Shown here: piece by piece, positions 1 to 28,978 of the stretch | Position numbering within the stretch: position 1 is the stretch's first letter | Layout: each line of letters begins with the position of its first letter | Source of the DNA: a virus | Lineage: Duplodnaviria > Caudoviricetes | DNA: 28,978 nucleotides | Virus record (IMG/VR): IMGVR_UViG_3300033076_000383 | Location: 1-28,978 of that record | Direction: 5' to 3' (one strand) | The notes under the pieces: model-generated | What the model saw: only the letters and a program-made list of their open reading frames with translations | What the model was told of the DNA's origin: nothing | The model's database searches: none | Translations under genes and position numbers: made by a program

Positions 1-5
1 AATTG

Positions 6-24
6 GTACGACAACTTGTCGCAC
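6..24. repeat. 19-bp palindrome copy 1 (GTACGACAACTTGTCGCAC), putative operator
   Basis: Fits GTRCGACA-N3-TGTCGYAC; exact reverse complement of the copy at 3639-3657; lies just past the stop codon at 31. Confidence 0.85.
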
Positions 25-30
25 GGTTGA

Positions 31-189
31 TTAATACGGTCTCCAGACCAGCACGTCCATTGCTATGACCAGCACGCAGACTGCGTACATGGCCAACACT
101 GCGTAGTCCATCGCGTCGAACCTTCGGGCTGTGGGGATTGGTTTGGCCGGCCCCCGATAAGAAGATTGATGACTGTTCCTTTTACTCAT
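31..189 (-). CDS. Small single-TM membrane protein (~52 aa)
   Basis: Start moved to ATG 189 because of AAGGAG just upstream; basic N-terminus then hydrophobic YAVLAMYAVCVLVIAM. Confidence 0.7.
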   Translation of the reverse strand: MSKRNSHQSSYRGPAKPIPTARRFDAMDYAVLAMYAVCVLVIAMDVLVWRPY

Positions 190-502
190 GGCTGCTCTCC
201 TTTCTGTTTTGCCATAGCCACTCAATGATGGTCATACCTTCGCGCAGCGTGTGTACTTGTTGGTAGTCATCGTAAGCGTGCGCCGTGTTGAGACCCGTGC
301 CGTACACGTAGTACGTGACCTGCTCTTCCATCTGCGTATGTGTTCGTGTCGTAATTCGCTGCTCAACAAAGCCAAACGATATGGCTACATCCTCCATGAG
401 ATGTATGCGTACTAGCTGGTCACACTTTTTCTCGCGTGCGGTATTTGGGTCTAACACAAACACACGCCACTGCCCTGTCCATTCATCCTTTGTCGAAGTC
501 AT
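182..502 (-). CDS. Hypothetical early protein (~106 aa)
   Basis: ATG 502 preceded by AAGGAG; overlaps both neighbours. Confidence 0.65.
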   Translation of the reverse strand: MTSTKDEWTGQWRVFVLDPNTAREKKCDQLVRIHLMEDVAISFGFVEQRITTRTHTQMEEQVTYYVYGTGLNTAHAYDDYQQVHTLREGMTIIEWLWQNRKESSHE

Positions 503-956
503 GTTGCTCTCCTTTCTCTCTGCGTTTGAAGTCATGCGCGGCTTGCTCTAACACGTTGGTGACGTACTCAATCGTGCGGTACGTATCGAAGCGTTGGCTC
601 AGGCCGCCTATCCCAAGCGATGCAAGCTGCGCAGCGTGGCCCGGTGCGTAGTCACCGCTGTGGTGGCAATCGAAGCCGAACACTGTGTATTTGCCACCAT
701 CCTCGTCGCCTCTTGTCGCTGCGTACGTCCACCCACCATGCGAGTGAGGCGCGTCTTCGTAGAAGGCTCCGTTGTTGTACCCATGCAAGTCGTTGTAGTC
801 CTTGCCGTAGTCTGGGTGGCCGAAGGGTATGAAGATGTACCCGTTGAGATGCTTGCTGTCCGGATGGCGCTTGATCTCACAGATATACCCTGCGTCACTC
901 ATGAACATGAGATGATCGGGCTCGTTCTCCCATGGTTTGTCTGCGATGTTTGTCAT
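483..956 (-). CDS. Conserved phage hypothetical protein (HLNGY...HGGWTY...GFDCHH type)
   Basis: Motifs recalled from a widespread phage protein family; start overlaps the upstream stop. Confidence 0.8.
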   Translation of the reverse strand: MTNIADKPWENEPDHLMFMSDAGYICEIKRHPDSKHLNGYIFIPFGHPDYGKDYNDLHGYNNGAFYEDAPHSHGGWTYAATRGDEDGGKYTVFGFDCHHSGDYAPGHAAQLASLGIGGLSQRFDTYRTIEYVTNVLEQAAHDFKRREKGEQHDFDKG

Positions 957-1261
957 ATCAGTTCCTCCGGTATCTCAACTTCATCGCCCAGCTTGCTGGC
1001 AACGTAGCAGCGCATGGCTGCGATGAGTGGGGTGTCTCCGAGTTCTCGATGCGCTGGTGTGTGGTTTACCCACACGAAGGCTATAGGCTGCTTATCTGTG
1101 CCTGCGTGCATCCGTAGGTTGATACCCTCACGCTCAATGATCGGCCCGCCTTGTGCCCAGTCGATTGAGTAAGGCTTGACCTCAAAGTCAGCACCGGCCC
1201 AATTCTCAGCCATCGCCACTGCCCAATCAAGGGCAGCGCCTGTCAGTTCACTTGTCTTCAT
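953..1261 (-). CDS. NinX/DUF2591-like phage protein
   Basis: ELTGAALDWAVA, PYSIDWAQGGPIIERE and TPLIAAMRCYVASKLG motifs; strong AAGGAG RBS. Confidence 0.8.
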   Translation of the reverse strand: MKTSELTGAALDWAVAMAENWAGADFEVKPYSIDWAQGGPIIEREGINLRMHAGTDKQPIAFVWVNHTPAHRELGDTPLIAAMRCYVASKLGDEVEIPEELI

Positions 1262-1273
1262 GGTTGTTTCTCC

Positions 1274-1738
1274 TTACACAGTGATCTCAATACTGGCACC
1301 CGACAGCGCTTGGTTGATGCGGTCGTCGAGTATCTCGTCGAGCACATCGCTGACCTTCTCACTCAACTGGCGCTCAGTGATGAACTCATGGCTGCCCTGT
1401 CTGACGAAGTGCTCAAGGTGGTGGTCGACCTCGTTCTCAATGTCTTCGTCCGATGGGTGTGCGTAATCGCTCTCGTGTTCCTCGATTGCGTCCTTGACCA
1501 TGGCCTCGATCTTGTCCGCAAGCGCATCGTCGAGCAGCGTCAGCGCCTGTCTGTTCTGCATCATGGCGTGGAACTTGGTCTCCACCAGCATGTCGATGTG
1601 CTTCTCGAATGTTGCGAGCAACATGTTGATCAGTGGTAAGGCTACGTGGTGTTCGTGTTCTTGCTCTGGTGTTGTGTCCTCCATCGTTATGGGCATAGCC
1701 ATACTTGGCGTTGCGTTTTCATTCAGGTTTTCATTCAT
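1274..1738 (-). CDS. Acidic helical hypothetical protein (~154 aa)
   Basis: ATG 1738 with AAGGAGAA RBS at 1745-1752; Asp/Glu/His rich. Confidence 0.75.
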   Translation of the reverse strand: MNENLNENATPSMAMPITMEDTTPEQEHEHHVALPLINMLLATFEKHIDMLVETKFHAMMQNRQALTLLDDALADKIEAMVKDAIEEHESDYAHPSDEDIENEVDHHLEHFVRQGSHEFITERQLSEKVSDVLDEILDDRINQALSGASIEITV

Positions 1739-1764
1739 GGTTGCTTCTCCTTTTGGTTGATGTG

Positions 1765-1783
1765 GTGCGACAACGTGTCGCAC
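1765..1783. repeat. 19-bp palindrome copy 2 (GTGCGACAACGTGTCGCAC)
   Basis: Perfect 11-bp arms over 1762-1786; intergenic, just upstream of the RBS of the 1738 gene. Confidence 0.85.
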
Positions 1784-1825
1784 CACTCGGGGTTTGCCAG
1801 TGACCGACTGGCGGCGGGTTTTAAT

Positions 1826-2809
1826 TCACATATCCTCCCACGGTGTGCTGTCTGTGGGGAGTGACGCAAACAACACATCCGGTGGCGGCTCCACCGTGGG
1901 CTCGGTGCGCGGCTCAGGCGGTAGGTGTATGCGAGGCTCGCGTGTCTGGGGTCTCCGTGGCTCCCACAGTTTCGGCGTGTTGCCCTTTTTAGAACTGTCT
2001 GCCCACGAACCTCGCCTGTGTAGGTCGGCCAGCTTCTCTCGCTCCTGCTCGGTGAGCAAAGACTGCCATGCCCCGGCAGGCGCAGTGCTGTCGATGCGCT
2101 GACTCAAGTCTCCCTCATCCACGCCAGCATCAAACCGCTGCAAGGCTAGGCGCAGCAGACGCTCACGCTCAAAGAAATAGGTCTGGTCTTCTTCGCACTC
2201 GAACTGATAAACCTTCCCACCATCGGGGGTGGTGAACGCGATGTGCTTACGGATGGCCCGCATCGTGCCTGCCAGCTCTCGCTGCAACGTATCGCGCAGC
2301 AACGCAAAGCCCGCCTTGCTGGTGCGCTTGATCTCCTTGCGCCGTTCCTTTTGTTTCTTGAGCTTGCGGCAATGGGCGCAGCTCACGGCGTATGTGTAGT
2401 GACGACGCTCCTCGGCCCAGCCGCGTGCTGCCTTCTGCGCAGGTGTGGCCTCCATGCGGAACTCATCGACGTGCTTTTCCTGCTTGCACTTGCGGCACAC
2501 CTTGTGGTCAGGCTTCTGCGCCTTCGGCACGGCAACATAGCGCCCGCCATCACGCTTGAGCCACCCATGCTCCCGCGCTGCCTGAATCAACAGCTTGAGC
2601 ACCTTATCCCCGTAGAACTTGGTGATGCCTCGGGTGTGCAGCGTGTTGACCGCTTCGAGTGTTGCTTTGTACGCCAGTGTGCGGGGCGCATGCGGCATAC
2701 CGGACAGCCCTTTGTAGAGAAACGAGCGCATGTCTTTGACGCTGAAGGCTACGTGTAAGCCCCATTTCGGGGGAACGCACTCAGGATACGTGAGAGGGGT
2801 AGCTTGCAT
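1826..2809 (-). CDS. Basic Cys4 zinc-finger protein, probably DNA-binding
   Basis: KVCRKCK...SCAHCRK followed by a Lys/Arg-rich helix; ATG 2809 chosen for GAAAGG 9 nt upstream; start uncertain. Confidence 0.7.
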   Translation of the reverse strand: MQATPLTYPECVPPKWGLHVAFSVKDMRSFLYKGLSGMPHAPRTLAYKATLEAVNTLHTRGITKFYGDKVLKLLIQAAREHGWLKRDGGRYVAVPKAQKPDHKVCRKCKQEKHVDEFRMEATPAQKAARGWAEERRHYTYAVSCAHCRKLKKQKERRKEIKRTSKAGFALLRDTLQRELAGTMRAIRKHIAFTTPDGGKVYQFECEEDQTYFFERERLLRLALQRFDAGVDEGDLSQRIDSTAPAGAWQSLLTEQEREKLADLHRRGSWADSSKKGNTPKLWEPRRPQTREPRIHLPPEPRTEPTVEPPPDVLFASLPTDSTPWEDM

Positions 2810-2874
2810 AAGTGACGACCTTTCTGAAAGTGTTGCGACAAATAGTCGCGGAGTTGTGCAGTTACGACTTGCAT

Positions 2875-2903
2875 ATTGTAGGGAACAAACCCCTATTTGT
2901 ACA
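2875..2903 (-). promoter_or_regulatory. Possible sigma70 promoter (TGTACA-N17-TACAAT)
   Basis: -10 at 2875-2880 and -35 at 2898-2903, upstream of the 2809 gene. Confidence 0.4.
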
Positions 2904-2963
2904 GCTTTTTGAGGGAACTGGGTAAACCGTCCACCAATACCGGAGTGAACAGTACGCACGGAG

Positions 2964-3240
2964 CCCGCATGGTTGCAGGGTTGTCGAAGTTATTGCGTTA
3001 ATTAGGGTGTGTTTTTCCCAGAACTAATACGTAGGGTACGGGTTCTACTTCTTTAAGCCATGAAAAACAGAAGAACAAGGTAACTTAAAGAAGTAAAACC
3101 CCTCCCATATATATAAGTTATTTATTTATATAGATATATATATAGTAGTAAGTGGTGGGTGTGGCTCAACCATGCGGGTTAGAGGCCCACGCTTGGTGCT
3201 GGACTTGGTGGGATTTTGCTGGGTGCTAGTGGGTATGCGT
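2964..3240. other. AT-rich non-coding region with nested inverted repeats; candidate replication origin
   Basis: 12-bp IR 2964-2975/3167-3178; 17/18 IR 3040-3057/3084-3101; (AT)n tract about 3107-3144. Confidence 0.45.
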
Positions 3241-3277
3241 TTTGACGAGCTTCTCACAAACATCTCAGGCTAAGACC

Positions 3278-3296
3278 GTACGACATCGTGTCGTAC
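3278..3296. repeat. 19-bp palindrome copy 3 (GTACGACATCGTGTCGTAC)
   Basis: Perfect 10-bp arms over 3276-3298; just past the stop at 3310. Confidence 0.85.
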
Positions 3297-3309
3297 GGCC
3301 AGCGCAGCG

Positions 3310-3516
3310 TCATTTGAACAGGCGACCTTGCTTGACGCGTATCTTGTGGCTGCCTGCTTTGATGGTGTCCCACTCGGCTTCATGGGCGCGGGCTTCTTCG
3401 ATGACGGCACGCTTGTATGCGGCGTCACGTGCCATGTGGGCAAAGTCTTCACGCAAGGCGCGCAGCTTGGTGATTTGTTCGTGCTTGATGATGGAATAAC
3501 GGTTGGTCTTGCTCAT
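3310..3516 (-). CDS. Small basic hypothetical protein (68 aa)
   Basis: AGGAG RBS at 3523-3527; same orientation as the early cluster. Confidence 0.7.
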   Translation of the reverse strand: MSKTNRYSIIKHEQITKLRALREDFAHMARDAAYKRAVIEEARAHEAEWDTIKAGSHKIRVKQGRLFK

Positions 3517-3579
3517 GGTGTGCTCCTGTGCAGCTTTATAGCTGCGGGTTGTATGACGCGGGGTTGCGTCACGAAAAGG

Positions 3580-3626
3580 TTGATTGACAAGAAATGGAAC
3601 AGCAGACGAGCAACGCCCGCCCGCTG
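3580..3626 (-). terminator. Terminator-like hairpin
   Basis: Minus-strand CAGCGGGCGGGC-GUU-GCUCGUCUGCUG (12 bp with 3 G-U pairs) followed by UUCCAUUUCUU. Confidence 0.55.
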
Positions 3627-3638
3627 AATTGAAAACCC

Positions 3639-3657
3639 GTGCGACAAGTTGTCGTAC
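3639..3657. repeat. 19-bp palindrome copy 4 (GTGCGACAAGTTGTCGTAC)
   Basis: 3 nt past the stop at 3661; reverse complement of copy 1. Confidence 0.85.
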
Positions 3658-3660
3658 CGA

Positions 3661-4065
3661 TCAGATACCGCGCAGGAAAGCGCGTTTTTGCGCAGTGGTC
3701 AAACCCGCGTAGGCTTTGAGCAACTTGGCCACGGGGTCAACGGGCACATGCTTGCTCACCTTGGGCTCGCCTGTTGTGAAGAAGACGCCAACGTTACGCT
3801 CCCACGATTTCTGGGCAGCGTAGTGACGTGTGTCGCGTGTTGACTCTGCGCCCGTATGAAAGACGGCGCGGCCTGACTTATTCCACGTGAAGTTGCACTT
3901 GTAATGCTTGGCGTGGACTGCGGCCAGTGCCTGCATAAGCGTGGGACACGGTGTCGTACCAAGTTGCGCGGCGGCCTGCTTGAGTGCGTCGCCGTATGAC
4001 GTGCCGGCCTTCAAGAAGGCTTCGTACTTGGTAACGATTGCGTTGGTGTTGATAGTGTGTGTCAT
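3661..4065 (-). CDS. First early gene, basic hypothetical protein (~134 aa)
   Basis: ATG 4065 with GGAG RBS at 4074-4077; downstream of an extended -10 promoter. Confidence 0.75.
   Translation of the reverse strand: MTHTINTNAIVTKYEAFLKAGTSYGDALKQAAAQLGTTPCPTLMQALAAVHAKHYKCNFTWNKSGRAVFHTGAESTRDTRHYAAQKSWERNVGVFFTTGEPKVSKHVPVDPVAKLLKAYAGLTTAQKRAFLRGI
3941..3959. repeat. 19-bp palindrome copy 5 (GTGGGACACGGTGTCGTAC), intragenic
   Basis: One mismatch to the consensus. Confidence 0.65.
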
Positions 4066-4077
4066 GTTGATTACTCC

Positions 4078-4104
4078 AAAAGGAAAAGCCCGCAACTGGC
4101 GGGC
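4078..4104 (-). terminator. Terminator/attenuator-like hairpin in the 5' leader
   Basis: GCCCGC-CAGUU-GCGGGC followed by UUUUCCUUUU on the minus strand. Confidence 0.55.
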
Positions 4105-4139
4105 AAACAGATGCAACCAAACCCTGATTGCATAGCTTT

Positions 4140-4148
4140 ATTATACCA
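4140..4148 (-). promoter_or_regulatory. Extended -10 promoter (TGGTATAAT) for early genes
   Basis: Perfect TGnTATAAT on the minus strand; no good -35. Confidence 0.65.
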
Positions 4149-4359
4149 CAACACGTTTTAGAGACATATTGACAGGGGGTATTTTTTGCCCTGCGGCGAC
4201 CCCACCGTACGGGGGGAACCCCTTTTTCGATGCGGCGGTGCGACTTGGCATAAACACTGTTCCGCACCGATTCCCAGCAAAATGTAAAACGTTTGTCAAT
4301 TAAATACCCCTCGTTAAGGCCAACACCGGTTTGCGTTTAAGCACCCAACCTCCAAAAAT

Positions 4360-4389
4360 TTTATAAAAAATTATTAAAAACTGTGTCAA
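4360..4389 (-). promoter_or_regulatory. Possible sigma70 promoter (TTGACA-N18-TATAAA)
   Basis: -35 at 4384-4389 and -10 at 4360-4365; AT-rich context raises the chance of a spurious match. Confidence 0.4.
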
Positions 4390-4398
4390 ACGTACAAC

Positions 4399-4430
4399 AA
4401 AAAACCCCCGGCACCTTTCGACACCGGGGG
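4399..4430 (-). terminator. Rho-independent terminator
   Basis: CCCCCGGUGUC-GAAA-GGUGCCGGGGG-UUUUUU; the G-U pairs work only on the minus strand. Confidence 0.85.
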
Positions 4431-4484
4431 GAACCTTTCAAGGAGAACTTGCATGAAACAGACCACGGCTTGCGCAGCGGTCAG
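4399..4484 (-). ncRNA. Predicted ~85-nt small RNA with anti-Shine-Dalgarno/anti-AUG segment
   Basis: Own promoter, 5' GCAA hairpin (4461-4482), unpaired UUUCAUGCAAGUUCUCCUUGA, 3' terminator. Confidence 0.6.
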
Positions 4485-4499
4485 AAAGTAGTGTACATT
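4470..4499 (+). promoter_or_regulatory. Possible promoter of the packaging/structural operon (TTGCGC-N18-TACATT)
   Basis: About 30 nt upstream of the TerS ATG; shares its -10 palindrome with the opposite promoter. Confidence 0.45.
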
Positions 4500-4518
4500 T
4501 CAGCCATCGAGGTTACAA
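4490..4518 (-). promoter_or_regulatory. Sigma70-like promoter (TTGTAA-N17-TACACT) for the small RNA
   Basis: -35 at 4513-4518, -10 at 4490-4495, 17-nt spacer; predicted +1 falls at the first hairpin. Confidence 0.6.
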
Positions 4519-4530
4519 GGCCTTCGCGCA

Positions 4531-5133
4531 ATGTTTGAGAATTTGGTGCAATTCAACCCGGAACCAACGCCGCCCGGACCCATGACCACGCTTGAGAAAG
4601 CGGGGGTCGATGAAGTCTTGGCCGCGCAGACAGCCACATCGAGCTGGCTGGAGGAACTTGGGGCACCACCAGACGACGAAGTCTTGGCCGATCTGGAGAA
4701 GGCGGACGCCCGAAAAGCATTTGGGGCGCTGACCGCCACCACAGATACCTCCGAGCAAAAGGCCGCCTTGGTACAGCTCAAGACCCCGGAAGCTGTCAGG
4801 CACCTGACAGGTATGCTCAGCGCCTACGATTGGGAGTTCATTGAGCAGGCCAAGGAGCTTCGTGGCTACACAGTGGCCAAGCTGGTGGAGGAGACAACAC
4901 ATACAAACCCCAACATCAGACTCAAGGCGCTGGCCCTACTGGGCAAAGTCACCGAGGTGGGCCTGTTCACCGAAAAGATCGAGATCAAGAAGGAAGAGCT
5001 GTCCGACAACGAGCTCGACCAACGCATCAAGGACAAGCTCAACAAGTTCATGGGCGTGGTCGACGTCATCGACGTGTACGAAGACGCTGAAAAGACCGGC
5101 GCTCTGGGCCTCCCCCGGGAAGACGCCGAGTGA
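4531..5133 (+). CDS. terS: Probable terminase small subunit
   Basis: Directly upstream of and overlapping TerL (GTGA); RLKALALLGK...GLFTEK...ELSDNEL C-terminal pattern. Confidence 0.65.
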   Translation: MFENLVQFNPEPTPPGPMTTLEKAGVDEVLAAQTATSSWLEELGAPPDDEVLADLEKADARKAFGALTATTDTSEQKAALVQLKTPEAVRHLTGMLSAYDWEFIEQAKELRGYTVAKLVEETTHTNPNIRLKALALLGKVTEVGLFTEKIEIKKEELSDNELDQRIKDKLNKFMGVVDVIDVYEDAEKTGALGLPREDAE

Positions 5134-6662
5134 AAAAGCTCACCACGCTGTCCAAACTGGAGCTCGAAGCGCTTCAAAAGGCCCTGCCGCACCTGTCAGC
5201 CGCCGAAAAAGAGGAGCTGCTCAAGGATTTGGAGACGCGAGAGATGCGCACCCGACTTGCGGCTGCGCAAGACAACATGCTCGGGTTTGCCCAAGCGGTC
5301 TATCCGGGTTTCAAGATCGGCCCTCACCACAAACGTCTGGCCAAAATCTTCACGGACGTGATCGAGGGCAAGAAAAAGCGCGTGATCATCAACATCGCGC
5401 CTCGTATGGGTAAGTCTGAGTTCAGCTCGTACCTGTTCCCAGCGTACTTCCTTGGCAAGTACCCCCAAAAGAAGATCATCATGGGTACGCACACTGCGGG
5501 CCTGTCCGAAGACTTCGGTCGCCGCATCCGAAACCTGTTGGACTCGGAGGAGTATCGTGAAGTTTTCCCGCAAACACTCGTCGCCGACGACCAGAAGGCT
5601 GCAGGCAAGTGGTCTACGTCGGCTGGCGGACAGTATTATGCTGCTGGTGTCGGTGGTGCTCTTGCTGGTCGTGGTGCCGACCTTTTTGTAATTGACGATC
5701 CTCATTCCGAACAGGATGTAAAGACCAACTCGCGCTTGGCTTTCGACACCGCGTGGTCGTGGTTTCAGACGGGCCCGCTGCAGCGCTTGATGCCCGGTGG
5801 TGCGATCATCATTATCATGACGCGCTGGTCTCTTTTGGACCTTACTGGACGCTTGATCGACTACCAGACCAAGAATCCAGACTCCATCCCATGGGAGATT
5901 GTGGAGCTGCCGGCCATCCTGAACGAAAACACGGAGCAGGAAAAGAGCTTGTGGCCGGAGCAGTGGCCGCTGGAGTCCCTCAAGGCCACAAAGGCTGCGC
6001 TGGACCCACGGTATTGGAACGCCCAGTACATGCAGCAGCCCACAGCTGAGACCAGTGCGATCGTCAGCAGGAAACACTGGCGCATCTGGGAGGGTGACGA
6101 GCCGCCACCGTGTGACTACGTGATTCAGAGCTGGGACACGGCCTTTGAAACCAAGAACAACTCCGACTACAGCGCCTGCACGACGTGGGGCGTCTGGTAC
6201 AACGAGGAGGAAGGCAACAGCCCGCAGCTGATCTTGTTGGATGCGTTCAAGGACCGGATGGCATTCCCGGAGCTCAAGCAAATCGCGCACAAGCACTGGA
6301 AAGAGTGGCAACCAGACGCGTTCATCGTTGAAAAGAAGGCCGCTGGTGCGCCCCTGATTCAAGAGCTGCGCAACATGGGCATCCCCGTTCAGGAATTTAC
6401 ACCGAGCCGTGGAAATGACAAAATGGTGCGCCTGAACGCCGTTGCTGACCTGTTCACCTCGGGTAAAGTCTGGGCACCGGACACGCGCTGGGCGCGTGAA
6501 GTGATTGAGGAAATGGCAGCGTTCCCTGTTGGCGAGCATGATGACTTTGTCGATACGTGCACCCAAGCGCTTCTGCGCTACCGTCAGGGCGGCTTCATTG
6601 CCCTCGATACAGATGAACAGGAAGACAAATTCTTCCAGCGCCGTAGGGCGGCGTACTACTAG
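5130..6662 (+). CDS. terL: Terminase large subunit
   Basis: Walker A APRMGKS, Walker B FVIDDP, TRW motif, RNase H-like SWDTA and HDDFVD. Confidence 0.95.
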   Translation: MKKLTTLSKLELEALQKALPHLSAAEKEELLKDLETREMRTRLAAAQDNMLGFAQAVYPGFKIGPHHKRLAKIFTDVIEGKKKRVIINIAPRMGKSEFSSYLFPAYFLGKYPQKKIIMGTHTAGLSEDFGRRIRNLLDSEEYREVFPQTLVADDQKAAGKWSTSAGGQYYAAGVGGALAGRGADLFVIDDPHSEQDVKTNSRLAFDTAWSWFQTGPLQRLMPGGAIIIIMTRWSLLDLTGRLIDYQTKNPDSIPWEIVELPAILNENTEQEKSLWPEQWPLESLKATKAALDPRYWNAQYMQQPTAETSAIVSRKHWRIWEGDEPPPCDYVIQSWDTAFETKNNSDYSACTTWGVWYNEEEGNSPQLILLDAFKDRMAFPELKQIAHKHWKEWQPDAFIVEKKAAGAPLIQELRNMGIPVQEFTPSRGNDKMVRLNAVADLFTSGKVWAPDTRWAREVIEEMAAFPVGEHDDFVDTCTQALLRYRQGGFIALDTDEQEDKFFQRRRAAYY

Positions 6663-6676
6663 GAAAGATCAAGCAC

Positions 6677-9157
6677 ATGGCAACGAATTTCGACAAGGCG
6701 ATGTACCAAGCCCCCGTGGGGCTTGAAGAAGCTGCAGCGGCTGAGCCGATCGAAGTGGAGATCGTGGACCCCGAGTCTGTCGACATCCATGCAGGCGACT
6801 TGGACATCCATCTGGAGCCCGGTGAAGCCGAAGAGGGTACGATCAACGACTTTGATGCCAACCTTGCCGAGTTCCTTCCCGATGGGGAGATAGACCAGAT
6901 GGCCGGCGACTTGGCTGGTGACATCGACAACGACAAGAACTCCCGCAAAGAGTGGGAGAAAGCCTACGTCACAGGTCTGAAACTGCTGGGCCTGCAGATC
7001 GAGGAGCGCACGGAGCCGTGGGACGGCGCGTCTGGCGTGTTCCACCCGATGATCACCGAGGCTGTTGTAAGATTCCAGTCAGAAACAATCACCGAGACGT
7101 TCCCAGCCGCAGGCCCGGTGCGTACAAAGATCATCGGCAAAGAGACTCCAGAGAAGAAAGAAGCGGCTGCGCGTGTCGAGGCTGACATGAACTACCAGCT
7201 TACTGAGGTGATGCAAGAGTTCCGTCCGGAGCACGAGCGCATGCTGTGGTCGCTGCCAGCTACCGGCTCTGCGTTCAAGAAGGTCTACTACGACCCCAGC
7301 CTTGAGCGTCAGGTGTCGATCTTCATTCCAGCCGAGGACGTCATCCTGCCCTACGGCACCTCGGACATCCAGACTTGCTACCGCGTCACCCACGTGATGC
7401 GCAAGACCAAGAACGAGATCAAGAAGCTACAAGCTGCGGGTTTCTACCGAGATGTGGAGATTGGCGAGCCGGACAAGGCCATCGACGCCATCAACCAAGC
7501 CAAGAACAAAGAGACGGGCTTCCAAGACCTCAACGACGACCGCTTCACGCTGTACGAAGCCAGTGTTGACCTGCACCTGCAGAGTGACCCGCTGTCGGAC
7601 GAGAACGAGATCATGCTGCCGTATGTGGTCACGCTGATCCGTGGCACAAACACCGTGCTGGCTATCCGCCGCAACTGGAAAGAAGACGACGAGCTGCGCC
7701 TGAAGCGCCAGCACTTCGTGCACTACCAGTACATCCCCGGCTTCGGTGCTTACGGCTTCGGCCTGTTCCACCTGATCGGTGGCTTTGCAAATTCGGCTAC
7801 CAGCCTGATGCGTCAGTTGATCGACGCTGGTACGCTGTCCAACCTGCCCGGTGGCCTCAAGAGTCGTGGCCTGCGGATCAAAGGCGATGACACACCCATC
7901 GCTCCCGGCGAGTTCCGGGATGTTGACATCGGTTCCGGAAACATCCGAGACAACATCCTGCCACTGCCTTACAAAGAGCCGTCGGGCACCTTGTACAACC
8001 TGCTGAATACCATCGTGGAAGAAGGCCGTCGCTTTGCGGCAACTGCTGATATGCAGGTCAGCGATATGTCCGCTCAGGCCCCCGTTGGTACCACGCTGGC
8101 CCTCCTCGAACGACAGCTCAAGGTGATGACAGCTGTTCAGGCGCGTGTTCACTACAGCTTGAAGCAAGAATTGCAGCTGCTGGCAGCGATCATCCGCGAC
8201 TACACAGACCCCGAGTACAGTTACGAACCTGACGGCAGCGACGATGACGCTGAAGGCCCTAGCGTCAAGCAGTCGGACTACGACCACGTTGACATCCTGC
8301 CGGTGAGCGACCCCAATGCTGCCACCCTGTCTCAGCGCGTTGTTCAGTATCAGGCCGTGATCCAGCTGGCCCAGTCGGCTCCCCAGATTTATGACCTGCC
8401 CAAACTGCACCGTGGCATGCTGGAAGTGTTGGGCATCAAGAACGCGGACAAGCTGGTACCCCTGCCGGAAGACCAGAAGCCTCGTGACCCCGTGTCCGAG
8501 AACCAATGCGTGCTCAAGGGCGAGCCGGTCAAGGCCTTCCAGTATCAAGACCATGAGTCGCACATCAAGGTGCACATGTCAGCCATGCAGGACCCCGTGA
8601 TCATGCAACTGATCGGTCAGAACCCACAGGCGCAGCAGCTGATGGCTGCCATGCAGGCACACATTGCTGAGCACGTTGGCTTCGCCTACCGCCAAAAGAT
8701 AGAGCAGCAGCTTGGCATGCCCCTGCCGCCCGAAGACGAGAAGCTGCCGCCCCAGATCGAGCTGGCGCTGTCGTCCATGATGGCCCAAGCCGCTCAGCAG
8801 GTTCTGCAGCAAAACCAAGCACAGGCTGCCCAGCAGCAAGCTCAGCAGCAGGCCCAAGACCCTGTGATCCAGCTGCAACAGCAAGAGTTGCAGATCAAGC
8901 AAGGTGAGCTGCAGCTCAAGGACAAAAAGCTCCAGATCGACGCCGCTGCCCGCGCAGACGAGCTCGAACTCAAGAAACAGGAAGTGGCTGCCAAGATGCA
9001 GCTTGACGGTTTCAAAGCCGGCCAACAGGCCACGCAGGCTGAAAAACGTCTGTCGGCTGACCAACAACGCGACGGTGTCAAGATGGGCATTGACATCGCC
9101 AAGTCCCGCCAGCAAGCCGCTGCCACCCGCAACCAACCACCGAAAGGTAAGAAATAA
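6677..9157 (+). CDS. Portal protein, P22-like with long Gln-rich C-terminal coiled coil
   Basis: 826 aa directly after TerL; HPMITEA, GSAFKKVYYD and IAPGEF motifs; Q/A-rich tail. Confidence 0.88.
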   Translation: MATNFDKAMYQAPVGLEEAAAAEPIEVEIVDPESVDIHAGDLDIHLEPGEAEEGTINDFDANLAEFLPDGEIDQMAGDLAGDIDNDKNSRKEWEKAYVTGLKLLGLQIEERTEPWDGASGVFHPMITEAVVRFQSETITETFPAAGPVRTKIIGKETPEKKEAAARVEADMNYQLTEVMQEFRPEHERMLWSLPATGSAFKKVYYDPSLERQVSIFIPAEDVILPYGTSDIQTCYRVTHVMRKTKNEIKKLQAAGFYRDVEIGEPDKAIDAINQAKNKETGFQDLNDDRFTLYEASVDLHLQSDPLSDENEIMLPYVVTLIRGTNTVLAIRRNWKEDDELRLKRQHFVHYQYIPGFGAYGFGLFHLIGGFANSATSLMRQLIDAGTLSNLPGGLKSRGLRIKGDDTPIAPGEFRDVDIGSGNIRDNILPLPYKEPSGTLYNLLNTIVEEGRRFAATADMQVSDMSAQAPVGTTLALLERQLKVMTAVQARVHYSLKQELQLLAAIIRDYTDPEYSYEPDGSDDDAEGPSVKQSDYDHVDILPVSDPNAATLSQRVVQYQAVIQLAQSAPQIYDLPKLHRGMLEVLGIKNADKLVPLPEDQKPRDPVSENQCVLKGEPVKAFQYQDHESHIKVHMSAMQDPVIMQLIGQNPQAQQLMAAMQAHIAEHVGFAYRQKIEQQLGMPLPPEDEKLPPQIELALSSMMAQAAQQVLQQNQAQAAQQQAQQQAQDPVIQLQQQELQIKQGELQLKDKKLQIDAAARADELELKKQEVAAKMQLDGFKAGQQATQAEKRLSADQQRDGVKMGIDIAKSRQQAAATRNQPPKGKK

Positions 9158-9159
9158 AC

Positions 9160-9357
9160 ATGGTCCAAGACTTCGCACGCGTATTGCGCGAACAAATACG
9201 CAAGGACATGAACAACTACGCAGATGACCTCGCTGGGGGCATCTGTCGCAACTTTGACGAGTACCAAAAACTCTGTGGGGTGATTCAAGGCCTAGCCCAA
9301 GCAGAGCGTTACATCATTGACCTTGTACAAAAATTGGAGAACTCAGATGATGAGTGA
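9160..9357 (+). CDS. Small conserved protein after portal
   Basis: EYQKLCGVIQGL motif; tight packing with neighbours. Confidence 0.75.
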   Translation: MVQDFARVLREQIRKDMNNYADDLAGGICRNFDEYQKLCGVIQGLAQAERYIIDLVQKLENSDDE

Positions 9358-9784
9358 ATCAGGACTGATCCTGCCCCCCGGCATTTCTTTGCCAAAAGCG
9401 ATCCAACCCAAAGAAGAGCAAGACGAAAGCATTGCCCCCGAGGACAAAGCCAAGTCGCTGCCCGAACCTACCGGCTGGAAAATTCTTTGTGTTGTTCCTG
9501 ACGTCTCCGAGACGTACGAGAACTCCAACATCGTCAAAGCTGACTCGTTCATGAAGACCGAAGAGCACGCCACCACGGTGCTGTTCGTGCTGAAAGTCGG
9601 ACCAGATGCGTACAAAGACACGACCAAATTCCCAAGCGGCGCTTGGTGTAAAGAGGGCGACTTTGTGCTCGTGCGTACCTACTCCGGTACGCGATTCAAA
9701 ATCTTCGGCAAGGAGTTCCGTCTGCTCAATGACGACCAGATTGATGCCGTTGTTCAAGACCCTCGCGGTTTGACCCGCGCATAA
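9347..9784 (+). CDS. groES: GroES/Cpn10-like co-chaperonin
   Basis: PTGWKILCV, VLKVGPD, KEGDFVL, YSGT and LLNDDQIDAVV follow the Cpn10 pattern; GGAG RBS. Confidence 0.85.
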   Translation: MMSESGLILPPGISLPKAIQPKEEQDESIAPEDKAKSLPEPTGWKILCVVPDVSETYENSNIVKADSFMKTEEHATTVLFVLKVGPDAYKDTTKFPSGAWCKEGDFVLVRTYSGTRFKIFGKEFRLLNDDQIDAVVQDPRGLTRA

Positions 9785-9795
9785 AGGAGCTGTTG

Positions 9796-10770
9796 ATGTC
9801 AGGATTCAAATTTCCAGACGAACAGGACGATGACGTCCAAATCGAGCAAGGCCCAAACACGGACCTTGAAGTCAAGGTTGAAGCCGACGGTGGCGACGTA
9901 GAAGTCGAAATCGTTGATGACACCCCTGAAAAAGACCGAGGCCGCAAACCGTTGGAGCGAGAAGTCGCTGACCCGACGGATGAGGAAATCGACAGCTACT
10001 CCGAAGGCGTTAAAAAGCGCATCAAGGAGCTGACCCATGCTCGTCATGACGAGCGCCGTGCAAAAGAAGCTATGGCCCGCGAGAAAGCGGAACTGGAAGC
10101 CTTTGCCCAGCGCATTCATGAAGAGAACCAGCGCCTGCGCCAGTACGTCAGCACTGGGTCTGAACAGTACGCCGCATCTCAAGTGCAATTGGCCGAGACG
10201 GAAGTCGAAGCCGCCAAACGGAAGCTCAAGGAAGCGACCGAGGCTTTTGACACTGAAGGAATCATTGCCGCGCAAGAAGCGCTGCTTGACGCCAAGATGA
10301 AAGTGGTGAACGCAAAAAATTTCCGCGCCCCCGCTTTACAACCGGAAGAAAAACCGGTACAACAGCAACAAACTGAAGTATCCCGTCCGCAAATGGACGA
10401 TAAGACGCTGCGCTGGCAGGCAAAAAACCAGTGGTTCGGTGCGCCGGGATACGAAGAAATGACCAGCTTTGCGTTGGGTCTCCATCAAAAGCTGGTGAAC
10501 AACGGGGTAGACCCCCGCTCCGACAGTTACTTCGAGCAAATTGACGCTCGCATCAAGTCGACCTTCCGCGATTTTTTCGGAGAGGAAGACAAGCCGAAGT
10601 CCGGCGATGGCTCCAGAAAGCCTGCAACTGTTGTGGCTCCAGCGGCTCGCTCCGCTGGTCCCCGAAAGGTACAACTGACGACTCACCAGCTAAATCTGGC
10701 GAAGAAGTTTGGTTTAACCCCGCAGCAATACGCTGCACAAGTCGCAAAACTGGAGAAATCGAATGGCTGA
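9796..10770 (+). CDS. Probable capsid scaffolding protein
   Basis: Acidic N-terminus, long coiled coil, WQAKNQWF, C-terminal LAKKFGLTPQQYA; lies between portal and capsid. Confidence 0.75.
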   Translation: MSGFKFPDEQDDDVQIEQGPNTDLEVKVEADGGDVEVEIVDDTPEKDRGRKPLEREVADPTDEEIDSYSEGVKKRIKELTHARHDERRAKEAMAREKAELEAFAQRIHEENQRLRQYVSTGSEQYAASQVQLAETEVEAAKRKLKEATEAFDTEGIIAAQEALLDAKMKVVNAKNFRAPALQPEEKPVQQQQTEVSRPQMDDKTLRWQAKNQWFGAPGYEEMTSFALGLHQKLVNNGVDPRSDSYFEQIDARIKSTFRDFFGEEDKPKSGDGSRKPATVVAPAARSAGPRKVQLTTHQLNLAKKFGLTPQQYAAQVAKLEKSNG

Positions 10771-11212
10771 AAACCGTACACCCCGTGACCTCGTGTCCCG
10801 CGAAAAATCTGCCCGTGCTGTCTACATGCCTCCGAGCGCGTTGCCAGACCCGACCCCTGAACCCGGTTACGTGTATCGCTGGATTGCGACACATTTGCTA
10901 GGTGAAGCCCAAGCCACAAACGTGTCTACCAAGATGCGTGAAGGTTGGGAACCGGTCAAGGCTGTCGACCACCCCGAGCTGATGCTGCAAGGTAACGAGA
11001 AAACAGGTAACGTCGAAATCGGCGGACTGATGCTGTGCAAAATGTCCAAAGAACAAGCCGCTGCCCGTGACGAGTACTATCAGCGTCAGGCCGAAGCTCA
11101 GATGGCTTCTGTGGACAACAACTTCTTGCGAAACAACGATCCTCGTATGCCGCTGTTTGCTGACAGAAAGTCCAGCAGCACACGCGGGGGTTTTGGTTCA
11201 GGTTCAAAGTAA
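10763..11212 (+). CDS. Conserved head-module protein
   Basis: PGYVYRWI...REGWEPV...GGLMLCK; GGAG RBS. Confidence 0.8.
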   Translation: MAENRTPRDLVSREKSARAVYMPPSALPDPTPEPGYVYRWIATHLLGEAQATNVSTKMREGWEPVKAVDHPELMLQGNEKTGNVEIGGLMLCKMSKEQAAARDEYYQRQAEAQMASVDNNFLRNNDPRMPLFADRKSSSTRGGFGSGSK

Positions 11213-11226
11213 CATAGGAGGCCTAA

Positions 11227-11841
11227 ATGGCTAACACCGCTTCTCCCTACGGGCTGCGTCCCGTAAAGCGTGCTGATGGTATGCCCTACGCTGGCGCTAC
11301 CTCCCAGTACTTGATTGATCCCGCCGGCGAGGCGACCAACCTGTTTTATGGTCAGGTCGTCTACATTGGTGCGGATGGCTACATTGCTCTGGTGACTGGC
11401 ACCGGCGCTGACGGTACGACCAACTCGTTCCCCGGCTCTGGCACCCTGACCGGCGCTATTGGCGTGTTCGTGGGTTGTTCTTACGTCAACGCTCAAGGCC
11501 AGCAAATCTGGTCGCAGTACTATCCTGCCAACACCGCTAACGGCGGCCCGATCGTGGCTTACGTTGTGGATGATCCAAACGTGCTATTCCAAGGCCAGCT
11601 GGACGGCGCTGCCGACCAATCTGACGTTGGTGCCAACACCTACTTTGCAGCTGCTCAGAGCACCTCTACCGGTTCTACCCGTACTGGCGACTCTACCTCT
11701 GCTTTGACGGCCACCACCGTGACAACCACTGCCGCCTTCCGTCTGATGGCTTTCGTCTCCCCCGTGAGCGACAGCTACCCCGACGTGCTGGTGAAGTTCA
11801 ACCCCGGCTACCACAGCCTGACCAACGCTGTTGGCGTGTAA
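11227..11841 (+). CDS. Probable capsid decoration/cement protein
   Basis: Directly upstream of the major capsid gene; PYGLRP and VVDDPN motifs; GGAGG RBS. Confidence 0.65.
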   Translation: MANTASPYGLRPVKRADGMPYAGATSQYLIDPAGEATNLFYGQVVYIGADGYIALVTGTGADGTTNSFPGSGTLTGAIGVFVGCSYVNAQGQQIWSQYYPANTANGGPIVAYVVDDPNVLFQGQLDGAADQSDVGANTYFAAAQSTSTGSTRTGDSTSALTATTVTTTAAFRLMAFVSPVSDSYPDVLVKFNPGYHSLTNAVGV

Positions 11842-11855
11842 TAAGGAGCTAAATC

Positions 11856-12788
11856 ATGGCTATTTCTCGTTCCCAACTCCTTAAAGAGCTGTTGCCCGGT
11901 CTGAACGCTTTGTTCGGTATGGAGTACGCTCGCTACGGTGAAGAGCACAAAGAAATCTACGAAACCGAGAAATCGGAGCGTAGCTTTGAAGAAGAAACCA
12001 AGCTGTCTGGCTTTGGTTCTGCTCCTGTCAAGGCCGAAGGTTCTGCCATCGCCTATGACAACGCGCAAGAAGCGTTCACCGCTCGCTATACCCACGAGAC
12101 CATCGCTCTGGGCTTCTCCATCACTGAAGAAGCAGTGGAAGACAACCTGTACGACAGTCTGTCTGCCCGCTACACCAAGGCTCTGGCCCGTGCTATGGCT
12201 TACACCAAGCAAGTGAAGGCTGCCTCTGTCCTGAACAACGGCTTCTCTGGTTCCGCTCTGGGCGGCGACGGCGTGTCTCTGTTCGGTAACAACGGCTCTG
12301 GTACTCGCGTTGGCCACCCTCTGGTTGGCGGCGGCGTGAACTACAACAGCCCCGCTACTGGTACCGATCTGAACGAAACCGCTCTGGAAAACGCCACGAT
12401 TCAAATCGCTGCGTGGACCGATGAACGTGGTCTGTTGATCGCTGCCAAGCCTATCAAGCTGGTGATCCCGCCTGCTCTGATGTTCACGGCCAAGCGCCTG
12501 CTGGACACCGAACTGCGCGTGTCTACCGCCGACAACGACATCAACGCCTTGAAGTCCATGGGTACCATCTCTGGTGGCTACACCGTGAACCACTTCTTGA
12601 CCGACACCAACGCTTGGTTCCTGACAACCGACGTTCCTAACGGCATGAAGCACTTCGAGCGTGTTGCTCTGTCCACTTCCATGGACGGCGACTTCGACAC
12701 CGGCAACGTGCGCTACAAGGCTCGTGAGCGTTACAGCTTCGGCTGGAGCGATCCTCTGGGCATGTGGGGTTCTTCGGGTTCGACCTGA
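11856..12788 (+). CDS. Major capsid protein (Mu gpT-like family)
   Basis: AISRSQLLKELLPGLNALFG, LGFSITEEA, PIKLVIPP and KARERYSFGWSD motifs; strong codon bias; followed by a terminator. Confidence 0.92.
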   Translation: MAISRSQLLKELLPGLNALFGMEYARYGEEHKEIYETEKSERSFEEETKLSGFGSAPVKAEGSAIAYDNAQEAFTARYTHETIALGFSITEEAVEDNLYDSLSARYTKALARAMAYTKQVKAASVLNNGFSGSALGGDGVSLFGNNGSGTRVGHPLVGGGVNYNSPATGTDLNETALENATIQIAAWTDERGLLIAAKPIKLVIPPALMFTAKRLLDTELRVSTADNDINALKSMGTISGGYTVNHFLTDTNAWFLTTDVPNGMKHFERVALSTSMDGDFDTGNVRYKARERYSFGWSDPLGMWGSSGST

Positions 12789-12795
12789 TCGAGTT

Positions 12796-12825
12796 AAAAG
12801 GGGGCTTCGGCCCCCTTTTCTTTTT
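12796..12825 (+). terminator. Rho-independent terminator (possibly bidirectional)
   Basis: AAAAGGGGGC-UUCG-GCCCCCUUUU-CUUUUU. Confidence 0.92.
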
Positions 12826-12850
12826 CCTAAGTTCGCTGTATAGTGTGTTC

Positions 12851-12930
12851 AATCCGGGGTCCCCGGTGTAGCAGACTGGTCCCGGCCAGACGACATGCAG
12901 ACGGCTACACCCAAAATCGCATGTGAGGAA
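12851..12930 (+). ncRNA. Structured RNA with two pseudoknots, probably the Mu-gpT-DE motif
   Basis: Pairings 12865-72/12904-11, 12876-79/12886-89, 12854-58/12881-85 and 12893-98/12919-24; three AGAC motifs; sits downstream of a gpT-like capsid gene. Confidence 0.7.
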
Positions 12931-12935
12931 TCATC

Positions 12936-13196
12936 ATGGCTTCTACTACCTTCTCCGGCCCGGTCACCTCGACCAATGGTTTTGTTGGCTCTGTTACTGG
13001 CGCTGTCACCGGCAACGTAGCTGGCACAATCACCCTGACCGCCTACACCGTTACAAGCGCAAACGCTCTGTCTGCAAAAACTGCTGGCAAAATGATCTAC
13101 GTGTCCAACGGTGCTGCTGGTAGCCCGATCGTGGCTTTCGGTGATGGCACCAACTGGCTGCGTTGCGATACCGGCACAGCCATCGCCGCTTCCTGA
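12936..13196 (+). CDS. Small virion protein (head fibre/decoration-like)
   Basis: TTFSGPV N-terminus; G/T/A rich; GAGGA RBS. Confidence 0.75.
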   Translation: MASTTFSGPVTSTNGFVGSVTGAVTGNVAGTITLTAYTVTSANALSAKTAGKMIYVSNGAAGSPIVAFGDGTNWLRCDTGTAIAAS

Positions 13197-13211
13197 TAGG
13201 AGCATCCCATC

Positions 13212-13490
13212 ATGATGCAAACCGACGTACTTAGTGCGACGGCCACCGCTGACGGCACGATGGTGGATCAAGCCACCCGTGTCCGTGGCATTACGGTGAC
13301 GACCAGCTCCACCGCTGGTTCCGTGGTGCTCAAGGACGGCGGTTCGACCGGCACTGCTCGTATTACCGTAAACACACCCGCTGTGGCGGGCATACAGAAT
13401 GTGTTCATCCCTGCTGAGGGTGTACGCTTCTTCACGGACGTCTATGTGGATGTGACCAACGTGGCTTCTGTGACGGTGTTCTATGGCTAA
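13212..13490 (+). CDS. Small beta-rich virion protein
   Basis: AGGAG RBS; IPAEGVRF...VTVFYG pattern. Confidence 0.75.
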   Translation: MMQTDVLSATATADGTMVDQATRVRGITVTTSSTAGSVVLKDGGSTGTARITVNTPAVAGIQNVFIPAEGVRFFTDVYVDVTNVASVTVFYG

Positions 13491-13737
13491 GTCGCCCGCA
13501 TGGCAGCGCAAGGAAGGCAAGAACCCCAATGGCGGACTCAACGCCAAGGGGCGGGCCTCCTACAACAAGGCGAATCCCGGCAAGCCGGGGTTGAAAGCTC
13601 CTCAACCAGAGGGCGGCAAACGCCGAGACTCTTTCTGCGCTCGTATGGAGGGCATGAAGAAAAAGCTGACCAGCGAGAAGACAGCCAAAGACCCAAACAG
13701 TCGGATCAACAAGAGCCTAAAGGCTTGGAACTGCTGA
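13483..13737 (+). CDS. Small basic protein (DUF6321-like, from recall)
   Basis: AWQRKEGKNPNGGLNAKGRAS...RRDSFCARM...W-x-C end. Confidence 0.75.
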   Translation: MAKSPAWQRKEGKNPNGGLNAKGRASYNKANPGKPGLKAPQPEGGKRRDSFCARMEGMKKKLTSEKTAKDPNSRINKSLKAWNC

Positions 13738-13739
13738 CC

Positions 13740-13937
13740 ATGGAACACCCTATTTCTGAAACGACGAAGCACGTTGTTGATGCTTTGTCCGTAGTAACGG
13801 TGCTTGGCACCCTCATCAATATGCTGCCCTCAATCGCTGCTATTTTTACGATTGTCTGGACGGGCATTCGTATCTGGGAGACCGACACCGTTCGCGGTTG
13901 GACGGGGCGAAGGAGCGACCGTGCCGTCGACGAGTAA
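13740..13937 (+). CDS. Small membrane protein, holin-like (65 aa)
   Basis: ATG 13740 just after the upstream stop; hydrophobic LSVVTVLGTL...IAAIFTIVWTGI followed by a charged tail. Confidence 0.65.
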   Translation: MEHPISETTKHVVDALSVVTVLGTLINMLPSIAAIFTIVWTGIRIWETDTVRGWTGRRSDRAVDE

Positions 13938-14268
13938 GAAACAAGCCCGCTTCATGGCGGCTGTAGCGCACTCCCCGGAGTTCGCAAAGAAAGTAGGCGT
14001 GCCCATGTCTGTGGGCAAAGACTTTAATCAAGCGGACAAAGGCCGCAAATTTGCAAAAGGTGGTGAAATGAAAGAATCTAAAGCCATGGAAATGCGTCAC
14101 GTTGCAGCTATGAAAAAGGCTGGCGTGCCCAAAAAAATTGTCCGCGAAGAACAGGCCGAAGCCAACGCTATGTGCGGTGGCGGAAAAGTCAAGAAGATGG
14201 CCAGCGGCGGCATGACTCGTGGTGACGGTATTGCCCAGCGTGGCAAGACCAAAGGCCGGATGGTGTAA
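13921..14268 (+). CDS. Basic protein with A-x-G-G motifs, probable internal head protein
   Basis: GTG start with AGGAG at 13911-13915; MPSTSKKQARFMAAVAH. Confidence 0.75.
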   Translation: MPSTSKKQARFMAAVAHSPEFAKKVGVPMSVGKDFNQADKGRKFAKGGEMKESKAMEMRHVAAMKKAGVPKKIVREEQAEANAMCGGGKVKKMASGGMTRGDGIAQRGKTKGRMV

Positions 14269-14270
14269 GC

Positions 14271-14558
14271 ATGAGAGCCAGTCGCGGCATGGGTGCCGTT
14301 AACCCAGATAAGATGCCAAAGGCTAAGACGATCACCCGCAAGGATGATCCGAACAAGGTCGAGATGTACGCAAAAGGCGGCATGGCCAAAGGCAACTGGA
14401 TCAAAGACGCTATCAAGAAGCCCGGTGCTCTGCGTGAGTCGTTGGGCGTCAAAGCTGGCGAGACGATCCCTGCCAAAAAGCTGGCCAAGGCCGCTAGTGC
14501 CCCCGGTAAAATGGGGCAACGCGCTCGTCTGGCCAAGACCCTCAAAGGTATGAAGTAA
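14271..14558 (+). CDS. Small basic protein
   Basis: Lys-rich; WIKDAIKKPGAL...RARLAKTL. Confidence 0.75.
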   Translation: MRASRGMGAVNPDKMPKAKTITRKDDPNKVEMYAKGGMAKGNWIKDAIKKPGALRESLGVKAGETIPAKKLAKAASAPGKMGQRARLAKTLKGMK

Positions 14559-14559
14559 C

Positions 14560-15255
14560 ATGGCAACATCAGGAACCACCGCTTTTAATCTGGACTTGAC
14601 CGAGCTGGTCGAGGAGGCCTTTGAGCGTGTCGGTTCCGAGATGCGCACGGGCTACGACCTCAAGACGGCTCGCCGGTCTTTGAACCTGCTGTTCGCTGAC
14701 TGGGCAAACCGAGGCGTGAACATGTGGACGTTCGAGCAAGGCTCGATCTCCTTGGTTGCTGGCACCGCAACATACGACCTGCCGTCTGACACCGTTGACC
14801 TGTTGGAGCATGTGATCCGTACGGGTTCTGGTACGACTCAGGCCGATCTGAACATCACGCGTATCAGTGTTTCTACCTATGCGACCATCCCAACTAAGAC
14901 CTCCCAAGGCCGACCCATTCAGGTTTGGATCGAGCGTCTTCAGGAAACCCCTCGCATTACTGTTTGGCCTGTTCCAGACAATAGCCAGCCTTACACTTTT
15001 GTGTATTGGCGCATGCGTCGTATTGACGATGCTGGCAATGGCGTTAACACCATGGATGTTCCGTTTCGCTTTATCCCGTGCATGGTTGCGGGGTTGGCGT
15101 ACTACTTGGCGCTGAAGGTGCCGGGCGGCACTGAGCGCCTGCCTGTGCTTAAAGCTCAGTACGATGAGGCTTGGGACTTGGCTGCATCGGAAGACCGTGA
15201 AAAAGCAGCGGTACGTTTTGTGCCCCGCCGGATGTATCTGGGGAGCGGTACTTAA
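14560..15255 (+). CDS. Probable head-tail adaptor protein
   Basis: EEAFER...ARRSLNLL..W, YDLP, GRP, WPVPD and LAYYLA motifs. Confidence 0.7.
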   Translation: MATSGTTAFNLDLTELVEEAFERVGSEMRTGYDLKTARRSLNLLFADWANRGVNMWTFEQGSISLVAGTATYDLPSDTVDLLEHVIRTGSGTTQADLNITRISVSTYATIPTKTSQGRPIQVWIERLQETPRITVWPVPDNSQPYTFVYWRMRRIDDAGNGVNTMDVPFRFIPCMVAGLAYYLALKVPGGTERLPVLKAQYDEAWDLAASEDREKAAVRFVPRRMYLGSGT

Positions 15256-15644
15256 TGGGCAACCGGTTTGCCTCGGGTAAAAATGCGATCGCTATGTGCG
15301 ATCGCTGTGGCTTTCGTTTTAAGCTGACCGAGCTGCGCACGGAGATCATCAAGACCAAGCAGTACAACCTGCTGGTCTGTAATAACTGCTGGGACCCTGA
15401 CCACCCGCAGTTGCAGCTGGGGATGTACCCTGTGGACGATCCACAGGCGCTGCGCAATCCTCGTCGGGATACCACGTACTACACGTCGGGCATTTTGTCG
15501 GACGGTAGCCACGGTGAAGGTAGCCGAGTTTTTCAGTGGGGCTGGAACCCTGTTGGCGGAGCTAGGCTTTTTGATGACGGCATGACCCCAAATGACTTGG
15601 TTGCAACGGGAAATGTTGGTACAGTAACGGTAGTAACTGCGTAA
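15255..15644 (+). CDS. Cys4 zinc-binding virion-module protein
   Basis: CDRCGF...VCNNCWDPDHPQ...DPQAL. Confidence 0.75.
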   Translation: MGNRFASGKNAIAMCDRCGFRFKLTELRTEIIKTKQYNLLVCNNCWDPDHPQLQLGMYPVDDPQALRNPRRDTTYYTSGILSDGSHGEGSRVFQWGWNPVGGARLFDDGMTPNDLVATGNVGTVTVVTA

Positions 15645-15654
15645 GGAGCAGATC

Positions 15655-15846
15655 ATGGCTTTCACACGTGCCGCTGATGGCGTAGCTGCCAAAGGCAAAA
15701 CAAAAGGTAAGAATCTTGGCGACGCCGGCGCTAGCGTAGGCGTTCAGAAAGAAGCCAAGCCCACGGGCAACGCTGGTAAATCCAACAGCGACATGCTCAA
15801 GCTCGGTCGTAACCGCGCCAAGATCGCGGCTCAAAAGCGAGGCTGA
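15655..15846 (+). CDS. Small basic protein
   Basis: AAGGAG RBS; ADGVAAKGKTKG. Confidence 0.7.
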   Translation: MAFTRAADGVAAKGKTKGKNLGDAGASVGVQKEAKPTGNAGKSNSDMLKLGRNRAKIAAQKRG

Positions 15847-15847
15847 T

Positions 15848-16048
15848 ATGGCAACTTACCGCAACCCCACCTACAAACCGCTTGCTGAGGCTGGCACCTC
15901 CGACAACAAGAAGTCCAACAAGGACCTCAACGTGTCGATTGCCAACCGTCACAGCAACGACTATCCGGGCACCAAGACCAGCGGCATCAAAATCCGTGGT
16001 ACTGGCGCTGCCACTAAGGGCACCATGGCCCGAGGCCCGATGGCATGA
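15848..16048 (+). CDS. Small basic protein
   Basis: KTSGIKIRGTGAATKG...RGPMA; tight packing. Confidence 0.7.
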   Translation: MATYRNPTYKPLAEAGTSDNKKSNKDLNVSIANRHSNDYPGTKTSGIKIRGTGAATKGTMARGPMA

Positions 16049-16257
16049 AGCTAGAAGTAGCTGCCCGTGATCTGGGTGACGGCGTGGTGGAACCTCGGCA
16101 TGTTGTCGAGGTGCTTTGCGCTGTCTGCGAAGACCCGGTGAGTGAACAAGAAGTTGAGACCGGCGTGTGCACCGCTTGCGGTAGCCCGTGGCAGCCCAAG
16201 CAGAACGTTCAGATTTGGGCGACTTCTGTTCCTTGGGCCAATGGTGGGGTGATGTAA
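16045..16257 (+). CDS. Small zinc-ribbon protein
   Basis: CAVC...CTACG; overlaps at both ends (ATGA, TAATG). Confidence 0.7.
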   Translation: MKLEVAARDLGDGVVEPRHVVEVLCAVCEDPVSEQEVETGVCTACGSPWQPKQNVQIWATSVPWANGGVM

Positions 16258-16913
16258 TGAACTACGCTGAGCTGACTGCGGCTATTGAGTCCTACACACA
16301 GAACTACGAGCAAGAGTTCGTGGCTAATATTCCTGTGTTCGTGAAGCAGGCTGAGCAGCGTATTTACAACTCCATCCAGTTCCCGTCACTGCGCAAGAAC
16401 GTGACCGGCACGGCCACGATCAATAACAAGTATCTGGCCTGCCCCAACGATTTTCTGGCTTCGTATTCGATTGCCGTAGTTGATGCAGATGGTAACTACG
16501 AGTACCTGCTGGACAAGGATGTAAACTTCATCCGTCAGGCGTATCCGTCGCCTGCCAGCACAGGACTGCCAAAGTACTATGCCTTGTTTGGTCCACAGTC
16601 AACAGCCGCAAACGAGCTGACTTTCATTCTTGGCCCGACACCGGATGCAAACTATGCTGTCGAGCTGCACTACTACTTTTACCCACAGTCGATTGTCGAT
16701 GCAGGCACGTCGTGGTTGGGAGATAATTTTGACACCGTGCTGCTGTACGGGTCGCTTGTCGAAGCCTACACCTTCATGAAGGGTGAGGCAGACATGATCC
16801 AGTTGTACGATGCAAAGTACAAAGAAGCTGTCGCATTGGCCAAACGCCTTGGCGATGGGTTGGAACGACAAGATGCCTACCGTTCTGGTCAGGTTCGAGT
16901 CGCTGTAACTTAA
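16257..16913 (+). CDS. Second adaptor/tail-tubular-like protein
   Basis: Starts MNYAEL at the TAATG overlap; FVKQAEQRI, GLPKYY, PTPD, NFDTVLLYGSL motifs. Confidence 0.7.
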   Translation: MNYAELTAAIESYTQNYEQEFVANIPVFVKQAEQRIYNSIQFPSLRKNVTGTATINNKYLACPNDFLASYSIAVVDADGNYEYLLDKDVNFIRQAYPSPASTGLPKYYALFGPQSTAANELTFILGPTPDANYAVELHYYFYPQSIVDAGTSWLGDNFDTVLLYGSLVEAYTFMKGEADMIQLYDAKYKEAVALAKRLGDGLERQDAYRSGQVRVAVT

Positions 16914-16929
16914 CTTTTAGGGGGCCGTC

Positions 16930-17364
16930 ATGGCAATTTCTCAGGCAATGTGCACCAGCTTCAAAGTCGGTATCCTCGATGGTACCTTCAACTTTGGTAG
17001 CGGCACGTCTCAAACTTTCAAAATCGCGCTGTACACCAGCTCCGCCACTCTGGGTGCTTCGACGACTGCGTACTCTGCGTCCAATGAAACTACCGGAACT
17101 GGTTACACTGCTGGTGGAGCAACGCTGACCATCAGCACCAACCCGACTTCATCGGGTACCACGGCTTACCTGAGCTTCTCGAACGTGACTTGGAGCACCG
17201 CTACCATCACTGCTCGTGGCGCTTTGATCTACTTGGCCAACGGAACTACGAACCCCTCGGTTGCAGTTCTGGACTTCGGTGGTGACAAGACCTCTACGGC
17301 AGGTGACTTCACGATCAACTTCCCGACTGCTGACGCTTCTAGCGCCATCATCCGTATCGCTTAA
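16930..17364 (+). CDS. Tail-associated structural protein
   Basis: CTSFK, FKIALYT, GYTAGG, TARGALIY, LDFG motifs. Confidence 0.75.
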   Translation: MAISQAMCTSFKVGILDGTFNFGSGTSQTFKIALYTSSATLGASTTAYSASNETTGTGYTAGGATLTISTNPTSSGTTAYLSFSNVTWSTATITARGALIYLANGTTNPSVAVLDFGGDKTSTAGDFTINFPTADASSAIIRIA

Positions 17365-17376
17365 TAGGGGGTCTCC

Positions 17377-20300
17377 ATGGCCCTCGTTCTGCAGGATCGC
17401 GTAAGGGAACAGGCGTCTACAACTGGTACAGGAACTTTCACACTGTCCGGTGCGTATGACGGATACCGCACGTTTGCTTCGTGCGTACCTGATGGCTCTG
17501 TTGTTTACTACTGTATCCATAATACGGCTGCAGGATTTCAGACCGAGTGGGAGGTAGGCTACGGCACGTACAGCGCAAACACACTAGTGCGAACTAGTGT
17601 CTATTCCTCTTCCAACAGTGACGCAGCGGTTAATTTCAGCGCAGGCACAAAGGAAGTGTTCATTACACAGCCTGCAGAACAAGCGATTTACCAAGAAGTC
17701 AACGGCAGTCTGCGGCTTGTTGGCGGAACCATCGGTCTTACGCAAGACGGTACTGAGGGCACAACGTTGCCCAACACGTCTTTCCAAGCGTTTACGACCG
17801 GCAACTACTACATGCAGGCCAACCAGCAGAACCTATCAAACGGTTCTTCTGCGTCGTCTGACTGGGTCTCTACTGCCGACAATGGCTCCGACACCGAAAA
17901 CTACATGGACATGGGCATGGCCAGCAGCACGTACAGTGCCGCCGACTACTCTGCTCAAAAACCAAACAGCGGATACCTGATCTCCACAGGTAATGACCTG
18001 CGCATCATCGCGGGTAAATACGGCGCAACATCTCCCGGCCCGCAAGACATTGTTTTGATTGCTGGCTCTCTGCTGGACACGGAAGAGCGGGCGCGTGTTT
18101 ACGGCGACACCGGTAACGTCAATATCGGCGGTGGTGTTAATGCGACTGACACCGGCGAGTTGTTACAAGTAGAAGGTAGCACACGTATTGCTGGCGCAGC
18201 CACTTTTGGCAGCACGGTTACGCTGAACGCCAACCCAACGCTGGATATGCAGGCCGCTACCAAACAGTACGTGGATAACGCGGCTTCGGCAGGCCTTACG
18301 GTGCACACCCCGGTTCGCACAGAGGCTGTCGGCAATCTGAACGCTACATACAATAACGGAACAGCTGGGGTCGGTGCGACACTGACCAACGCCGGAACGC
18401 AAGCCGCACTGGTTTGCGACGGCATTACGGTTAACGTTAATGACCGCATTTTGGTGATGGATCAGACCGACCAGACCCAGAACGGTGTGTACGTTGTGAC
18501 AAATACGGGTTCAGGCTCCACAAACTGGGTGTTGACTCGTGCGTCGGATGCCGACACATACGGTATCAATGACCCGAATGCGCTCGACGACGGCGCATAT
18601 TTCTTCGTGTCTGAGGGAACAACCGCCGCGTACGAGTCGTATGTCTGCACGACGGTTGGAATAATTACGTTCGGTACTACGGCAATCACGTTCCAGCAGT
18701 TCAGCTCTGTACCTTCGTACGTTGTCAACGCTCCCCTACAGTTATCCGGCAATGTATTGTCTTTGTCTGGTACCGTAGCAGCAACCAACGGCGGTACTGG
18801 CACGAGCACTGTTACTACTGGCGATCTGCTGTATGGATCGGCCACGAACACATGGTCAAATCTGGCCAAAGGCTCGGCCTACAAGTCGCTTGTCATGAAC
18901 GCCGGCGGCACAAACGTCGAGTGGAACGCTGTTGCCCTGAATCAGTCGGGTGCTGTTTCTGGCGCTCTTCCGGCAACAAACGGCGGCACCGGCCAATCTA
19001 GTTACACGCTGGGCGATACGCTGTACTCTAGCGCCTCCAACACGCTGAGCAAGCTGTCTGGCAACACCACCACAACCAAGAAGTATCTGCAACAACAAGG
19101 CGATGGCACCAACTCCGCTGCACCGTCTTGGCAACAGATTGCCGCTGCTGACATCTCTGGTCTGGCGGCTTCGGCCACCACGGACACCACCAACGCATCC
19201 AACATCAGTTCGGGCACGCTGCCTTCTGGTCGTTTGTCTGGCGCTTACACAGGCGTTACGGGTGTCGGCACTCTGACAGCAGGTACTTGGACGGCTTCCA
19301 CGGTTGGTGTTGGCTACGGCGGTACTGGCCTGACAAGCTACACGACTGGCGACATTGTTTACGCTTCGGCTTCTGGAACTCTGGCCAGCTTGGCTGATGT
19401 GGCCACCGGCAATGCACTGATCTCCGGCGGTGTGGGCGTGGCTCCTAGCTACGGCAAGATCGGTCTGACGACCCACATCTCTGGCACCTTGGCCGTGGCC
19501 AACGGCGGTACTGGCGCGACATCCCTGACTGGTTACGTGTACGGCAACGGCACAAGCGCCATGACGGCTTCGACCACGATCCCCGGCTCGGCCATCTCCG
19601 GCAACATTTCTGGCAATGCAGCCTACGCTACGTCTGCAGGGTCTGTGACGTACTCCCTGACTCCGGGCTCTTACCTGACAGGCAGTGCGTACAACGGTGG
19701 TGCAGCTCAGACTTTTGCGGTAGATGCGACCTCGGCCAACACAGCTTCTAAGGTTGTAGCCCGTGACGCGTCTGGCAACTTCTCTGCCGGTACTATCACC
19801 GCTACGCTGTCGGGCAATGTCACAGGTAACGTGACAGGTAACGTGTCGGGGTCTTCCGGCTCTTGCACAGGAAATGCGGCTACCGCAACTACCGCATCTT
19901 CATGCTCAGGTAACGCCGCCACAGCTACGCTGGCAACCAAGGCTTCAACGCTTTCACAAGGCGGCGGTTCAGGTACGGGGATGACTTTTAACTGGTCAGG
20001 CCAGTCTGGTCAGCCGACATGGTTGTGGGGCTCAAATGATGGCACCAACATCTATGTGTGGAACCCATCCAACTTCAGTGTCAACTACGCAACGACTGCA
20101 GGAAGTGCTTCATCGGCAAGCTCCGCGTCTACTTCGTCGCAAGTAACGATCAACTATAACAATGATTCCAACAGCACGTATCAGATGCTGTGGGGGTCTG
20201 GTAACTCTGTGTATGGAACTGGCGGTATCTACTGCAACCCGTACACAGACTACCTGTACTCTGGATCGTTCTACTGCGGTAATTGGTTCCGATCCTCCGG

Positions 20301-20778
20301 CGCTACTGGGTGGTATAACGACTCGTACGGCGGCGGCATAAATATGGCCGACACTACATGGGTTCGTACCTACGGTAGTAAATCTTTCTACTGCGACCAG
20401 TCTATCGCCGCTGCGGGCAACGTAACAGCCTACTACTCTGACATGCGCCTCAAGACTAAGGTTGGAGGCATTGAGAATGCGCTCGACAAGGTCGACTCGC
20501 TGGAAGGCTTCTACTACGTCGAAAACGAGCTGGCCAAGTCCTTCGGCTACAAGAACGATAAGCAGCAGGTAGCGCTGTCCGCGCAGGCTGTAAAAGCGGT
20601 CATGCCGGAAGCAGTTTCGCTGGCCGCGTTCGACATGGAGACCCATGAGACCACCGGCGAGATTACATCAAAGTCTGGTGAGGAGTATTTGACCGTTGAC
20701 TACGCCCGCCTTGTTCCCTTGCTTGTTGAGGCTATCAAGGAACTCCGCGCTGAGGTCAAAGCACTGAAAGGTGATTGA
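17377..20778 (+). CDS. Long tail fibre with C-terminal intramolecular chaperone (peptidase S74)
   Basis: G/S/T-rich, NGGTG repeats, AATKQYVD, QNGVY; C-terminal YSDMRLK...VDYARLVPLLVEAIKEL. Confidence 0.9.
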   Translation: MALVLQDRVREQASTTGTGTFTLSGAYDGYRTFASCVPDGSVVYYCIHNTAAGFQTEWEVGYGTYSANTLVRTSVYSSSNSDAAVNFSAGTKEVFITQPAEQAIYQEVNGSLRLVGGTIGLTQDGTEGTTLPNTSFQAFTTGNYYMQANQQNLSNGSSASSDWVSTADNGSDTENYMDMGMASSTYSAADYSAQKPNSGYLISTGNDLRIIAGKYGATSPGPQDIVLIAGSLLDTEERARVYGDTGNVNIGGGVNATDTGELLQVEGSTRIAGAATFGSTVTLNANPTLDMQAATKQYVDNAASAGLTVHTPVRTEAVGNLNATYNNGTAGVGATLTNAGTQAALVCDGITVNVNDRILVMDQTDQTQNGVYVVTNTGSGSTNWVLTRASDADTYGINDPNALDDGAYFFVSEGTTAAYESYVCTTVGIITFGTTAITFQQFSSVPSYVVNAPLQLSGNVLSLSGTVAATNGGTGTSTVTTGDLLYGSATNTWSNLAKGSAYKSLVMNAGGTNVEWNAVALNQSGAVSGALPATNGGTGQSSYTLGDTLYSSASNTLSKLSGNTTTTKKYLQQQGDGTNSAAPSWQQIAAADISGLAASATTDTTNASNISSGTLPSGRLSGAYTGVTGVGTLTAGTWTASTVGVGYGGTGLTSYTTGDIVYASASGTLASLADVATGNALISGGVGVAPSYGKIGLTTHISGTLAVANGGTGATSLTGYVYGNGTSAMTASTTIPGSAISGNISGNAAYATSAGSVTYSLTPGSYLTGSAYNGGAAQTFAVDATSANTASKVVARDASGNFSAGTITATLSGNVTGNVTGNVSGSSGSCTGNAATATTASSCSGNAATATLATKASTLSQGGGSGTGMTFNWSGQSGQPTWLWGSNDGTNIYVWNPSNFSVNYATTAGSASSASSASTSSQVTINYNNDSNSTYQMLWGSGNSVYGTGGIYCNPYTDYLYSGSFYCGNWFRSSGATGWYNDSYGGGINMADTTWVRTYGSKSFYCDQSIAAAGNVTAYYSDMRLKTKVGGIENALDKVDSLEGFYYVENELAKSFGYKNDKQQVALSAQAVKAVMPEAVSLAAFDMETHETTGEITSKSGEEYLTVDYARLVPLLVEAIKELRAEVKALKGD

Positions 20779-21809
20779 TGTTCGGAGATAGCGCGTTTAG
20801 CGCAGCGCCGTTTGCAGCCATTGCACAACAGGCAGTCAATGCCACTGTGGCTGTTGACGGCGTTTCCGCGACCGCGTCTCTTGGCGACGTTACCACCGTC
20901 GCTACGGCCAACGTCTATCCTACGGGCGACGTAGGAACAACCGCGCTCAACTCCGTCGTCGTTGCCGCAGCCGCACAAGCGTACGTCACCGGAGAAGAAG
21001 CCACGGCTGAGCTTGGCAGCGTAACGCTCAACACGAACAACTACCTTGACGTCACCGGCGAGGAAGCCACGGGCGATATAAACAGCGTCTACGTTACCGG
21101 TATTGCAAATAGTTACCCAGACGGTGTGCAGGCTACGGGCGAAACGGGCACAGTTTCCCTCGTCACAAACAACTACATCGACGTTACCAGCGTAACGGGC
21201 ACCACTGCGCTTGGCGACGTATCACTTAGTACTACTAACAACATCGACGTCGAAGGCTTCGAGGCCACCGCGTCTTTGGGTACAGTAAGCGTCTTTGCTG
21301 CCGCCGAGGTCTATCCGGACGGTACCGTTGCTACGGCCTACTTGGGCGAAGTTATCGTTGGGGCCAACGCGGTTGTTGATCTTACCGGGGTCTACGGTAC
21401 AACGGCGCTTGGCGAAGCCACGGTTATTGCCAAAGGCAACGTCTACCCGACTGGGGTATCCGCTACTGCACAGCTTGGCAACGTTTCGCTTGTTACCAAT
21501 AACATCATCAGCGTCACCGGGGTTTATGGAACCACTGCGCTGGGCGAAGCGACCGTGCGGGCATCCGCAAATGCGTACCCAGCCGGGGTGTACGGCACCG
21601 GATATGTCGGCTCCGTCACGGTGACAGCCAAGGCAAACGTCTTCCCCACTGGCATTTATGGCACAGGTCGTGTAGGATACGTCAATGTTTGGGGCAACAT
21701 TGACACCGATCAGACGCCTGATTGGGCGGCGATAGCGACTGCACAAACTCCGGCTTGGGCCGCTGTTACGACAACACAATCGCCCGGATGGGCACAAGTT
21801 CCGAACTGA
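20778..21809 (+). CDS. Repetitive beta-rich tail structural protein
   Basis: ~25-aa repeats of TG.xAT..LG.V; MFG..AFS.APFA N-terminus; Q-T/S-P-x-W repeats at the C-terminus. Confidence 0.75.
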   Translation: MFGDSAFSAAPFAAIAQQAVNATVAVDGVSATASLGDVTTVATANVYPTGDVGTTALNSVVVAAAAQAYVTGEEATAELGSVTLNTNNYLDVTGEEATGDINSVYVTGIANSYPDGVQATGETGTVSLVTNNYIDVTSVTGTTALGDVSLSTTNNIDVEGFEATASLGTVSVFAAAEVYPDGTVATAYLGEVIVGANAVVDLTGVYGTTALGEATVIAKGNVYPTGVSATAQLGNVSLVTNNIISVTGVYGTTALGEATVRASANAYPAGVYGTGYVGSVTVTAKANVFPTGIYGTGRVGYVNVWGNIDTDQTPDWAAIATAQTPAWAAVTTTQSPGWAQVPN

Positions 21810-21818
21810 GGATAAGCG

Positions 21819-22877
21819 ATGTCTTCGTACTCACCAAATTTACGAATTGAGCTGATCACGACCGGCGACCAAGTCGGTACGTGGGGCGCGACTACGAACA
21901 CCAACCTCGGCACCTTGCTGGAAGACGCTATTGCCGGATATACCTCCGTGTCTGTGACGACTGCCAATCAAGCGCTGACCGCCAACAACGGGTCTGCAGA
22001 CCAATCGCGTAATGTGTCGCTGGCGTTGACGACGACCACAACAGCGAATTTTGCTGTGTACGCCCCTCCGGCTGAGAAGACCTACGTCATCTACAACGCC
22101 AGCAGCTACACCGCCACGATCTACAACTCCACGGTTCTGGGTAACACCACTGCTGCCGGTGTTGGCGCGGCTATCCCTGCTGGTAAAACTGCAACGGTTT
22201 GGTCTGACGGCACCAACTTCCGCTTCCAAAACAACCACTTGTCGAGCCTTACGCTGGCCACAGATTTGGCTGTTGCTGACGGCGGTACCGGTGCGTCAAC
22301 TGCTGCGGATGCCAGAACGAACCTTGGGCTTGGCACAATGGCCACGCAGGCCTCGTCTTCGGTTTCTATCACCGGTGGCTCGATCACAGGCATCACCGAC
22401 TTGGCTGTAGCCGATGGCGGGACTGGGGCTTCTACGGCAGCCGACGCTCGCACAAACCTCGGGCTTGGAACAATCGCCACGCAGAACAGCAATGCGGTAA
22501 GTATCACCGGCGGCTCAATCACAGGTATCACAGATTTGGCCGTTGCTGATGGCGGTACAGGCGCTTCCAGCTTTACGTCTGGCGGTATTTTGCGTGGCAA
22601 CGGCTCGGCAGCACTGAGCATAGCTTCTGCCGCAGACATTGTGGCAGCTATCGGCAGCACATATGTAGCAAATGCAACGTACGCTACAAGTGCTACAAGT
22701 GCTACAACGGCAACGAACGCAACGAACGCAACGAACGCAACGAACGCTACTACTGCAGGCAAACTTGGAACAACAAACTGGACAATACAAGAGTCTGGGG
22801 GCGTGCTTGTTTTTCAGTATGGTGGCGTAACAAAATTCACAATGTCTTCTGACGGCACGTTTGCTGCTGCAGTTTAA
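21819..22877 (+). CDS. Tail fibre-like protein
   Basis: GTWGATTNTN N-terminus; three TDLAVADGGTGAS repeats; ATN tract. Confidence 0.8.
   Translation: MSSYSPNLRIELITTGDQVGTWGATTNTNLGTLLEDAIAGYTSVSVTTANQALTANNGSADQSRNVSLALTTTTTANFAVYAPPAEKTYVIYNASSYTATIYNSTVLGNTTAAGVGAAIPAGKTATVWSDGTNFRFQNNHLSSLTLATDLAVADGGTGASTAADARTNLGLGTMATQASSSVSITGGSITGITDLAVADGGTGASTAADARTNLGLGTIATQNSNAVSITGGSITGITDLAVADGGTGASSFTSGGILRGNGSAALSIASAADIVAAIGSTYVANATYATSATSATTATNATNATNATNATTAGKLGTTNWTIQESGGVLVFQYGGVTKFTMSSDGTFAAAV
22260..22570 (+). repeat. 135-bp (45-aa) intragenic tandem repeat, ~2.3 copies
   Basis: Units start at 22260, 22395 and 22530. Confidence 0.85.
22683..22747 (+). repeat. 9-bp tandem repeats: GCTACAAGT x2 plus one variant, then GCAACGAAC x4
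   Basis: Read directly from the sequence; encodes ATS/ATN units. Confidence 0.9.
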
Positions 22878-22886
22878 GGAGTAAAA

Positions 22887-23279
22887 ATGTCAACAACTCT
22901 TGGATCAACTGGCGTTACATTTCCAGATGCAACAACGCAAACAACGGCAACTAAAGAACGTGCCTTCGTAAACTTTAACGGGTCAAACGGTGCTATCCGT
23001 GCCTCTTATAACGTGAGTAGCATCACCAGAAACGCAACTGGTGATTACACCTTGAATTTTACAAGCGCAATGCCGGACACAAACTATGTAGCCACGGCGA
23101 TGCCTTTGTCTTGGAATACGAATGTATTTTATGCAACGGCAATGATGATTATGGGCGCAGTGCAAACTGGTGGTGGTGCAACGCTTATGAGCACTACGCA
23201 ACTGCGTGTTATGACTGGCCTCGGATCGAACGCTGGTGCCTTTGACCATCAAGTTGTTAGTATTGCTGTGTTCCGCTAA
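22887..23279 (+). CDS. Small tail-fibre tip / receptor-binding-like protein
   Basis: GVTFPDATTQTTA, AFVNFNG, YNVSSIT, GDYTLNF motifs; AAGGAG RBS. Confidence 0.7.
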   Translation: MSTTLGSTGVTFPDATTQTTATKERAFVNFNGSNGAIRASYNVSSITRNATGDYTLNFTSAMPDTNYVATAMPLSWNTNVFYATAMMIMGAVQTGGGATLMSTTQLRVMTGLGSNAGAFDHQVVSIAVFR

Positions 23280-23297
23280 ATCAAGGAGAACAACCAA

Positions 23298-23708
23298 ATG
23301 AACAAGGTAATTATCTTCACAAACGACAATGGTGGTGTATCCATCTGCATCCCCACTGGTGAGCTGCCTATTGAGGAAGTTCAGGCCAAAGACATTCCAG
23401 CGGGGGTTCAATCCTATGTCGTTGACATGGCATCTTTGCCTGAAGAAGACAATGACTTCTTTGGCGCTTGGGAGCAAACCAAAGGCGTGGTGACCGTCAA
23501 CGTGGACAAGGCCCGAGAGATCACCAAAACCCATCTGCGTCGTGAGCGTGAGCCTTTGTTGGCTGCTCAGGATGTCTTGTTCCAACGTGCTCAAGAGACT
23601 GGTGCTGACACCACTGCAATCGTGGCTGAAAAAAACCGCCTGCGTAATATCACGGCCTTGGCTGATGCTGAGAATACGCTGGATGGACTTCGTGCTTTGT
23701 CATGCTGA
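23298..23708 (+). CDS. Probable tail fibre assembly chaperone
   Basis: Follows the fibre gene; AKDIP..., R..REPLL...D...EK.RLR.IT motifs. Confidence 0.65.
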   Translation: MNKVIIFTNDNGGVSICIPTGELPIEEVQAKDIPAGVQSYVVDMASLPEEDNDFFGAWEQTKGVVTVNVDKAREITKTHLRREREPLLAAQDVLFQRAQETGADTTAIVAEKNRLRNITALADAENTLDGLRALSC

Positions 23709-23800
23709 CCGAAGCACAGGAAGATGGCACTGTGTTCATCAATGTGTTTGCTGAAGGCAAATACTGCGATAGTAAAACAAAAACAAGACACTATTCGTAG
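23702..23800 (+). pseudogene. Probable C-terminal remnant of a cupin-like gene
   Basis: Hand translation MLTEAQEDGTVFINVFAEGKYCDSKTKTRHYS*; resembles (from recall) the end of small phage cupins. Confidence 0.4.
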
Positions 23801-23854
23801 CCACACAAGTATGTGGTGAGTGTCACCACCAGATATTAGCTGGAGACCCTGCGT

Positions 23855-24319
23855 ATGCTTTCTGCCCTTATTTCTTTTCTTGGCGGTTCCGTTTTTCGCA
23901 TGCTCTGGGGTGAAATCAGTGCATGGGTAACAAAGGGTCAAGACCACAAACACGAACTTGACCGTATGCGCTTGCAAGGCGAGCTCGATGCTGCGCAACA
24001 CGAGCGCAACATGACAGCCATCAAATTGCAGGCTGACATGGGTGTACAGGTCATCCGAGCACAGGCGGAAGCGGCTATCGGGGAGACGGAGGTTACAGGA
24101 TGGCTGGAGGCCGTCAAGGCTACGACAACCCGAGTTGGTATTGCTTGGGTCGACGCTTGGAACGCTACGATTCGTCCCGGAGTAGCCACATGGGCTGTTG
24201 TCATGATCACACTGTCCGAGTTTCATGCCATCACATTGAGTGAGTTTGCTGCCTCTGTGTGCAGTGCAGCGTTGGGCATTTTCTTGGCTGACCGCAATCT
24301 CAGTAAGCGTGGGAAATGA
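23855..24319 (+). CDS. Holin-like membrane protein
   Basis: N-terminal and two C-terminal hydrophobic segments, IRP motif; ATGA overlap with the lysozyme gene. Confidence 0.65.
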   Translation: MLSALISFLGGSVFRMLWGEISAWVTKGQDHKHELDRMRLQGELDAAQHERNMTAIKLQADMGVQVIRAQAEAAIGETEVTGWLEAVKATTTRVGIAWVDAWNATIRPGVATWAVVMITLSEFHAITLSEFAASVCSAALGIFLADRNLSKRGK

Positions 24320-24774
24320 ACACCAGACCTGAGATCGTGACCGCAGCAGCGCTGTGTCGCCGCTTTGAGGGCTTCTTTCCGGAACCCTATTTGTGTCCGG
24401 CTGGGGTACCAACGATTGGGTTTGGCACAACGCATTACCCAGACGGACGGGCGGTCAGGCTGATTGATCCGCATATCCCGCTTGCGCAAGCCGAGGAGTA
24501 TCTGCAGTTCGAGCTCCAGACACAGAGTCTTCGCAGTGTGGCAGCACTATGCCCAGCACTACCCGCATGGGGGTCCGATGCAGTAGCAGCGCTCGTGGAT
24601 TTCACATACAACGTAGGTTCTGGAAACTTGGCAGCGTCTACGCTGCGGCGTAAAATAGCCGCAAACAACCGAGAAGGCGCTAAAACGGAGCTCATGAAAT
24701 GGGTTCGCGGCGGTGGTCGCGTACTTCCGGGACTTGTACGACGCCGACAGGCGGAATCCAGCATGATCGGGTGA
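24316..24774 (+). CDS. Lysozyme/endolysin (GH24)
   Basis: FEG...PYLCPAGVPTIGFG, ALVDFTYNVG, LPGLVRRRQAE. Confidence 0.92.
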   Translation: MNTRPEIVTAAALCRRFEGFFPEPYLCPAGVPTIGFGTTHYPDGRAVRLIDPHIPLAQAEEYLQFELQTQSLRSVAALCPALPAWGSDAVAALVDFTYNVGSGNLAASTLRRKIAANNREGAKTELMKWVRGGGRVLPGLVRRRQAESSMIG

Positions 24775-24778
24775 ACTT

Positions 24779-26734
24779 ATGCCACTTCAACAGCTCAAAT
24801 TGCGGCCCGGTGTCAATCGGGAATCCACAACGCTTGCAAACGAAGGCACTTGGTTCGAGATGGATAAGGTGCGCTTTCGCTCGGGCTATCCGGAGAAAAT
24901 TGGCGGTTGGGTCAAGGACACCGGTATTTCCTCCGACACGGATTATCCACCTGCGGGGTCGTTCTGGGGTGTATGCCGTTCGTTGTGGAACTGGGTAACG
25001 ACTACGGGCAACAACCTGCTGGGCATTGGTACTAACCTCAAGTTCTACCTGCAGAACTCCGTTGGCGGTAACTTTAACGACATCACCCCTATCCGGGAAG
25101 TGTCGACGGTTGCATCTAACGCTTTCACCACGACCAACGGATCAATGGTTGTTACGGTTAACGACACTGCACACGGGGCAAACACAGGCGACTTTGTGTA
25201 CATCACAGGTGTTGGAGGGGCCATCAACGGCATACCTGCAGCATCGCTCAACAGCGAGTTCCAAGTTACGTATGTCGATGCAGATCACTACACGATTACA
25301 GTGAACGCACCTGCAACGTCTTCTGGTACAACTGGTTCCGCAACATTCACCTACGAAATTCATGTTGGTCAGGCCATCTACACTGTGCAAACAGGCTGGG
25401 GTGCCGGTGGTTTTGGCGGTGTTACGGGCGCAGCTTCTACCGGATGGGGTGAATCCGCTGCTTCTGGTATTGGCGTGCAAATGCGTCTGTGGAGCCAAGA
25501 CAACTTCGGCGACTACCTGCTGATGGCTTACCGTGATGGCCCGCTGTACTTATGGGTGCCATCCGCATCGCCCAGTACGTACCCCCGCGCCCAGCAGCTG
25601 TCCAGCACAAACACCAACACGCAAGACGGAATCGAGTACTGGCTGACAGATGCCTATGTTCCGACGGTCACTAAGTTAATCATGGTGTCGGATAACTCCC
25701 GTTTCGTAATTGCGTTTGGTTGCAATGACTACAGCGTTTCTGAACAGGACCCGATGTTGATTCGCTGGTCGGATCAGGAGAACTACGCCGTCTGGTACCC
25801 ATCAGCGACAAACCAAGCAGGTAGCTTCCGTTTGAGTTCCGGTTCAAAAATCATCGGCGCGTACCAGTCCCGTCAGGAGATTTTGGTCTGGACTGACGCG
25901 GCTATCTACTCGATGCAGTACCTTGGCCCTCCGTACGTCTGGGGCGTGCAAATCATTTCTGACAACATTTCGATTGCCAGCCCCAACGCCATGGCCACAG
26001 CTGCCAACGTCACCTACTGGATGGGCGTGGACAAGTTCTACATGTACACAGGTCGCGTTGAGACTTTGTACTGTCCACTGCGCCAGTACATTTTTGGGGA
26101 CATCAATACCAACCAGATGTTCCAAGTAGCGTCTGGTACAGACGAAGGCTTCAACGAAGTCTGGTGGTTCTACTGTTCTGCTAACTCGGATGTGGTTGAT
26201 CGCTACGTGATCTACAACCACCTTGAAAAGACGTGGGCGTACGGCAACATGAGCCGAACATTCTGGCTGGATTCACCACTTCGCCCCGGCCCAACGGCTG
26301 CCGGCTACGATGGCCAGATCATTTACCACGAGCAAGGTGTGGACGACGGCACAACCAACCCGCCAAGCCCCATCACGGCTTACGTGCAGTCTGCTGACTT
26401 TGACATCGGTGACGGCCACAACTACGGCTTTGTGTGGCGCATGATCCCCGACATTACGTTCGATGGCTCGTACGTCAACCAGCCCGAAGTCACTTTTACC
26501 CTGCGCCCACGGCAGAACCCCGGCTCCAATTACGGGCCCGGAGATACGCCCAGCGTCACGAGCACCCAGAACTACTCATCCCAGCGCAACTATACGGTGC
26601 AGCAGTTCACGGAGATTGTGTACACCCGCATCCGTGGCCGCCAGATGGCGTTCAAAGTAAGCTCTGACATGCTCGGTGTGCAGTGGCAGTTGGGCGCTCC
26701 GCGTATTGACATCCGTCCGGACGGTCGTCGCTGA
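24779..26734 (+). CDS. Probable tail nozzle / DNA stabilisation protein (P22 gp10 / T7 gp12-like)
   Basis: 651 aa, beta-rich; IRWSDQE, AGSFRL and EVWWFY motifs; precedes ejection-type genes. Confidence 0.7.
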   Translation: MPLQQLKLRPGVNRESTTLANEGTWFEMDKVRFRSGYPEKIGGWVKDTGISSDTDYPPAGSFWGVCRSLWNWVTTTGNNLLGIGTNLKFYLQNSVGGNFNDITPIREVSTVASNAFTTTNGSMVVTVNDTAHGANTGDFVYITGVGGAINGIPAASLNSEFQVTYVDADHYTITVNAPATSSGTTGSATFTYEIHVGQAIYTVQTGWGAGGFGGVTGAASTGWGESAASGIGVQMRLWSQDNFGDYLLMAYRDGPLYLWVPSASPSTYPRAQQLSSTNTNTQDGIEYWLTDAYVPTVTKLIMVSDNSRFVIAFGCNDYSVSEQDPMLIRWSDQENYAVWYPSATNQAGSFRLSSGSKIIGAYQSRQEILVWTDAAIYSMQYLGPPYVWGVQIISDNISIASPNAMATAANVTYWMGVDKFYMYTGRVETLYCPLRQYIFGDINTNQMFQVASGTDEGFNEVWWFYCSANSDVVDRYVIYNHLEKTWAYGNMSRTFWLDSPLRPGPTAAGYDGQIIYHEQGVDDGTTNPPSPITAYVQSADFDIGDGHNYGFVWRMIPDITFDGSYVNQPEVTFTLRPRQNPGSNYGPGDTPSVTSTQNYSSQRNYTVQQFTEIVYTRIRGRQMAFKVSSDMLGVQWQLGAPRIDIRPDGRR

Positions 26735-27384
26735 TGGGCACCCTGCAGCTTTCTTCTCCGCCTCGGATGCCTTCTCCGGGGCTTGAATATGACCAGCGGT
26801 TCCAGAATCAGTTTGAGGACATCCTGCGTCTGTACTTCAACCAGCTGGACAACGCGCTGAGGGCCGTTATCGGCACCAATGGTGGTCAGTACGTGGACTG
26901 CCCCAACGGGCTTTTCTTCAATACTGCCGACCAGACGTTTGGGGCAACTAATACCGCATACCCGGTCGTGTTCAACCAGACATATCTCAACAACGCAGTA
27001 GCCCTACAGTCCGGCAGCACCAGTAAGATTGAAGTAAGTGTTAGCGGCATTTACAACTTTCAGTACACCGGGCAGGTGCTCAGCTCAAGTTCCAGCGCCA
27101 AGACGATCTATCTGTGGATCAGCCGCAACGGAACGGACATTGGGTACTCGACACGCGCCAAGACGGTTTCCAGCAACGGCCAGTACACCGATATTGCTTG
27201 GGGTTTCGACATCGACCTGCAGACAGGTGACTACATTGAGCTTAAAGCCGCAGTGAGCGATACGAACCTCAAACTAGACGCCCAGACCGCGTCCTCCCCT
27301 CATCCCGGCATCCCGTCCTCGGTGATGACGGTCAACTACGTTGGTCCATTGCCGGCCACCTTGCCGACACCGCCTGCCCCCTGA
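26734..27384 (+). CDS. Tail protein with C1q/TNF-like beta-sandwich C-terminus
   Basis: LRLYFNQLD helix, then VSGIYNF, LWISRNG and GDYIEL motifs. Confidence 0.65.
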   Translation: MGTLQLSSPPRMPSPGLEYDQRFQNQFEDILRLYFNQLDNALRAVIGTNGGQYVDCPNGLFFNTADQTFGATNTAYPVVFNQTYLNNAVALQSGSTSKIEVSVSGIYNFQYTGQVLSSSSSAKTIYLWISRNGTDIGYSTRAKTVSSNGQYTDIAWGFDIDLQTGDYIELKAAVSDTNLKLDAQTASSPHPGIPSSVMTVNYVGPLPATLPTPPAP

Positions 27385-27400
27385 TAAACTTGGAGCTATT

Positions 27401-28759
27401 ATGAGTCTACATATTGCCGCCAAACACCTAGCGTCTAAGGGCCGTGGCCCAGACACGCAACTCGTCCACATGGCCCCCTCTGAAGTGGCGGGTCTGCAGG
27501 CGCTTGCAAAAGCCGGTGGCGGTAGCCTAACGATCAACCCCGAGACGGGCCTGCCCGAAGCAGGCTTCTTGTCCAATATGCTGCCCATGGTTATTGGTGC
27601 AGGTTTGTCGGTTGCCTCCGGCGGAACGCTAACCCCCATGATGGCTGGCTTGATGACAGGCGCTGGCTACGGCTTGATCAAAGGTGACCTGAAGGCTGGC
27701 TTGATGGCTGGTCTTGGCGCTTACGGCGGTGCAGGCATGATGGGTAGTGTGCTCGGTGCTGGCGCGGATGCTGCCGCTGCAGCCGGTATGCAAGGAGCCC
27801 AAACAGCAGCGAACGCTGCAGCCACTACGGTTCCAACTGCAGCCGAAACTGCAGGCATGAATCAGGCTTTCGAGCAGTCCTTGGCGTCCCACGCAGCTGC
27901 CCCGGCAGGTCTTGTAGGTACAGGCGCGGCTATGGGCGCAGCAGATGCAAATATGGCCTATGCCCCTCAACAGTTCGCAGCAAACGCCGGCCAAGCAGCG
28001 CAGGCAGCCGCCCCTATTACGCAGATGCCTTCTCAGGTAGCGATTAACCAACAGCTAGGCGATGCCGCCGTAGCGGCTAAAGACCAGTACCTGAACAACA
28101 CCGGCTTCGTGGATCAAATGAAGGGCGGTTTGGGGGCTATTGCGCAGAACCCGTCACAGCTCATGACCAAGGACAACCTGAAATACGGTCTGGCTGCTGC
28201 AGCGCCGGCAATGATGCAGACACCTACAACCACGCCATATAAGTCTGACAGCGAACAACACCAATACACATACAGTCCCGGTAAAACGCAGAACCCTGAG
28301 TACCTGACATCGGCAACCGCAACACCGTCGAACTCGTATGAGCGTCAATGGTTTACGCCGTCCTACACCCGCGTGATGGCTTCTGGCGGTCCTGTGTCTG
28401 ACATGTCTGCACGCAACGAGAACCTGATCTTGTTGGCCAATGGAGGTCAGCAGTTTGCTGAAGGCGGCAGTACCGATCTTGGAAGCTACTCTGACGGCGG
28501 TCGGATGCTGCGCGGTCCCGGTGACGGCGTATCGGATTCCATCCCCGCTACTATCGCGGGTAACCAGCCAGCGCGTCTGGCCGATGGTGAGTTTGTAGTT
28601 CCGGCCCGCATCGTTTCTGAGCTGGGCAACGGCTCCAGCGAGGCAGGTGCCCGCAAGCTGTACTCCATGATGGATCGTGTGCAGAAAGCACGCGCCAAGA
28701 CCGTAGGCAAAAATGCAGTTGCAACTGACTCAAAAGCTGAGAAAATGTTGCCTGCATGA
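27401..28759 (+). CDS. Probable internal virion/DNA ejection protein
   Basis: ATG 27401 with GGAG RBS; GRGPDT.LVH, TINPETGLPEA, Gly/Ala-rich hydrophobic segment, GPGDGVSDSIPA...LADGEFVVPA. Confidence 0.75.
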   Translation: MSLHIAAKHLASKGRGPDTQLVHMAPSEVAGLQALAKAGGGSLTINPETGLPEAGFLSNMLPMVIGAGLSVASGGTLTPMMAGLMTGAGYGLIKGDLKAGLMAGLGAYGGAGMMGSVLGAGADAAAAAGMQGAQTAANAAATTVPTAAETAGMNQAFEQSLASHAAAPAGLVGTGAAMGAADANMAYAPQQFAANAGQAAQAAAPITQMPSQVAINQQLGDAAVAAKDQYLNNTGFVDQMKGGLGAIAQNPSQLMTKDNLKYGLAAAAPAMMQTPTTTPYKSDSEQHQYTYSPGKTQNPEYLTSATATPSNSYERQWFTPSYTRVMASGGPVSDMSARNENLILLANGGQQFAEGGSTDLGSYSDGGRMLRGPGDGVSDSIPATIAGNQPARLADGEFVVPARIVSELGNGSSEAGARKLYSMMDRVQKARAKTVGKNAVATDSKAEKMLPA

Positions 28760-28978
28760 CAACACAATACGCAGTCGAAGACCCAGCTACCTTTATTGAG
28801 GAGCTAAAGGGGATACTACCTGAGCACTACGCCGAGTTGTGCGTAACTCAGGACTTTCCTCTGTCGCCCGACTACGTTGCGTACGGTAACTTGGTGATGG
28901 CTGGGATGCTCAAGTGCATCACCTGCCGAGAGGATGGGGCTTTAATCGGTTACGCGATCTTTATCGTGCAGCCCCACT
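28756..28978 (+). CDS. GNAT-like acetyltransferase, truncated by the window end
   Basis: ATGA overlap; hand translation MTTQYAVEDP...EHYAEL...PLSPDY...CREDGALIGYAIFIVQPH, open to the end of the window. Confidence 0.55.
   Translation, partial: MTTQYAVEDPATFIEELKGILPEHYAELCVTQDFPLSPDYVAYGNLVMAGMLKCITCREDGALIGYAIFIVQPH

Follow-up and report, generated by a model that had tools for sequence, protein, structure and literature searches.

A putative trans-acting antisense RNA encoded beside the packaging genes of a phage family and predicted to act on early-strand start regions

Overview

The 29-kb virus record analysed here (28,978 nucleotides, taken whole and called the window) carries on its minus strand what its sequence and those of its relatives indicate to be a conserved, structured and widespread phage RNA gene with covarying stems. 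Its predicted product, of approximately 85 nt, is probably a trans-acting antisense RNA that blocks translation initiation on early-strand messages, above all on the message of the gene that heads the replication operon. The start of this gene, c22 (DUF7307-like), lies outside the window and is the best-supported of the predicted targets. An earlier note, made from the window alone, had proposed a trans-acting anti-Shine-Dalgarno (SD)/anti-AUG RNA directed against the phage's own early-strand genes, and the comparative evidence (a conserved seed, a bias in SD context and co-variation between RNA and target) supports this proposal. Regarding the identity of the targets, the note was right in placing them among the phage's own early-strand genes, but those that co-evolve with the RNA are middle genes of the replication module, c22, c20 and c17.

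Anatomy of the element

In the window, a small group of early minus-strand genes is followed by a 200-aa gene, terL, portal, GroES and capsid. The 200-aa gene has no PHROG or Pfam family. The cultured phages with related capsids are Pag-Yong1 and its relatives of identical length (70%), DSL-LC04 (64%) and HTVC023P/027P (61-62%). The promoter, hairpin, linker and terminator that the earlier note had described were all found in place (table 1), with a predicted transcription start (+1) at 4483. Within the antisense domain, the anti-AUG CAU occupies 4455-4453 and the anti-SD seed UCUCCUU occupies 4446-4440 of the minus strand. Family model R2 gives the window RNA a score of 44 bits, the window being part of its training set. 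A consensus scan called the terminator and missed the RNA promoter, which has 8 of the 12 consensus bases for a threshold of 9, so the support for the promoter comes from its conservation.

Table 1. Position of the element, of neighbouring features and of candidate target starts in the window
Feature	Position	Strand	Basis
RNA promoter TTGTAA-N17-TACACT, sigma-70-type	4490..4518; 4518-4513 (-35), 4495-4490 (-10)	-	sequence
Predicted 85-nt small RNA	4399..4483	-	fold and family model R2
Hairpin P1, GCAA loop	4461..4482	-	folding
Antisense domain (linker)	4432..4460	-	seed conservation, computed duplexes
Intrinsic terminator: 11-bp stem 4430-4405, GAAA loop, then U6	4399..4430	-	called by consensus scan
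12-codon ORF behind mirror-image RBS (strong SD, ATG at 4453)	4453..4491	+	without conservation
Candidate packaging-operon promoter TTGCGC-N18-TACATT	4470..4499	+	sequence, inferred
Palindrome TGTCWA-N4-TWGACA, two degenerate copies	4283-4298, 4384-4399		sequence
200-aa gene before terL, "terS" by position only	4531..5133	+	position
terL	5130-6662		matches phrog_38
Gene 23298 start, early-type AGGAGA	23283..23300	+	net -18.1 kcal/mol, rank 1/39
Gene 1261 start, candidate secondary target	1259..1275	-	net -17.9 kcal/mol, rank 2/39
Gene 1738 start, candidate secondary target	1736..1752	-	net -16.2 kcal/mol, rank 3/39
Gene 502 start, candidate secondary target	500..514	-	net -15.2 kcal/mol, rank 4/39
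Gene 189 start, candidate secondary target	187..202	-	net -14.6 kcal/mol, rank 6/39

The 86-nt stretch folds at -33.3 kcal/mol on the minus strand (z -2.61; six of 200 shuffles equal or better) and at -25.8 kcal/mol on the plus strand. The minus strand is also the more stable in 95 of the 98 family representatives. In the window RNA the linker is partly open, with UUCUC about 0.9-1.0 unpaired and the remainder mostly 0.2-0.8. The P1 hairpin of the window has a GCAA loop, but in relatives these four bases do not always form a tetraloop. Across the representatives it stands at a fixed distance from the promoter and is unpaired in just 44-51%, and the GNRA loop was dropped as an obligatory feature of the RNA.

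In the Rfam search, nothing in the window reached the gathering score of any family. Between 4000 and 4700 there were nine matches up to E=10, no C4 family among them, and the scores of NsiR1, anti-hemB and rli60 were weak and far under their gathering scores. ARAGORN found nothing.

Conservation and structure across the family

A total of 80 loci, with identities of 53-97%, were fetched via the 200-aa protein. Their upstream regions retain the promoter, the hairpin, the UCUCC linker and the terminator, and the element lies upstream of 48 of the 56 distinct putative terS proteins and is absent from eight. A pattern scan of the viral collection, in which the linker was required, provided 120 stretches and an estimate of approximately 390 matches to one strict pattern, which indicates that the RNA is common. 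The metagenome pattern scan was run without the linker requirement and also provided 120 stretches, two of them too near a contig end, corresponding to 115 distinct matches. Eighteen of these, without -35 and terminator, were counted as chance, and 97 were kept; the -35, which the pattern left unspecified, starts with TTG in 93 of the 115 (the 18 chance matches included in this total). Altogether, the 274 loci contained 184 distinct RNAs, from which 99 representatives (<86% identity) were taken, reduced to 98 when the chance match L241 was dropped.

The general form of the RNA consists of P1, seven unpaired bases, a variable hairpin P2 and the terminator; P2 is optional, and weak or absent in the lineage of the window. 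Pairing was evaluated both in an unfitted alignment, where 78.6% of cells pair and 133 two-sided changes are seen (73 in shuffles), and in a model-fitted alignment, where the values are 86.8% and 256 (97 in shuffles), with slid controls lower in both. Two-sided changes occur at six of the seven P1 pairs across the family, and the terminator cells are paired in 96% of the fitted family alignment and 82% of the unfitted one. An automatic RNAalifold model (R1), with just three pairs, was set aside. The stems upstream of terS in relatives covary and the UCUCCU linker is conserved, which is what the earlier note had proposed to test. The element has its own promoter and intrinsic terminator and no conserved ORF, and its conserved single-stranded seed is, by computation, complementary to distant mRNA starts, which are characteristics of a trans-encoded small RNA.

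The seed and its constraint

In the linker-free search the seed is UCUCC in 94 of the 97 kept matches and UCUCU in the other three, the value for random stretches being 8.4%. Among 35 distinct terS-derived RNAs, UCUCC is found in 31, UCUCU in three and UUUCC in one, and all the observed changes retain pairing with G. The 3' strand of P1 is made up, in 75 of the 98 representatives, of the bases that complement the spacer and AUG, leaving UCUCCUU alone exposed. This 3' strand keeps a constant UUGCU while its 5' partner exchanges A/G and C/U, which points to a second constraint on the 3' strand. In the lineage of the window the antisense extension is already outside P1. Two RNAs differ in build: L662 (genome G013) has two tandem anti-SD motifs, and L663 (G014) is divergent, lacks the CTCG promoter block, carries the seed ACUCCU and has eight bases paired across the c22 start codon.

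Predicted targets in the replication module

Targets were analysed in 12 near-complete genomes of relatives (G001-G012), with genes called by a simple custom script. The strongest conserved matches to the RNA are at three middle genes of the replication module: c17 (98 aa, following the conserved 656-aa gene c16, and weakly SprT/M78-like), c20 (approximately 112 aa, without an assigned family) and c22 (148 aa, DUF7307, similar to Pam3 gp33). The last has its own TTGCAA-type promoter and is the first gene of an operon that ends in a primase/helicase gene; DUF7307/c22 is carried by 33-38% of the members of the two nearest Atlas clusters. The predicted model of c22 (pLDDT 81) has a weak likeness to Gp157 and host-nuclease-inhibitor models, and searches of the PDB by sequence and by Foldseek gave no match.

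The ribosome-binding site of c22 changes together with the RNA in five lineages. The matched changes (RNA/c22 start) are UCUCCAUUG / CAAUGGAGA in G001, CUCCGUUGU / ACAACGGAG in G005, CUUCUCCUCUU / AAGAGGAGAAG in G007, UCCCCUUGGU / ACCAAGGGGA in G009 and UCCUUGUUG / CAACAAGGA in G013, the seed windows of the last two genomes having been set by hand. RNA and c22 start from the same genome pair at a mean of -19.0 kcal/mol, against -15.7 kcal/mol for foreign combinations (permutation p=0.0004, n=11, one genome per seed lineage; p=0.00005 for 17 distinct pairs), in a set of related genomes and for a gene selected after viewing 28 early clusters, partly in the same genomes. The same comparison gives p=0.04 (n=8) and 0.0009 (n=16) for c20, is not significant for c17 (p=0.38, n=11; p=0.10, n=19), and gives p=0.24 and 0.45 for c23, the neighbour of c22. 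In three genomes examined after the hypothesis had been formed, representing two distinct pairs, the c22 pairing is -22.5 to -24.7.

The site itself distinguishes c22 from its neighbour. In 80 loci near G006, GGAGAAG is present at 22 of 22 distinct c22 starts and at 0 of 22 c23 starts; the contrast is softer in a second clade set (12 of 24 and 6 of 32, respectively). When the full-length RNA is used and the opening cost included, the c22 start is among the best 3% of starts and that of c17 among the best 6% (medians of 11 genomes). Co-variation with the leftmost early genes was weak in the loci with 2.5-7 kb of early flank.

Candidate secondary targets in the window

The window contains none of c17, c20 and c22, so its own main target is not seen. 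A search for the c22 of this lineage found no long contig of the lineage, and when 120 loci were scanned for exact matches to the predicted site, no early gene of this family was recovered. Genes 189, 502, 1261 and 1738, which the earlier note had named as targets, are plausible secondary ones. The four start regions it quoted are present in the window, the duplex it described for gene 189 (9 bp + 3x3 loop + 6 bp) was reproduced by computation, and among the 39 window starts the early ones pair better than the late ones (p=0.0002). All four genes pair with the RNA, at ranks 2, 3, 4 and 6, but the late-strand gene 23298 ranks first, so the window data make them plausible and do not single them out. 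This late-strand gene (23283-23708), the best RNA match of all the window genes, adjoins tail-fibre-like genes. The tail-fibre-like protein encoded at 21819-22877 has a duplicated ITGITDLAVADGGTGAS block and ATN repeats, and 17377-20778 is another long fibre-like gene of low complexity.

Shine-Dalgarno context of early and late genes

In G001-G012, AGGAGA is found upstream of 158 of 578 early-strand genes and 16 of 535 late-strand genes. GGAG itself is used by 182 of the 535 late genes; the base that follows it is A at 219 of 348 early starts versus 38 of 181 late starts. An SD motif enriched in early genes and avoided in late ones is a feature of early mRNA inactivation of the RegB type, and the bias is also present in G004, which has no RNA (12 of 54 early, 2 of 42 late). 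In Pag-Yong1, with no detectable RNA, early and late genes differ in the same sense but less strongly (8 of 64 and 1 of 33, p=0.16). The SD bias alone is thus no proof of a role for the RNA.

Loss and change of the RNA

The RNA is dispensable in one clade. The eight terS proteins without the element (upstream regions L015, L017-L019, L021, L025, L026 and L030) group together with 100/99 support, which indicates one loss event and not eight, and in this clade the -10 has changed from TACACT to TACACC. The sister lineages L005, L006, L011, L014 and L016 have short and mutually divergent antisense extensions, which suggests decay or retargeting before the loss. In G004 the RNA is gone and the c22 site is kept, and a model search found no second copy of the RNA in this genome. 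In its sister G003, the changed RNA fits another gene best and c22 third. An early gene of G003 (76 aa, about 9.3 kb from the RNA) has the start CCUCGGAGAAA, an 11-base match to the changed seed, and may represent a target switch. Among the cultured relatives, the family model had no match at the equivalent position in Pag-Yong1 (both parts), in 18.6 of the 61.5 kb of DSL-LC04 or in 24.9 of the 60.9 kb of HTVC023P; Pag-Yong1 has one weak terminator-like match elsewhere (E=0.038).

The candidate opposite promoter and timing

The candidate plus-strand promoter and the RNA promoter have a common -10 region, and their predicted starts are 23 bp apart. The plus-strand -35 is absent from most members of the RNA-less clade. 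In bacterial bidirectional promoters, as far as the available part of the source goes, a start spacing of 23 bp is named as common (spacings of 10 and 18 bp being the others that mark such promoters), and activating one direction tends to repress the other (PMC12825309). The likeness would consist of the common -10 region and the 23-bp spacing, both predicted here from sequence. Given such antagonism, late co-expression of the RNA is not to be assumed; the RNA promoter has an ordinary sigma-70 appearance, of the same type as that of c22, and the RNA could equally build up from entry onwards, serving as a delayed brake. For the plus strand, a sigma-54-like reading was considered by eye and rejected, since neither the window nor many of the relatives have the -24 GG.

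Other elements of this region and of the early genes were also observed. A conserved CGAGG block lies between the boxes of the two promoters in the window (4505-4512, plus strand) and in relatives, too far from the terS ATG to be an SD, and is possibly an activator site. The 16-bp palindrome of table 1 (window and G001-G012) has three intergenic locations: one immediately beyond the RNA terminator, one ahead of the AAA-ATPase/VWA operon and, in relatives, one covering the start of the c22 promoter. It probably serves as an operator, and c24, which has weak HTH matches, is a candidate for the protein that binds it. An AT-rich stretch between early genes (3000-3180), with TA runs and short repeats, is possibly a replication origin.

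Proposed mechanism and alternatives

In the mechanism that we propose, the seed would pair with the AGGAGA Shine-Dalgarno and pairing would then spread over the spacer and AUG; in most relatives (the 75 of 98 mentioned above) the extension would sit in the wobble-rich P1 stem and be released as the mRNA displaces it. Repression would be strong for c22, c20 and c17 and weaker for other AGGAGA genes, with late genes mostly spared, and the likely role would be that of a brake on replication-phase genes in lytic growth. A bolder version is possible but somewhat doubtful: an RNA counterpart of T4 RegB would run the replication-to-packaging transition in a widespread lytic family, as a toehold/strand-displacement RNA that is encoded divergently from the packaging promoter, distinguishes messages by the base that follows GGAG, closes the first ribosome-binding site of the replication operon, and with it the operon, and spares the late genes.

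The same pairing could be directed at other messages. A real RNA that acts mainly on host AGGAGA mRNAs, freeing ribosomes for late phage genes, would suit the late genes, which use GGAG (182/535) but seldom with A next (38/181), and the phage small RNAs PreS and VpdS are known to act on host RNAs (PMC12197685, available part). We consider it unlikely, as the flanks of the seed vary together with a phage gene, and targets in the host would not call for this. Quite improbable in our judgement is an immunity or dormancy RNA like P1 c4 or P22 sar, in which the replication genes and a peptidase-type antirepressor would be kept off in a carrier state together with a palindrome-bound repressor. The weak SprT/M78 likeness of c17, the palindrome over the c22 promoter start, the weak HTH matches of c24 and the sigma-70-like promoter of the RNA are compatible with it. 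However, integrase, resolvase and ParA were found in none of the five complete genomes of relatives, which favours a lytic role over immunity; the 200-aa gene has no relative in GTDB contigs, and the single match to the element in the genome collection is a 4.9-kb contig in a lake MAG.

The complementarity could also be incidental, the element being a protein-binding RNA or an insulating promoter plus terminator, and the AGGAGAAG starts being kept for a RegA/RegB-like protein. G004 retains the sites without the RNA, T4 RegB recognises GGAG followed on the 3' side by a run rich in A (PMC3014915, available part) and GCAA never varies in its fixed position and plays no part in pairing, all of which would fit; no RegB-like family was found among 33 of the 48 early ORFs of G006 with PHROGs or 24 with Pfam, most of them having no family at all. 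We give this reading a low probability, because it leaves five lineage-specific compensatory changes, wobble-only seed variation and the covariation of P1 and P2 unexplained. The possibility of a functional 12-aa peptide, or of a leader, made from the plus strand, suggested by the strong SD and the ATG at 4453, is largely refuted and extremely improbable: 35 of the 98 representatives have no ATG, lengths vary from 8 to 84 codons in the other 63, and structure favours the minus strand in 95 of the 98. The earlier note would have given way to this peptide had the ORF alone been conserved and translated; it is the RNA that is conserved and the ORF that is not. A type I toxin-antitoxin system was also rejected, the opposite ORF being absent or random in length. 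Mimicry of the 16S 3' end was considered too, by eye. An antisense RNA acting on the phage's own early-strand genes is the reading that we consider probable.

Comparison with known systems

The c4 antisense RNA of P1/P7 (about 80 nt) is phage-encoded and acts in trans to block translation around a phage ribosome-binding site, and the short sar RNA of P22 prevents initiation on a phage message (PMC12197685, available part). The RNA described here is similar to c4 in size, in being phage-encoded and in its pairing in trans over a phage ribosome-binding site, which rests here on computation and co-variation. In contrast to c4, it has no Rfam match, has several predicted targets in the replication module rather than ant, and belongs to phages in which no lysogeny genes were found (five complete genomes); an antirepressor target in a temperate phage, as c4 has, was not recovered, the best target being DUF7307-like and c17 weakly peptidase-like. 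Unlike sar, which according to that part of the source has the one target ant in a temperate phage, it has a multi-target seed that would act 13-23 kb away. The small RNAs PreS (lambda), VpdS (VP882) and StxS are Hfq-dependent and act in trans (PMC12197685, available part). Small size, an own terminator and, by prediction, action in trans are common to these and to the RNA described here; they originate in temperate phages and have mostly host mRNAs as targets, whereas the phage considered here is probably lytic and the predicted targets are its own messages. The phage antisense RNAs characterised so far, in the same part of that source, act mainly in temperate phages, on lysogeny or on genes of the host (PMC12197685).

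T4 RegB inactivates early messages through a GGAG SD and its 3' context, and late messages escape (PMC3014915, available part). The likeness to RegB is a functional analogy, in the targeting of early SD contexts and the escape of late ones; RegB is a protein nuclease that, in the available text, needs S1, whereas here a base-pairing RNA is predicted and its best targets are middle genes. Our literature search, made on listings and the openings of abstracts, found no description of this RNA. It may be present, uncharacterised, among the 8,495 candidates that Fremin 2023 obtained from IMG/VR (PMC10690425, available part), and the terms "small RNA" and "noncoding" are absent from PMC9599517.

Significance

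The element is a candidate multi-target RNA that would regulate the gene programme of a probably lytic phage itself. It offers an explanation for the different Shine-Dalgarno contexts of early and late genes in these phages. The natural compensatory pairs of RNA and target are ready-made seed-swap experiments, and the RNA represents a compact natural design for a riboregulator.
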